In this document: positions 1-64,000 of the stretch, one piece after another
Numbering within the stretch: the stretch's first letter is position 1
How the letters are laid out: every line of letters begins with the position of its first letter
Source of the DNA: an uncultured delta proteobacterium
GTDB taxonomy: Bacteria; Myxococcota_A; Polyangia; Polyangiales; Polyangiaceae
Direction of reading: 5' to 3'
DNA length: 64,000 nt
NCBI GenBank assembly: GCA_963782055.1
Contig: CAWAIF010000003.1
Location: forward strand, 448,001 to 512,000
The notes under the pieces: generated by a model
What the model saw: the letters and a program-made list of their open reading frames with translations, nothing else
Databases searched by the model: none
Told to the model about the DNA's origin: nothing
Made by a program: the position numbers and the translations under genes

Positions 1-31
1 AGACGAGGTCCAAGGGGGCTCTCGCTCGCCG

Positions 32-715
32 TCACGCCGCGCGGAGCACGGCCCCGAAGAGGCGTCGCCCGTCGTCGCCGCCGAGGATCGCCTCGCTCAT
101 GCGCTCGGGGTGGGGCATCAGCCCGAGCACGTTCTTCCTGGGCCCGCCGTAGACGCCGGCGATGTGGGCGACCGACCCGTTCGGGTTGGCCCGCACGTCC
201 AGGTGGCCGTCGCGGGTGCAGTAGCGCAGGGCGACGCGCCCCTCCGTCTCCAGCTTCGCCAGCAGCTCCGGTGACGCCTGGTAGCGCCCCTCCGCGTGGG
301 CGATGGGCAGGCGCCACACCTCGTCCAGCTTGGGCGTGAACGGCCCCTTCGCCGCGACCTTCACGTACCAGTCCCCGCACTCGAAGCGCAGGTGGGCGTT
401 CTGCGTGAGGGCGCCCGGCAGCAGCCCTACCTCGGTGAGGATCTGGAAGCCGTTGCAGACGCCCAGCACCCAGCCGCCGCGCTCGGCGTGGGCGCGGATG
501 GCGCCGACGATGGGGCTCGCCTTCGCCAGGGCGCCGCAGCGCAGGTAGTCGCCGTAGCTGAACCCGCCGGGGATGGCGACGAAGTCGGTCCCCGCGGGAA
601 GGGCGGTATCCGTGTACCATGCAACCTTCGTCGGCACCCCGCACACGTCGCGGATCGTGCGGATCATCTCCGCGTCGGCGTTGAGGCCCGGGAACAGCAC
701 GACGGTCGCCAGCAT
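32..715 (-). CDS. purQ: Phosphoribosylformylglycinamidine synthase glutaminase subunit
   Basis: [28 protein letters not shown] (catalytic Cys), PIAHAEG, NPNGS and GLMPHPER motifs. Start trimmed to [10 protein letters not shown] (ATG at 715). Confidence 0.96.
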
Positions 716-815
716 CGGGCCCTGCTCTAGCACGGGACCCGCCCCGCCGCGACGCGCGCGGGCCCGCCGCCGACACTGGCGGCGCGGCGCGATACCCGCT
801 AATCGAGAGCCCCCG

Positions 816-3188
<2,373 letters not shown>

Positions 3189-3338
3189 GAGGATCCCCCT
3201 GCCCGGTCGCGAGGGCTCATCGACCGGGCCGCGGGCCGCGGCGCGCTCGCGCAGCAGGGGCGCGCGCGGCGGGAGCTGTCCCCGGGATCTGTGATACCCT
3301 TTGCGCTGGGCGATTGCTTGCGCCCGAGACGCCGTCCG

Positions 3339-4325
3339 ATGTCCAAGGCCCCCTCGCCCCTCCTGGGCTACAACAACAACGTCCGGCACAAGAACCGGGT
3401 GTTTCACATCCAGACGGAGGACTCGGGGATCAAGCACCCGCACGTCATCACGCACCTCTTCATGGATGGCGGGCGGATCCTCAAGTCGATCAAGACGAGC
3501 TACGCCGAGCACGTCAAAAACGAGAAGCTGGGCGACGTCGTCCGCCAGATGATGAAGGAGCAGCACAAGGCCATGTTCAAGGCCTTGCGCGATGGCTCGC
3601 TGGACCCGGTGATCGAGGACGCGCTCGTGGGGAGGGTGAGCCGCACCAGCCTGCCGCCGATGCGCCCGCCCGCCGCGACCATCCCGGACGAGGCGCCGCC
3701 CGCCACCACCCGCGAGCCCCCGCTGAACGAACGCACCGACCCGAGCTCCGCGCCGGTCATGCCCATCCCGCCGGCGCAGGACCTGACGCTGGACCTGGAG
3801 GCGCTGGAGCGCGCATCGGAGGAGCCGGTGCCCTCCTTCCGCCCTGCCAACGACCTCCCGCCGCCGCCGGCCAACCTCTTCCGGAGCGCGCAGGGCTCGG
3901 AGCCCGGCACCGGCCGTTACCGCAACCTGCGGGAGGACGCGCCTGCGCCGGAGGAGCACGTCAAGTCGTCGCGCGCGCCGCGCTCTCGCAGCGACCGCCC
4001 CAAGCCCCGGAGCGAGCGCCCGCGTCGGGAGTCAGCGCCCTCGCGGCCCGACCCGCGCGCGGAGCCGCCTTCGGAGCCGCGCCAGCCGGTCGCCGAGCCG
4101 GCCAGCGCGCGGGGACGCAAGGCACCCTCCCGGCCGCCGGCGCGCGCGCCCTCGCGGCCGCCGCCCGCCACCGAGCGCCATGCCCCCGCGCGGCCCGCCG
4201 CCATCTTCGGGCAGGCGCGCCCACAGCAGGCCTCCATCTTTGGAGAGGACATCATCAGCGACAAGTCGCTGGACGAAGTGATCCTCAGCTACCTCGCGGA
4301 GGATCTGGAGGACGGTTCGAAGTAG
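3339..4325 (+). CDS. Hypothetical protein: ordered N-terminal domain, Pro/Arg-rich linker, short acidic C-terminal motif
   Basis: Typical codon bias. N-terminus LGYNNNVRHKNRVFHIQTEDSG and C-terminus FGEDIISDKSLDEVILSYL resemble myxobacterial hypothetical proteins as I recall them. Confidence 0.75.
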   Translation: MSKAPSPLLGYNNNVRHKNRVFHIQTEDSGIKHPHVITHLFMDGGRILKSIKTSYAEHVKNEKLGDVVRQMMKEQHKAMFKALRDGSLDPVIEDALVGRVSRTSLPPMRPPAATIPDEAPPATTREPPLNERTDPSSAPVMPIPPAQDLTLDLEALERASEEPVPSFRPANDLPPPPANLFRSAQGSEPGTGRYRNLREDAPAPEEHVKSSRAPRSRSDRPKPRSERPRRESAPSRPDPRAEPPSEPRQPVAEPASARGRKAPSRPPARAPSRPPPATERHAPARPAAIFGQARPQQASIFGEDIISDKSLDEVILSYLAEDLEDGSK

Positions 4326-4564
4326 CCGCTGCGAGGTGGGACGGGGAGCCTCCCCGGCGCTGTCGTCACGCGACGGAGCGCTAGCACGCTGACAATCCGA
4401 CAGGCTTCGCGCCGCCCCACCGCCTGCCTGTCGAATTGGGGGCTTCAGCCCCCGAAATTGGCCGCTTCCAGAGGGCTGCCTTCCGGATTCCGCGCACTTC
4501 CGGCCTGTCGGGAAGTAGACACCGGATGGCTCTGATTCCTCAAAGATTTTCGTGCGTTCACCCC

Positions 4565-4593
4565 TTGCATCCGCCGCCGGTTGGCCCCATTCT
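4565..4593 (+). promoter_or_regulatory. sigma70-type promoter for the candidate sRNA
   Basis: TTGCAT (4565-4570), 17-nt spacer, CATTCT (4588-4593); predicted +1 at about 4600. Confidence 0.6.
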
Positions 4594-4599
4594 TTTTCT

Positions 4600-4740
4600 C
4601 GTACGCAGACACGCAGCTGTAGGGACGAGCCCCCTCCTCCGTTCTTGCAGTGCGACTCGTGGGCTTGCGCGAGCCCCCTCCCCCACCGCGTGAGCCCCCG
4701 CGCCCGGAGTAGCCAAGCTGCTTCGGGCGCGTTTTTTTTG
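4600..4740 (+). ncRNA. Candidate small RNA with two C-rich-loop hairpins plus a terminator
   Basis: Hairpin 4612-4654 (loop AGCCCCCTCCTC), hairpin 4661-4697 (loop AGCCCCCTCCCCCAC), terminator 4699-4739. G-U wobbles work only on the + strand. Confidence 0.72.
4699..4739 (+). terminator. Rho-independent terminator
   Basis: CGCGCCCGGAGTAGC-CAA-GCTGCTTCGGGCGCG stem followed by T8. Confidence 0.88.
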
Positions 4741-4770
4741 TCCGCCGTCCACCGGCGCGCCGGGAGCCTC

Positions 4771-6585
4771 TCAGGGCGTGAAGGTGACGTCCATGTCGGC
4801 GGAGCCGCCGCCCGCAGGGACCCCCTGCACCACCGTGCCCGGCACGCTGTTGATGATGCAGTTGCCGGCCCCCTGCAGGAAGTCCGGCACGCCCATCGCC
4901 ACCTTGGTGATGTGGCCGTCACCGCCGATGTCCACGTGAAGCTTGCCCGTATACGCGTCCGCCTTCGCGCCCGAGCGCAGGGCATCGCGGTAGCACCGCG
5001 TGAAGGAGGCGTTCAGTGACATGAGCGCGCCGCGCACGGCGTGGTTGTCGATACCGCCCGTCGTCTGCACGTTGCCGAGCCGGACGCTGCCCGGCCCCGA
5101 CGGGGGCGGAGCTCCCGCCTCGACCGCGGGCGCGGGAGGCGCGACGCTGGCGGGCGGCGCGGCGCTCGCGACCGTGGTGGCGGTCGACGCCGACGCGGCG
5201 GGCGTGCCCGACGCGCGGGCCTTCGCCGACACGACGGCGAGCGGTGTCGCCGAGCCGTGCGGCGCCGCCGACGCGGAGGGGGACGCGATGGCGGCGGAGT
5301 CCACCGGCGTCACGTCGTCGCTGGCCACCGCCACGGGGGAGGTCGCGTGCTCGGCGCTCGCCGACGCGATCGCCGAAGGTGCCGTCCCCGCCTGCGCGCT
5401 GCTCTGGAGCTTCTGGTAGACGAAGTAGCCGCCTGCGCCCACCACGCTGAAGAGGCTCATGGCGAGCAGGTAGCCCGTCCACCGGCGTGGCACCCCCGCG
5501 GGCCGCTCCAGCGCCTCGGTGCCGATGGGCGTGACCTTGCTGGCGGAGGGCTGCATCTGCGCGGCGGCCGCCCTGAGCTGGGCGGCGTCCAGCGGCACCG
5601 TCGCCGCGCTGGCGAGGCTCGCGCGCGCCCCCGCGAGCGCCGGGTTGCTGTCGGTCGCCGTCGGCAGGCTGCGCGGGAGGATGCCGCCCTCGATCGCCGT
5701 CTTGAGGTCGGCGCGCATCTCGCGGGCGCTCTGGTAGCGATCCTCCCGCTTCTTCTGCATCGCCTTGAGGCACACCGCCTCCAGGTTGGCGTTCACGCCC
5801 GGGTAGATCTCCGAGGGCCGCGGCGGCTCCTCGGTCACGTGCTTGAGCACGATGCCGATGGCGTTCTCCGCGTCGAAGGGCACGCGGCGCGTGAGGAGCT
5901 GGAAGAGGATGACGCCCATCGAGTAGAGGTCGCTGCGCGCGTCCAGCTTCTCGCCGCGTCCCTGCTCCGGAGACATGTACTCCGGCGTGCCGACGACGAG
6001 CCCCTTGGTGGAGAGGCGGCCGGCGGTGTCCTTGCCGTCGACGTCGCGCGACTCGCTGATCTTGGCGATGCCGAAGTCGCACACCTTGACGATGTCGCGC
6101 TCGCGCCCCTCGTCGTCCTTGCCCGCGAGGATCATGATGTTCTCGGGCTTGAGGTCGCGGTGCACCACGCCCTGGTCGTGCGCGACGGCGAGCGCGGCGA
6201 GCCCCTGGATCAGGATGTCGACCACCCGCTCGTCCTGCAGGGGCCACGAGGACTTGAGCACCGCGAACAGGTCGGTGCCGTCCAGGTACTCCATCGCGAT
6301 GTAGAGCAGACCATCGGGCTCCTCGCCGAAGTCGATGACGCGCAGGGAGTTGGGGTGGTCCAGCTTGGAGGCGGCCCGGGCCTCCCGCTTGAAGCGCGCG
6401 ACGAACTTCTCGTCCTTGGCGATGTCCCGGTGCATCACCTTGATGGCGACGACCTTGTCGAGCACCACCTGCCGCGCCTTGTACACCGCGCCCATCGCGC
6501 CGGCCCCGACGAAGGACTCGATCGCGTACTTGCCCGCGACCTTGCGTCCGAGGAGCGACTCGTCAGGCCCTTCGCGCGTGGACAT
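4771..6585 (-). CDS. Membrane-anchored Hanks-type Ser/Thr protein kinase with a C-terminal extracytoplasmic (AgmX/PglI/TonB-C-like) domain
   Basis: GAGAMGAVY, VAIKVM, HRDLKPEN, DFGIAK and GTPEYMSPEQ motifs; TM segment YLLAMSLFSVVGAGGYFVY; C-terminal FTRCYRDAL...CIINSV. Confidence 0.93.
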   Translation of the reverse strand: MSTREGPDESLLGRKVAGKYAIESFVGAGAMGAVYKARQVVLDKVVAIKVMHRDIAKDEKFVARFKREARAASKLDHPNSLRVIDFGEEPDGLLYIAMEYLDGTDLFAVLKSSWPLQDERVVDILIQGLAALAVAHDQGVVHRDLKPENIMILAGKDDEGRERDIVKVCDFGIAKISESRDVDGKDTAGRLSTKGLVVGTPEYMSPEQGRGEKLDARSDLYSMGVILFQLLTRRVPFDAENAIGIVLKHVTEEPPRPSEIYPGVNANLEAVCLKAMQKKREDRYQSAREMRADLKTAIEGGILPRSLPTATDSNPALAGARASLASAATVPLDAAQLRAAAAQMQPSASKVTPIGTEALERPAGVPRRWTGYLLAMSLFSVVGAGGYFVYQKLQSSAQAGTAPSAIASASAEHATSPVAVASDDVTPVDSAAIASPSASAAPHGSATPLAVVSAKARASGTPAASASTATTVASAAPPASVAPPAPAVEAGAPPPSGPGSVRLGNVQTTGGIDNHAVRGALMSLNASFTRCYRDALRSGAKADAYTGKLHVDIGGDGHITKVAMGVPDFLQGAGNCIINSVPGTVVQGVPAGGGSADMDVTFTP

Positions 6586-6665
6586 CCGTCTGCCAGTCTA
6601 CCGAAGGCCCGGCGGCGTCGCCACCAAACGCGTTGACGATCCTCGCGAGATTTCCCGGCGAATGC

Positions 6666-7860
6666 TCAGCTCTGCCGGCGCAACGAAGCGTTCGTCGCGG
6701 CGTCCCAGAGCTCCGCGTCGCCGGGGCGCAGCGCCGACACCATCTCCGCCACGTCGCGCGCGGCGTCGCCTCGAACGATGCGCTCGCGCGCCTCGCCGTC
6801 GCCGGTGAGCAGATCGAACGCGGGCACGTCGTCGCGGAACTCGTAGCGCTCGGTGCGGAAGACGAAGCGCTCCGGCGCGTGATGATGCGTGAGCGCCACC
6901 AGCGCGACGTACGTCGCCACGGGCCGGAACGAGCGCGCGTCGGTGACGTGGATCTGGACGCCGCCGCACACCTCGCCCGCGTGCTTGTGGAACGTCGGAC
7001 GGAAGGTGATCGGTCGCGCGACGAAGCCGGGCAGGCCGAGCGCCCCGAGCTCGCGGGCGAGGCGCTCGCCGTCCACGAAGGGGGCGCCGGTGATCTCGAA
7101 GGGGCGGGTGGTGCCCCGCCCGTCCGAGAGGTTCGTCCCCTCGAGGAGGCACCCACCGGGGTAGACCAGCGCGGTGGCCGGTGTAGGCATGTTCGGCGAA
7201 GGTAAGATGAAGTCACGGTCCCACCCGGTCGCAAGCAAGCTCCGGTCCCAGTCCGCGCGGACCACCGTGAGCGTCTCCGGCGGCCACCCTTCCACCTCGG
7301 CCCGCCAGGCCGCGATCTCGCCCGGCGTCAGCCCGTGACGCACCGCGATCGGCTCCAGGCCAACGAAGGAGCGGTAGCGCGCTGACTGCGAGCGGCCCTC
7401 GAGCGTCAGTTTGTTGCCGCCCGTGGGGTTGGGCCGGTCGAGCAGGACGCCGCGCACACCCGCCTTCGCGCACGCCCGCAGGGCGAGAACCGCGGTCCAC
7501 ACGAAGGTGTAGTAGCGGGCGCCCACGTCCTGCAGGTCGATGACCAGCGTGTCGATCTGCGCCGAGATCCTCCGGCCGAGGTGACAGGTCGTCGAACCGC
7601 TCACCGTAGAGGCTCCGCACGGGTGTGCCGCTGGTGTCCCGGGCGTCGGTGACGCCGATCATGTCCTGCGCCTCGCCCCCGTAACCATGCTCCGGGCCGA
7701 AGATCATCGCGGGGTGGTGGCCGTACGCGCGCAGCGCCGCCGCGATGTGGACCAGCTCGCGGGTGACCGCGGCAGGGTGGGCGAGCAGGCCGAGGCGTCC
7801 GGCGAGGAGTTTGTTTTGGAGGTCGGCCGAGGCGAGGAGGCGATCCAGGCCGGTGTGCAT
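6666..7860 (-). pseudogene. DUF1343/NamZ-like exo-beta-N-acetylmuramidase split by a +1 frameshift near 7562 (real or assembly error)
   Basis: The N-part (TGLD, FGPEHGY.G, SLYG) is in ORF 7213-7860. The C-part (DLQDVGARYYTF, LDRPNP, RHGLT.GE, PSPNMPT, EGTNLSDGRGTTRPFE) is in ORF 6666-7604. Removing one C at 7562-7563 joins them. Confidence 0.85.
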
Positions 7861-8001
7861 GGGCCACCGTTAGCACGCTTGCGATCCTGGAGGGCACGGG
7901 GGATCCGGACCCTTTTTGCGCAGCTCGTATGCCTAATTTCAGCCGGTTACCGTGAAATGTTTGTCCGGGCTATGCAATTTGTATCTGCTAGCCTCTGGAG
8001 C

Positions 8002-9366
<1,365 letters not shown>

Positions 9367-9388
9367 CGGCGCCTGGTAGCGTGGCCTG

Positions 9389-10780
9389 GTGGCCTACGAC
9401 TACGACCTGATCGTGATCGGCGCCGGTCCGGCCGGCGAGAAGGGGGCCGCGCAGGCCGCCTACTTCGGCAAGCGCGTCTGCATCGTGGAGCGCGAGCCGG
9501 AGCCCGGCGGCGCGGCGGTGCACACCGGGACGCTGCCCTCCAAGACGCTGCGCGAGACGGCGATCTTCCTCTCCGGCTACCGGCAGAGCGAGCTCTACGG
9601 GCTCACCGTGAGCGTCAACCCCGAGCTCGCGGTGCCCAAGCTGCTCTCGCGCAAGGACGCGGTGCGCGAACTGGAGGTCAAGCGGATCAAGTGGAACCTG
9701 GATCGCCACGGGGTCACGCAGCTGGTGGGCGCCGCGCGCCTCACTGACCCGCACGCCGTGGAGGTGCGCGACACCGCGGGCGACGTGGTGGAGCGCATGA
9801 CCGGGGAGGTCGTGCTGGTGGCGACGGGGTCGGCGCCCTACCACCCGCCGAACATCCCCTTCGACGACGAGGACGTGGACGACTCCGACACCATCCTGCT
9901 GCTCGACCGCCTCCCGAAGAGGATGGTGGTGGTGGGCGGCGGCGTCATCGGCTGCGAGTACGCCTCCATGTTCGCGGCGATGCACGTCAAGGTCACGCTG
10001 GTGGAGGGCCGGCCGCGCCTGTTGCCCTTCCTCGACGCCGAGATGGGCGACCGGCTGCGCGGCGCCATGGCGGGCCTGGGCGTGGACTTCCGCATGGCCG
10101 CGCGCACCGCGAGCGTGACGCGCGAGGGCGCGGAGATCATCGTCGTGCTGGAGGGTGGGGAGCGCCTCGCGTGCGACCGGCTGCTCGTCGCATCCGGCCG
10201 CGGGGGCCGCACCGCGGGGCTCGGTCTGGAGGAGGCGGGCGTGTCGCTCGACAAGCGCGGCTACGTGCAGGTGAGCGAGCACTACGCCACCGCGGTGCCG
10301 AGCGTCTACGCGGCGGGCGACGTCATCGGCTTCCCGGCGCTGGCGTCCACGTCGATGGAGCAGGCGCGGGTGGCGGTGTGCCACGCCTTCGGCTTCACCT
10401 ACAAGAAGCAGGTCTCCCACCTGCTCCCGTACGGCGTCTATACCATCCCGGAGGTGAGCTGCGTCGGCTTCTCGGAGGAGCAGGCGAAGGAGAAGGGGAT
10501 CGACTATGTCGTCGGCCGCGCCTTCTACCGGGACAACGCGCGCGGCAAGATCATCGGGGACAAGGACGGCGTCATCAAGCTCCTGTTCGACAAGGCGGAC
10601 CGCAAGCTCGTCGGGTGTCACTGCATCGGCGACAGGGCGAGCGAGCTGGTGCACATCGGTCAGGCGGTCATCACCCTGGGCGGCACGGTGGACACCTTCA
10701 TCGAGATGGTCTTCAACTACCCGACCCTCGCCGAGCTCTTCAAGTACGCGGCCTACGACGCCCTGGCGGGCCTCGCGTAG
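9389..10780 (+). CDS. sthA: Soluble (Si-specific) NAD(P)+ transhydrogenase
   Basis: GAGPAG FAD motif; HTGTLPSKTLRE without the dithiol pair; GGGVIGCEYAS; GDVIGFPALASTSMEQ; FNYPTLAE. Confidence 0.88.
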   Translation: MAYDYDLIVIGAGPAGEKGAAQAAYFGKRVCIVEREPEPGGAAVHTGTLPSKTLRETAIFLSGYRQSELYGLTVSVNPELAVPKLLSRKDAVRELEVKRIKWNLDRHGVTQLVGAARLTDPHAVEVRDTAGDVVERMTGEVVLVATGSAPYHPPNIPFDDEDVDDSDTILLLDRLPKRMVVVGGGVIGCEYASMFAAMHVKVTLVEGRPRLLPFLDAEMGDRLRGAMAGLGVDFRMAARTASVTREGAEIIVVLEGGERLACDRLLVASGRGGRTAGLGLEEAGVSLDKRGYVQVSEHYATAVPSVYAAGDVIGFPALASTSMEQARVAVCHAFGFTYKKQVSHLLPYGVYTIPEVSCVGFSEEQAKEKGIDYVVGRAFYRDNARGKIIGDKDGVIKLLFDKADRKLVGCHCIGDRASELVHIGQAVITLGGTVDTFIEMVFNYPTLAELFKYAAYDALAGLA

Positions 10781-10820
10781 CGAGCGCGCCAGCGTGCGAG
10801 CGCAATCAGGTGCCACTGCT

Positions 10821-10990
10821 GCCCGACGCGCAGCGGAGGCCCCGCATGGAGAGGGGCCCCGCCCAATTCACTTGGGCGGGGAGGGGCGGCGCGTGCCGGG
10901 TCGCTAGCGCCCGACGCGTAGCGGAGGGCCCGCGTGGGGAGGGGCCCCGCCCAATTCACTTGGGCGGGGAGGGGCGGCGCGTGCCGCCCC
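10821..10990. repeat. Two tandem copies (period ~88 nt) of a GC-rich palindromic REP-like element
   Basis: GCCCGACGCG.AGCGGAGG...GGGGCCCCGCCCAATTCACTTGGGCGGGGAGGGGCGGCGCGTGCCG begins at 10821 and 10909, between convergent genes. Confidence 0.85.
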
Positions 10991-10992
10991 TG

Positions 10993-12561
10993 TCAAGGAT
11001 AGGCCTTCTTGATGGCGTCGGTGCACTGCTTGTCGACGCCCTTGCAGATGCCGTAGAGCAGGTTGCGCTCGTCCGGCGTCGCCTTGCCGCTGAAGACGCG
11101 CGGCTCGAGCAGCGCCCGCGCGCTGGAGATCTTGCCCGCCAGGATGAGCTCGCGCGCCTGGCCGGCGACGCTCCCGCGGTGCGTGACGTGCGTGGCCGTC
11201 GCGGTGGGCACGGTGTGCGTGGCCGTCGCGGTGGGCACGGTGTGCGTGGCCGTCGTGGTGGGCACGGTGTGCGTGGCCGTCGTCGTGGGCGCGGTCTCTG
11301 TCGGGGCCTCCGTCGCCGTCGGGTTCGTCGACTGCGCGGCGTCCAGCTCGGCGAGCTTGCTCGTCGCGATGTTGCGGCGGCTCTCCGGGACGGTGTCGGT
11401 CGCCTCCACCTGGTGCAGGAGGCTCCGCTTCTTCACCGGATCGGTCTCCTTGTCGGCTCGGTCCAGAAGGGAGTCGGCCCACTTGGTCTCGATGTTCTGG
11501 AAGTCGGTGGACTTGCGGAGCGGCGACTCGTCGGCGATGCCGACCATGAGCTTGTCGTGGGCGACGTCGCACTTGCCGTCGTCGCAGAGCTGCTTGGCGG
11601 CCTCCAGCGCGAGCTGCTCGGGGTCCTCGATCGCGCTCGGCACCGGGCCGTCGGGGCCGGGCGCGCTCTTCCTCTCCTGGTAGATGGCGACGCCGGCGAC
11701 GAGGCCCCCCGCCAGCACCACGCCGAGGAGGATCCACGGGATCAGGCCGGCGCCAGGCTTGCGTTCGGCCGCCCGGTACGAGCCCGGAGGCCTGTCGCTG
11801 ATGGCCTCGAGCTGCTGGCTGTCGCCCACGCCGGGCAGGAAGATCTGCCCCGCGCCGACGAAGCGGAAGCGGACGTCGCCGAGCTCGATGACGTCGCCCG
11901 GCTCGATGATGCTGCGCCGCAGCTCGGAGGCGTTGATGCGCACGCCGTTGGACGAGCCCTTGTCCACGATCTCGTAGCGGCCCTCCCCGAGGGAGTGGAT
12001 CTCGCAGTGCAGGCGCGACACCGAGTTGTGGTTGACCGAGATGGTGGCGTCCTCCGCCCGGCCGATGGTCACGCGCTCGTCGGTCAGCGGGTACTCGGCG
12101 CCGGGCGTCGGGCCGGCCAGCATGACGAGGCGGTTGGGCCGCTCCATCAGCATCGCGGCTCGGTTCATCACGCCCGTCGGCACCGTGGACTTCATGTCCT
12201 GGGTGGTGCCGCCCGGGCCGGGGGCCACGCCCTCCACCAGGGCGTCGTCCTGCATGATGATGCGGTAGTCGCCGATCTGGATCAGATCGCCGTGCTGCAA
12301 CTCCTGCGGCTGCGCCACGCGCAGACCGTTGACGTAGACGCCGTTGTAGCTGTCCAGGTCTTCCAGGTAGTAGCCGGACTGCGGAGGCGCGGCTGGCGCG
12401 CTGGTGCCGTTGGTCTTGTGGACCTTGGCGTGGTCACGCGAGACGTTGCGCTCCGTCAGGCGGATGGTGTTCCCCTCTTTGCGCCCGATCGTGTAGTCGT
12501 CGCGCGTCAGCGGCACGACGGTCCGCTTCCCTTCGTCGTCCTCGATGACCAGCTTCCACAT
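10993..12561 (-). CDS. Membrane protein with two FHA domains and a Thr-rich repeat stalk
   Basis: TIGR...NVSRDHA...SYNGVYVNG and TIGR...SVSRLHC...SSNGVRIN FHA motifs; TM LIPWILLGVVLAGGLVAGVAIY; TATHTVPT repeats. Start at MWKLVIEDDEG. Confidence 0.9.
   Translation of the reverse strand: MWKLVIEDDEGKRTVVPLTRDDYTIGRKEGNTIRLTERNVSRDHAKVHKTNGTSAPAAPPQSGYYLEDLDSYNGVYVNGLRVAQPQELQHGDLIQIGDYRIIMQDDALVEGVAPGPGGTTQDMKSTVPTGVMNRAAMLMERPNRLVMLAGPTPGAEYPLTDERVTIGRAEDATISVNHNSVSRLHCEIHSLGEGRYEIVDKGSSNGVRINASELRRSIIEPGDVIELGDVRFRFVGAGQIFLPGVGDSQQLEAISDRPPGSYRAAERKPGAGLIPWILLGVVLAGGLVAGVAIYQERKSAPGPDGPVPSAIEDPEQLALEAAKQLCDDGKCDVAHDKLMVGIADESPLRKSTDFQNIETKWADSLLDRADKETDPVKKRSLLHQVEATDTVPESRRNIATSKLAELDAAQSTNPTATEAPTETAPTTTATHTVPTTTATHTVPTATATHTVPTATATHVTHRGSVAGQARELILAGKISSARALLEPRVFSGKATPDERNLLYGICKGVDKQCTDAIKKAYP
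11185..11282 (-). repeat. Intragenic 24-nt tandem repeat encoding TATHTVPT
   Basis: GTGCGTGGCCGTCG(C/T)GGTGGGCACGGT repeated 3-4 times. Confidence 0.8.
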
Positions 12562-12788
12562 GGGGCTTTGGTTGTTCGCCTCGGACAGCAATGGGGGGAG
12601 GGGGCCAGGCACGACGGACAACATGACGTGAACCTGGCGGGCTTGTGAACCGTGTTCGGCGCCAAGTTTAGCGAGGGCGGCCCGCTTCACGCAACCAGTC
12701 CCATCGCGGCCCTGCGCGAGAGGTCGCACGGCGCCGCGAGTTCAGCCTCCCGATGGCCCACTTGCGGGGGCGTCCCGGCCCTCCAGCC

Positions 12789-12833
12789 TTGACGTGTGAT
12801 ACATGCCGTCTTATGTATCACGACGTGACACAA
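12789..12833 (+). promoter_or_regulatory. Promoter overlapped by a palindromic operator
   Basis: TTGACG (12789-12794), 17 nt, then TATGTA. Perfect inverted repeat GTGATACAT-N8-ATGTATCAC (12796-12821) plus a third half-site GTGACACAA (12825-12833). Confidence 0.6.
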
Positions 12834-12908
12834 CGAGCGAAGGGCAAGGGCCTCGAGCCGCCGAAAGGCGCCCGTCGCCCCGAGAAACCGGCGAGAGACG
12901 AGGATTCC

Positions 12909-13382
12909 ATGGAAGTCGAGGCGCGAGACAACGACCGCAAGGAGCGGGTGCTTCACACCCGGGTGCCGGCGGTGCTGGAGCGGGAGCTGAAGCGCTTCGC
13001 CGAGAACCTGCGGGTGCCGGTCTCCAACCTGGTGCGCACCATCCTGGAGGACGCGGTGGACGTGGCCGACATCGCCGGCGACCGGGTGGAGGAGCGGCTG
13101 CGCCACGCCGCCACCACCCTGGAGAAGGAGCGTGAGCGGCTGCGCCGGCGCGTGAAGGCCGACCCGCTGGCCGACGTGTTCGCCTACCAGGAGGTCACGC
13201 TCGCGCAGGCCTCGGCCTGCGCCAGGTGCGGGGAGGTCTTGCCCGCGGGGTCCCGCGCGCACCTCGGCCTCTGCGACGCCAAGCCCGGCAGCCGCGTCAC
13301 CCCGAAGATCTTCGTCTGCGGCAAATGTCTGCCGCACGACCTGCCGACGCCAGAGAAGGAAGAAGAAGGAGACGAGTCATGA
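12909..13382 (+). CDS. Putative ribbon-helix-helix regulator with a coiled coil and a C-terminal CxxC...CxxC zinc ribbon
   Basis: VLHTRVPAVLERELKRFAENLRVPVSNLVRTILEDA fits the RHH pattern; CARC...CGKC; SD-like GAGGA before ATG 12909. Confidence 0.65.
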   Translation: MEVEARDNDRKERVLHTRVPAVLERELKRFAENLRVPVSNLVRTILEDAVDVADIAGDRVEERLRHAATTLEKERERLRRRVKADPLADVFAYQEVTLAQASACARCGEVLPAGSRAHLGLCDAKPGSRVTPKIFVCGKCLPHDLPTPEKEEEGDES

Positions 13383-13624
13383 GCACGCACGAGACCGCAC
13401 ACCCCGAGGAGAAGAAGACCGCCGCCACCATCGTCGACTCGCTGTTCGACGTGGGCGAGGCCTGGGCTTCCTACGGCCTGAAGGTGGGCCAGCTCGCCCT
13501 CGAGACGAGCGCCCGCACGCTCGGCGGCGTCGCCAGGACGCTCGGCGCCCTCGCCGAGGGCCTGAAGAAGCCAGAAGAAGACGTGCACGTGATCGACGGC
13601 GCCGGCGAGTCGGTGCAGGGCTGA
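13379..13624 (+). CDS. Small amphipathic helical hypothetical protein (81 aa)
   Basis: ATGA overlap with the upstream stop, AAGGAG SD and typical codon usage; begins MSTHETAHPEEKK. Confidence 0.7.
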   Translation: MSTHETAHPEEKKTAATIVDSLFDVGEAWASYGLKVGQLALETSARTLGGVARTLGALAEGLKKPEEDVHVIDGAGESVQG

Positions 13625-14371
13625 TCACCCCTCCACGGACTGGGGCTCGCCTGCGGGCAGCGTCGCGACGAAGGCGTCGCGCGCGGCGCGCACGCGGGCC
13701 TCGTCCAGCCCGTCGAAGGTGAGCTTGGTCTTGTAGGCCGGGTCCCGCCACTTCGGGTACGAGCCGACGTCGACGTCCGGGAAGGCGGCCACCACCCTGT
13801 CCAGCAGGGGCTTGAGGTCGCCTTCTTCCATCCGGGTGTAGACGGCGAGCGAGACGTACCCGCGCCCCGCGCCGATGCGCTCCGCCACGACGGGCAGCTT
13901 CATGCGGAACACCTCCGGGATGCCCGGCAAACACCAGGTGTTCTCCATCCGCACCGTGGGCCAGCGCACCTCCGCGCTCACCTCCAGCGCGGCGCCCCGC
14001 GGGATGAGCGCCATGCGCAGGTGGCCGTCCCCGCAGCGCTCACCGTAGTGCGTGCGGAGCATCCGCTCCAGCTCGGGGTCGGAGACCACCGGCACGTCGT
14101 AGGCCCTGGCCACCGCCTCGATGGTGACGTCGTCGTGGGTGGGACCGACGCCGCCGGAGGTGAACAGCCAGTCGTGAGCCTTCGCCAGCAGGCGGACCTC
14201 CCCGGCGATCACCTCCACCTCGTCCGGCACCACCACCACGCGGGCGAGGCGCACGCCCAGGCGCCGGAGCAGGCGCGCCAGCTCCGCGACGTTCTTCTCC
14301 TCGATCTTGCCGGAGAGGATCTCGTTGCCGATCACCAAGGCCGCGGCGGTCTTCGTGGGCGACGGGGGCAT
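13625..14371 (-). CDS. CinA-like molybdopterin-binding domain protein
   Basis: LVIGNEILSGKIEEKN, VVPDE, TSGGVGPTHDDVT and LPGIPE motifs. Start MPPSPTK at 14371. Confidence 0.88.
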   Translation of the reverse strand: MPPSPTKTAAALVIGNEILSGKIEEKNVAELARLLRRLGVRLARVVVVPDEVEVIAGEVRLLAKAHDWLFTSGGVGPTHDDVTIEAVARAYDVPVVSDPELERMLRTHYGERCGDGHLRMALIPRGAALEVSAEVRWPTVRMENTWCLPGIPEVFRMKLPVVAERIGAGRGYVSLAVYTRMEEGDLKPLLDRVVAAFPDVDVGSYPKWRDPAYKTKLTFDGLDEARVRAARDAFVATLPAGEPQSVEG

Positions 14372-14440
14372 GCCCGCAGCATAGCGCCCCGGGCCGTCGT
14401 CCGCTTTCCGCGCGTAGCGCAGGCCGTGTAAGCTCTCAGG

Positions 14441-14842
14441 GTGACCGCCCGCAAGGTGCTGCTCGTCGAAGACTCGGCCTCGACCCGGGCGTTCGTCCGC
14501 GCCGTGCTGGAGGGGGCCGACCTCGCCGCGCGCTCCGGAGCCTGCGAGGTGACCGAGGCGCGCTCCGGCTTCGAGGCGATGCGGCTGCTCCCCCGCGGGC
14601 CGTACGGCCTCATCGTCACCGACATCAACATGGGGGACATCAACGGGCTGGAGCTCATCAAGTTCGTCCGTCAGAGCGAGCATCACAAGACGACGCCCCT
14701 CATCATCATCTCGACCCAGAACACCGAGCGCGACGTGGAGCGCGGGCTCGCGCTGGGGGCGAACTGCTACGTGCCCAAGCCCTTCACGGCGGAGCAGCTC
14801 ACCGAGGCGTGCGCCGAGTTGCTCGCGGCGGGGGAGACGTGA
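14441..14842 (+). CDS. cheY: Single-domain response regulator CheY
   Basis: VLLVEDS, VTDINM, IIIST and YVPKPF motifs; first gene of the che cluster. Confidence 0.85.
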   Translation: MTARKVLLVEDSASTRAFVRAVLEGADLAARSGACEVTEARSGFEAMRLLPRGPYGLIVTDINMGDINGLELIKFVRQSEHHKTTPLIIISTQNTERDVERGLALGANCYVPKPFTAEQLTEACAELLAAGET

Positions 14843-17010
14843 CGGACGAGGGCGGCGGCGGGCACGGCCGCGGCGACGGCCCGACGGATCGCGCGCGGGA
14901 GGAGTTCTTCTCGGAGGCGCAGGAGCTGGTGGACGGCCTGGGGAGCGACCTCCTCGCCCTGGACGACCTCACCAAGACCGGCGGCAACGACCCCGAGCTG
15001 ATCAACGAGGTCTTCCGCGCCGTGCACACGCTCAAGGGGCTCTCTGGCCTCTTCGGCGCGGCGATGATGACCGGCCTCTCGCACGAGCTGGAGGATCTGC
15101 TCGACGACCTGCGCCTCGGCAAGCTGGAGCTCACCCCGGGCGTCCTGGACGTCATCTTCAAGGCGGTCGAGCTGTACGGTCGCCTGCTCGCGGCCGAGCG
15201 CGGAGACGCGCCGGACCCCTCGGAGGACGTGGAGGCGCTGCTCGTCGCGCTCGGCGCGCTCGCGCACGGCGACGAGGCGGCGGCGAGCCCGGTCGCGCAG
15301 TACGAGCTCGACCCCGGGCTGCTCGGCGTGCTCACCGAGTACGAGGAGCACCGCCTGCGGTCCAACATCCAGGCGGGGACGTCGCTCTTCAAGGTGCGCG
15401 TGCAGTTCCCGCTCGCGACGATCGACACCGCGCTGGACGAGCTGAAGGCCAAGGCGCGCCCCCACGGCGAGATCATCACCTACCTGCCGACGGGCGGCGG
15501 CGGCGACGTCGACTCCATCGAGCTGGAGATCCTGCTCGCCAGCCGCGCGCCGGTGCACGTCCTCCGCGAGGCGCTGCTCGGGCCGAACGTGGTCGTCGAC
15601 GAGGTGGCGCGTCGCGCGCCCTCGCCCGCGCGCTCGCTCACCCCGCCCGCGCGCCACACGAGCGCCCCGCCGCCGATGTTCCCCGCAGAGGCAGGCACGC
15701 AGATCGCCGCGGGGCGCCCCGGCGCGAGGGCCTCGCCGCAGTCGCTGCCCCCGCCCGCGGAGGGCGGCAAGGAGCTCTCGCTCCGCTCGGTGAGCCAGAC
15801 GGTGCGCGTCGACATCCACAAGCTCGACCACCTGATGAACATCGTGGGCGAGCTGGCGATCGTCCGCACCGGCCTGGGGGCGCTGGGCGAGCGGGTGCGC
15901 GCGCGCCCGGAGCTGCGCGAGCTGGGCCAGGAGCTGCACCGCCTGAGCCGCGGGTTCGAGCGGCTCCTCGGGCAGATGCAGAACGGCATCCTCGAGGTGC
16001 GCATGGTCCCGCTGGGCCAGGCGTTCGACAAGCTGGCGCGGGTGGTGAGGCAGCTCTCCCGCGACGCCGACAAGCAGGTCAACCTGGTGGTGACGGGCGC
16101 CGAGACGGAGCTGGACAAGCTCATCGTGGAGGAGCTGAGCGACCCGCTCATGCACATGATCCGCAACGCGATCGACCATGGCATCGAGTCGCGCGACGAG
16201 CGGATGCGCGTGGGCAAGCCGCCCGTGGGCACGGTGGCCCTCAACGCCTTCCAGAAGGGCAATCAGGTCGTCATCGAGGTCGAGGACGACGGGCGCGGCA
16301 TGGACCCGACGCTCCTCGTCGCCACCGCGGTCAAGCGCGGCGTGCTCACGGCGGAGGAGGCGCGCGACCTCTCCCCGCGGGAGCTTCTGGCGCTCGTCTT
16401 CCGCCCGGGGTTCACCACGCGCGAGACCGCGACCGACACCTCCGGGCGCGGCATCGGCATGGACGTCGTCAAGACGAACATCGGCAAGCTCGGCGGCATC
16501 GTCGACATCACGAGCGACGTGGGCATCGGCACCAAGATGACGATCACCCTGCCGATCACCCTCGCCATCATCAGCGCGCTCTTCGTGGAGATCGTCGGGC
16601 ACAAGTACGCCATGCCGCTGGCGAGCGTGGAGGAGGCCATCGTCTTCGACCCGTCCCTGCTGCGCTCCTTCGAGGGGCGCGACGTGATGACGGTGCGTGG
16701 CGCCACGCTCCCCGTGGTCTCGCTCGCACGCCTCTTCGGTCACGGCGGCGCGCGCGCGTCCGCCAACGAGAAGGGCTTCGTCGTCGTCGCGGCCGTGGGA
16801 TCGCGTCGCCTCGGCTTCGTGGTGGAGCGGCTCATCGGGCAGCAGGACATCGTCATCAAGGCGCTGGGGCGGACGCTGTCGCGGGTGCGCGGCTTCGCCG
16901 GCGCGACGGAGCTGGGCGATCAGCGCGTCGCCCTGGTGCTGGACATGGCGGCGCTGGTGGACGAGGTGCTGGCCACCTCCACCGAGGCGCGCGTTGAGGG
17001 CCGGGCCTGA
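14839..17010 (+). CDS. cheA: Chemotaxis histidine kinase CheA (no REC fusion)
   Basis: Hpt FRAVHTLKG; VRVDIHKLDHLMNIVGEL; DPLMHMIRNAIDHG; EDDGRG; GFTT..SGRGIGMDVV; C-terminal CheW domain. GTG start at 14839. Confidence 0.96.
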   Translation: MTDEGGGGHGRGDGPTDRAREEFFSEAQELVDGLGSDLLALDDLTKTGGNDPELINEVFRAVHTLKGLSGLFGAAMMTGLSHELEDLLDDLRLGKLELTPGVLDVIFKAVELYGRLLAAERGDAPDPSEDVEALLVALGALAHGDEAAASPVAQYELDPGLLGVLTEYEEHRLRSNIQAGTSLFKVRVQFPLATIDTALDELKAKARPHGEIITYLPTGGGGDVDSIELEILLASRAPVHVLREALLGPNVVVDEVARRAPSPARSLTPPARHTSAPPPMFPAEAGTQIAAGRPGARASPQSLPPPAEGGKELSLRSVSQTVRVDIHKLDHLMNIVGELAIVRTGLGALGERVRARPELRELGQELHRLSRGFERLLGQMQNGILEVRMVPLGQAFDKLARVVRQLSRDADKQVNLVVTGAETELDKLIVEELSDPLMHMIRNAIDHGIESRDERMRVGKPPVGTVALNAFQKGNQVVIEVEDDGRGMDPTLLVATAVKRGVLTAEEARDLSPRELLALVFRPGFTTRETATDTSGRGIGMDVVKTNIGKLGGIVDITSDVGIGTKMTITLPITLAIISALFVEIVGHKYAMPLASVEEAIVFDPSLLRSFEGRDVMTVRGATLPVVSLARLFGHGGARASANEKGFVVVAAVGSRRLGFVVERLIGQQDIVIKALGRTLSRVRGFAGATELGDQRVALVLDMAALVDEVLATSTEARVEGRA

Positions 17011-17522
17011 TGGCGGCGCTCGTCAAGCGAAGGGCCGAGCCGCTCGGTCGCCGCACCGGAGACGGGAAGAAGCGGACCGAGTACCTGGCCTTCGTCCTGG
17101 CCGGGGACACCTACGCGGTGCGCATCGGCGTGGTGGCCGAGATCCTCAAGCCGCCGCCCATCACCGAGGTGCCTCGCGCGCCCAGCCCCATCGTGGGTGT
17201 CGTCAGCGTCCGCGGCCGGCTGGTGACGGTGCTCGACCTGCGCCGCCGCTTCAACCTGCCGGAGGCCCCCTTCGATCACCGCACGCGCATCCTCCTCGTC
17301 GACGTCGGGGAGAACGAGCTCGCCGGACTCCTCGTCGACGAGGTGCTGCAGGTCTACCGCCTCGCCGAGGACGAGATTGAGCCCGCGCAGGTGCTCGGCG
17401 GCGACCAGCCGGCGCACATCGTCGGCATCGGCCGGCCGCAGGCCCCTGGCGCGCCCGGCGCGCGTCGGGGGGACGGCGTCATCCTCATCCTGCTCGACCT
17501 CCGGTCCACCATCGAGACGTGA
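17010..17522 (+). CDS. cheW: CheW adaptor
   Basis: YLAFVLAGDTYA, ITEVPRAP, GVVSVRGRLVTVLDL and GLLVDEV motifs. Confidence 0.92.
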   Translation: MAALVKRRAEPLGRRTGDGKKRTEYLAFVLAGDTYAVRIGVVAEILKPPPITEVPRAPSPIVGVVSVRGRLVTVLDLRRRFNLPEAPFDHRTRILLVDVGENELAGLLVDEVLQVYRLAEDEIEPAQVLGGDQPAHIVGIGRPQAPGAPGARRGDGVILILLDLRSTIET

Positions 17523-17564
17523 GAGAATGTGAATGAATTCACATCTGTCTCTCCACAGGTCGCG

Positions 17565-17645
17565 GGGGCGGCGCGCGCCGCCCCTCCCCGCCCAGGTCAT
17601 GGGTCGGGGCCTCTCCCCACGCGGGCCCTCCGCCCCGCGTCGGGC
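17565..17645 (-). repeat. Third, inverted copy of the REP-like element
   Basis: The reverse complement GCCCGACGCGGGGCGGAGGGCCCGCGTGGGGAGAGGCCCCGACCCATGACCTGGGCGGGGAGGGGCGGCGCGCGCCGCCCC matches 10909-10990. Confidence 0.85.
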
Positions 17646-17684
17646 TGCCGGACCTGACGGAATGCTTCACAGGCTCTGACATCC

Positions 17685-18167
17685 ATGGAAAGACGCCAGC
17701 GCAAGGACCCGTCCAAGAACCTCGTCGAGTGTGTCATCGGCGAGGTGCGCTACGCGATCCCCATCGCGGTGGTGCGGGAGATCGTCAACCCCCTGCCGCT
17801 GGTGGAGCTGCCCAGCGCGCCCGCGGCGGTGATCGGCGTGGCGGACTACCGCGACGAGGTCGTCCCGGTGCTCGACCTGCGCGCCCGCTTCGGGCTGGAG
17901 GCGGCGCCCCTCACGCGCCGCACCAAGTGGGTGGTGGTGGACCGCGGCTCGCACCTGCTCGCGCTCGTGGTGGACGGCGTGACCGAGGTCTTCCGCAGCG
18001 GCGAGATCCGCGACGCCCCCCCGATCGGCCCGGGCGACGACGTGCGCGGGATCGACGGCGTCACCACCCACGAGGGGGAGATGGTGTTCGTGCTGGACGC
18101 CGCGCGCTTCGACGACGTGGTCGCGCCCCTCGCGCGCGCCGCGCTGGCCCAGGGGGCGCGGACGTGA
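17685..18167 (+). CDS. cheW: Second CheW adaptor
   Basis: YAIPIAVVREI, LPSAPAAVIGVADYRDEVVPVLDLR and ALVVDGV motifs. Confidence 0.9.
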   Translation: MERRQRKDPSKNLVECVIGEVRYAIPIAVVREIVNPLPLVELPSAPAAVIGVADYRDEVVPVLDLRARFGLEAAPLTRRTKWVVVDRGSHLLALVVDGVTEVFRSGEIRDAPPIGPGDDVRGIDGVTTHEGEMVFVLDAARFDDVVAPLARAALAQGART

Positions 18168-20212
18168 GCGACGCGGCCAAGCTCGCACGGCAGCTGGAGA
18201 GCCCCGACCCGGAGACGCGCCGGCTCGCGGTCAAGGACCTGCCGGGCGTGGACGGGGCCCTGGCCGCCGACCTGCTCGTGATCGCGCTCGGCGACGAGGA
18301 CTGGCGCGTGCGCAAGGAGGCGGCGCAGCTCGCGCCGATGCTCGCGCGGCGGGAGGACGCCTTGCGGGCGCTCGGCCGCGCGCTGGACGACAAGACGAAC
18401 GTGGGCCTGCGCAACGCGGCGGTCGAGGCGCTGATCGCCATGGGGCCCGACGCGGTGCCCACCGCCGCCGAGGCGCTGCGGCGGCTGGACGCCGACGGCC
18501 GCAAGCTCGCCGCGGAGGTCCTGGGCGGCGTGCCCGACGTGCGCGGCGCGCGCGCGCTCGCCGCGTGCCTGAAGGACGCCGACCCCAACGTGCGCTACGC
18601 GGCGGCGGAGGCGCTCGGCACCGCCGCGGTGTCCGGCGACGAGGTGCGGCGCGAGGCGATCAAGGGGCTCAGCCACGCGCTCGTGCACGGCGAGCCGGTG
18701 ATGAAGCTCGCGGCGCTGGACGCGCTGCTGCACCTGGACGCGCCGCTGCCCTGGCGCCTGCTCGAGCCGCTCTGCGCCGACCCGATGGTGCGGCGGCGCG
18801 CGATCGGCGCGGCCGCGCGCTGCGCGGAGGACGCCGCCGGCCTGGCGCTCGCGGAGGCCATCTTCGACCCGAGCGCGCCGATCGCGCGCCACGCGCTGGT
18901 GGCGCTCGCCGAGTGGGTCGACGCGGCGTGGTGCGCCGGCCGCCCGCTGGACGCCGTGCGGGCGCGCTTGCAGTCGCACGCCGACGCCGCCGAGCGCGTC
19001 CGCGCGATGGGCCACGCCCAGGGGCCCGCCCTGGTGGCGCTCGCCGCCATCGGGCACCCGGCCGACGCGCCGGCGGTGGTGGAGGCGGCGCTCTCGCCCG
19101 ACCTCGGTCCGAGCGCCGAGCTCGCCCTCGGGATGCTGGGCAGCGCGGCGGTCCCGGCGGTGCTGCAGGCGGCGAAGGGCGCGCCGCCCGAGCGCCGCGC
19201 CGCCCTCTTCGCCCTGCTCACCACGCTCACCGGCGCGCTCACGAGCGAGGCGCTCGACGCGGTGCGTGCCGCGCTCGCGGAGGACCCCGACGTGGCGGCG
19301 TCGGCGGCGCGCACGCTCGGGTCGCTCGGGGACGGGTCGGACCTGGATCGCGTGGCGCCGCTCGTCACGCACCCGGACATCCGCGCCGCGAGCGCCGCGG
19401 TGGCCGCCCTCGCTCGCCTGGCCGAGCGCCACCCGCAGGAGGCGCGCGCGGCCCTCACGCGCTTCGCCGCCGATGACGCGCGGGCCGCCGCCGGGTGCGT
19501 GCTCATCGCGGCGACGCCCCCGCCGGGCCCGCTGGCCGAGCGCGATCTCGCCTTCCTCCGCCGGGCGCTCGCCGCGTCCGACGTGCGCGTGCGCCGCGCG
19601 GCGCTGGAGGCCATCGCCTCGCGTGGCGGTGACGCCGCGCGCGAGCACGTGACGATGGCGCTCGCCGACGAGGAGCGGGAGGTGCGTCTCGCGGCGGTGC
19701 GCGCGCTCGGCCGGCTGGGCCACACCGACGCCCTGGAGACGCTGCTGGGTTCCGCCGCCGACGCCGAGCTCGTCGCCGCGGCGTGCCGCGCACTGGGCGA
19801 CGCCGACCCGGAGCGTTGCGTGCACGTCGTCGCGTCGCTGGTGCGCTCGCCCGACGCCGCCGTCGCCTGCGCCGCGGTGGAGGCCGTGGGTCAGCTCTCG
19901 GTGCCCCGCGCGCGCGACGTGCTCATCGCCGCGCTGGACCACGGCGATCCCGAGGTGGTGCGCCTGGCGCTGAGCGAGATCTCCCGCGTGGGGGACGCGC
20001 GCACCCTCTCGCGGCTGGGCATGTGCCTGGACCACCAGGCGTGGGAGGTGCGCCGGCTCGCCGCCGAGCTGCTCGGCCAGGACGCCTCGAAGGAGGCGCG
20101 GGCGCTGCTGCGGGCGCGCCTGGAGCGGGAGACCGACGCGGTCGTGCGCGAGGCGATCCTCGTCGCGCTCTCCGGCAGTCAGAGCTTCTCCGGGATGCAG
20201 CAGGTGGAGTAG
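18164..20212 (+). CDS. HEAT/PBS-lyase repeat protein within the che operon
   Basis: Repeated units LGDEDWRVRKEAA, DADPNVRYAAAEALG and DEEREVRLAAVRALG; GTG overlaps the cheW stop. Confidence 0.88.
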   Translation: MSDAAKLARQLESPDPETRRLAVKDLPGVDGALAADLLVIALGDEDWRVRKEAAQLAPMLARREDALRALGRALDDKTNVGLRNAAVEALIAMGPDAVPTAAEALRRLDADGRKLAAEVLGGVPDVRGARALAACLKDADPNVRYAAAEALGTAAVSGDEVRREAIKGLSHALVHGEPVMKLAALDALLHLDAPLPWRLLEPLCADPMVRRRAIGAAARCAEDAAGLALAEAIFDPSAPIARHALVALAEWVDAAWCAGRPLDAVRARLQSHADAAERVRAMGHAQGPALVALAAIGHPADAPAVVEAALSPDLGPSAELALGMLGSAAVPAVLQAAKGAPPERRAALFALLTTLTGALTSEALDAVRAALAEDPDVAASAARTLGSLGDGSDLDRVAPLVTHPDIRAASAAVAALARLAERHPQEARAALTRFAADDARAAAGCVLIAATPPPGPLAERDLAFLRRALAASDVRVRRAALEAIASRGGDAAREHVTMALADEEREVRLAAVRALGRLGHTDALETLLGSAADAELVAAACRALGDADPERCVHVVASLVRSPDAAVACAAVEAVGQLSVPRARDVLIAALDHGDPEVVRLALSEISRVGDARTLSRLGMCLDHQAWEVRRLAAELLGQDASKEARALLRARLERETDAVVREAILVALSGSQSFSGMQQVE

Positions 20213-20215
20213 GCC

Positions 20216-21091
20216 TTGTCGCGCTCCACCTACATCGGCGGGGTGGCGATGAAGCCGGACGAGTTCCGCCTGCTCCGCGACCTGCTGGCGGCGCGCACCG
20301 GCCTCTCCTTCGGCGCCGACGCGCGCGGCTCGCTCGAGCGGCGCCTGCGCGAGCGGCTGGCGGTGCTGGGCCTCTCCAGCTTCGCCGAGTATTACCACTA
20401 CCTGCGCTTCAACCCGCGCGCGGCGGTGGAGTGGGACGACGCGGTCGAGCTGCTCACCACCAACGAGACCTACTTCTTCCGCGAGGACTACCAGCTCCGC
20501 GCCTTCGCGACCGAGGTGGTGCCCCTGCTCCACGAGCAGGCGCGGGCGCGCAAGCGGCTCGTCGTGTGGAGCGCGGGGTGCTCCACCGGGGAGGAGGCGT
20601 ACACCATCGCCATCCTGCTCTCGCAGTCGGCGCTCTTCGAAGGCTGGGACGTCAAGGTGTTCGGCTCGGACATCTCCAAGCGTTGCATCGCGGTGGCGCG
20701 TCGTGGCGTCTACGGCCCGGCGAGCTTCCGCAGCACCTCCCCCGAGCTCAAGCGCGCGTACTTCCTGGAGCGACCGGAGGGCCACGCGGTGGTGGAGCGG
20801 ATCCGCGGCATGTGCCATTTCGGTTGCATGAACCTGCTGGACGAGGACAAGCCGCGTCTGCTGGGCCGCGCCGACGCCATCTTCTGCCGCAACGTGCTCA
20901 TCTACTTCGACCAGCACGGCCGCCGCCGTGTCATCGACATGTTCCACGAGCGGCTCCACGCCGGCGGCGTGCTGCTGCTGGGCCACTCCGAGTCTCTCTT
21001 GAATGTCACGACGGCGTTCGAGCTGTTACACTTGCGCGAAGACCTCGTGTACAGAAAGCCCCTGGCCGCTCCCGGAAGGCCCAACGAGTGA
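20216..21091 (+). CDS. cheR: Chemotaxis methyltransferase CheR
   Basis: TTNETYFFRE, WSAGCSTGEEAYT, GSDIS, IFCRNVLIYFD and LGHSES motifs. The start could be ATG 20249. Confidence 0.95.
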   Translation: MSRSTYIGGVAMKPDEFRLLRDLLAARTGLSFGADARGSLERRLRERLAVLGLSSFAEYYHYLRFNPRAAVEWDDAVELLTTNETYFFREDYQLRAFATEVVPLLHEQARARKRLVVWSAGCSTGEEAYTIAILLSQSALFEGWDVKVFGSDISKRCIAVARRGVYGPASFRSTSPELKRAYFLERPEGHAVVERIRGMCHFGCMNLLDEDKPRLLGRADAIFCRNVLIYFDQHGRRRVIDMFHERLHAGGVLLLGHSESLLNVTTAFELLHLREDLVYRKPLAAPGRPNE

Positions 21092-22164
21092 CCGCGACGA
21101 CGAGCAAGCTCCGCGTCCTCATCGTCGACGATTCGGCCTACAACCGCCGGAACATCGCCGAGATCTTCGCGGGGCAAGAGGGCGTGGAGGTCGTCGGCAA
21201 GGCGGCCGACGGCGAGGAGGCGCTGCGCCTGGCGACGCTGCTGCGGCCGGACGTCATCACGCTGGACCTGGAGATGCCGCGCATGGACGGCTTCACCTTC
21301 CTGCGCATCCTGATGGCCAAGCAGCCCACGCCGGTCATCGTCGTCTCCTCCTACGCGCAGAAGGAGAACGTCTTCAAGGCGCTGGAGCTGGGCGCGCTGG
21401 ACTTCGTCACCAAGCCGGACAGGCAGATCGCCCCCGACGCGGAGGGCGTCCGCGAGCAGATCCTGACCAAGGTGAAGCAGCTCCGGGTGGTGCGCCCTCA
21501 CGTGACGCGCGTGATGCCGCGCCGCATCCCCAGCGGCATCTTCGCCGACAGCCCGCCGCTCGCGCCACCGGTCTCGCCGCGGCCGCCGGGCGAGGTGGCG
21601 CCGCGCTTCCTCGTGGCGATCGCCAGCTCGACGGGCGGGCCCAGCGCGTTGCTGGACATATTCAGCCGCGTTCCCTCGAGCACGCCCGCCACCTTCGTCG
21701 TCGCCCAGCACATGCCGGACAAGTTCACGCGGACCTTCGCCGAGCGGCTCGCCAAGCGCGGCGTGGTGCGCGTCTCGGAGGCGCAGGAGGGCGACAGGCT
21801 CTGGGCGCGCACCGGCTTCGTGTGCCCAGGCCGGCAGTGCATGGAGGTGGTCCAGGACGAGGTCAGCATGCGCCTGCGCCTCCTGCCCGCCTCGAGCGCG
21901 GACAAGTACGTCCCGAGCGCGGACCGGTTGCTGCGCTCCGCCGCCATCGCCGGCTCGCGCGCCGTCGGCGTCATCCTCACGGGCATGGGCGACGATGGCG
22001 TCGAGGGTGCCCGCGCCATCCGCGAGGCGGGCGGCACCGTGGTCGTCGAGTCGGCGGAGACGGCGGTCGTCTACGGCATGCCCGGCGCGGCCGTCCGCGC
22101 GGGTGTGGCCTCCCGGGAGATGCCGCTGGGGCAGATAGGCGAGTACCTGGCGCAGCTGGGGTGA
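21088..22164 (+). CDS. cheB: Chemotaxis methylesterase CheB (REC plus esterase)
   Basis: VLIVDDS and TLDLEMPRMDG; catalytic ASSTGGP, QHMP and LTGMGDDG intact. Confidence 0.95.
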   Translation: MTATTSKLRVLIVDDSAYNRRNIAEIFAGQEGVEVVGKAADGEEALRLATLLRPDVITLDLEMPRMDGFTFLRILMAKQPTPVIVVSSYAQKENVFKALELGALDFVTKPDRQIAPDAEGVREQILTKVKQLRVVRPHVTRVMPRRIPSGIFADSPPLAPPVSPRPPGEVAPRFLVAIASSTGGPSALLDIFSRVPSSTPATFVVAQHMPDKFTRTFAERLAKRGVVRVSEAQEGDRLWARTGFVCPGRQCMEVVQDEVSMRLRLLPASSADKYVPSADRLLRSAAIAGSRAVGVILTGMGDDGVEGARAIREAGGTVVVESAETAVVYGMPGAAVRAGVASREMPLGQIGEYLAQLG

Positions 22165-22207
22165 CGACAGAAGCGGGGCGCGTGCGATTGCGCTATCGTT
22201 CGGCGCG

Positions 22208-23602
22208 ATGAGCGACCCCATCGACCGTGACCTTCAACGCCTCCTCGATCTCGGCGACGCCATCGTCGCCCGCGCGACCGAGGGCGGCGCGACTGTTGCA
22301 GAATGCATGCTTCGCACGGGGGCCGAGCTCTCGGCCAAGGTGCGCCTGGGCGAGCCAGAGCTCGTCGAGGAGGCGGGCCACCGCGCCGCCGGCCTGCGCG
22401 TGATGAAGGGCCAGCGCGTTGCCAGCACCTCCACCAGCAATCTCTCGGAGGCCGGCCTCGCGCGCTTCGTGCGCGACGCGCTCGACCTGGTGGAGCTCTC
22501 ACAGGAAGACCCATCCGCCGGCCCCGCCAATCCGAAGCTCCTCTGCGATCCGACGAAGGCGCCCGATCTCGACCTGTACGACCCCAAGGGTGGCGCGGTC
22601 ACCGCGGCGGAGGCCATCGCCTGGGCGAAGAAGGGGGAGGCCGCCGCGCGCGAGTTCGACCCGCGCATCACCAACAGCGAGGGCGCGACCTTCGGACGCA
22701 CCGCCGGCGGGATCGCGCTGGTGCTCTCGGGCGGCTTCCGCGCCGCGTACAAGGGCTCCTACGCGTCGCTCAGCGTCGTGCCGGTCGCCGACGACGCGGG
22801 CGGCAAGAAGCGCCGCGGCTACCACTGGACCGCGCGCCGCTACCTCGCCGACCTGGACGACGCGGAGTCGGTCGGGCGCGAGGCCGCGCGCCGCACCCTG
22901 CGCAAGCTGGGCGCGCGCACGGTCGCCTCCTGCGAGGCGCCCGTCGTCTTCGATCCCGACGCCGCCCGGTCCATCCTGGGCCTGCTCGCGGGGTGCGTCA
23001 TGGGCAGCTCCATCTGGCGCAAGTCGAGCTACCTGCTCGGCCGGGAGGGCACGCGCGTCGCGAGCGATCTCGTCACCGTCATCGACGACCCGCTCCTGCC
23101 GCGCGGGCCGGGGTCGCGCCCCTTCGACGGCGAGGGCCTCGCGAGCCGCAAGAACATGGTCGTGGAGAGGGGCATGCTGCGCACCTACCTCTGCGACAGC
23201 TACGCCGCGCGCAAGCTCTCCCGCGAGAGCACCGGCAGCGCCTCGCGCGGCGGCGGCGCGGGCGTGGGACCGAGCACCAGCAACTTCGTCCTGCAGCCGG
23301 GGACCGACACCAACGAGGCCATCGTCAAGGGCACCAAGCGCGGCCTGTACGTGACCGAGATGATGGGCTTCGGCTTCAACGCCGTCACCGGTGACTTCTC
23401 CCGCGGCGCCAGCGGCTTCTGGATCGAGAACGGCGAGCTCGCCTACCCGGTGAGCGAGCTCACCATCTCGCTCAACGTGGACGATCTCTGGCAGCGCATC
23501 GACGCCGTCGGGTCGGACCTGGACCTGCGCACCGCCACCGCCTCGCCGACGCTGCGCGTCGGCAAGATGACGATCGCCGGCGGCGGCTCCGGCGAGGAGT
23601 GA
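22208..23602 (+). CDS. pmbA: TldE/PmbA family metalloprotease subunit
   Basis: SRPFDGEG, STGSASRG, GFNAVTGDFSRGASGFWIENGELAYPV; no HEXXH, so the PmbA rather than TldD type. Confidence 0.88.
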   Translation: MSDPIDRDLQRLLDLGDAIVARATEGGATVAECMLRTGAELSAKVRLGEPELVEEAGHRAAGLRVMKGQRVASTSTSNLSEAGLARFVRDALDLVELSQEDPSAGPANPKLLCDPTKAPDLDLYDPKGGAVTAAEAIAWAKKGEAAAREFDPRITNSEGATFGRTAGGIALVLSGGFRAAYKGSYASLSVVPVADDAGGKKRRGYHWTARRYLADLDDAESVGREAARRTLRKLGARTVASCEAPVVFDPDAARSILGLLAGCVMGSSIWRKSSYLLGREGTRVASDLVTVIDDPLLPRGPGSRPFDGEGLASRKNMVVERGMLRTYLCDSYAARKLSRESTGSASRGGGAGVGPSTSNFVLQPGTDTNEAIVKGTKRGLYVTEMMGFGFNAVTGDFSRGASGFWIENGELAYPVSELTISLNVDDLWQRIDAVGSDLDLRTATASPTLRVGKMTIAGGGSGEE

Positions 23603-23603
23603 C

Positions 23604-23936
23604 GTGTCGCCGGAGGAGATCAAGGCGCTGCGCCGCGAGCTGAAGTGCACCGCCCGCGAGCTCGCCGGCGCGCTCGGCCTGGAGCAGGCCACCGTGCTCA
23701 AGTGGGAGGACGGCGAGCTGTTCCCCACCAGGCAGTACGTCGACAAGATGAACGCCCTCCGCGAGAAGGGCCCGGGCGCGGTCCCGAAGAAGACCAAGGC
23801 GCTCGGCGATCCGATCAAGGCGCTCGGCGATCCGCAGGTCTGGGAGCTGCTCCGCAAGATCGCCGCCCACAAGAAGCTACGCGACGAGGTGGCGAAGCTC
23901 GCCGCCGGCTACCCGGATCCCGCCGGCGATCCGTGA
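23604..23936 (+). CDS. XRE-family helix-turn-helix protein
   Basis: EIKALRRELKCTARELAGALGLEQATVLKWEDG; starts 1 nt after the pmbA stop. Confidence 0.8.
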   Translation: MSPEEIKALRRELKCTARELAGALGLEQATVLKWEDGELFPTRQYVDKMNALREKGPGAVPKKTKALGDPIKALGDPQVWELLRKIAAHKKLRDEVAKLAAGYPDPAGDP

Positions 23937-24047
23937 CCGGATCGGCGCGGCTCTGCCGTGGAGGGCTCGCGATGCAACGCGTGCAGCCGCCGCAAGGAAT
24001 GCAACGTCTGCCGTGGCCAATGTCCCGAAATGTCGGCACAAGCGGTC

Positions 24048-24063
24048 GGGCACGGGAGGTGCT
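24048..24063 (+). promoter_or_regulatory. Possible sigma54 -24/-12 promoter
   Basis: GG(24049-50)-CACGGGAGGT-GC(24061-62)T, with an ATGCAACG direct repeat upstream (23972, 23999). Confidence 0.4.
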
Positions 24064-24074
24064 TGAGGGAGGGC

Positions 24075-24629
24075 ATGAAACACCTCACGACCTCGATGCT
24101 CGGCATCCTCTGCCTCGCGCTCGCCGCGTGCGCCAGCGAGACAGGGGCCGTGCAGACCACCTCGGCAACCTTGCCGCCACCCAACGCCCAGGGCGAGTAC
24201 ACCGTCCCCTGGCCGACGTTCGGGCACGGGGAGGCACGCTTCATCACCATCCAGCTCGGGCCGGACACGTACGCCTACTGCCGGAACGTGAGCCCCAAGT
24301 TCCCCTTCGACCAGTCGGTCACGTACGTGCAGTATCGCGACCAGCTCCAGGCGCTCGCCTCGTGCTTGAAGCACCCCGCGATGGAAGGGCGACACGTGGT
24401 GCTCGTCGGCCGCGCGGACTCGCGCGGCCCCGATGACTACAACATCAAGCTCGGGGCGCGTCGGGCGGACGCCATCCGGAAGATCCTCATCGAGTCCGGC
24501 GTCCCGGCGGACCGGATCGAGACCGTGTCGTACGGCGCGCGTGGCGCCAGGGGCATGCTCCCCAGCTACTCCGACGGTTACGACCGGCGCGTCGACGTCG
24601 TCGTCACCGGGGGCACCCACCAGCCGTGA
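24075..24629 (+). CDS. OmpA/Pal-family peptidoglycan-binding lipoprotein
   Basis: Lipobox LALAAC; FPFDQS, LVGRADSRG..DYNIKLGARRA, VSYG and DRRVD motifs. Confidence 0.88.
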   Translation: MKHLTTSMLGILCLALAACASETGAVQTTSATLPPPNAQGEYTVPWPTFGHGEARFITIQLGPDTYAYCRNVSPKFPFDQSVTYVQYRDQLQALASCLKHPAMEGRHVVLVGRADSRGPDDYNIKLGARRADAIRKILIESGVPADRIETVSYGARGARGMLPSYSDGYDRRVDVVVTGGTHQP

Positions 24630-24725
24630 ATTCGAGTCCGAGCCGGGGGCTCGGCCGACGAACGACGACGACCGAGGCCGCAGGCCGAGGGAAGGCGATG
24701 AAGTGGACGCGCGGGAACGCGGCGC

Positions 24726-25844
<1,119 letters not shown>

Positions 25845-25871
25845 GGTGGGATCTCTCGCGGGGGGGCCGCG

Positions 25872-26654
25872 TCAGTCCTCGAGGGTTTCGGGGGAGGGGG
25901 CGTCGGTCACCTCGACGTACAGCGGCGCGAGGGGCTCGGTCTGCTGCAGGCGTGTCATCCGGAGCCGCGTCATCTCCAGCAAGGCGAGGAAGGTGATGAC
26001 CAGGTCGAACCGGGTCGCCAGGTCGGCGAAGAGCTCGTCGAAGGTCATGCGCTTGCGTGCGCGCAGGACGTCGACGAGCTCGTGGATGCGATCGGTGATG
26101 CTGATGCGGTCGGGCATCACGTCGTGCGCGACCTTCACCTTGGCGCGCGAGAGCACGCGCTGGAAGGCCTCCAGCAGGGAGTAGAGCGGGACCTCCGCGA
26201 GAGGCGGCAGCTCCCCGGTGGGCGCCTCGTCCACCGGCGCGCCGCGGCCGAAGGTGTCGCGCCCGGAGAGGCCGCGCGAGGCGAGCTCCTCCCCGGCGAG
26301 CTTGTACTTCTGGTACTCGAGCAGGCGGCGGATGAGCGCCTCGCGCGGGTCCTCCTCCTCGCCGAGCGCCTCGTCTTCCTGACCAGGCGGCGGGGACGGC
26401 AGGAGCATCTTGCTCTTGATGTGCGCGAGCGTCGCCGCCATCAGCAAGTACTCGCTGGCGACGTCCAGGCTGAGCATCTGCATGACCGCGAGGTACTCCA
26501 GGTACTTCTCGGTCACGAAGCCGATGGGGATGTTCAGGATGTCCAGCTCGTGCTTCTGGCAGAGGTGAAGCAACAGGTCGAGCGGGCCCTCGAAAGCCGG
26601 GAGGCTGACGTGGTAGGCGGCGCTGCCGGCGCCTGTGGGCTCGGGCTCGGACAT
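25872..26654 (-). CDS. scpA: Segregation/condensation protein ScpA
   Basis: FEGPLDLLLHL, ASEYLLMAATLAHIKSKMLLP and ITFLALLEM motifs. Start MSEPEP at 26654. Confidence 0.94.
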   Translation of the reverse strand: MSEPEPTGAGSAAYHVSLPAFEGPLDLLLHLCQKHELDILNIPIGFVTEKYLEYLAVMQMLSLDVASEYLLMAATLAHIKSKMLLPSPPPGQEDEALGEEEDPREALIRRLLEYQKYKLAGEELASRGLSGRDTFGRGAPVDEAPTGELPPLAEVPLYSLLEAFQRVLSRAKVKVAHDVMPDRISITDRIHELVDVLRARKRMTFDELFADLATRFDLVITFLALLEMTRLRMTRLQQTEPLAPLYVEVTDAPSPETLED

Positions 26655-26704
26655 CGAACGCACCCGTCTACCTTTCGCGCCGCCCGGACTCAAGGGGCAG
26701 GCCC

Positions 26705-27781
26705 CTACTTCGGCGCGGGGCAGGCGGGGGTCGTGTCCTTGCCGGCGAAGAACTCCGCCAGCAGGGCCTTCCAGGCGCGGCCGTTCTCCGGCGGGCCGCA
26801 CTTGAATGGCCTTCCACCCGGGAGGCGCTCGTGGTGGAGCACCGCGCGCTCCTCCTTGTACCAGCGCAGCGCCAGCTCGGCCGCGTACTCGCGGACGGGC
26901 GCGCCGTTGTTCCCCTGGAAGGCGTAATAGGTGCCGCCCCGCACCCTGGTGTCGTTGGGGGCGTAGGGGGCGAGGCACGCCACGTTCATCCGGCCGCACT
27001 TCTTGACGATGGCGTCGTAGTCGGCGGAGAGCGCGCGGTACGACCAGTCGCCGTGGGCGTCGTCGTTCATGTGGAAGATCTCGTGGAAGAGCGTCTCGCG
27101 CACGCCCTTCTCGCTGCGCAGGAGGGAGCCGGCGACGTTGTAGCCGAGCGACCAGCCGATCACAGCCGAGCCCGCGGGCCGCGGACCGCGGGCGTAGGCC
27201 GAGGGCGTCGTACGCCCCACCGACCGCAGGAAGCGGAAGGTGAGCCCGCGCCAGCGGTAAGGCGGGGGGCTGGCGCCGTAGAGATCTGCGTAGAATGCGT
27301 TGAAATCGGCGGCGGCCGCGCGCACCCACTCCAGCTGCTGGCGGTACTTGTCGACGGGCAGCTCCGGCACGAGGTGGATGCGGCCGCGGAAGCCGCCATC
27401 CATCCACTGCTCCTCCTCCAGCCCGGCGACGTCGCCGGTCACCCCGTACAGGTCCAGGGCGACGGCGCGTGCCTTCGGGTGAGGCAGGTAGAGCCGGCCG
27501 ATGAGGCACCGCGTGTCGTGCTTGCACGCCGCCGGTGCGCCGCCCTTCGGGTAGAGCGCGCGCTCCGCCGCCGCGGGATCCACCACCGCCGCCGCGTCGA
27601 GCGCGCCTCCCGCCTCCGGTCCGGCCTCCGTGCCCGCGTCCTCTCCCCCCGCGCCGGTCTCCGGCGGGCGCGCTTGCGCCGCGCGCTGCTCCGCGCTCGG
27701 CCCGGGGGAGGGGCCGGACTTGGGCGTCGTGCACGCGAGCACGGCGAGGAGCGCCGCCGCCGCCGCGTGCGCAAAGGTCAC
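26705..27781 (-). CDS. Lipoprotein with an HEXXH zinc-metallopeptidase motif
   Basis: Lipobox LAVLAC; TLFHEIFHMND with a downstream EYAAE; GTG overlaps the manC stop. Confidence 0.65.
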   Translation of the reverse strand: MTFAHAAAAALLAVLACTTPKSGPSPGPSAEQRAAQARPPETGAGGEDAGTEAGPEAGGALDAAAVVDPAAAERALYPKGGAPAACKHDTRCLIGRLYLPHPKARAVALDLYGVTGDVAGLEEEQWMDGGFRGRIHLVPELPVDKYRQQLEWVRAAAADFNAFYADLYGASPPPYRWRGLTFRFLRSVGRTTPSAYARGPRPAGSAVIGWSLGYNVAGSLLRSEKGVRETLFHEIFHMNDDAHGDWSYRALSADYDAIVKKCGRMNVACLAPYAPNDTRVRGGTYYAFQGNNGAPVREYAAELALRWYKEERAVLHHERLPGGRPFKCGPPENGRAWKALLAEFFAGKDTTPACPAPK

Positions 27782-28857
27782 AGCAGGTCCGTGCGGCCCG
27801 CGGCGCGCAGCGCGTCGACGATCGCGCGCACGTCCTGCGCGCGGTCGCGCGGGAGCACCAGCACCGCGTCGTCGGTCTCCACCAGCACAAGATCGGAGAC
27901 GCCCAGCAGTGCGTAGGTGCGCTTCGGCCCGGCGCCGCGTCGGTCCCAGACGAGGTTGCCGCGCGCGTCCACCGCCACCGTGCCCTCCGGGACGGCGTTC
28001 TTCGCGGCGTCGTGCGGTGCGAGCTCCCAGCAGCTCAGCCAGCTCCCCACGTCGTTCCAGGTGAAGGTCGCCGGGACCACCGCCAGCCGCCGCTCCTTCT
28101 CCATGATCCCGACGTCGATGGACACCGAGGGCAGGGTGGGGAAGACGTTCGCGAGCGCGGCCGCCTCGTCGCCCCGCGCGGCCGCCGCGTCCAGCGCGGC
28201 CATCGCCGCCGCCACCTCCGGCAGGTGCTCGCGCACGGCGTCCATCATCAGCTTGCCCTGGAAGAAGAACATCCCGGCGTTCCAGAGGTGCTTGCCGCCC
28301 GCCACGTAGCGCTCGGCGAGCGCCAGGTCGGGCTTCTCCACGAAACGCACCACGTCGCGCAGGCCGGGCGAGAGCTCCTCCCCCGTCTCGATGTAGCCGT
28401 AGCCCGTCTCCGGCCGGGTGGGCACCACGCCGATGGTGGTGATGTAGCCGCGTTGCGCGCTCTCCACGGCGCGGTCGAGCGAGGCCACGAAGCCCGCCTC
28501 GTCGGCGATGAAGTGGTCGGCGGGGAAGACCGCCACGACCGCCTCCGGCTCCGCACGCAGGATGGTGGCCGTCGCCCACGCGATGCAGGGCGCGGTGTTG
28601 CGCGGGGCCGGCTCCGCCAGGATGTTGCGGCGTGGGATCTCCGGGAGCGCGCTCGCCGTCGCCTCCACCAGGTGCGCGCCGGTGGCGATGACCATGCGCT
28701 CGTGCGGGACGCGGGCGGCGAGGCGGTTCACGGTGGCGCGCAGCAGCGAGTCGTCGCCGACCAGCGACAGGAGCTGCTTCGGGTGCGCGGCGCGCGACGC
28801 TGGCCAGAAGCGCGTGCCCGCGCCGCCGGCGATGATGACCGCATGAAGGGGCGACAT
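27778..28857 (-). CDS. manC: Mannose-1-phosphate guanylyltransferase
   Basis: IIAGGAGTRFWPASR..PKQ, EPAPRNTAPC, PADHFI, PETGYGYI, FVEKP, WNAGMF and WNDVGSW motifs. Confidence 0.93.
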   Translation of the reverse strand: MSPLHAVIIAGGAGTRFWPASRAAHPKQLLSLVGDDSLLRATVNRLAARVPHERMVIATGAHLVEATASALPEIPRRNILAEPAPRNTAPCIAWATATILRAEPEAVVAVFPADHFIADEAGFVASLDRAVESAQRGYITTIGVVPTRPETGYGYIETGEELSPGLRDVVRFVEKPDLALAERYVAGGKHLWNAGMFFFQGKLMMDAVREHLPEVAAAMAALDAAAARGDEAAALANVFPTLPSVSIDVGIMEKERRLAVVPATFTWNDVGSWLSCWELAPHDAAKNAVPEGTVAVDARGNLVWDRRGAGPKRTYALLGVSDLVLVETDDAVLVLPRDRAQDVRAIVDALRAAGRTDLL

Positions 28858-28973
28858 GGCCCGGACCGTAGAGCCCTTTTCGGCCGAAGGGAACGGTCCG
28901 CCGCAGGTGGCTCATCCTCCGAAATCGTCGCGGGTTTTTCGACCCCGCGCGCCCGCCGCGGTACTGGTGGCAC

Positions 28974-30677
28974 ATGCGGCCGCCGCGCGCCCGTCTCCGG
29001 ATCCTGGCGCTCCTCGCCGTCCTCGCAGCGCTCGCGCTGCTGATGGGGTGCGAGCGCGACTACGGTCCCTCCCTCATCCAGGTGGACGCCCTCGCGCCCC
29101 GTCAGGTCGAGCTGGGCGATCGCCTGGAGGTGTCCGGCGTCGGCTTTCCGCAGGGGCACGAGGCGCGGCTCACCTTCCGCGGGGTGCTGCATCGGCCCGG
29201 CGAGGACCCCGTCACCGGCGCCTCGATCGACGTGGAGGGCGAGGTCGCCGCCCCCGACCGCATCGAGGTGCCCGTCACCGCCGCCGTGCTCGCCCTCTTC
29301 TGCCGGGGCGGCGCGCTCGCGGTCCACACGACCTTCGAGGGCGCGCTCGACGTGGTGTTCGCCGCCTCGTCCCCTGGGGCTCCGCCCGTCGCCGGCACCC
29401 TGCTCCAAACCACCCTCGACCTGATGCCGCCCTCGCCCTCGCGTGCGATCGCCCTCGACGACGCGCAGGAGGCGAGCCGGCTTCTGGCGGCCGTGGGACT
29501 TCACGCCGGCACGCCGCAGCCAGGGGGCGGTCTGGTGATCGCCTCCGTCGACGCGCAGTCCCCCGCCGCCCGCGCGGGGCTCCTCCCCGACGACCTCGTC
29601 GTCGCCGCCTCCGGCGTGCGCACGCAGACCCTGGCCGACCTCGCGCCGCCGCCGTCCGCGACGGCGGTGACGCTCGCCGTGCGCCGCGGGGCCGGCGCGC
29701 GCGAGGAACTGCACCAGCTCGCGGTGCCCGCCGGCGCCGCCGCCGCGCCGCGCCGCTTCGCCGTGCCCGCCATCCTCGTGGCCGCGGTGGCGCTGCTCAT
29801 CCTGCTCCGCCACCTGCCGCGCGGGGCGACCATCCCCTGGCTGCGCGCGCGCGCCGCCGACCGCGGCCCGACGTCGGAGACGGAGGACGTGCCCGTCTCG
29901 CTCTGGGCCGCCGGCTCGGTGCTCGTCTTCCTGCTCGGGTGGCTCGCGCCGCGCGCCGACGTGAGCCTCGTGCTTCTCGTCAGCTGGATGGCGCTCGCGT
30001 GCACCAGCCTCCTCGCCTCGCGCTCCCTCGGCGCCGGCGCCGTCCGCGCCCTGCACACCGTCGTGCGGTCGCTGCTGCCCGCCATCGCCTGCTTCGCGGT
30101 GGTCACCACCCTCGGCTCGCTGCGCGCCGACGAGATCACCGCCGTTCAGGGCGGCTGGCCATGGGGCTTCGGGCTCTTCCGCGGGCCGGCGCACCCGCTC
30201 CTCGGCGTCGCCGCGCTGCTGCCCTTCTGCGTGCGCACCCGCGACGGCGCGGCGGCCTCGTCCCACCTGGCGCGCGCAGAAGCCCTCGCCCGGCTGCTCG
30301 GGTGCGCCCTCTTCGCGATCCTCTTCCTCGGTGGGGCGCGCGTCCCGGGCCTCGCCTCCGGCCAGGCTCGACCGTGGGCGCTCGTGGGCGCAGGCATCCT
30401 GCTCCTCAAGACGTGGGCGGCGCTGGGGCTTCTGACCCGGCTCAGGCGTGCCATCCCCGAGCTCACCTCCCGCGCCTTCACCGTCTGGCTCCTCAAGTGG
30501 GCGGCGCCCGCGGCGCTCGCGGCGTCCCTGGTCGCCTGGGTCTGGGAGGCGCGTGTGGCCGACCACGGCCTGCGCGCAGCCACGAGCTTCGCCACGCTCG
30601 CGCTGGTCGCGGCGCTGCTGCTGGCGCTGGTGCCCGGGCGCCCCGCCAAGCGGCCCGCCCTCGACGCCTTCCTGTAG
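28974..30677 (+). CDS. Lipoprotein/Ig-like + PDZ + degenerate NuoH-like membrane domain fusion
   Basis: Lipobox LLMGC; PDZ signature IASVDAQSPAARAGLLPDDLVV; NuoH-like GSLRADEITAVQGGWPW, AE...ALFAILFLGG and LLLKTW...LRRAIP. Confidence 0.7.
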   Translation: MRPPRARLRILALLAVLAALALLMGCERDYGPSLIQVDALAPRQVELGDRLEVSGVGFPQGHEARLTFRGVLHRPGEDPVTGASIDVEGEVAAPDRIEVPVTAAVLALFCRGGALAVHTTFEGALDVVFAASSPGAPPVAGTLLQTTLDLMPPSPSRAIALDDAQEASRLLAAVGLHAGTPQPGGGLVIASVDAQSPAARAGLLPDDLVVAASGVRTQTLADLAPPPSATAVTLAVRRGAGAREELHQLAVPAGAAAAPRRFAVPAILVAAVALLILLRHLPRGATIPWLRARAADRGPTSETEDVPVSLWAAGSVLVFLLGWLAPRADVSLVLLVSWMALACTSLLASRSLGAGAVRALHTVVRSLLPAIACFAVVTTLGSLRADEITAVQGGWPWGFGLFRGPAHPLLGVAALLPFCVRTRDGAAASSHLARAEALARLLGCALFAILFLGGARVPGLASGQARPWALVGAGILLLKTWAALGLLTRLRRAIPELTSRAFTVWLLKWAAPAALAASLVAWVWEARVADHGLRAATSFATLALVAALLLALVPGRPAKRPALDAFL

Positions 30678-30726
30678 CCGAAGGCCGGTGTGGACAGGGC
30701 GCGGCCGTGCGCCTAAAGGATTGCCG

Positions 30727-31479
30727 ATGGTGTATCGCGGCCCGGCAGACGCGGGGGCGCCGGGACGTCAGCGCTTCGTGTACATCCCCCGGCCGCGGAC
30801 GTGGCGCGCGTGGGTGGTGGACCTCATGGTGCTCGTCTCGGTGGTGACCGTGATCGCCATGGTCGCGCACCGCGACGTCGTCACGTGCCGCTGGGCCAAC
30901 GCACGCGCCTCGTGCGACCTCGCCGAGGAGACCGCCCTCGGCAACGTCACCCACCGGACCTTTGGCGGCATTCACTCGGCGGCCTACCGTGTGGGCACGC
31001 GCGTCGGCTTCGTGACCGACACCAACAACCGCGACGCCAACGCCCTGTTCGCCACGCGGGAGCTCGTCCTCGCCGACGAGGCCTCCGCCGAGAAGGTGGA
31101 GGCCTTCGCCAACGATCGCGATCCCGACGTCGTCTCGGTCACCGGCGGCGCGTCGCACCCGCTCGCGTACACCCTCGGTCTGTTGGCCATCCTGCTCACG
31201 TACACGCTCGTCACGCGCAGCCCCGCGTACTCTCTGGTCATCGACAGGGGCGAGCGCCTGCTCTTCCTGCGCAAGGGCCGCAACGTGGAGCGCTTCGAGC
31301 TCGCCACGGTGGAGGGAATGGACGTGGAGAACAAGGCGGCGGGGCTGCATCGCGTTCGCCTCCGCCTCGCGGGAGCGAAGCCCAGGCCGCTCACCCCGGA
31401 CTTCTACCCCGGCGGTCATCACCACGACTTCGCGGCGGAGGTCTCGAGCGCCCTCGCCCCGCAGGACGCCGGGGGATGA
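30727..31479 (+). CDS. Two-TM membrane protein of unknown function
   Basis: Two hydrophobic segments flanking a C..C-containing loop, then a C-terminal beta-rich domain; typical codon bias. Confidence 0.65.
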   Translation: MVYRGPADAGAPGRQRFVYIPRPRTWRAWVVDLMVLVSVVTVIAMVAHRDVVTCRWANARASCDLAEETALGNVTHRTFGGIHSAAYRVGTRVGFVTDTNNRDANALFATRELVLADEASAEKVEAFANDRDPDVVSVTGGASHPLAYTLGLLAILLTYTLVTRSPAYSLVIDRGERLLFLRKGRNVERFELATVEGMDVENKAAGLHRVRLRLAGAKPRPLTPDFYPGGHHHDFAAEVSSALAPQDAGG

Positions 31480-31868
31480 GACGAGCGCTCGCGTCGGTCG
31501 TCGTCGCGGCGTTCGCCCTCGCGGCCTGCGCCTCCAGCGCCGGCAGCGTGGACCCGCAGCCCGCGTGCATGGAGCGCGCGGCCTGGCCCGACAGGACCTC
31601 GGCGGCGTGCACCCAGTGCCTGGGCGACGCCGTCCTGCCAGCCTGCTCGTGCCGCACCGACCCGGGCGCGGCGGCGTGCGCCACGCAGCAGCAGGCGCAG
31701 GATCTGGAGCCGGACTGCGCCGACGTGCAGCCGTGCCTGCTCGCATGCGCGGGCGACTGCGCGTGCGTCGGTGGCTGCTACGCCGGCCACGACGCCTGCC
31801 GCCACGTCGCGGCGAACCTGCAGGGGTGCCTGATCGACGTCTGCGCGACGGCGTGTGGCGGGCGCTGA
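31476..31868 (+). CDS. Small Cys-rich lipoprotein
   Basis: Lipobox ALAAC plus 16 further Cys in about 110 aa; ATGA-coupled to the upstream gene. Confidence 0.75.
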   Translation: MRRALASVVVAAFALAACASSAGSVDPQPACMERAAWPDRTSAACTQCLGDAVLPACSCRTDPGAAACATQQQAQDLEPDCADVQPCLLACAGDCACVGGCYAGHDACRHVAANLQGCLIDVCATACGGR

Positions 31869-32001
31869 GCGTGAGGATGGGCAGGACGCTCCGGTAGGCC
31901 GTGGGCTGGGGCAGGCCGCCTTATCGTCCTGAAATAAGTAAGTTATATCGGTATGTTGCAAGAAAAGCGACATGCGCGACCGTTTACTACTTGCGCGTAC
32001 A

Positions 32002-32017
32002 TGTAGGACAACCTACA
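32002..32017. promoter_or_regulatory. Perfect palindrome TGTAGG-ACAA-CCTACA, candidate operator
   Basis: Lies in an AT-rich intergenic patch (31920-32020) upstream of the YegP-repeat gene. Confidence 0.4.
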
Positions 32018-32196
32018 AGTGCACCTGCGTCGCGGGCGAGCCCCGCGCGAACGGTGTTTGCGATCCCCGAAGCCCAGTCCGGGTGGCACCTCGCGAAGGC
32101 CCCATCGATCGTGATGTCGAGCGCTCCGCCCCCGTGGCGAGCAGGAGACCCGGTCGGTGCTCCATCGCAGGAGTTTAGGTCCCCGGAGTCTCGCAA

Positions 32197-32997
32197 ATGT
32201 TCACCAAGTTCGCCTCGGCTTGTCTCGTCGCCATCACCCTCGCCACCGCGTCCCTCACCGCCGCTTGCAGCGCGCCTGTCCAGGACGTCACCGCGGACGG
32301 CGCCGACCAGATCGTCTCCCACAGCGCTCATTTCGAGACCTTCGTTGGCAAGGACGGTGACCACTACTTCTCCCTCGTCGCCGCCAACGGCCAGAACGTC
32401 CTGCGCTCGGAGGGCTACACGAGCACCTCGGGCATGAAGAACGGGATGTCGTCGGTCGTGTCCAACGGCGTCGACATCACCAACTTCGACATTCGCGAGG
32501 CCACCAACGGCGAGTGGTACTTCAACCTGAAGGCGCAGAACCACCGCGTCATCGGCACGAGCGAGACCTACTCCACCAAGTCCAACGCCACCCGCGGCGC
32601 GAAGACGGTCGTCGCCCTCACGCTCCTCCTCGGCGCCACGCCCGAGGTCTCCGACGCCCTCCACCAGGAGCAGTTCGAGGTGTTCCGCGGCGAGGACAGG
32701 AAGTTCTACTTCCACCTCCGCGCCGGCAACGGCGAGATCGTCCTCGCCTCGCAGGGCTACACCACCAAGCAGAGCGCCGAGAACGGCATCAGCTCGGTGG
32801 AGACCAACGGCACGACGGACTCCCGCTACCAGGTGTTCGAGACCGGCGACGGCCAGTACGCCTTCCACCTCAAGGCGGGCAACGGCCGCATCATCGCGCG
32901 CAGCGAGTCGTACGTGTCGGAGTCCAACGCGCAGCGCGGCGTCGGCGACTGCGCCAGCATCCTCGGCGACCGCGGCATCCCCGTCGTCACCAAGTGA
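32197..32997 (+). CDS. Lipoprotein with four tandem YegP/DUF1508 domains
   Basis: Lipobox LTAAC; four F(E/D)....DG.YF.L.A.NG..I..SE.Y...S....G repeats. Confidence 0.85.
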   Translation: MFTKFASACLVAITLATASLTAACSAPVQDVTADGADQIVSHSAHFETFVGKDGDHYFSLVAANGQNVLRSEGYTSTSGMKNGMSSVVSNGVDITNFDIREATNGEWYFNLKAQNHRVIGTSETYSTKSNATRGAKTVVALTLLLGATPEVSDALHQEQFEVFRGEDRKFYFHLRAGNGEIVLASQGYTTKQSAENGISSVETNGTTDSRYQVFETGDGQYAFHLKAGNGRIIARSESYVSESNAQRGVGDCASILGDRGIPVVTK

Positions 32998-33031
32998 CCT
33001 CGCGGGGCTCCCGCCCCGCCCGCGAAACGCC

Positions 33032-33063
33032 CGGCGGCGGTCCCTTGCGAGGGGCTGCCGCCG
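33032..33063 (+). terminator. GC-rich hairpin after the YegP-repeat gene (terminator-like, no clear U-tract)
   Basis: CGGCGGCGGTCCCTT-GC-GAGGGGCTGCCGCCG. Confidence 0.45.
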
Positions 33064-33123
33064 CGGTCATTTGGGGCCAGCGCCGGCGCGCGCCGGGCGG
33101 GCGAATGGAGTACAAGGAGCTTG

Positions 33124-35196
33124 ATGTTCGAGCTCGTGGGCACCTTCGCGCGGCCGCAGGTCTCCGCCTGGCCCTGGCTCCTGCCCGCGCTGCCCCTGCT
33201 CTTCGCACTGCTCGTGTGGCGCGCGCGCGTCGTGCCCTCCCGGCGGCTGTCCATCGCGGGGGCGCTGGCGCCCGTCGCCGCGGCCCTCGCGCTCGCGGGG
33301 CGGCTCGCCGCGTTCCCCGCCGACCGTCGCGTGCTCGTCCACCACCTCTGGCTCGCCGCGCGCGTGTCCATGCTCGACGTGTCCGTCGACGCGCGCCTGG
33401 ACCCGGCGGGCGTGGTGCTGGCCGCGGGCGCCGGCCTGGCGTGCGCGGCGTGGCTCCTGCGCGAGAGGGGCCAGGCCCGCCGCCGCCGTGCGCTGCTCGG
33501 CCTCGGGCTCCTGGGCTGCGCGGAGCTCGCCATCGTCGCCGACGGCTTCCCCCTGCTGGTGCTCGCGTGGGCCGGCGCCGCCGCGCTCGCGCTCACGCTG
33601 GGTCGGGCCCAGGCGCCCGCCTTCGTGGCCGATCGCGTCGCCGACGCGGCGCTGCTCTTCGGCGCCATCGCGCTCTTCTGGGTGCTGGGTGGCACCTTCA
33701 CCGCGCAGGGTTACGCGCCGGACCTGGACCCCCGCGTCGTGGCGGCGCGCGCCACGCCCACGCCGCCGCCCACCTTCTTCGATGATGACGACGACGACGA
33801 TCGCGAGGCGCTCCCGCCGCCGGTGACCGGCAACGCGCCGGCCACGCTGACGTTCGTCACCCTCCCCGGCGCCGACGTGGACATCGACGACGCGCGCGTC
33901 CCGCTGCGCGCGCCCTTCGCCGAGCACGCGCTCGCCGGCGGCCTCCACCGCGTACGCGTGCACCCGGGGCACGGCTCGGACGACTTCGTGCTCGACCGCT
34001 TCTACGTCGACGCCGGGGAGCACGCCGCGCTGACCATCCTCGGCTCCACGATGAGCTTCACCGCGCTCGACGCCCAGCTCGCGGCGCACGATCCCTCGGG
34101 CGAGGCGTTCGTCCGGCAGCGCCTCGCTGCCCGCACCCTGTTCGGCCTTCCGGCGGCGTGGCTCGCCGCGGCGATGGTGATCGTGGCCTTCGGCGCGCGC
34201 TCTCTGCGCGAGCGGCGGCCGGCGGTCGCCGGGCTCGCCGGGCTGGCGGCCGTCGCGGTGGTGCTGCGCGCGGCGCCGCTGTTCGCGATCACGCCGGGCT
34301 GGACGCCCGGCTTCGCCGCCGCCTTCGCGGTCCTCTCGGCGGGCGTGGCGACCTACGCGCTCCGGTTCGGCGGGGCCGGGCGCTGGGTCTCGGCGGAGAT
34401 GGCGTTCGCCGCCTTCGCGGTGGCGGTGGGCGCGCCCGCGGCCGGCGTGCTGCACGCTTCGCTCGTGGGGCTCGCGTCGACACGGCCCGCGCGCGTGCCG
34501 CTCGCCGTCTCGGTGGCGCTGTTCGGGACGCGCCTCGCCGCGCTGGAGGCGGCGTACACCCAGCGTGCCGGCGTGCTGCTGCTGGTGCTCGGCGCCGTCG
34601 CGCTGCTCGCGTGCACCGCCGCCGTGCATCGCGGCGCCTCGCGCTCGGCCCGCGTGCCTGCCGCGTGGGCCGTCGCCGTGCTGGGCCTCGGCCTGGGCCT
34701 GGGGCCCCACCTGATCGCCGGAGACGTGCCGTCCCTCATCCAGGCGTGGGTGCTGCCCACGCGCGGCGCCGCGCCGCTCGCCACCGCGCCGGCCGTCTTC
34801 GCGCGCGCCGCGATCGCCCTGCTCGTCGCCGGTCTCACCGCCCTGGCGGTGCGAGACGCCTCGCGCGCGGCGCGCAGCGGCGCCGTGACGGCGATGGCGT
34901 CGGCGGTGCGCGGCGCGCGCGTGTCGGTCCTCGCCGCCGGCGCGGCGGTGCGCTCGCTGGCCGGCGTCGCCGCCGAGCTGGACGAGCGCGTCGTCTCCGG
35001 TGCCGCCGGCGCCGCCGGGCTGCTCGGTCGGGCCGCCGGCTTCGCGCAGGCGTACGTCGACGAGACGCTCTTCGAGGCGCCGACCGAGCGCGTCGCGCGC
35101 GCCGCCGGCGTCGCCGTGGGGCGGGCCATGACGATGGTCCTCGCCGCTCTCTTCCTGCTCATGGCGTTCGCCGCCCTCGCCCCCCTCCTCGCATGA
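33124..35196 (+). CDS. Degenerate NuoL/MrpA-like membrane protein with an inserted PEGA-like domain
   Basis: NuoL-like W.....LDV...RLDP, IVADGFPLLVLAW, AFVADRVAD and late LDERVVSG; insertion with poly-Asp and TLPGADVDID...GLHRVRV. Confidence 0.68.
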   Translation: MFELVGTFARPQVSAWPWLLPALPLLFALLVWRARVVPSRRLSIAGALAPVAAALALAGRLAAFPADRRVLVHHLWLAARVSMLDVSVDARLDPAGVVLAAGAGLACAAWLLRERGQARRRRALLGLGLLGCAELAIVADGFPLLVLAWAGAAALALTLGRAQAPAFVADRVADAALLFGAIALFWVLGGTFTAQGYAPDLDPRVVAARATPTPPPTFFDDDDDDDREALPPPVTGNAPATLTFVTLPGADVDIDDARVPLRAPFAEHALAGGLHRVRVHPGHGSDDFVLDRFYVDAGEHAALTILGSTMSFTALDAQLAAHDPSGEAFVRQRLAARTLFGLPAAWLAAAMVIVAFGARSLRERRPAVAGLAGLAAVAVVLRAAPLFAITPGWTPGFAAAFAVLSAGVATYALRFGGAGRWVSAEMAFAAFAVAVGAPAAGVLHASLVGLASTRPARVPLAVSVALFGTRLAALEAAYTQRAGVLLLVLGAVALLACTAAVHRGASRSARVPAAWAVAVLGLGLGLGPHLIAGDVPSLIQAWVLPTRGAAPLATAPAVFARAAIALLVAGLTALAVRDASRAARSGAVTAMASAVRGARVSVLAAGAAVRSLAGVAAELDERVVSGAAGAAGLLGRAAGFAQAYVDETLFEAPTERVARAAGVAVGRAMTMVLAALFLLMAFAALAPLLA

Positions 35197-37329
35197 CGCC
35201 CCTCCTCCGCCGACTGATGCTCGCGTTGCTGGCGCTCGTCGTCGGGGTGACGTGGGCGCCCGCGCGGGCCTGGGCGGGCGGCCGCATCCAGCTCGTCCCC
35301 GTCGGGCAGGCGCGCGGCCCGCTGGAGCTCACGCCGCACGCCGGCTCGCTGGCCGGCGACTTCCGCATCCGCAACGACGACGACGCGCCGCTCGTGGTCT
35401 CGCGCGTGGCGGTGCGCAGCGACGCCGAGGACGTGCGCGTGCCGTCGCGCGTGCTGGTGCACCTCGCCGGGGGAGGCGCCAGCGCCACGGTCCCCCCGCG
35501 CGGCGCGCTGGACGTGCACGTCACGTGGGCGCCGGCGCGCGGCAGGCCGGTGCGCAGCTTCTACGGAGAGGTGGTGGTCACCTCCAGCGACGAGCGCGCG
35601 GGGGAGGTGGCGATGGGCATCCACGGGCGGCTCCCCGGCCGGCTCGGCCGCCTCGGCGATCACCTCCTCTCGGTGATGCTCGCGCTCCCCGTCGGCGGGG
35701 CGCTGCTCCTGGCCATCGGCCTGCTCGCCGGCCTCGCCGGAGAGCGGGGGCGCTTCGCGCGGGCGGTGGCGCTCTCGGTGAGCCTGGCGGAGGCCGCGCT
35801 CGCGTGCGCCGCCTACGCCCTGTTCCACCCGGACCTGCTGCGCGCCGCCGGGACGGAGGGGCTGCAGCTCGTCGAGCACGGCGCGTGGATCCGCCCCCTC
35901 GGCGCGGAGTACTTCGTCGGCGTCGACGGCGGATTGCTGCTCGGCGTGGTGCTCCTCTGCGCGGTGGCGCCGTGCGCGGTCGTCGCCGCGTGGCGGGAGC
36001 AGCGGCAGCCCGCGGGCTTCTTCGCGCTCCTGCTCCTGGCGCTCGCCGCGCTGCTCGGCGCCACGGTCGCGCAGGACGCGCTCTTCTGGCTCACGTGCGT
36101 GGCGTCGGCGGTGCTCGCGCTGGTGCTGCTCGTCGGCGGGTGGGGCTCGGGGGACGCGCGGACCGCGGCGGGGCGGCTCCTGGTGTTCGGCGGGATCGCC
36201 GTGGTGTGCCTGACGGCGGGCGTCGCCCTGCTCCACGCCTTCTCCGACCGCACCTTCCTCGTCGACGGCACCACCGTCAGCCACACCTGGTCGATGCCCG
36301 ATTCTGATGCGCGTCGACTACGCGCGCAAGCCCGGTCACGTGCTGGGCGCGCCGGTGGTGAAGGTCGCCTTCGTGCTGACGTTCCTGGGTGGCTGGGTCC
36401 TGGGGGGCGGGTTCCCGGGGCATGCCTGGTTGCCGCGGACGCTGGCGTGCGCGCCGCCCGCCGCCGCGGCGCTGGTCGTCGCCGGCCTCCTGCGCGTCGC
36501 CGCGCTGGGGATGCTCCGCCTCGACCTGGACGTGCTGCCCAACGCGCTGCGCTGGGCGGCCCCGGCGCTGCTCGGCCTGGGCGCGGCGTCCGCCGCCTAC
36601 GCGTCACTCGCCGCGCTCGGGCAGAGGTCGCTCGTGCGGGTCGTGGCGTTCGCGCTGATCGCGCAGCAGGGCGTCGCGCTCATGGCGTTCGCCTCGCGTA
36701 CGCCGGAGGGGCTCGCCGGCTTCTACGGTCTGCTCTTCGGTGGGGGCGCCGCCGCGGCCGCGGCGGTCCTCGCGCTCGGCATGCTGGAGGCGCGCATCGG
36801 CGCGGTGGAGACCCGGGGGATCGCCGGGCTGGCACGCGACGCCGCGCTGCTCGCGGTCTTCGTAGGCGCCGCGCTCCTCGCGGTGGCGCAGGTCCCCGGT
36901 ACGACGGCCTTCTGGGGGCCGCTCCTCGCCGCGACAGGCGCCGCGCCGCGCGCGCCGGCGCTGACCCTCGTCGCCGGGGCCGCGTGGGTCCTCACCGCGT
37001 GCGCGCTGGTGCTCCCGCTGCTGCGCGTGCTGCGCGGCACCGTCCCCGCGGCGCTGCGCGAGAGCGCGCTGCTCGAGCCCTTCGGCGGCCTGGTGCCCGA
37101 GCTCTCCTCGCGGGAGGCCCTCGCCCTGGCGCCGCTGCTGCTGCTGGCGGTGGGGCTCGGCCTCTACCCGGCGCCGATGTTCGATGTCGCGGCGGGCGCG
37201 GTGCGCGATCACGTCGACCTGGTCGACACCGTGGGACCGGACCAGATCGCGCTGTCCTCCCACGCGCCCTTCGGCCCGCTGGCCGGTATGGGGCCGGTCA
37301 GCCCTTCAGAGCTTCCGCGCCGCCGATGA
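35193..37329 (+). CDS. Degenerate NuoM/MrpD-like membrane protein with an N-terminal signal peptide and Ig-like domain; +1 frameshift at ~36302
   Basis: NuoM-like QLVEHGAWIRPLGAEYFVGVDG, FPGHAWLP..LACAP, AQVPGTTAFWG and E.LALAPLLLLAVGLGLYP. Deleting one T at 36302-36303 gives TWSMPDLMRVDY. Confidence 0.7.
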
Positions 37330-38209
37330 TCTCCATCAGCTCCTTGGTGATCGCCGCCTGACGCGCGCGGTTGTACTGGAGCGTCAGCCTGGCGATCATG
37401 TCCTTGGCGTTGCGCGTGGCGGCGTCCATCGCCGTCATCTGCGCGCCGAGGAAGCCGGCCTGACTCTCGAGCAGCGCGCGGTAGACGCTCATCTCCAGGT
37501 ACATGGGCAGCAAGCGGTCGAGCACCTTGCTCTTGTCCGGCTCGAAGATCAGCCCCTCCACCAGGGCGTCCTTCGGCTCGGCCGAAGAATCGGCGGCGAG
37601 GGGCAGGAGCTCGTCGTCGGTGGGCCGCTGCGTGATCGCGCTGCGGAACTCGCTGAAGATGAGGTGGATGGAGTCGAACTCGCCGGCGCGGTAGCGGTCG
37701 GTCAGCCAGATGGCCACCGTCCGCGCGAAGTCGGTCGAGATGTCCTCGTTGCCGCGCGCGAAGTGATGCACCACCGTCCCCTTGCGACGGGTGAGGTAGT
37801 CGCGTCCCTTGCGGCCGATGGTGGCGAAGAAGACGCTGCGCCCCTCCTCCTCCTTCTTCTTCCACGCCGCCTCGGCCATCTTGCCGATGTTGGTGTTGAA
37901 GGCGCCGCAGAGGCCGCGGTCGCTGGTCACCACCAGCAGCAGCACGCTCTTCTCCGGGCGGCGCACCAGCAGCGGGTGGATGTCCTGGGCCTCCTCCGCG
38001 CCGCTCTCCTCGCTCGTCGTCTCCTCGGTGATGGCCCAGGACACCGCGTGGACGGCCTCCCGCGTCTTCACCGCGTAGGGACGGAGCGCCGTGATGCGCT
38101 GCTGCGCGCGGTTGAGGCGCGCGCCAGCGACCATCTTCATGGCGCGGGTGATCTTCTGCGTCGACTTGACGCTGGCGATCCGCTTGCGAATGGTCTTGAG
38201 AGAAGGCAT
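37298..38209 (-). CDS. atpG: F1 ATP synthase gamma subunit
   Basis: SVKSTQKITRAMKMVA, TSDRGLCGAFN and YNRARQAAITKELMEIIGGAEAL motifs. Confidence 0.98.
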   Translation of the reverse strand: MPSLKTIRKRIASVKSTQKITRAMKMVAGARLNRAQQRITALRPYAVKTREAVHAVSWAITEETTSEESGAEEAQDIHPLLVRRPEKSVLLLVVTSDRGLCGAFNTNIGKMAEAAWKKKEEEGRSVFFATIGRKGRDYLTRRKGTVVHHFARGNEDISTDFARTVAIWLTDRYRAGEFDSIHLIFSEFRSAITQRPTDDELLPLAADSSAEPKDALVEGLIFEPDKSKVLDRLLPMYLEMSVYRALLESQAGFLGAQMTAMDAATRNAKDMIARLTLQYNRARQAAITKELMEIIGGAEALKG

Positions 38210-38229
38210 CGGGGCTCCGGATCAGGCGG

Positions 38230-40113
<1,884 letters not shown>

Positions 40114-40165
40114 GGTCGGTTTCTCGGCTATGCGGGGTGGTGCGAGGGGTGGAGAGTGGCTTGGC

Positions 40166-40708
40166 CTAGTTGGGGAGCAGCGCGTTGCGCAGGCTCTCGA
40201 GACGGGTGCGGAGGGAGCCGTCGAGGACCATGTCCCCGAGGCGCGTCACGACGCCGCCGAGCAGCGCGGGGTCCTGCTTGCGGTCGAGCACGACGCGCTT
40301 GCCGGTCATCTTCTCGAGCTGCTCCTTGAGGCGCGAGTAGAAGGCCTCGCTGAGCGGGGCGGCGGTGGTGACCTCGGCGCGGACCAGGCCCTTGCGCTGG
40401 TCGTTCATCTCCCGGAGCATCTGGGCGATCTCCGGCAGGAGCTTGAGGCGGTTGCGGTCGCCCAGGAGCATCACGGTGTGCTTGGCGGTGGGGCCGACGC
40501 CCAGCTTGTCGGAGAGCTCGGCGAGGATGGCGCGCCGGGCGGGGTGCGGGACGACGGGGTTGTCCAGCGCGGCGCGGAGCTCCTCGCTCGCCTCGTAGGC
40601 GTTCGCCGTGGCCTCCATCTCCCCGGTGAGGGCGTCCAGGTTGCCGCCTTCGGTGCCCAGCTCCAGCAGTGCGCTGGCGTAGCGGCGCGAGACGTGGGCG
40701 GCGATCAC
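40166..40708 (-). CDS. atpH: ATP synthase delta subunit
   Basis: [15 protein letters not shown] and [25 protein letters not shown] motifs. Confidence 0.95.
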
Positions 40709-41415
40709 GAGGCACCTCCGGCGGCGCCCGGGCGCTCGCGCGCGAGCTGGTCGAGGAACTCCTGCGCCAGGCGCTCGTGGTCCGCCGGGGTCAGCCCCTT
40801 CTTGATCATGCCCTCGGCCGCTGCGACGGCGGACTCCACCGCCTCGCGGGTGAGGTCGATCTTGAGCTGCTTGCCCTCCTGCTCCAGCATGAAGTCGGCG
40901 TCGCGGCGCATGCGCGCGGCCTTCTCCTGTGCCTCGCGGACGATCTTGTCGCGATCGCCCTCGCCGGCGGCGACGAGGGCCTTGCGGCCCTGCTCGGCGT
41001 CCGTCTGGACGTCCTCCAGCTTGGCCTGGTAGCGCTCGGCGCGGCCCTCCGCCTCCGCGAGCATGCGCGCTGCGCCCTCGATGTCCTTGGCGATGCCGTC
41101 CTTGCGGTTCTTCAGCCCCTGGACCACCGCCTTCTTGCCGAAGCGGTAGTAGAGGTAAAAGAGGATCACCGTGTCGAGGACGAGCGCGCCGTAGGGCGGC
41201 TGCTTCCGGTTGCCCAGGTCGATCCAGTTGATGGGGCCGGGTGGGCCACTCTCCTCGGCCTCTTCGCCCTTCTTCTCCACGGGCGCGGCGGTGCTCTCCT
41301 GCCCCTGCTCGATGGTCGGCTCGGGCTGGAGGCTCGCGGCGAGCGCGGTGGTGCTGGCGAAGAGGAGCGAGAGGAGGAGGGCGACGGCGGCCCCCGCGGT
41401 CAGGCGGCGCATCAT
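40705..41415 (-). CDS. atpF: ATP synthase b subunit with an N-terminal signal-like extension
   Basis: TM ALVLDTVILFYLYYRFG followed by LKNRKDGIAKDI coiled coil; lies before atpH. Confidence 0.85.
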   Translation of the reverse strand: MMRRLTAGAAVALLLSLLFASTTALAASLQPEPTIEQGQESTAAPVEKKGEEAEESGPPGPINWIDLGNRKQPPYGALVLDTVILFYLYYRFGKKAVVQGLKNRKDGIAKDIEGAARMLAEAEGRAERYQAKLEDVQTDAEQGRKALVAAGEGDRDKIVREAQEKAARMRRDADFMLEQEGKQLKIDLTREAVESAVAAAEGMIKKGLTPADHERLAQEFLDQLARERPGAAGGAS

Positions 41416-41921
41416 CCGGACACCTCCCGCCCGAGCACGCGCGTGGCCAGGTCCTTGGCGAGGCGCTCCTGGTCCTTGCGCAGCTCCCCGCGCAGGGCGG
41501 TGGCCTCCTCGGCGGCCTTGCGGCGCGCCGCGTCCATCTTCGCCTGCGTCTCCTCGCGGACCTTGCCGAGCAGCTCGCTCTCCTTCTTCAGACCCTCGCC
41601 CTTGAGGCGCTCGCGCTCGGCGTTGCCGGCGGCGCGCGCCTTGTCCATGGCCGACTCGTACTTCGTCTTGGCCTCGATCGACTCCATGTCGATGTCGCGC
41701 GCCTGCTTGATGGCGCCCTCGATGCGGCGCTCGCGCTCCTCGAAGAGCTTGAGCATCGGGTCGAAGAGCAGCGGCTTGAGCACCACCCAGAGGAAAAGGA
41801 AGATGGCGATCTGGACCACGATGGTCCAGTCGAAGTCGACTGTGACGCCCCCCGCGGCGGCGCCGTGGGTGACCGTCTTTGCGAGGGCGTCGGCTCCCAG
41901 GCCGATGCTGACGAGAGACAT
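41412..41921 (-). CDS. ATP synthase b' subunit
   Basis: DWTIVVQIAIFLFLWVVLKPLLFDPMLKLFEERERRI then coiled coil; SD CGAGGA before ATG 41921. Confidence 0.88.
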   Translation of the reverse strand: MSLVSIGLGADALAKTVTHGAAAGGVTVDFDWTIVVQIAIFLFLWVVLKPLLFDPMLKLFEERERRIEGAIKQARDIDMESIEAKTKYESAMDKARAAGNAERERLKGEGLKKESELLGKVREETQAKMDAARRKAAEEATALRGELRKDQERLAKDLATRVLGREVSG

Positions 41922-42106
41922 GGATCCTCGAGAGGACACGGAAGAGGTGAAACGCGGCCATCGCCGGGGAAACCCGCGGCTTTTCGCCGGCAGGCCAGTA
42001 CCATCATGCGGCCGGCATGTCTACGGCTGCTCGCACGTTCAACGTCCGTCGTCGGGGTGGAGCGCGGGCTGGTGTAGGGCCCCTGGCGGCTCGCGTCCAG
42101 CGCGGA

Positions 42107-42907
42107 CTAGCGGCCGCGGGCGAGGCGGCGCAGGCTCAGGTTGGCGCTGCGGACCCGGACGGGGATGGACTTGATGCCGGTGTCCGGGTTGCTCGTCCCG
42201 AAGGTCGAGGGGATGCCGTTGGTCCGCACGGTGCTGTCCGACAGGCGCGGACCGAGCGGACGAGGGGCGGGGGCGGCGGCGCGCACCTCACCGGACGGCG
42301 GCACCGAGCGGCGCGGAGGGGGGACCAGGCTGATGGCGTGGGCTCTCGGCGGCGGGGGCGGAAGGGTGGCGACCGACTGGCCGGGGACGGCGGGCGGGGG
42401 CGGCAGCGGCCGGCGGATGGGCTCCCCACCCGGTGGGCTGGAGCGAGTGCGCACCAGGGCAGAGCCCAGCGGGCGGCTGGAGATGGGGCGCGCGAGGGCG
42501 GAGCTGGGCAGGGGGCGGAGCAGCGGCATGGGCGCGGCGGAGGGAGGCGCGCTCGGGCGGACCGGGACGGCGACCACCGGCGTGGCGTCCTCGTTCGCCG
42601 GCGGGGGCGAGGAGATGGTCGTCCCGTTGCGCTTGTCCTCGAAGCGGAGCACCGGCTGGGTGCGAACCAGGCGGATCTTGCCGTCCTCGTCGGTGTGGGC
42701 GAAGAGCATCGGGCAGCCGGCCCGGGGCATGTCCACCAGCCCGCCGGAGGAGGCGAGATCGAGCGTGGCGACGTACTGGGCGCCGACGATGCGCTCGGGC
42801 ACCTGCGCGTGGGTGCGGCCGGGCGGCGCGACTGCCCACCGGCAGATGCCCTGCCCGTCGAGCATGAAGACACCCGATTCGGTGTGCGCGGCGTACACGA
42901 TCTCCAT
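42107..42907 (-). CDS. Hypothetical protein (globular N-domain plus Pro-rich tail)
   Basis: MEIVYAAHTESGVFMLDGQGICRW...GAQYVATLD; typical codon bias. Confidence 0.6.
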   Translation of the reverse strand: MEIVYAAHTESGVFMLDGQGICRWAVAPPGRTHAQVPERIVGAQYVATLDLASSGGLVDMPRAGCPMLFAHTDEDGKIRLVRTQPVLRFEDKRNGTTISSPPPANEDATPVVAVPVRPSAPPSAAPMPLLRPLPSSALARPISSRPLGSALVRTRSSPPGGEPIRRPLPPPPAVPGQSVATLPPPPPRAHAISLVPPPRRSVPPSGEVRAAAPAPRPLGPRLSDSTVRTNGIPSTFGTSNPDTGIKSIPVRVRSANLSLRRLARGR

Positions 42908-42959
42908 CACGCGCGTATGAATGCAAAGGTCGGGCTCGGCCGGTCGGGGTGTCTCCCTT

Positions 42960-43286
42960 TCACGACGAGCGGCTTTTTCTGGGTTTTCGACCCCCACCAG
43001 AGCGCGGCGAATGGACCTTCGGCGATCCACCCCGGGGAGGAGACGGTCCATCGGCACGGGAGGGGCGCGCGTTGCGGTACGGCTGCTGGGCGGCGCTGCG
43101 GCTCACGCAGAGGCGCGGGCCGTCCGGGCCGAGCTCCGGGTGGACGCTGGCGTACCCCTCGGCCGTCGCGAAGCCCGCGAGGTCGCCGCGGTGGGCCTCC
43201 ATGTGCTCGCTGAAGCGCTTCCAGAACGCCTGGGCCTCCGGCTCGGGCATGGGCACTCCGTCGACGAGGACCTCCAGGGCGGGCAC
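42960..43286 (-). CDS. Small hypothetical protein
   Basis: VLVDGVPMPEPEAQAFWKRFSEHMEAHRGDLAGFA; GTG 43286 lies 7 nt after TATGCT (alternative ATG at 43298). Confidence 0.6.
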   Translation of the reverse strand: MPALEVLVDGVPMPEPEAQAFWKRFSEHMEAHRGDLAGFATAEGYASVHPELGPDGPRLCVSRSAAQQPYRNARPSRADGPSPPRGGSPKVHSPRSGGGRKPRKSRSS

Positions 43287-43493
43287 GGCCTCGAGCATAG
43301 CACCCGCCCGGCAGGGCCCGCCCCCGCAGAAACCCGCCGGAACGCTCGATTGTCAGCCTGCTAGCGGTCCGACGGGTGGCCGCGTCCCGCCCGCCCCCCT
43401 GTCCCGGCCACCCCCCGGCCACCCCGTCCCACCTACCTTTCGGGGCGAGATCATCAGCAAGCACTCGAAAGGGCCTCGAACGGCCCTCCGCCC

Positions 43494-46400
43494 TCAGAGG
43501 ATCCCGAACTCTTTCAGCCGGCGGTAGAACGTGCGCCGGGGAATGCCGGTGAGCTGCGCCGCCTTCACCCGGTTCCAGTTGCAGGCCTCCAGCGCGCGCA
43601 GGATGCGGTCTCGCTCCGAGCCCTTGAACTCCTCCTCGTTCTGGGCGAAGCGCGCCTGCCGCGAGGGCTGCGGGCGGCTCTGGTCGGGGAGCTGGAAGTC
43701 GCCGAGCACCAGCTCCTTCCCCTCGCCCATCAGCCACGCGTTGAGGAGCACGTGCTCGAGCTGCCGCACGTTGCCCGGCCACGAGTAGGCCGAGAGGCGT
43801 CGCAGGGCGTCGCGCTCCACCGATTTGCGCTCCCGCCTGTAGCGCGAGGAAAAGAGGGTGAGGAAGTGGTCGATGAGCGGGGGGATGTCCTCGCTGCGCT
43901 CGCGCAGCGCCGGGACGTGCAGCTCGATGACGTTCAGCCGGTAGTAGAGGTCCTCGCGGAAGGTTCCCTCGGCGACCATCTGCTCCAGGTCGCGGTTGGT
44001 GGCGGCGAGGACGCGGACGTCGACCGCCTCCTCCTTCTCGCCGCCGACGGGTCGCACCGTCCGCTCCTGCAGCACGCGCAGCAGGCCCGCCTGCATCTTG
44101 AGCGGCATCTCGCCGATCTCGTCGAGCAGCAGGGTGCCTCCCTCCGTCTCGCGGAAGAGGCCCTTGCGGTCGCGGTCGGCGCCGGTGAAGGCGCCGCGCA
44201 CGTGGCCGAACAGCTCGCTCTCCAGCAGGTTGGCGGGGATGGCGCCGCAGTTGACGCCGAGGAAGGGCTTCTTCGCGCGCGGGCCGGCCTGGTGGATGGC
44301 GCGCGCCACCACCTCCTTGCCGGTGCCGCTCTCGCCGGTGACGAGCGCCGGGACGTCGGTGTCCTTGATGCGATCGATGAGGGCGTAGACGCGGCGCATG
44401 GCGGCGCTGGTGCCGACCAGGCCCGCGTAGCCGAAGTGGCCGCGCAGCTCGGCGCGCGCCTGCTGCAGGTTGCGGCGCGTGGCGTGGAGCTGCTCGGTGC
44501 GGCGGCCGAGCGCGTCGGCGAGCCGCTCCTTCGCCGCCTCGAGCTCCCGGCCCTTCTGCTCCAGCTCGGCGTTGCGGCGCTCGTTCTCCTCCAGGAGGCG
44601 CGCGTTCTCGATGGCGATGGCCGCCTGATCGGCGAAGGCGGCGAGGGTGGGCAGCTCCTCCTGGAAGCGCAGGCCCGGACGCAGGCGCGTCTCGATGTAG
44701 AGCGCGCCGATGGGCCGGCCGAGCGGCGGCGCCCCGCGCACCGGCACGCAGGCGATGGACTGGATCATGAGCTGGTGCACGCTCACCGCGGACGCGAGGC
44801 GCTCGTCCTCGCGCGCCTTGATCGCGACGACGGGCTCGCCCGTGCGCACCACCTTCTCCGCCACCGACCGTGAGAACTGGGCGTGAGGGTCGTCACCCTC
44901 GCGATCGCGAGCGGCGTGCGCGAGCAGCTCGCCCTCCTCGTTGGCCAGGACGACGAAGCCGCGCTCGCCGCCGAGCAGCGCCAGCGCGTGGTCGGTCACC
45001 TTGCGCAGCAGATCGGGCAGGCGGCGCTCGGTGGCGAGCTCGCGCGTCACCTCCAGCACCCGCGCCAGCTTGTCCTCGGCGGGGCGCGGCAAGAACAGCG
45101 AGGTGGCGGCGCCATCGCTGGGGTGCGTGGTGGAGGCGCGGTGGCGCAGCGCGCGGCGGCGTGCGTCGTCCCAGAAGACCTCGCGAAGATCTCGCGGGAG
45201 GCGCGACGCGCTCTCCTCCAGCATGCCGAGCGCCGTGTCGACGTCCCGGCGCGCGAGGGAGAGGTTGCCCTGCGTCGCGTGCAGGCGCGCGCGCGCCTCC
45301 AGCGCCCACACCGCGCGCTCCTGGTGACCGGCGGCGGTGGACGCCTGCACCGACTCGTCGAGCGCGCGCTTGGCCGCTGCCTCGTCGCCCTGGTGTGTCG
45401 CCAGCACGCCGCGCACCAGCTGGGCGAGCGGCTCGTGCTCGCCGAAGCCGCCGTCGATCCCGGCGCGCAGGCCGTCCAGCTCGGCGAGCAGCTTCTCGGC
45501 TCGCGCGTCCTTCGCCTCCGCCCGCACCAGCAGGCCCTCGAGCCGTGCCTCCACCGCGTCCAGCGCGCGCCCCTGCGTCTCGTAGGCGGCCGCGCACTGT
45601 TCGTAGAGCGGCGCGGCGCGCGCCACGTCCCCGGTGCGGGCGGCGAGCTCCGCCTCGCACCCGGCGAGCTGCGCCAGCACCGGTGCCCCGAGCTCCCCCT
45701 CGCGGCGCAGCGCCTCGATGGCGGCGCGCGCCCGCGCGTGACGTCCGAGGTACAGGTCCAGGTTGACCAGGTTGAGGCGCGCCTGCGTGACGGCGAGCAG
45801 CCCGCCCGCGCGCCGCCCCAGGTCCACCGCCGCCTCCAGGTGGCCGAGGGCGGCGGCCGGGTCCCCCTCGGCGCGCGCGAGGGCCGCCAGGTTGAGGCGC
45901 GTGGCCGCGACCGTCGCCGCGTCGCGCGCCGCCTCCGCCGCCGCGAGCGCGCCCTCGTACGCGCGCTTCGCGTCCCCCTGCCGGCTCGCACGCTGGTGCA
46001 CGATCGCCAGCGACCCGAGAGCGATGCCCTCCACCCGGCGGTCGTTGGCGGCCCGCGCGAGGGCGACCGCGCGGGTGATCGCCTCGGTACCCTTGGCGTC
46101 GTCGCCCGTGAAGGCGAGCGCCAGGCCGAGCGTCGTCAGCGCCTCGGCGGCGGTGGAGTCCTCCGCGCCCGCGGCGGCCGCCTCGGCGTCGGCGCGCACG
46201 TCGGGGTAGCGCCCGGCGCGCAGAAGGGCTCGCGCGCGCGCCGCCGACCACGCGCGCCGCCGGGAGCCGCGCCGCGCCTCCGTCGCGACGGCGTCCAGCG
46301 CCTCCAGCGCCGCGCGCGCGTCGCCCCGACCGGTCGCGAGGCGCGAGCGCGCGATCGCCACGCGCACGGCGTCGTCGCCCGCGCCGCCGCCGGCTCGCGC

Positions 46401-47780
46401 CAGCTCGCGCTCCGCCTCGCCGACGTGGCCGCGGTCGATGAGCGACTCCACCTCGTCGAGCGACGCCGGGCCGCCGGACGTCTCCTCGCGGCCGAGCGCG
46501 GCGTCCACGTCGTCGGTGGACACGAGCGGGCGGCCTGCCAGCGCGCGCACCGCGGCGCGCAGCTTCCCCGGGCGCCCGCCGGTGCGCTTCACCAGGTGCG
46601 CGGCGAGCGTCTCGGAGAGGGACGGCATCGCGCGCACGAGGAGATCCCGCGCGACCGCGCCCTCCAGCGGGGGCACCTCGAAGACGCTCACCGGGCGTCC
46701 CAGCGCGCGCGCGGACTCCTCGCTCCCGGCGACCACGGCGCGCGCCCCCCGCGCGAGCGCCGCCCCGAGCTGCCCGCGCGTGGCCGCGTCCAGCGTCTCG
46801 GTGTCGTCCACCACCACCACGGCGTCCTTCGCCACGGGCGCGGCGCCGAGCGGCGGCGCCTCCACGACCGCCTTGCCCTCCACGCCCAGCGTCCACGCGA
46901 TGCGGCGCAGCAGCGTCGTCTTCCCCGCTCCCGGAGGCCCGGTGACGACGAGCACCTCACCCGGAGCCAGATCGCGCGCGGCGGCGATCAACCGCTGCGC
47001 GGGCGCGTCGATGCCGAGCACCGGCCACGCCGGCAGCTCCTCGCTCGGCCCGAGGCCCGCCGCGCGACGCAGCGCGCTCGCCAGCTCGCCGGTGCTCGGG
47101 TAGCGCCGCTTCGCGTCTTCCTCCCGCGCGCGCGCGGCCACCTTCTCCAGCGATCTGCGCGTCGCGACGGGCAGGTCGGCGCCCCGGCGCGCCAGTCCGT
47201 CGGCGAGCGTGGCGCCGAGCGCGTAGACCTCCGCGCGCACCGTGAGCGGCGCGCCCGCGAGCACCTCCGGCGCGGCGTACTTCGGCGTGAGGCCCACCGC
47301 CTGCGCGCCTCCCTCCCGCAGCGGGGTCGCCAGCCCGAGGTCCACCAGCGTCCCGCGCCGGTCCGGCCCGACGATCACGTTCGCCGGCTTGATGTCGCCG
47401 TGAAGCAGCCCCGCGCGGTGCAGCGCGGTGAGCTGCTCGGCCGCGTGCGCGAGCGGCTCCAGCCAGTCCGCCGCGCGCGCGTCGTCGTCGCCCACGACGT
47501 CCTCCAGGCTGCGCCCCTCCACCAGCTCGCGCACCAGGTAGCGGCGGCCGCCCTCCAGCGTGCCGAAGCCGATCACCTTCGGCACGCCGAGGCCTTCCAG
47601 TCCGGAGAGGGCGACCGCCTCGCGCACCAGGGCGTGGAGCTCCGCCGCGCCCGCGCCCTTGGCGAGCACCTTGAGCGCAGCGCGCTCCCCGCGGACCCGG
47701 TCGCGCACGGCCCACACTTCGCCGCCGCCCCCCTGGCCCAGGCGGTGCAGCGCCTCGTACCGACCCGGGAGGGAGAGCAA
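43494..47780 (-). CDS. Ser/Thr kinase - P-loop NTPase - TPR - GAF - sigma54 AAA+ - Fis HTH fusion activator
   Basis: GQGGGGEVW, HGDIKPAN, DLGLA and YAAPE kinase motifs; GPPGAGKT; TPR-like helices; SIACVP..IGALYIE (GAF); GESGTGKE, GAFTGA, WPGNVRQLE; C-terminal HTH. Confidence 0.9.
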   Translation of the reverse strand: MLSLPGRYEALHRLGQGGGGEVWAVRDRVRGERAALKVLAKGAGAAELHALVREAVALSGLEGLGVPKVIGFGTLEGGRRYLVRELVEGRSLEDVVGDDDARAADWLEPLAHAAEQLTALHRAGLLHGDIKPANVIVGPDRRGTLVDLGLATPLREGGAQAVGLTPKYAAPEVLAGAPLTVRAEVYALGATLADGLARRGADLPVATRRSLEKVAARAREEDAKRRYPSTGELASALRRAAGLGPSEELPAWPVLGIDAPAQRLIAAARDLAPGEVLVVTGPPGAGKTTLLRRIAWTLGVEGKAVVEAPPLGAAPVAKDAVVVVDDTETLDAATRGQLGAALARGARAVVAGSEESARALGRPVSVFEVPPLEGAVARDLLVRAMPSLSETLAAHLVKRTGGRPGKLRAAVRALAGRPLVSTDDVDAALGREETSGGPASLDEVESLIDRGHVGEAERELARAGGGAGDDAVRVAIARSRLATGRGDARAALEALDAVATEARRGSRRRAWSAARARALLRAGRYPDVRADAEAAAAGAEDSTAAEALTTLGLALAFTGDDAKGTEAITRAVALARAANDRRVEGIALGSLAIVHQRASRQGDAKRAYEGALAAAEAARDAATVAATRLNLAALARAEGDPAAALGHLEAAVDLGRRAGGLLAVTQARLNLVNLDLYLGRHARARAAIEALRREGELGAPVLAQLAGCEAELAARTGDVARAAPLYEQCAAAYETQGRALDAVEARLEGLLVRAEAKDARAEKLLAELDGLRAGIDGGFGEHEPLAQLVRGVLATHQGDEAAAKRALDESVQASTAAGHQERAVWALEARARLHATQGNLSLARRDVDTALGMLEESASRLPRDLREVFWDDARRRALRHRASTTHPSDGAATSLFLPRPAEDKLARVLEVTRELATERRLPDLLRKVTDHALALLGGERGFVVLANEEGELLAHAARDREGDDPHAQFSRSVAEKVVRTGEPVVAIKAREDERLASAVSVHQLMIQSIACVPVRGAPPLGRPIGALYIETRLRPGLRFQEELPTLAAFADQAAIAIENARLLEENERRNAELEQKGRELEAAKERLADALGRRTEQLHATRRNLQQARAELRGHFGYAGLVGTSAAMRRVYALIDRIKDTDVPALVTGESGTGKEVVARAIHQAGPRAKKPFLGVNCGAIPANLLESELFGHVRGAFTGADRDRKGLFRETEGGTLLLDEIGEMPLKMQAGLLRVLQERTVRPVGGEKEEAVDVRVLAATNRDLEQMVAEGTFREDLYYRLNVIELHVPALRERSEDIPPLIDHFLTLFSSRYRRERKSVERDALRRLSAYSWPGNVRQLEHVLLNAWLMGEGKELVLGDFQLPDQSRPQPSRQARFAQNEEEFKGSERDRILRALEACNWNRVKAAQLTGIPRRTFYRRLKEFGIL

Positions 47781-48755
47781 CTACTTCTTCTTCAGCAGCG
47801 GCTCGAAGCCGAAGTACCCGCTGAGGTTCCAGAAGAAGCCGGTCAGCGAGAAGCCGATGTTGGTGCGCAGCTCGAGGGCCTTGATGGGCTTGAAGCGCAA
47901 GCCGAGCACCGGGAGGGTGAAGTCGATGAACATGCCCGGGACGCTGCCGCCGCCGAACCAGTTGGGCTCGGTGTGGCCGGGGTAGGTGCCGATCTTCTCC
48001 TCGCCCACCTTCGACCCGGAGTGGTTGCTGGCGTTGCAGCCAGCCGGGCCGGTGGTCTCGCACTGGTAGTAGACCGTGCCGCTCGAGCTCTTCTTGCTGT
48101 ACCAGCCGGGGTGCGACGAGTCGGTCGTCACCCAGGTGTCGTAGAGGTTGCCGAAGAGGAAGCCGATGCCGACGCCAAGGCCGTACTCGAAGTCGACGTA
48201 GCCCTTCTTGCTGATCGGCACCGACCACAGCAGGTCCAGCCCGCCGTAGATCCCCCAGAGGGTGGAGTGCACCATGCTCCAGTTGCCGGCGTCGCTGGCG
48301 TTCTTGCCCTTCTGGAGGAACAGCACCGGGTCGAAGCCGTACTCGGTGACGTTGAGCTTCGGCATCAGCGAGAAGTGGTCCTTGCGGATGTCGAGCTGGA
48401 GGCCGACGCTGTTGGTGTAGAAGGTCGCGCCCTCGTCCACGAAGAGGTTGACCATGAACTGCGGGACGATCGTCCCGCGGTAGTAGGCGCCCAGGAAGTA
48501 GTAGGTCTGGCCGGGCGTCTCGAGCACGTCCGACTCCGACTCGGTGGCCGCGGCCGTCGCCGGTGCCGCGGCGCCCTGGTTGGTCAGCCCAGCCTTGGGC
48601 ACGGTCGTCGCGGTGTTCACGGGGGCCGCGCTGTCGTCGCCGGCCGTCGCCGAAGCGTCGCCGCTGCCCGTCACATCCGTCCCCGTCTGCGCGAACGCCG
48701 GACCGGAGACGGCGAGCGCTGCGAGGACCACTGCCAAGCGAAGCCGACCGACCAT
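47781..48755 (-). CDS. Secreted, probable outer-membrane beta-barrel protein
   Basis: Signal peptide ending AFA-Q; alternating aromatic/Gly beta strands; C-terminal WNLSGYFGF. Confidence 0.65.
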   Translation of the reverse strand: MVGRLRLAVVLAALAVSGPAFAQTGTDVTGSGDASATAGDDSAAPVNTATTVPKAGLTNQGAAAPATAAATESESDVLETPGQTYYFLGAYYRGTIVPQFMVNLFVDEGATFYTNSVGLQLDIRKDHFSLMPKLNVTEYGFDPVLFLQKGKNASDAGNWSMVHSTLWGIYGGLDLLWSVPISKKGYVDFEYGLGVGIGFLFGNLYDTWVTTDSSHPGWYSKKSSSGTVYYQCETTGPAGCNASNHSGSKVGEEKIGTYPGHTEPNWFGGGSVPGMFIDFTLPVLGLRFKPIKALELRTNIGFSLTGFFWNLSGYFGFEPLLKKK

Positions 48756-48857
48756 GGTTACTCCTTGAGCGTGTGAGCTAACGCGTTTCCTGCCGCGCGA
48801 TGCGGCTCAGCCCGACAGACATGCTACACTAACGAGCAGGTACGCTTCAGGTCTTTT

Positions 48858-49883
48858 GTGATCCTCCACGGACGTCTGGTCGACCAAGCCATCGACGGTC
48901 ACGAGCGCGCGACGTTCGTGAAGGAGGTGGTCGTCACCCGCGGCGCCGTACCCCTGGCGATGGTGCGCAAGCGTCTCGCCGACGGAGGCAAGGGCATCGC
49001 CGGCGGCGCGCGCGGTCCGGTCCTGCTGGTCCACGGCTTCGGGCAGAACCGTTACGCGTGGCACCTGCCCTCGCGCAGCTTCGTGAATTTCCTGGCACGG
49101 CTGGGCTTCGACGTCTTCAACCTCGACCTCCGCGGCCACGGCCGCTCGCGCCACTTCGGCACCAAGCGCTCGTCGAGCGTCAGCGACTACGTCGAGGAGG
49201 ATCTGCCCAACGCCGTGGAAGAGGTGCAGCGCATCGCCGGCGTGCGGCCGGTGTTCCTCGTCGGTCACTCCCTCGGCGGTCTGGTGAGCTACGCGGCCGC
49301 GCCCAAGCTGGAGGGCGCCGTCGCGGGGATCACCTCCATCGGCAGCCCGTATCACTTCACGCGCGGATCCATGTCGCTCGCCGCCATCGCGACCTTCGTG
49401 CGTCTCGCGACCACGCTCAACGTGCGACCCAACTCGCTGGTGCCGCTGCGGCCCGTCGGGCTCACCATGTCCACCTTCCGCCGCTTCGCCGAGAGCCCGC
49501 TCTACCCCGTGCCGTGGCGCGGCTGGCACAGGGGTGCGCTCGAGCCGCAAGTGCTGACCGAGCATCTGCGCCTCGCCTTCGACCGCGCCGGCCTGGGTGA
49601 GCTGGTGGACATGTTCGAGTGGGCCTCGGAGCGGCAGTTCGGCGGCAAGGAGCGCGACTACGCCGAGCGCTTCGAGGCGATGGACCTCCCGCTGCTCGTG
49701 GTGGCCGGCACCAAGGACGACCTGGCCCCGCCGCAGAGCGTGCGGCCCGGCTTCGCCGCGAGCCGATCGCACGACAAGACCTACCGCGCGCTGCCGCTCG
49801 GCCACATCGACCTGCTCGTCGGGCGCGACGCGCCCTCGTCCACCTGGCCGCTCGTCGGCGAGTGGATGAGCGCGCGGGCGTGA
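48858..49883 (+). CDS. Alpha/beta hydrolase
   Basis: LLVHGFG, LDLRGHG, VGHSLGG nucleophile elbow, GTKDDL and GHIDLL motifs. Confidence 0.88.
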   Translation: MILHGRLVDQAIDGHERATFVKEVVVTRGAVPLAMVRKRLADGGKGIAGGARGPVLLVHGFGQNRYAWHLPSRSFVNFLARLGFDVFNLDLRGHGRSRHFGTKRSSSVSDYVEEDLPNAVEEVQRIAGVRPVFLVGHSLGGLVSYAAAPKLEGAVAGITSIGSPYHFTRGSMSLAAIATFVRLATTLNVRPNSLVPLRPVGLTMSTFRRFAESPLYPVPWRGWHRGALEPQVLTEHLRLAFDRAGLGELVDMFEWASERQFGGKERDYAERFEAMDLPLLVVAGTKDDLAPPQSVRPGFAASRSHDKTYRALPLGHIDLLVGRDAPSSTWPLVGEWMSARA

Positions 49884-49915
49884 CGGCGGGGACGCGGCGT
49901 CGTACGTTCTGCCGG

Positions 49916-50515
49916 ATGCGCAAGCTCGCCGTCGCGCTGCTCCTCCTGGCCGCCTGCGGTCCGGCCGCGCCGCCGCCGCCGGCCCCCCCGGCCACCGCCC
50001 CGAGCTGGAAGCCGAACGGGCACGAGGGCGACGCCGTTCGCCGCGTGAGCCTCCGCCCGGGCGGCACCGTGCGCGAGGCCGCCGCCGACATCGGCCAGGG
50101 CGAGTGTCCGGACGCCGTCTTCGTGTGGGGCGACGTCAACGCCGACCGCGCCATCACCAGGCCCGTCATCCTCTCCGTCGGCACGGCCGAGCTGGTGAAG
50201 GGCTTCATCCTCTGCGAGCGCGACATGACCGCCTTCCTCCGCGCGCAGACGCAGAACCCCAGGCTCAAGGCCGGCCACGGCGGCACCGCCGACCTGCGCT
50301 ACGCCGAGGGGCAGCTCGTCATGCACCGCCGGTGGTCGGCGGGCCTGATCCCCATGGGCGACATGTCCACCATCCCCGACGGCGTCTTCCAGAAGGGCGA
50401 GGTGCTCGCCGCGCTCATCGAGGTGGAGCACCTGAGCGATCCCGCCGCCACCCTGCTGCGCGCCCTCCCCAACGTGCCGAAGGCCTTCCTCTTCGGCATG
50501 TGGCCGCTTCACTAG
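49916..50515 (+). CDS. Lipoprotein of unknown function
   Basis: MRKLAVALLLLAACG lipobox followed by a Pro-rich linker. Confidence 0.7.
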   Translation: MRKLAVALLLLAACGPAAPPPPAPPATAPSWKPNGHEGDAVRRVSLRPGGTVREAAADIGQGECPDAVFVWGDVNADRAITRPVILSVGTAELVKGFILCERDMTAFLRAQTQNPRLKAGHGGTADLRYAEGQLVMHRRWSAGLIPMGDMSTIPDGVFQKGEVLAALIEVEHLSDPAATLLRALPNVPKAFLFGMWPLH

Positions 50516-52146
50516 CCCTCGCTGCCGGCCAGGGCGGCGAGGATCTTCTCCTTGCCGCGGCGCAGCCGCCGATCGCCGCCGGAACCGAGCGCGCGGTGGA
50601 AGAGCGCGGCGAGCGCGAGCAGGCCGGCCGTGATCGGCACGAGCAACGCGGGAGCGTAGTGCATGGCGGCCACGTAGGTGCCGCCCAGCAGAAGCCCGCC
50701 GGCGATGGACAGCCCGAGGCCGACGAAGACCAGCCCGATGGGCGTCGCGTTGCCCCGCACGCTGCGGCGCGGGAGCATGCGCGGCATCCACACGCTGGTG
50801 CGTCGCCCCACGCCGTTCTGCACGAAGACGAGCGCGGCGAAGACGAGGACACCCCCGATCACCTGCACCACCGGCGTGTGCCGGAGCCAGAGCATGAGCC
50901 CCGCCAGGAGCGCCGCCTGGATGGCGTGGTAGCCCGCGAAGCCGACGGCCTTGCCACGCCACAGATCCCGCTCGGCGATGGGCAGGAGAAACAGGCACTT
51001 CACGCCGTGGCCATCCAGGCCGAACTGGTTGAGCTGGAACTGGTTGCCGACGAGCGCCACGTAGACGAAGGCGCTGGGGACGGTCCACGCGCTCTGCCCC
51101 ACCACCTGCGCGAGCGGTCCGCGCACCAGCACCAGCACGATGAGCGGCACCACCAGCCCGAAGCGACCGATGCGGCTGCCCATCACGCTGGCGAACTGGA
51201 GCCGCGCCACGCCCTCCCACGGCGCGCCGAAGGACCACGCCCTCGCCGGGCGCCCCTCGCCGGTGAAGTCGCCGCGGGCCTCTCGCGAGAGCAGCCGGGC
51301 GGCCCACACCGAGGCGAGCAGCAAGATGGTTGCAGGATACACGTGAAGCAGCAGCGCCTTCCCCGCCGCGCCGCTGGCCCACGCGTGCACCGATCGCGCG
51401 CCGAAGGTCGTGGGAAGCGCCGCGGCGATCTTGCGCAGCGGCTCGAGGAGCCGCGTGAGCGCCGCCACGCGCGCCGGGGCGAGCGGGTCGTCGCCCGCCG
51501 CCTTCATCTCCGCCGGGATCATCGCGGTCAGCGCGATCCCCAGCCAGCCGGCGAGGGCGAGCAGGCCGAGCGCGACGCGCAGCCGGCGCACCGCGCGCTC
51601 GGCGAGGCTGCCGACCAGGATCTGCGCCACCAGCACGCCGAGCACACCCTCGACCAGCAGGAGCACCAGCATGGGCGTGGACGCGGGCACCGCGATGCCC
51701 ACCCCGACGAGCAGGCACGCCGTCGCGACGCCCAGCACGATGGGGACGAGGTCGGCGGCGCCGGCGAGCAGCTCGGCGAGGAAGAGGGTGCGCACGCGCA
51801 CCGGGTAGGTGCGGTAGCTCTCCCACGTGAGCTGCCGCGCCCCGCCCAGCGTGCCGCTCAGCGCGCCGCCCACCGCCGACGCCCCGAAGAGCACCGCGCC
51901 GAGGAGCGTCTGCGCGTTGGGGTTGGCGATGGACTTCCCGAGGAACCACCCCACACCCAGCATCATCGTCCAGAGCGGCAAAAGGAAGGTGGTGACGAGC
52001 AGCAAGATGAGCACCGCCACCAGCCACACGCCGGAGCGGCCCATCTCGCGCACCGCGCGGTTCTTGGTGGCGGTGGCGTGGGCGACCACGAGCGCGCGGA
52101 AGGCCCGCGGCCGCGGCGGCCCGTCCTGCGCGCCGCCCGCCGTCAC
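50512..52146 (-). CDS. ABC-2-type exporter permease
   Basis: About 12 hydrophobic segments and an NQFGLDG..LFLLPI motif; GTG overlaps the ATPase stop. Confidence 0.75.
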   Translation of the reverse strand: MTAGGAQDGPPRPRAFRALVVAHATATKNRAVREMGRSGVWLVAVLILLLVTTFLLPLWTMMLGVGWFLGKSIANPNAQTLLGAVLFGASAVGGALSGTLGGARQLTWESYRTYPVRVRTLFLAELLAGAADLVPIVLGVATACLLVGVGIAVPASTPMLVLLLVEGVLGVLVAQILVGSLAERAVRRLRVALGLLALAGWLGIALTAMIPAEMKAAGDDPLAPARVAALTRLLEPLRKIAAALPTTFGARSVHAWASGAAGKALLLHVYPATILLLASVWAARLLSREARGDFTGEGRPARAWSFGAPWEGVARLQFASVMGSRIGRFGLVVPLIVLVLVRGPLAQVVGQSAWTVPSAFVYVALVGNQFQLNQFGLDGHGVKCLFLLPIAERDLWRGKAVGFAGYHAIQAALLAGLMLWLRHTPVVQVIGGVLVFAALVFVQNGVGRRTSVWMPRMLPRRSVRGNATPIGLVFVGLGLSIAGGLLLGGTYVAAMHYAPALLVPITAGLLALAALFHRALGSGGDRRLRRGKEKILAALAGSEG

Positions 52147-52889
52147 AGCCACGAGAGCTCCCCCGTGCGCGCGCCACCCACCAGCTCCACGAAGGTGGTC
52201 TCCAGCGACGCGTTCTGTCCGCGCAGCTCCTCCAGCGAGCCGGCGCCGAGCAGCTTGCCCCTGTCCAGGATGGCGATCTCCGGACACAGCCGCTCGACGA
52301 TCTCCAGGATGTGGCTGGTGAGCACCAGCGTGGTACCGCGCCGCTGCAGCCCCAGGAGAATGTCCTTGATGGTGCGGCTGGTGACCGGGTCGATCCCCTC
52401 GAAGGGCTCGTCCAGGAAGATCACCCTCGGGCCGTGCAGCAGCGCCGCCGAGAGCGCCACCTTCTTCTTCATGCCGAAGCTGTAGTCGCCGAGGAGCGTG
52501 CGCGGGCCGGGCGCCAGGTCCAGCTTCTCGAAGAGCTCCTTCTGCCGGGCGTCGATGACGTCGTCCTCCAGGCCGTACATGCGCCCGACGAAGCGCAGGT
52601 ACTGCGGGCCGGTGAGCATCTCCAGCAGCGCCATGTCCTCCGGCATCACGCCGATGCGCCGCTTCACCGCAATCGGGTCCTTCGCCAGGTCGATGCCGAG
52701 CACCTGGATGGAGCCCGCGGTGGGCTCGACGAGCCCCGTCAGCATCTTCAGCGTGGTGGACTTGCCCGCGCCGTTGCGGCCGAGCAGCCCGAGGAAGGTG
52801 CCCTCCGGCACCGAAAGCGAGAGGTCGTCCACCGCGACCTTCTCCCCGAAGCGCTTGGTCACGTGATCGAGGACGATGGCCGCGGCCAT
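52143..52889 (-). CDS. ABC transporter ATP-binding protein
   Basis: GRNGAGKST, YSFGMKKK, IFLDEP and LTSH motifs. Confidence 0.95.
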   Translation of the reverse strand: MAAAIVLDHVTKRFGEKVAVDDLSLSVPEGTFLGLLGRNGAGKSTTLKMLTGLVEPTAGSIQVLGIDLAKDPIAVKRRIGVMPEDMALLEMLTGPQYLRFVGRMYGLEDDVIDARQKELFEKLDLAPGPRTLLGDYSFGMKKKVALSAALLHGPRVIFLDEPFEGIDPVTSRTIKDILLGLQRRGTTLVLTSHILEIVERLCPEIAILDRGKLLGAGSLEELRGQNASLETTFVELVGGARTGELSWL

Positions 52890-52891
52890 GG

Positions 52892-53716
52892 CTACGCGGG
52901 CGTCCCGGAGACGACGAGGTCGAGCAGGGCCGCCGGCGCGTCGACGTGCACCCAGTGGCCCGCGCCGGGGACGATGTGGAAAAACACCCGGTGCGGCGCG
53001 ACCAGGGCAGCGCGCTGCGCGCGCGCGCGGTCACCGGAGTCCAGCACCGAGGAGTCGCCGCCCGCGACCAGGTGCACCGCCACGCGCCCCGCGCGCGACT
53101 CCACCATCGCCCACTCGTCGGTCGCGAAGTAGTCGTCCAGGAGCGCCTTGATGCCCCCCATGTCCGCCCGCCACTCGTAGCCCGCGCCGTCCTTCGCGGC
53201 CTTGACCGACATGGCGAGCCACATCGCCGTCGGCCGGTCGACCCCTTGACCCGTCACGTATGCCAAAAAGTCCTCGCGCCGCGCGAAGCGAGCGGGGAGC
53301 GTCTCGAGCAGGCGCACGATCCGGATGGTCGCGTCCGATCCGCGCGCGTCCGGCCGGGCGCTGGGCGTGGAGTCGATGACCCACGCCACCTCCAGGTCGC
53401 GCCGCTCGCGCAGGTACTCCAGCGCCACCTTGCCGCCGAAGCTGTGGCCGAGCACGCCGCCGACCGGGCCGATCTCCGCCTCGAGGGCGCGCAGGTCCGC
53501 CGCGCAGGCGGCGAGGGTGTGCGGCGGGGGAAAATCCTGCGAGGCGCCGTGCAGCCGCAGGTCGACGAGGACCGCGCCCCAGCCGGGCCGCGCCGCCACG
53601 ACCTGCTTGGCGAAGGTGCGCCAGTTGGCGCCGCTCCCGAGGATGCCGTGCAACAAGAGCATCCAGCGGGAAGGGGCGGCGCCTTCCGCGCGGACCAGCG
53701 CGTGAGCCAGGACCAC
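52892..53716 (-). CDS. Alpha/beta hydrolase (YbfF/ABHD11-like esterase)
   Basis: LHGILGSGANW, DLRLHGAS, GHSFGGK and GAGHWVHVDAP motifs. Confidence 0.88.
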   Translation of the reverse strand: MVLAHALVRAEGAAPSRWMLLLHGILGSGANWRTFAKQVVAARPGWGAVLVDLRLHGASQDFPPPHTLAACAADLRALEAEIGPVGGVLGHSFGGKVALEYLRERRDLEVAWVIDSTPSARPDARGSDATIRIVRLLETLPARFARREDFLAYVTGQGVDRPTAMWLAMSVKAAKDGAGYEWRADMGGIKALLDDYFATDEWAMVESRAGRVAVHLVAGGDSSVLDSGDRARAQRAALVAPHRVFFHIVPGAGHWVHVDAPAALLDLVVSGTPA

Positions 53717-53780
53717 GAGGCCGGACCTTAGCACGCGGCGCGGACGGCTTCGGCCGGCGCCTGTGCTATGCGTGCACCCC

Positions 53781-55310
53781 GTGAGCCAACCGAAGACCGC
53801 CATCACCCCGACCCGCGCCGAGGACTACGCCGAGTGGTACCAGCAGGTGGTCCGCGCGGCCGATCTCGCCGAGAGCTCGCCCGTCCGCGGCTGCATGATC
53901 ATCAAGCCGTGGGGCTACGCGCTCTGGGAGAACATCCAGCGCGAGCTCGACCGCATGTTCAAGGAGACGGGCCACAAGAACGCCTACTTCCCGCTCTTCA
54001 TCCCCAAGTCCTTCCTGGAGAAGGAGGCGGAGCACGTCGAGGGGTTCGCCAAGGAGTGCGCGGTCGTCACCCACCACCGGCTCGTCGCCGGCCCGGGCGG
54101 CGGGCTCATCCCCGACCCGGAGGCGAAGCTGGAGGAGCCGCTCATCGTGCGGCCCACGTCGGAGACGATCATCGGCGCCGCCTTCGCGAGCTGGGTGCAG
54201 AGCTACCGTGACCTGCCGCTGCTCATCAACCAGTGGGCCAACGTGGTGCGCTGGGAGCTGCGCACGCGCCTCTTCCTGCGCACCTCCGAGTTCCTCTGGC
54301 AGGAGGGCCACACCGCCCACGCGACGGAGGCGGAGGCGCGGGAGGAGACCGCGCGCATGCTCGGCGTCTACGCCACCTTCGCCCGCGACTTCCTCGCGAT
54401 GCCCGTCATCAAGGGCCCGAAGTCCGCCGGCGAGCGCTTCCCCGGCGCCGTCGACACGTACGCCATCGAGGGGATGATGCAGGACCGCAAGGCCTTGCAG
54501 GCGGGGACCTCCCACTTCCTCGGCCAGAACTTCTCCCACGCCAGCGGCATCAAGTTCCAGAACAAGCAGGAGCAGGAGGAGTACGCGTGGACGACGTCGT
54601 GGGGCGTCTCCACGCGCCTCGTCGGCGGCCTGGTGATGACCCACGCCGACGACGACGGCCTGGTCATCCCGCCGCGCCTCGCCCCCGCGCACGTGGTCCT
54701 CTGGCCGGTCCTTCGTGGCGACGACACCAAGGCGCAGGTGCTGGAGTACGTCGACGCGCTGGCGAAGGAGCTGCGCGCGCGCACCGTGTTCGGCCGCGCC
54801 GTCGAGGTGGAGGTCGATCTGCGCGACGTGCGTGGCGGCGACAAGCAGTGGGAGTGGGTGAAGAAGGGCGTGCCGCTTCGCATCGAGGTCGGCCCGCGCG
54901 ACGTCGCGGCGGGCGTCGCCATGGTCGCCCGGCGCGATCGCGGCCCGAAGGAGAAGGAGAGCGTCCCCCGCGCGGAGATCGGCGCGCGCGTCGTGGCGAT
55001 GCTGGAGGAGATGCAGGCGGGCCTGCTCGCCCGCGCGACCAAGCTGCGCGACGACGCCACGCGCGTCGTCGACGACTGGGCGTCGCTGGAGCGCTTCTTC
55101 GAGAAGGACGGCGGCGGCTTCGCCCTGGTCCACTGGGACGGCACGCCGGAGAGCGAGGCGCGCTTCAAGGACGCGCTCAAGGCGACCATCCGCTGCATCG
55201 TCGAGCCGGAGCCCGGCGCCCCGTGGTCCGACGCCGTGCTCCAGCAGGGCAAGTGCATCGTCTCGGGCAAGCCGAGCCCCCGCCGCGTCGTGGTCGCGCG
55301 CGCGTACTGA
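53781..55310 (+). CDS. proS: Proline--tRNA ligase, archaeal/eukaryotic-like type
   Basis: SPVRGCMIIKPWGY, HVEGFAKE, VRPTSET, QWANVVRWE, EFLWQEGHT, QAGTSHFLGQNF and C-terminal ARAY. Confidence 0.97.
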   Translation: MSQPKTAITPTRAEDYAEWYQQVVRAADLAESSPVRGCMIIKPWGYALWENIQRELDRMFKETGHKNAYFPLFIPKSFLEKEAEHVEGFAKECAVVTHHRLVAGPGGGLIPDPEAKLEEPLIVRPTSETIIGAAFASWVQSYRDLPLLINQWANVVRWELRTRLFLRTSEFLWQEGHTAHATEAEAREETARMLGVYATFARDFLAMPVIKGPKSAGERFPGAVDTYAIEGMMQDRKALQAGTSHFLGQNFSHASGIKFQNKQEQEEYAWTTSWGVSTRLVGGLVMTHADDDGLVIPPRLAPAHVVLWPVLRGDDTKAQVLEYVDALAKELRARTVFGRAVEVEVDLRDVRGGDKQWEWVKKGVPLRIEVGPRDVAAGVAMVARRDRGPKEKESVPRAEIGARVVAMLEEMQAGLLARATKLRDDATRVVDDWASLERFFEKDGGGFALVHWDGTPESEARFKDALKATIRCIVEPEPGAPWSDAVLQQGKCIVSGKPSPRRVVVARAY

Positions 55311-55326
55311 ATCGAGTGAGCTGGCG

Positions 55327-56310
55327 TCAGTCCCCTGCCGGGAACGCACAGCGGAATCCGGTGTACCAGAAGGCCTTCCAGCGAGTGTCTTTCAGGTCCT
55401 TGCTGGACAGCGCAGGGTGAACAATCCAAGCGTTTCCGCCGATACTGGTGGCTTGCTGGTCGGGCTGCGCCAGGAGGAATCCTAGGACGTCTCCGAGTTG
55501 CCACGAGAACGCGGTGCCGAACGTCGACTGGGGCAGATACGAGACCGGGTCCGCGGAGCCATCCTGCAAAGTACAGAACTCCGGTTCACCCAGACGAGCC
55601 GCTGCCGAACGAGTCCACTCCCCCGCGTTACCCCACAAGTCCACATGTCCGTAAGGCCCGACGTCCCATGACGTGGTACCGACGGCGACGGGCGCCCGCC
55701 CGTTCTGGCCGGCTGCCCGTGTCTCCCTTGCCAGGTCAGCGCAGATGGCGTCGGAGGCCCCGGCGAGGCACCGATCCCAGGCCGCTCGCACGGCCGGAAT
55801 TCCCCAGCCCGGTGTCCCGCCCGTCGCCGCGCGCGTCCACTGCGCGTCGGAGGGCAGATCGCCGCCGTACTGCTGGCAGAAGCTGCGCGCCTGTGCCCAG
55901 GTCACCGAGACCGGCACCGCCGGGTCGGCGGGCGGGTCGACCGAGTCCTGAACGTCCTGACCGACGAGCCCCTTCGGCGAATCGCATGCGCCCTCCTGCA
56001 TGCAGTCCGCCCACATGGCGTGCGTCACCTCGGTGCGCATCAAACGAAAGGAGTTGACGTAGAAGCGCCGCACGACGCCGTCGTAGGAGCAGTCGACCGC
56101 GGGGCTCCAGGCGCGCGTCTTGACATCCACCAGGAAGGAGCCGACATCCGTCATTCCTGCGGGCACGAGGAGAGTGTCGAGGCTCGCGGGCGGCGGCGTC
56201 GCCGCGTCGCCGAACACGTCGGCATCGGGCGGGCCAGCGGGCGTCACTTCGCCGCCGCAGGCACCGGCGGCGACGACGAGCAACCCGAGGACCACCGCTC
56301 CCTCCCGCAT
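55327..56310 (-). CDS. FGE-sulfatase (SUMF1) domain lipoprotein
   Basis: Lipobox AAGAC; LMRTEVT..W..C, VTWAQARSFC...GGDLPSDAQW, DLWGNAGEW and TGFRCA motifs. Confidence 0.8.
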   Translation of the reverse strand: MREGAVVLGLLVVAAGACGGEVTPAGPPDADVFGDAATPPPASLDTLLVPAGMTDVGSFLVDVKTRAWSPAVDCSYDGVVRRFYVNSFRLMRTEVTHAMWADCMQEGACDSPKGLVGQDVQDSVDPPADPAVPVSVTWAQARSFCQQYGGDLPSDAQWTRAATGGTPGWGIPAVRAAWDRCLAGASDAICADLARETRAAGQNGRAPVAVGTTSWDVGPYGHVDLWGNAGEWTRSAAARLGEPEFCTLQDGSADPVSYLPQSTFGTAFSWQLGDVLGFLLAQPDQQATSIGGNAWIVHPALSSKDLKDTRWKAFWYTGFRCAFPAGD

Positions 56311-57648
56311 CACCAACCCTCGTCGTTGGAGCGGTTCATGGCCGCCGGATAGGCGGTGCTGCACTCCTTCGAGCCGGGATCACCCGGGTTGGCGCACATC
56401 AGGCTGTAGCCGGGAGGACAGTTGCCCACCGTGCACTGACCCGGTATCAGGGTCCCGGTATAGGCCTCGCACAGGCCCAGTGCGTGGCCCAGCTCGTGCG
56501 AGAGCACGAATGGCTTGGCGTCGCGCCCGACGCAGACGAGACCGCCGTTGAACCGACCATCGCCCTCGTCATCAATCCCAATGGCCTGTGGGCAGTTGCA
56601 CGTCTGCATGAAGACGACGCGAATCGGCACTCCTGGCATCTCAAGGTTATGTGCGTTGGCGTAACCTTCGGCGCGGTGCATCGGCTCATTGTCGCCGAAC
56701 GTGTCGCAAGTGCCCTGCTGCGCAACGACATACGAATCGTCGGGCGCCTCGAACTCCACGTAGTGCACCATGCGGAACTGGATCCCGCAGCGATCCCACA
56801 CCGAGTCCGGCGTGTAGACCTCGCTGTAGTTGTAATGCCCGGTCTTGTCCCGGTTCGGCCACACAGTGATATTGGGGTTCCAGTTCTCGTTGGGCTTCTT
56901 GGGCGGCGTCCAGCTCCGCGCCACCGTGCTCAGCTCCGATCCCGAGCTGGTGGGGATGTCGATCTCGCTGTTCTCCGTCGGCTCGGAGCCTAGATCCCAG
57001 AGGACCTTCTGGAACGCAAGGCGGCGGTCCGTCTGCGGGTAGTGCGCGGTGTAGGGGACGATGACCTCGACCGGCACGAGCGCCACGCTCGGATCGAGCT
57101 GGACGTCGAAGGCCAGCGCCCCGAGCCGCCGCGTCATGTCGGGGAGCTTCTGCACCAGGGTGATGGTGAGCGGCGTATGGCCCAGCCGGACCGCGTGCGT
57201 GTCGAAGGGTACGTCGCCGTCGGCCGTGATCGGGACCGGCGCCCAGTAGCCGGCCTGGTTCGGCCAGGGGTAGAGCAGGTCGTTGACGGACCCGACCGCG
57301 CCGGATGTCCCGTCCGCGTTCGCCGGGTCCGCGCCGCCAGTCGCCTCGACCAGGAAGTCCGACTTGGAGAACTTGAAGTCGTACGGCGCGAGGTTGCCGA
57401 ACACCTCCTGAGGCGAGGTCACGGTCCCGCTCTGGGCCGGAACGTACTGGAGCAGCTCCTTGAAGTGGATGTTCGGGTTATCCAGCTCCGAGTACACGAG
57501 CGTCGGGCTAGCAGGCGTGCCGGTCTCCACCTGGCTGGTGTTCGGGTCTACGCCCGGCTGGCCACAACCCCCCCCCGCCGGTCGGGTTGCAGGCAACCGC
57601 GACCACCACGCCGGCCGCGCTCCACGAAAGCCTCGCTGCTCGCCCCAT
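56310..57648 (-). CDS. Zinc metalloprotease-like lipoprotein; signal peptide out of frame at a G9 tract (57568-57576)
   Basis: HELGHALG plus a later SLM (Met-turn-like). Upstream GGAGGG-N4-ATG MGRAARLSWSAAGVVVAVAC joins the ORF if the G9 tract were G8. Confidence 0.68.
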
Positions 57649-57783
57649 GAGTCCCTCCGCGAGTTGAGTCTACATCAGCGTAGCACCGCACCACGACCGT
57701 GGGCATCGAAAGCGGGAGCGCCGGAAAGAGGTGCCGAAAGGTGCGCGGCCCGACCGTCCTACGGCCGGCACCGCGAGCGCCGA

Positions 57784-58056
57784 CTACCGCCGCTTCTCCT
57801 TGCGGAGCTCGGCGATCTCCTCCTCCAGCTTGCGCACGGTGCGCTGGAGGTCCTTCACCTCGTCCTCGGTGGCCAGCGCCATCGCCTTGGCGATGCGCTC
57901 CACCTGATCGCTCGTGAAGCTCGTCACCTTGCCGGGCACGCTCATGGCCTTCATCACGGCCTTCATGACGCGCTCGTCCTGCATCAGCTTCATGACGCGC
58001 GGGTCGGTCATCAGCTTCATGCCCTGCTTCACCAGCGACTTCTTGATCGAGCTCAT
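57784..58056 (-). CDS. Small Met/Lys-rich coiled-coil protein (possibly phasin-like)
   Basis: MKLMTDPRVMKLMQDERVMK repeat; LATEDEVKDLQRTVRKLEEEI coiled coil. Confidence 0.7.
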   Translation of the reverse strand: MSSIKKSLVKQGMKLMTDPRVMKLMQDERVMKAVMKAMSVPGKVTSFTSDQVERIAKAMALATEDEVKDLQRTVRKLEEEIAELRKEKRR

Positions 58057-58102
58057 GGGTGGGACAAGCCTTACCGAAGGCCCGCGGCGGGCGCAACCAC
58101 GC

Positions 58103-58768
58103 TCACGCCGACCGCGGGCGCTCCAGCGTCCAGTGCCGGTCGCTCACCCGCGCCACGCGCGCGTCGCCCAGGCCGGCCTCGCGCGCCAGCGCGGCGACCT
58201 CCTCCAGGGTGAGGGCGGCGCAGAGGGAGTCGAAGAAGAGCTGCTTCTGCCGCGGGCCGTCACCGGCGGCCACGCGCTCGACGGTGGCCCACGCCTCCTC
58301 GGTCGTCTCCGGGCGGATCAGGTCTCGCACGATGACGGCGCCCCCTGGCCTGACCACGCGCGCGAGCTCGCGCAGCAGCGCGATGGGCTCCGGCACGTGG
58401 TGCACGGCGGAGTTGCACATGACCATGTCGAAGCGGCCGGCGTCGAAGGGGAGCGCCTTGCCGTCCACTCGCTCGAGGCTGCACTGCGCGGAGAGGCCCG
58501 CGTCCGCCACCTTCCGCGCCGCGAGGCGCAGCATCTCTCCGGCGAGGTCCACGCCCACCACGCGCAGCCGCGCATCCCGCCGGAGCATGCGCACCGGGAT
58601 GTCGGCGGTGCCCGTCCCGACGTCGAGCACCTCGGCGCCCGGCCGCTCGCCGAGGAGGGCGAGCGCGTCCTCGGCGAAGCGCCCGTTGGGCGCCGCGAAG
58701 TCCATCGCGTCGTACTCCGCGGCGTCCTCGGCCGTGTCCATCACCTCCGGCTCGAGGACGCGCTTCAT
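58103..58768 (-). CDS. Class I SAM-dependent methyltransferase
   Basis: MKRVLEPEVMD...YDAMD, VLDVGTGTADIP, GVDLA and FDMVMCNSAVHH motifs. Confidence 0.9.
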   Translation of the reverse strand: MKRVLEPEVMDTAEDAAEYDAMDFAAPNGRFAEDALALLGERPGAEVLDVGTGTADIPVRMLRRDARLRVVGVDLAGEMLRLAARKVADAGLSAQCSLERVDGKALPFDAGRFDMVMCNSAVHHVPEPIALLRELARVVRPGGAVIVRDLIRPETTEEAWATVERVAAGDGPRQKQLFFDSLCAALTLEEVAALAREAGLGDARVARVSDRHWTLERPRSA

Positions 58769-58791
58769 GACGCTCGCTCCGGGGCGGGGGA

Positions 58792-60855
<2,064 letters not shown>

Positions 60856-61230
60856 CTGGTGTCTCCTCGCCCGCGGACGACGGCCGCGGCGCCTTGGTTC
60901 GGGCAAAGAGTAACACCGCGGGTTCATTCCCGCTCCCGGCATCGATCCGCCTCGCGGCCGGTCCGCACTCCCTGGGCCGAGCCCGCCGACGCGCGAGCCG
61001 CCGATCATGTGCATGCTAATGATCTGGCGGTTGCGCGGCAGCAGGCAGGGGGTATCGCCGAGCCTCTCGGGGGAGGAACCGGGTGGCGGATGGGTAGGAT
61101 CTGGACGATCGGCCCGACTGTGACAGTTCGGCACGCCGGCACCCCCTCCGCGCGTTCACACCTGGGCTGGCCATCGCAAGAGAACTTTGCGAAATCCCGG
61201 CCTTTACGCGCGTTGCTCGAGCTCTGGCGC

Positions 61231-61246
61231 GGGCCTAAGCTTTGCT
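61231..61246 (+). promoter_or_regulatory. sigma54 -24/-12 promoter candidate
   Basis: GG(61232-33)-CCTAAGCTTT-GC(61244-45)T; +1 near 61257, SD AAGGAG, ATG at 61269. Confidence 0.5.
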
Positions 61247-61268
61247 TGGAACAGGAAGGAGCCTCGTC

Positions 61269-62816
61269 ATGTCTTTGTCCTCAGCCCTCGCCCGCATTGC
61301 TCCCATGGCCGTGGTGGGCCTGGTCGCGGCCACGCTGACAGGGTGCGGGACCTACTATTACGACAGCCCTCCGGCGGCCTACGGCGAGTCGGGCGGCGCC
61401 TACGGGGACGATCAAGGCAACGGGGTGACCGTGGAGGGCTCTGCCAATGTGACAGAGGACGGCACGGTCGTTGACGGTGATGGCCAGGAGGTCGTGGTCG
61501 GGGCCGACGAAGACGAGTACGCCGACACCAATCCCTCCGCCCTGACCGACTTCCGCGCCACCCTCGACCCGTACGGCACCTGGGTGGAGGACCCCACCTA
61601 CGGCACCGTCTGGGTCCCCGCCGCCACGGTCGTCGGCGCCGATTTCGCCCCGTACGTCACCGCCGGGCACTGGGTCTACGGCGACGATTACGTCTGGGTC
61701 AGCGACTACGACTGGGGCTGGGTCCCCTTCCACTACGGGCGCTGGGTCTACGTCGACAGCCGCGGCTGGGCGTGGATCCCCGGCCGCGAGTACGCCGGCG
61801 CGTGGGTCTCCTGGCGCGTGGGGGACGACGACTACGACTACGTCGGCTGGGGGCCCATGGCGCCCACCTGGTACTGGCGCGGCGGCGTCGCCTACCGCTT
61901 CGGCTTCGATGTCTTCACGCCCTACACCTTCTGCGACCGCGACGACCTCTTCGATCACCACGTCGGGCGGCACGTCATTCGCGGCCCGCGCGTCCACAAC
62001 ATCGCGACCCGCACGCGGCCGTGGAACCCCGGGCATCCCGGCGTCGGCGGCCCGCACCGTACCCCCGCGCATCCGGGCGTCGGCGGCCCGCATCGCACCC
62101 CCGCGTCGCCGGAGGTGGGGCCGCCGCATCACGGCGCCTCGCCCGCCCGCGTGCCGATGGGCCCGCCCCCCTCGTCACTCGGGCTGAAGGCGTCCAGCGT
62201 CGTTCGCGCGCCGGCGTCGGACGCCGGGCTCACCCGCGCGCTCGCCTACTCGCGGCCCAGCTCCGCCGCGCGGTTCGGGGCGCACGCGCCGCAGCACTTC
62301 GCGGGAACGGGCCGCCCCATCGCCCACACGACGACCATCGGCCGGCAGCCGGGCGCCTACTCGCGCCCCGCAGCGACAGCCCCGCGCTACGTGCAGGGCG
62401 GCCACGTCTACCAGTCCCCCTACCAGGTCCAGCGGCCGTCGCCCGTCTATCGCTCCTCCGGCACCCACTACACCCGGCCGACGCAGAGCTACCGCGCGCC
62501 GCAGTACACGCGGCCGACGCAGAGCTACCACGCGCCCGCGCCGTCCTCGCGCAGCAGCTGGCCCACGCAGAGCTACCACTCGCCCTCTCGCTCGTCGTCG
62601 TCCTCGTACCGCGCGCCGACGTACCACTCCTCTGCGCCGTCGCGCTCCTACCACTCCTCCGCGCCGTCGCGCTCCTACCACTCCTCCGCGCCCACCCGCT
62701 CCTTCCGCTCCTCGTACCACGGCTCCTCTTCCAGCTCCTCTTCGTCTTCGTCTTCGTCTTCGTCGCATCATGCGGCGTCTTCACACCACGCCGGCGGCGC
62801 CTCACGGCGCCGCTGA
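61269..62816 (+). CDS. DUF6600-like Trp/Tyr-rich lipoprotein with a low-complexity repeat tail
   Basis: Lipobox LTGC; LDPYGTWV...YGTVWVP...PY..GHWVY...WGWVPFHYGRW; Ser/Tyr/His/Arg-rich repeats. Confidence 0.8.
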   Translation: MSLSSALARIAPMAVVGLVAATLTGCGTYYYDSPPAAYGESGGAYGDDQGNGVTVEGSANVTEDGTVVDGDGQEVVVGADEDEYADTNPSALTDFRATLDPYGTWVEDPTYGTVWVPAATVVGADFAPYVTAGHWVYGDDYVWVSDYDWGWVPFHYGRWVYVDSRGWAWIPGREYAGAWVSWRVGDDDYDYVGWGPMAPTWYWRGGVAYRFGFDVFTPYTFCDRDDLFDHHVGRHVIRGPRVHNIATRTRPWNPGHPGVGGPHRTPAHPGVGGPHRTPASPEVGPPHHGASPARVPMGPPPSSLGLKASSVVRAPASDAGLTRALAYSRPSSAARFGAHAPQHFAGTGRPIAHTTTIGRQPGAYSRPAATAPRYVQGGHVYQSPYQVQRPSPVYRSSGTHYTRPTQSYRAPQYTRPTQSYHAPAPSSRSSWPTQSYHSPSRSSSSSYRAPTYHSSAPSRSYHSSAPSRSYHSSAPTRSFRSSYHGSSSSSSSSSSSSSSHHAASSHHAGGASRRR

Positions 62817-62828
62817 ACGGAGTCCAGC

Positions 62829-63392
62829 ATGCGTGTCCCGTCGCTTCTCGCCGTGAGCCTCGCCGTCCCCCTCGTCGTCGCGTGCACCGTGACGACGCAT
62901 CACGGGGACCCGCCCCCCACGCCCCAGCCCACGCCGACGAGCAACCCGAACGTCGACCCCCTCACCGTGGTGGTGGACACCGACCAGACCATGACCGCCG
63001 CCGGCGGCGACGGCGTGGGCGTGTTCGTCGAGTACCAGAAGGGCGGGCACTGGCACATGTGGTGGACGTGCGACACCAACACCAGCGGCTACGACTGCGC
63101 GTTCGACATCAACGTCACGTCGTCCTCCATCAGCAACCCGGTGACCGAGCAGTTCGCCTCGAGCGACTCCCTCGTGCCGAGCGCGGGCTCGCTGCGCATC
63201 AGCACCGACACGACGACGACGGCGCCCGGGGTGACCTTCGACACCAGCGCCGGCGACACCATCCAGATCGACGTGACCATGAGCGGCATCCGCGACGGCA
63301 AGTTCTTCTTCTTCGTGCAGGACGGCGTGGTCAACGGCGGCTACTCCGGGCAGCTCACCGACCCGCTCATCTTCGAGCCCTCCACGCCTTGA
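62829..63392 (+). CDS. Lipoprotein of unknown function (beta-rich)
   Basis: Lipobox LVVAC; GVGVFVEY..GGHWHMWWTCDT; SD GGAG. Confidence 0.75.
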   Translation: MRVPSLLAVSLAVPLVVACTVTTHHGDPPPTPQPTPTSNPNVDPLTVVVDTDQTMTAAGGDGVGVFVEYQKGGHWHMWWTCDTNTSGYDCAFDINVTSSSISNPVTEQFASSDSLVPSAGSLRISTDTTTTAPGVTFDTSAGDTIQIDVTMSGIRDGKFFFFVQDGVVNGGYSGQLTDPLIFEPSTP

Positions 63393-63399
63393 GCGCCGC

Positions 63400-63930
63400 G
63401 TGACCCATCGCTACGCGGTTGGCCTGGGGGGGAACCTGGGCGATCGCCTGGGCACGCTGCGCGAGGCCGCGCGGCGGCTCGCGGCGGCCGGAACGGTGGT
63501 GCGCGTCTCGCGCGTCTACGAGACCGAGCCCGTCGGCCCCCCGCAGCCGCGCTTCCTGAACGCCGTCGCGCTCCTGCAGAGCGATCTGGAGCCGCCCGCG
63601 CTGATGCGTGTGCTGCTCGACGTGGAGCGCGACCTCGGCCGCGTCCGCGAAGAGGAAGCCGAGCGCTGGGGCCCGCGCGTCATCGACCTGGACCTCCTGG
63701 TCTGGGAGGGCGCGCCGTACGTGCACCCGGACATCACCATCCCGCACCCCCGCCTGCGCGAGCGCGCCTTCGCCCTCATCCCCCTGCGTGACGTCTGGCC
63801 CGAGGCGCTCGACCCGTCCACCGGCGAGCCCTGGGGCCCCGCCCCCAACCCCGGCGTCGAGCCGACCGGGGACGCCCTCCTCCTCCCTCAGGGAGAGGGG
63901 GCCGGGACGCCGCCGTTACCGGCTCGTTGA
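63400..63930 (+). CDS. folK: 2-amino-4-hydroxy-6-hydroxymethyldihydropteridine pyrophosphokinase
   Basis: VGLGGNLGD, YETEP, FLNAV, RWGPRVIDLDLL and IPHPRLRERAF motifs. Confidence 0.95.
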   Translation: MTHRYAVGLGGNLGDRLGTLREAARRLAAAGTVVRVSRVYETEPVGPPQPRFLNAVALLQSDLEPPALMRVLLDVERDLGRVREEEAERWGPRVIDLDLLVWEGAPYVHPDITIPHPRLRERAFALIPLRDVWPEALDPSTGEPWGPAPNPGVEPTGDALLLPQGEGAGTPPLPAR

Positions 63931-64000
63931 GCTTCACAGAGAGATCGGAAGATCAAGAAGCTGGAGGTTTGACGGCGACGAGCGGGTTCACAACCCGAAG

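Follow-up and report, generated by a model that had tools for sequence, protein, structure and literature searches.

Does the gap between romY and the protein kinase gene that converges on it, in an uncultured delta proteobacterium of the Polyangiaceae, encode a regulatory RNA of its own, and if so, what could such an RNA act upon? We analysed the locus within a stretch of 64,000 nucleotides (the window) from a genome with a GC content of 71.6%. A sequence-only reading had proposed a promoter, two hairpins with C-rich loops and a terminator at this site, and all of these elements were found. The features of the locus, in window coordinates, are as follows.

3339-4325, plus strand: romY, encoding a RomY N-terminal domain protein (NF053858, E 1.1e-34); conserved neighbour, outside the RNA gene
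4371-4401, unstranded: 31-nt piece like the inverted repeat of MarR elements (blastn 90% over 31 nt, E 2e-4)
4506-4521, unstranded: candidate operator TGTCG-N6-(C/A)GACA, a CRP/MrpC-like palindrome 59 nt 5' of the -35 box
4565-4593, plus strand: sigma-70-type housekeeping promoter (TTGCAT at 4565-4570, 17 nt, CATTCT at 4588-4593)
4600-4739, plus strand: predicted sRNA of ~140 nt, its start inferred from the -10 spacing
4612-4654, plus strand: SL1, optional hairpin, loop AGCCCCCTCCTC at 4628-4639 (also written AGCCCCCUCCUC)
4661-4697, plus strand: SL2, core hairpin, loop AGCCCCCTCCCCCAC at 4672-4686 (also written AGCCCCCUCCCCCAC)
4699-4739, plus strand: intrinsic terminator of 15 pairs (4699-4731) and T8/U8 (4732-4739), between the convergent romY and kinase genes
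4771-6585, minus strand: Ser/Thr protein kinase gene, convergent neighbour (PF00069, E 5e-46)

Anatomy and folding of the locus

The region 4600-4745 folds with a minimum free energy of -74.3 kcal/mol (z = -6.15), and none of 200 shuffled sequences was equally stable; the three consecutive stems described earlier were found, and the 15-bp terminator with its T8 tract was confirmed as well. The sense strand reaches -72.1 kcal/mol, compared with -63.4 kcal/mol for the antisense strand, and contains seven G-U pairs. Since the promoter and the U-tract agree with this, the earlier assignment to the plus strand holds; the sense strand was also the more stable one in 36 of 43 family members. According to the computed unpaired probabilities, the SL2 loop is exposed (0.71-1.0). 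Positions 4630-4636 of the SL1 loop (CCCCCUC) are open (0.97-1.0), and the loop flanks at 4628-4629 and 4637-4638 are mostly paired (0.16-0.23). The SL1 loop is therefore present and C-rich, as had been claimed, but two extra pairs close part of it. Similarly, both loops in the window do begin identically, with AGCCCCCUCC, but this identity is special to the window's genome. There are 21 copies of the 10-mer AGCCCCCTCC in the 7.58 Mb searched, and the sRNA locus holds the sole pair of copies spaced 25-80 nt apart.

Among the open reading frames that start in or cross 4565-4740, none combines a Shine-Dalgarno motif with gene-like GC at third positions (0.56-0.82, versus 0.96 in the kinase frame), in agreement with the view that no credible ORF is present there. 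A type I antitoxin was also considered and rejected, as neither strand of 4400-4800 holds a Shine-Dalgarno-led, gene-like ORF. The same applies to an antisense CsrA sponge with GGA loops on the minus strand: the plus strand follows from the G-U pairs, the promoter and the U-tract, and the search for CsrA gave no match. The promoter at 4565-4593 was missed by a generic sigma-70 scan and is backed by comparative evidence instead.

The kinase gene is syntenic in six same-genus relatives, and the distance from romY to the promoter of the sRNA is greater in the window's genome than in these. Blastn matches of the 31-nt piece at 4371-4401 are two MarR-element leaders and other sites of the genome. 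RomY of Myxococcus xanthus is described as a co-GAP of MglB that stimulates MglB GAP activity (PMC9481161). Farther out, purQ (32-715, minus strand) and purL (816-3188, plus strand) are divergent and share no common operon, and a gene for NamZ, an exo-beta-N-acetylmuramidase (6666-7860, minus strand), appears to be split across two frames, 7213-7860 and 6666-7604, by a frameshift or a sequencing error.

The element is found only in part of the Polyangiaceae

After one contig-end copy and duplicates were dropped, the family comprises 91 distinct members; they come from Polyangiaceae-type genomes and metagenomes, and 83 of them have romY within 1.5 kb. Both blastn and the covariance model find a single copy in the window's genome, which disposes of the objection that it might be a dispersed repeat. 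BLAST over 61 genomes gave a match in 16, and the real homologues were those in the six same-genus genomes and in G027, the others being chance matches.

In order to sample loci independently of the loop, we searched with the RomY C-terminus, which has a match in 232 of 301 family genomes. The best 29 relative romY loci, chosen by protein and biased to close kin, yielded 19 full elements (18 within 520 nt, the one in G019 slightly farther), one element cut after the promoter, one terminator alone (G184) and eight loci without the element. All 19 full elements carry CCUCC in at least one loop, so the loop is conserved in relatives; this tally includes G279, a genome flagged as unpublished which no other result uses. 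An unfiltered scan of 51 further romY regions found the element in three.

A covariance model of SL2 and the terminator, built from 17 sequences and scoring 30 candidates per genome, had matches at E<=0.01 in 27 of the 150 family genomes searched, and in 17 of these the score was no less than 50 bits. A pattern scan of GTDB genomes returned 87 stretches, of which 80 were retrieved and 37 were strong (53-95 bits, the next score being 35). These 37 loci all come from metagenome-assembled genomes titled Polyangiaceae, Polyangiales, Myxococcales or delta proteobacterium. The corresponding scan of metagenomes gave 118 stretches, 80 retrieved and 59 strong. Since the search pattern demanded CCCTCCC for most members, the loop count of 90/91 is biased.

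Ten genomes searched deeper held nothing above 22-26 bits, and viral contigs gave no match. Samples of the order and of the phylum (150 genomes each) contained, outside the family, weak matches only (26-36 bits); as distant homologues these were rejected, being generic terminators without romY among the 30 candidates scored per genome. The element is found only in part of the Polyangiaceae; the earlier reading had suggested a family possibly undescribed in Polyangia.

The stems covary while the CCUCC loop is kept

In the 17-sequence alignment, both sides changed in 13 of 24 pairs, and in 52 distinct further metagenome sequences in 15 of 24. None of 500 shuffles scored as high, and slid alignments gave 2-6 pairs; the 52-sequence alignment (A7) was made by fitting sequences to the model, and double-change counts of this sort are inflated by relatedness. 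By element, double changes affect 6 of 11 SL2 pairs in the 17 sequences and 8 of 11 in the 52, and 7 of 13 terminator pairs in both alignments. In 20 inverted two-hairpin members, RNAalifold recovers all three stems, with 14 of 32 pairs double-changed. We conclude that the hairpin stems are under selection, covarying while the CCUCC loop is kept.

SL2 and the terminator form the constant core of the family, and SL1 is optional. In the six same-genus relatives the same promoter is followed directly by SL2, without a C-rich SL1, and two-hairpin forms are present in several other genera. An unpaired CCUCC upstream of SL2 was seen in 44 of 88 members, against 13 shuffles with any CCTCC; SL1 was part of no search pattern. 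In the inverted clade described below, the SL1 loop is the exact anti-Shine-Dalgarno sequence CCUCCU. Some members carry AACCCA, CUGUUU or AUGGCA in the SL1 loop, which counts against an anti-Shine-Dalgarno function; others have no SL1. In one member (L067) SL2 has lost the U and SL1 retains the motif, which suggests that the two hairpins may be redundant.

In G184 (locus L036), the promoter and both hairpins are gone and the terminator alone follows romY, and its sister genome has the full two-hairpin gene. This state is a clean loss, and it too counts against the anti-Shine-Dalgarno reading.

The promoter accompanies the RNA in both orientations

The RNA faces romY in 59 members and follows it in 24. 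A promoter is present in 51 of 55 inverted and 23 of 24 same-orientation members. The motif TTG[ACT]nn-17-[CT]A was found in 37/43 and 28/43 of those members whose upstream sequence is complete (shuffles 3.2 and 2.8), and, divided by orientation, in 23/24 same-orientation and 43/55 inverted members. Promoter, hairpins and terminator evidently move as one unit, and the presence of an own promoter in both orientations speaks against a romY 3'UTR. What counts against independence is L301, a two-hairpin member in the same orientation as romY, which begins ~25 nt past the romY stop codon without a promoter match. The romY tree, which has 44 rows, groups 21 inverted members in a single clade with support of 98/96. 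Several independent inversions were considered, but a tree holding all 24 inverted rows together is not rejected (p-AU 0.21), so the claim is limited to at least one inversion.

In the window's genome, TTGC-17-CAnnnT occurs 61 times, versus 13-25 times at other spacers. It is thus a common class, and the reading of the window's promoter as one for the housekeeping sigma factor, of sigma-70 type as first proposed, stands. A sigma-32 promoter was also considered, since the window's CCCTTGCA-N15-CCCCAT resembled one and the genome has a sigma-32-like gene. It was dropped, as CCCCA is unenriched at spacer 17 (3 versus 0-4) and heat-shock genes use other promoters. Both groES genes (G000:C3:6536883 and 3549553) have TTGACG-17-TA promoters followed by an inverted repeat, which we take to be CIRCE-like.

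A further motif, G[AT]AAC-N16/17-CGTA, overlaps the TTGC promoter in 32 of 55 inverted members (shuffles 0.26, maximum 2) and persists in inverted members with a decayed TTGC box. It fits the consensus given for sigma-W-type ECF promoters (PMC5758882). The window's own copy is without it. Across the window's genome it occurs 11 times at spacers 16-17, versus 0-3 times at other spacers; a looser form of the motif listed 17 genes, 10 of them annotated, picked by eye. There appears to be a small ECF-type regulon (GAAAC-N16/17-CGTA) on contig C3 of G000, at 1684680, 2968093, 4157762, 4697403 and 5284300, and the genes after this motif are doxX, an ECF sigma gene (2968093-2968701), DUF1223, yceI and msrA.

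Among the 24 same-orientation members, 6 have the palindrome TGTCG-N6-CGACA, with one mismatch allowed; every one of these is a two-hairpin form, and the window's copy is among them. The palindrome is present in 0/55 inverted and 0/7 other members. It was defined post hoc on five members and then seen in a new one (L368) at the same -59 offset. The motif fits the MrpC/CRP consensus TGTY-N8-RAC (PMC4320627), and the window's genome has three high-scoring genes of CRP-type HTH proteins. A regulon for this palindrome was rejected, as its 44 intergenic sites at spacer 6 are unenriched compared with 21-59 at other spacers.

Host translation and target searches

The 16S rRNA of the host terminates in GAUCACCUCCUUUCU, and upstream of the start codons of 6,194 called genes GGAGG has its peak at 10-20 nt; taken together, these findings indicate that the sRNA loops mimic the anti-Shine-Dalgarno sequence. 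Hfq, ProQ and CsrA were not found in the 97%-complete genome, in which positive controls were detected.

The earlier proposal of a regulator of GGAGG-type mRNAs stood with regard to the loops, but the seed and duplex searches gave no shared target. In each of six relatives the perfect seed GGGGAGGGG-N4-10-ATG occurs 0-4 times, compared with 0-6 for controls, and its 14 sites in these relatives include none that two genomes have in common. No conserved mRNA target was shared in the perfect-seed search over seven genomes, a test which would miss pairing by the short GGAGG core; seeds as short as GGAGG occur too often for a ranking. The start regions of romY and the kinase gene gave no G-rich match to the loops. 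RNase J was rejected as a target, because the matched stretch is coding sequence, the start codon having been miscalled, as judged by the N-terminal motif of RNase J.

The duplex ranking in the window's genome is led by a dispersed MarR family, which was not supported as a conserved target, as its G-run is not kept in the relatives' loci listed and the seed sites are unshared. This MarR-type HTH gene (165-210 aa) is present in ~58 dispersed copies genome-wide (e.g. G000:C3:2649765-2650361, minus strand; L236-L238) and in 37 of 301 family genomes, often as multiple copies. Upstream, the copies have a block of ~150 nt in common, in which C-rich repeats and a G-rich run are found together with an inverted repeat (ACGTCG-N22-CGACGT) and a sigma-54-like motif (GGCAY-N5-GTGC). 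The inverted repeat also occurs solo and in tandem (e.g. C3:4235005-4235296), and the family looks like a spreading element.

Comparison with known RNAs

In the window, no Rfam model matched at gathering level. The best match of the sRNA locus was ar14 (RF02344), the model of the cuckoo RNAs CcsR/RSs0680, with 20.7 bits versus a cut-off of 58.8 (E 0.15, spanning 4611-4735), and in eight further member loci ar14 had no match at E<=1. The likeness to cuckoo lies in adjacent hairpins with variable stems, a repeated anti-Shine-Dalgarno loop and a variable number of modules. However, cuckoo has CCUCCUCCC in every loop, whereas the window's loops hold CCUCCUCC and CCCCUCCCC, and those of the family CCCCUCCCC or CCCUCCU. 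Cuckoo consists of 2-4 adjacent modules, which the two-hairpin members resemble and the one-hairpin members do not; the new family has one or two plus a built-in terminator, and is single-copy and beside romY, unlike cuckoo. In the survey of PMC4615179, cuckoo is assigned to 78 alphaproteobacteria alone among 2,689 genomes, and that of Rhodobacter sphaeroides is described with an RpoH promoter and Hfq binding. In contrast, the 37 strong GTDB loci carry the myxobacterial or delta proteobacterial titles given above, and the new RNA has, instead of the RpoH-type promoter of CcsR, the general TTGC-17-CAnnnT class.

AbcR1/2 (ar15, Rhizobiales) repress ribosome-binding sites through anti-Shine-Dalgarno loop motifs in an Hfq-dependent manner, and ar15 has no Rfam match at the locus. 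RepG of Helicobacter pylori acts, free of Hfq, through a C/U-rich terminator loop, whereas the new RNA carries its C-rich loops on separate hairpins ahead of the terminator. The RepG target is a variable G-repeat in an mRNA leader (PMC8295292).

The 6C RNA of Actinobacteria shares with the new RNA a high-GC host, a length of about 90 nt plus poly-U, and C-rich loops, which in 6C are described to bind and repress G-rich ribosome-binding sites without chaperones (PMC6486639). By analogy, 6C is the closest mechanistic model. Its Rfam model had no match at E<=10 at the locus, and the new RNA differs in the central U of its loops (CCUCC), its Myxococcota host and its gene context.

Pxr (RF01812) is a myxobacterial sRNA with three stem-loops, the third being required for accumulation (PMC5684412), and is described as having a predicted sigma-54 promoter, following pxrK/pxrR and having arisen in Cystobacterineae (PMC5684412, PMC11928866, PMC8538405). 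The three-hairpin resemblance to Pxr that had been pointed out is real, but nothing goes beyond it. Pxr belongs to the Myxococcaceae and relatives, and the new RNA has sigma-70- and ECF-type promoters and a romY context; RF01812 had no match at the locus and none in 61 family genomes, a search run without a positive control. The best reading is that the new RNA resembles 6C and cuckoo most and is a member of neither, nor of Pxr.

Proposed function and alternatives

Of the features of trans-acting sRNAs, an own promoter, a terminator, the lack of an ORF and a conserved structure are found here. We favour, with a probability of roughly 60%, a chaperone-independent anti-Shine-Dalgarno sRNA that would be convergent with cuckoo and 6C. 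The housekeeping sigma factor would transcribe ~140 nt from near 4600 to the U-tract, and the RNA would fold, as covariation shows, into one or two hairpins with CCUCC loops, single-stranded by computation, and the terminator. The loops, complementary to GGAGG-type ribosome-binding sites, may pair in trans with G-rich initiation regions and block the 30S subunit, by which, on the analogy of 6C and cuckoo, translation or stability of several mRNAs would be lowered. Strong G-C pairing would permit this without Hfq or ProQ. SL2 would be the fixed recognition module and SL1 an optional second one, and motif conservation suggests that output may be tuned by lineage promoters, with a CRP/MrpC-like operator in the window's subgroup and an ECF-type promoter in the inverted clade.

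Among the alternatives, we consider it unlikely that the discrete RNA instead binds a protein (a C-rich-binding KH-type protein, a ribosomal protein or Rho) or sponges a G-rich sRNA. The loops are kept, yet a conserved mRNA target was not found, and repeated loops on variable stems suit protein-binding RNAs; against this, the SL1 loop of the inverted clade is exactly anti-Shine-Dalgarno, and the classic partner of sponge RNAs, CsrA, has GGA as its binding motif and was not detected. Slightly less probable still is a cis-acting 3' end of the romY or kinase mRNA, in which a shared terminator would be joined to protective hairpins or C-rich, Rho-loading loops and the promoter would be incidental. 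The terminator does lie where two convergent genes meet in both orientations, L301 resembles a romY 3'UTR form, and in the unrelated loci L097 and L302 a C-loop hairpin with a terminator comes right after a gene. However, the promoter is kept just upstream in both orientations, the unit was inverted whole, and romY is missing from the flank of 5 of 43 members, one of which (L059) lies ~4.5 kb from it. In L097 (1498-1577, minus strand) and L302 (1150-1228, plus strand), the hairpin has a CCCCCUCCCC loop and stands directly 3' of a gene, with no romY; the L097 record is titled Gammaproteobacteria, L302 is a related metagenome contig, and the element may be a convergent one of 3'UTR type.

A silencer of the dispersed MarR elements, whose leaders are G-rich and loop-complementary, appears improbable. 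MarR copies dominate the best-scoring targets in the window's genome, GGGGAGGG or GGGAGGGG lies within 70 nt of the start in 35 of 58 copies, and 19 of the 37 genomes with MarR elements are among the 27 examined RNA carriers, a co-occurrence confounded by kinship. Yet the sigma-54-like motif precedes the start by 12-26 nt in all 58 copies, and the G-rich core of 30 copies is upstream of this motif and so probably outside the mRNA; nor is the G-run kept among the 29 relatives' loci listed. A functionless structure due to chance or repeats deserves hardly any weight: genomes of such GC content fold readily, but a single copy, 91 homologues, covariation and conserved promoters refute it.

Implications for Polyangiaceae

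The modular unit proposed by the sequence-only reading is discrete, conserved and non-coding, with anti-Shine-Dalgarno-like loops, and is absent from Rfam. It is a real and apparently undescribed sRNA family of the established C-rich-loop class, unusually flexible in its evolution: no earlier description was found in mainly open-access main texts, and motif collections beyond Rfam could hold one. In the same, mainly open-access literature, functional work on myxobacterial sRNAs concerns Pxr alone, and no Polyangiaceae sRNA family was found. With 91 sequences, covarying stems and defined promoter classes, the family is well delimited and ready for an Rfam model. All named strong matches are metagenome-assembled genomes, thus studies of function need a surrogate host.

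The anti-Shine-Dalgarno sRNA would represent a third independent origin of C-rich-loop RNAs of this kind, beside cuckoo and 6C, in a host without detected Hfq, ProQ or CsrA. More tentatively, and with considerable doubt, the family may be viewed as an independently evolved anti-Shine-Dalgarno cassette that was flipped in place next to romY, a polarity gene, and that acquired or lost its first loop and switched regulator. In the inverted clade it would be the non-coding arm of an ECF regulon for oxidative or envelope stress, a suggestion based on the same GAAAC-N16/17-CGTA motif before msrA, doxX, yceI, DUF1223 and the ECF sigma gene, and in the window's subgroup it would be wired to a CRP/MrpC-like regulator. 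If this is true, myxobacteria without Hfq and ProQ would possess a general translation brake, and the RNA family, in which a module was gained or lost, the unit inverted and the promoter changed, all inside a single bacterial family, would offer a natural series of one seed rewired to new regulators.
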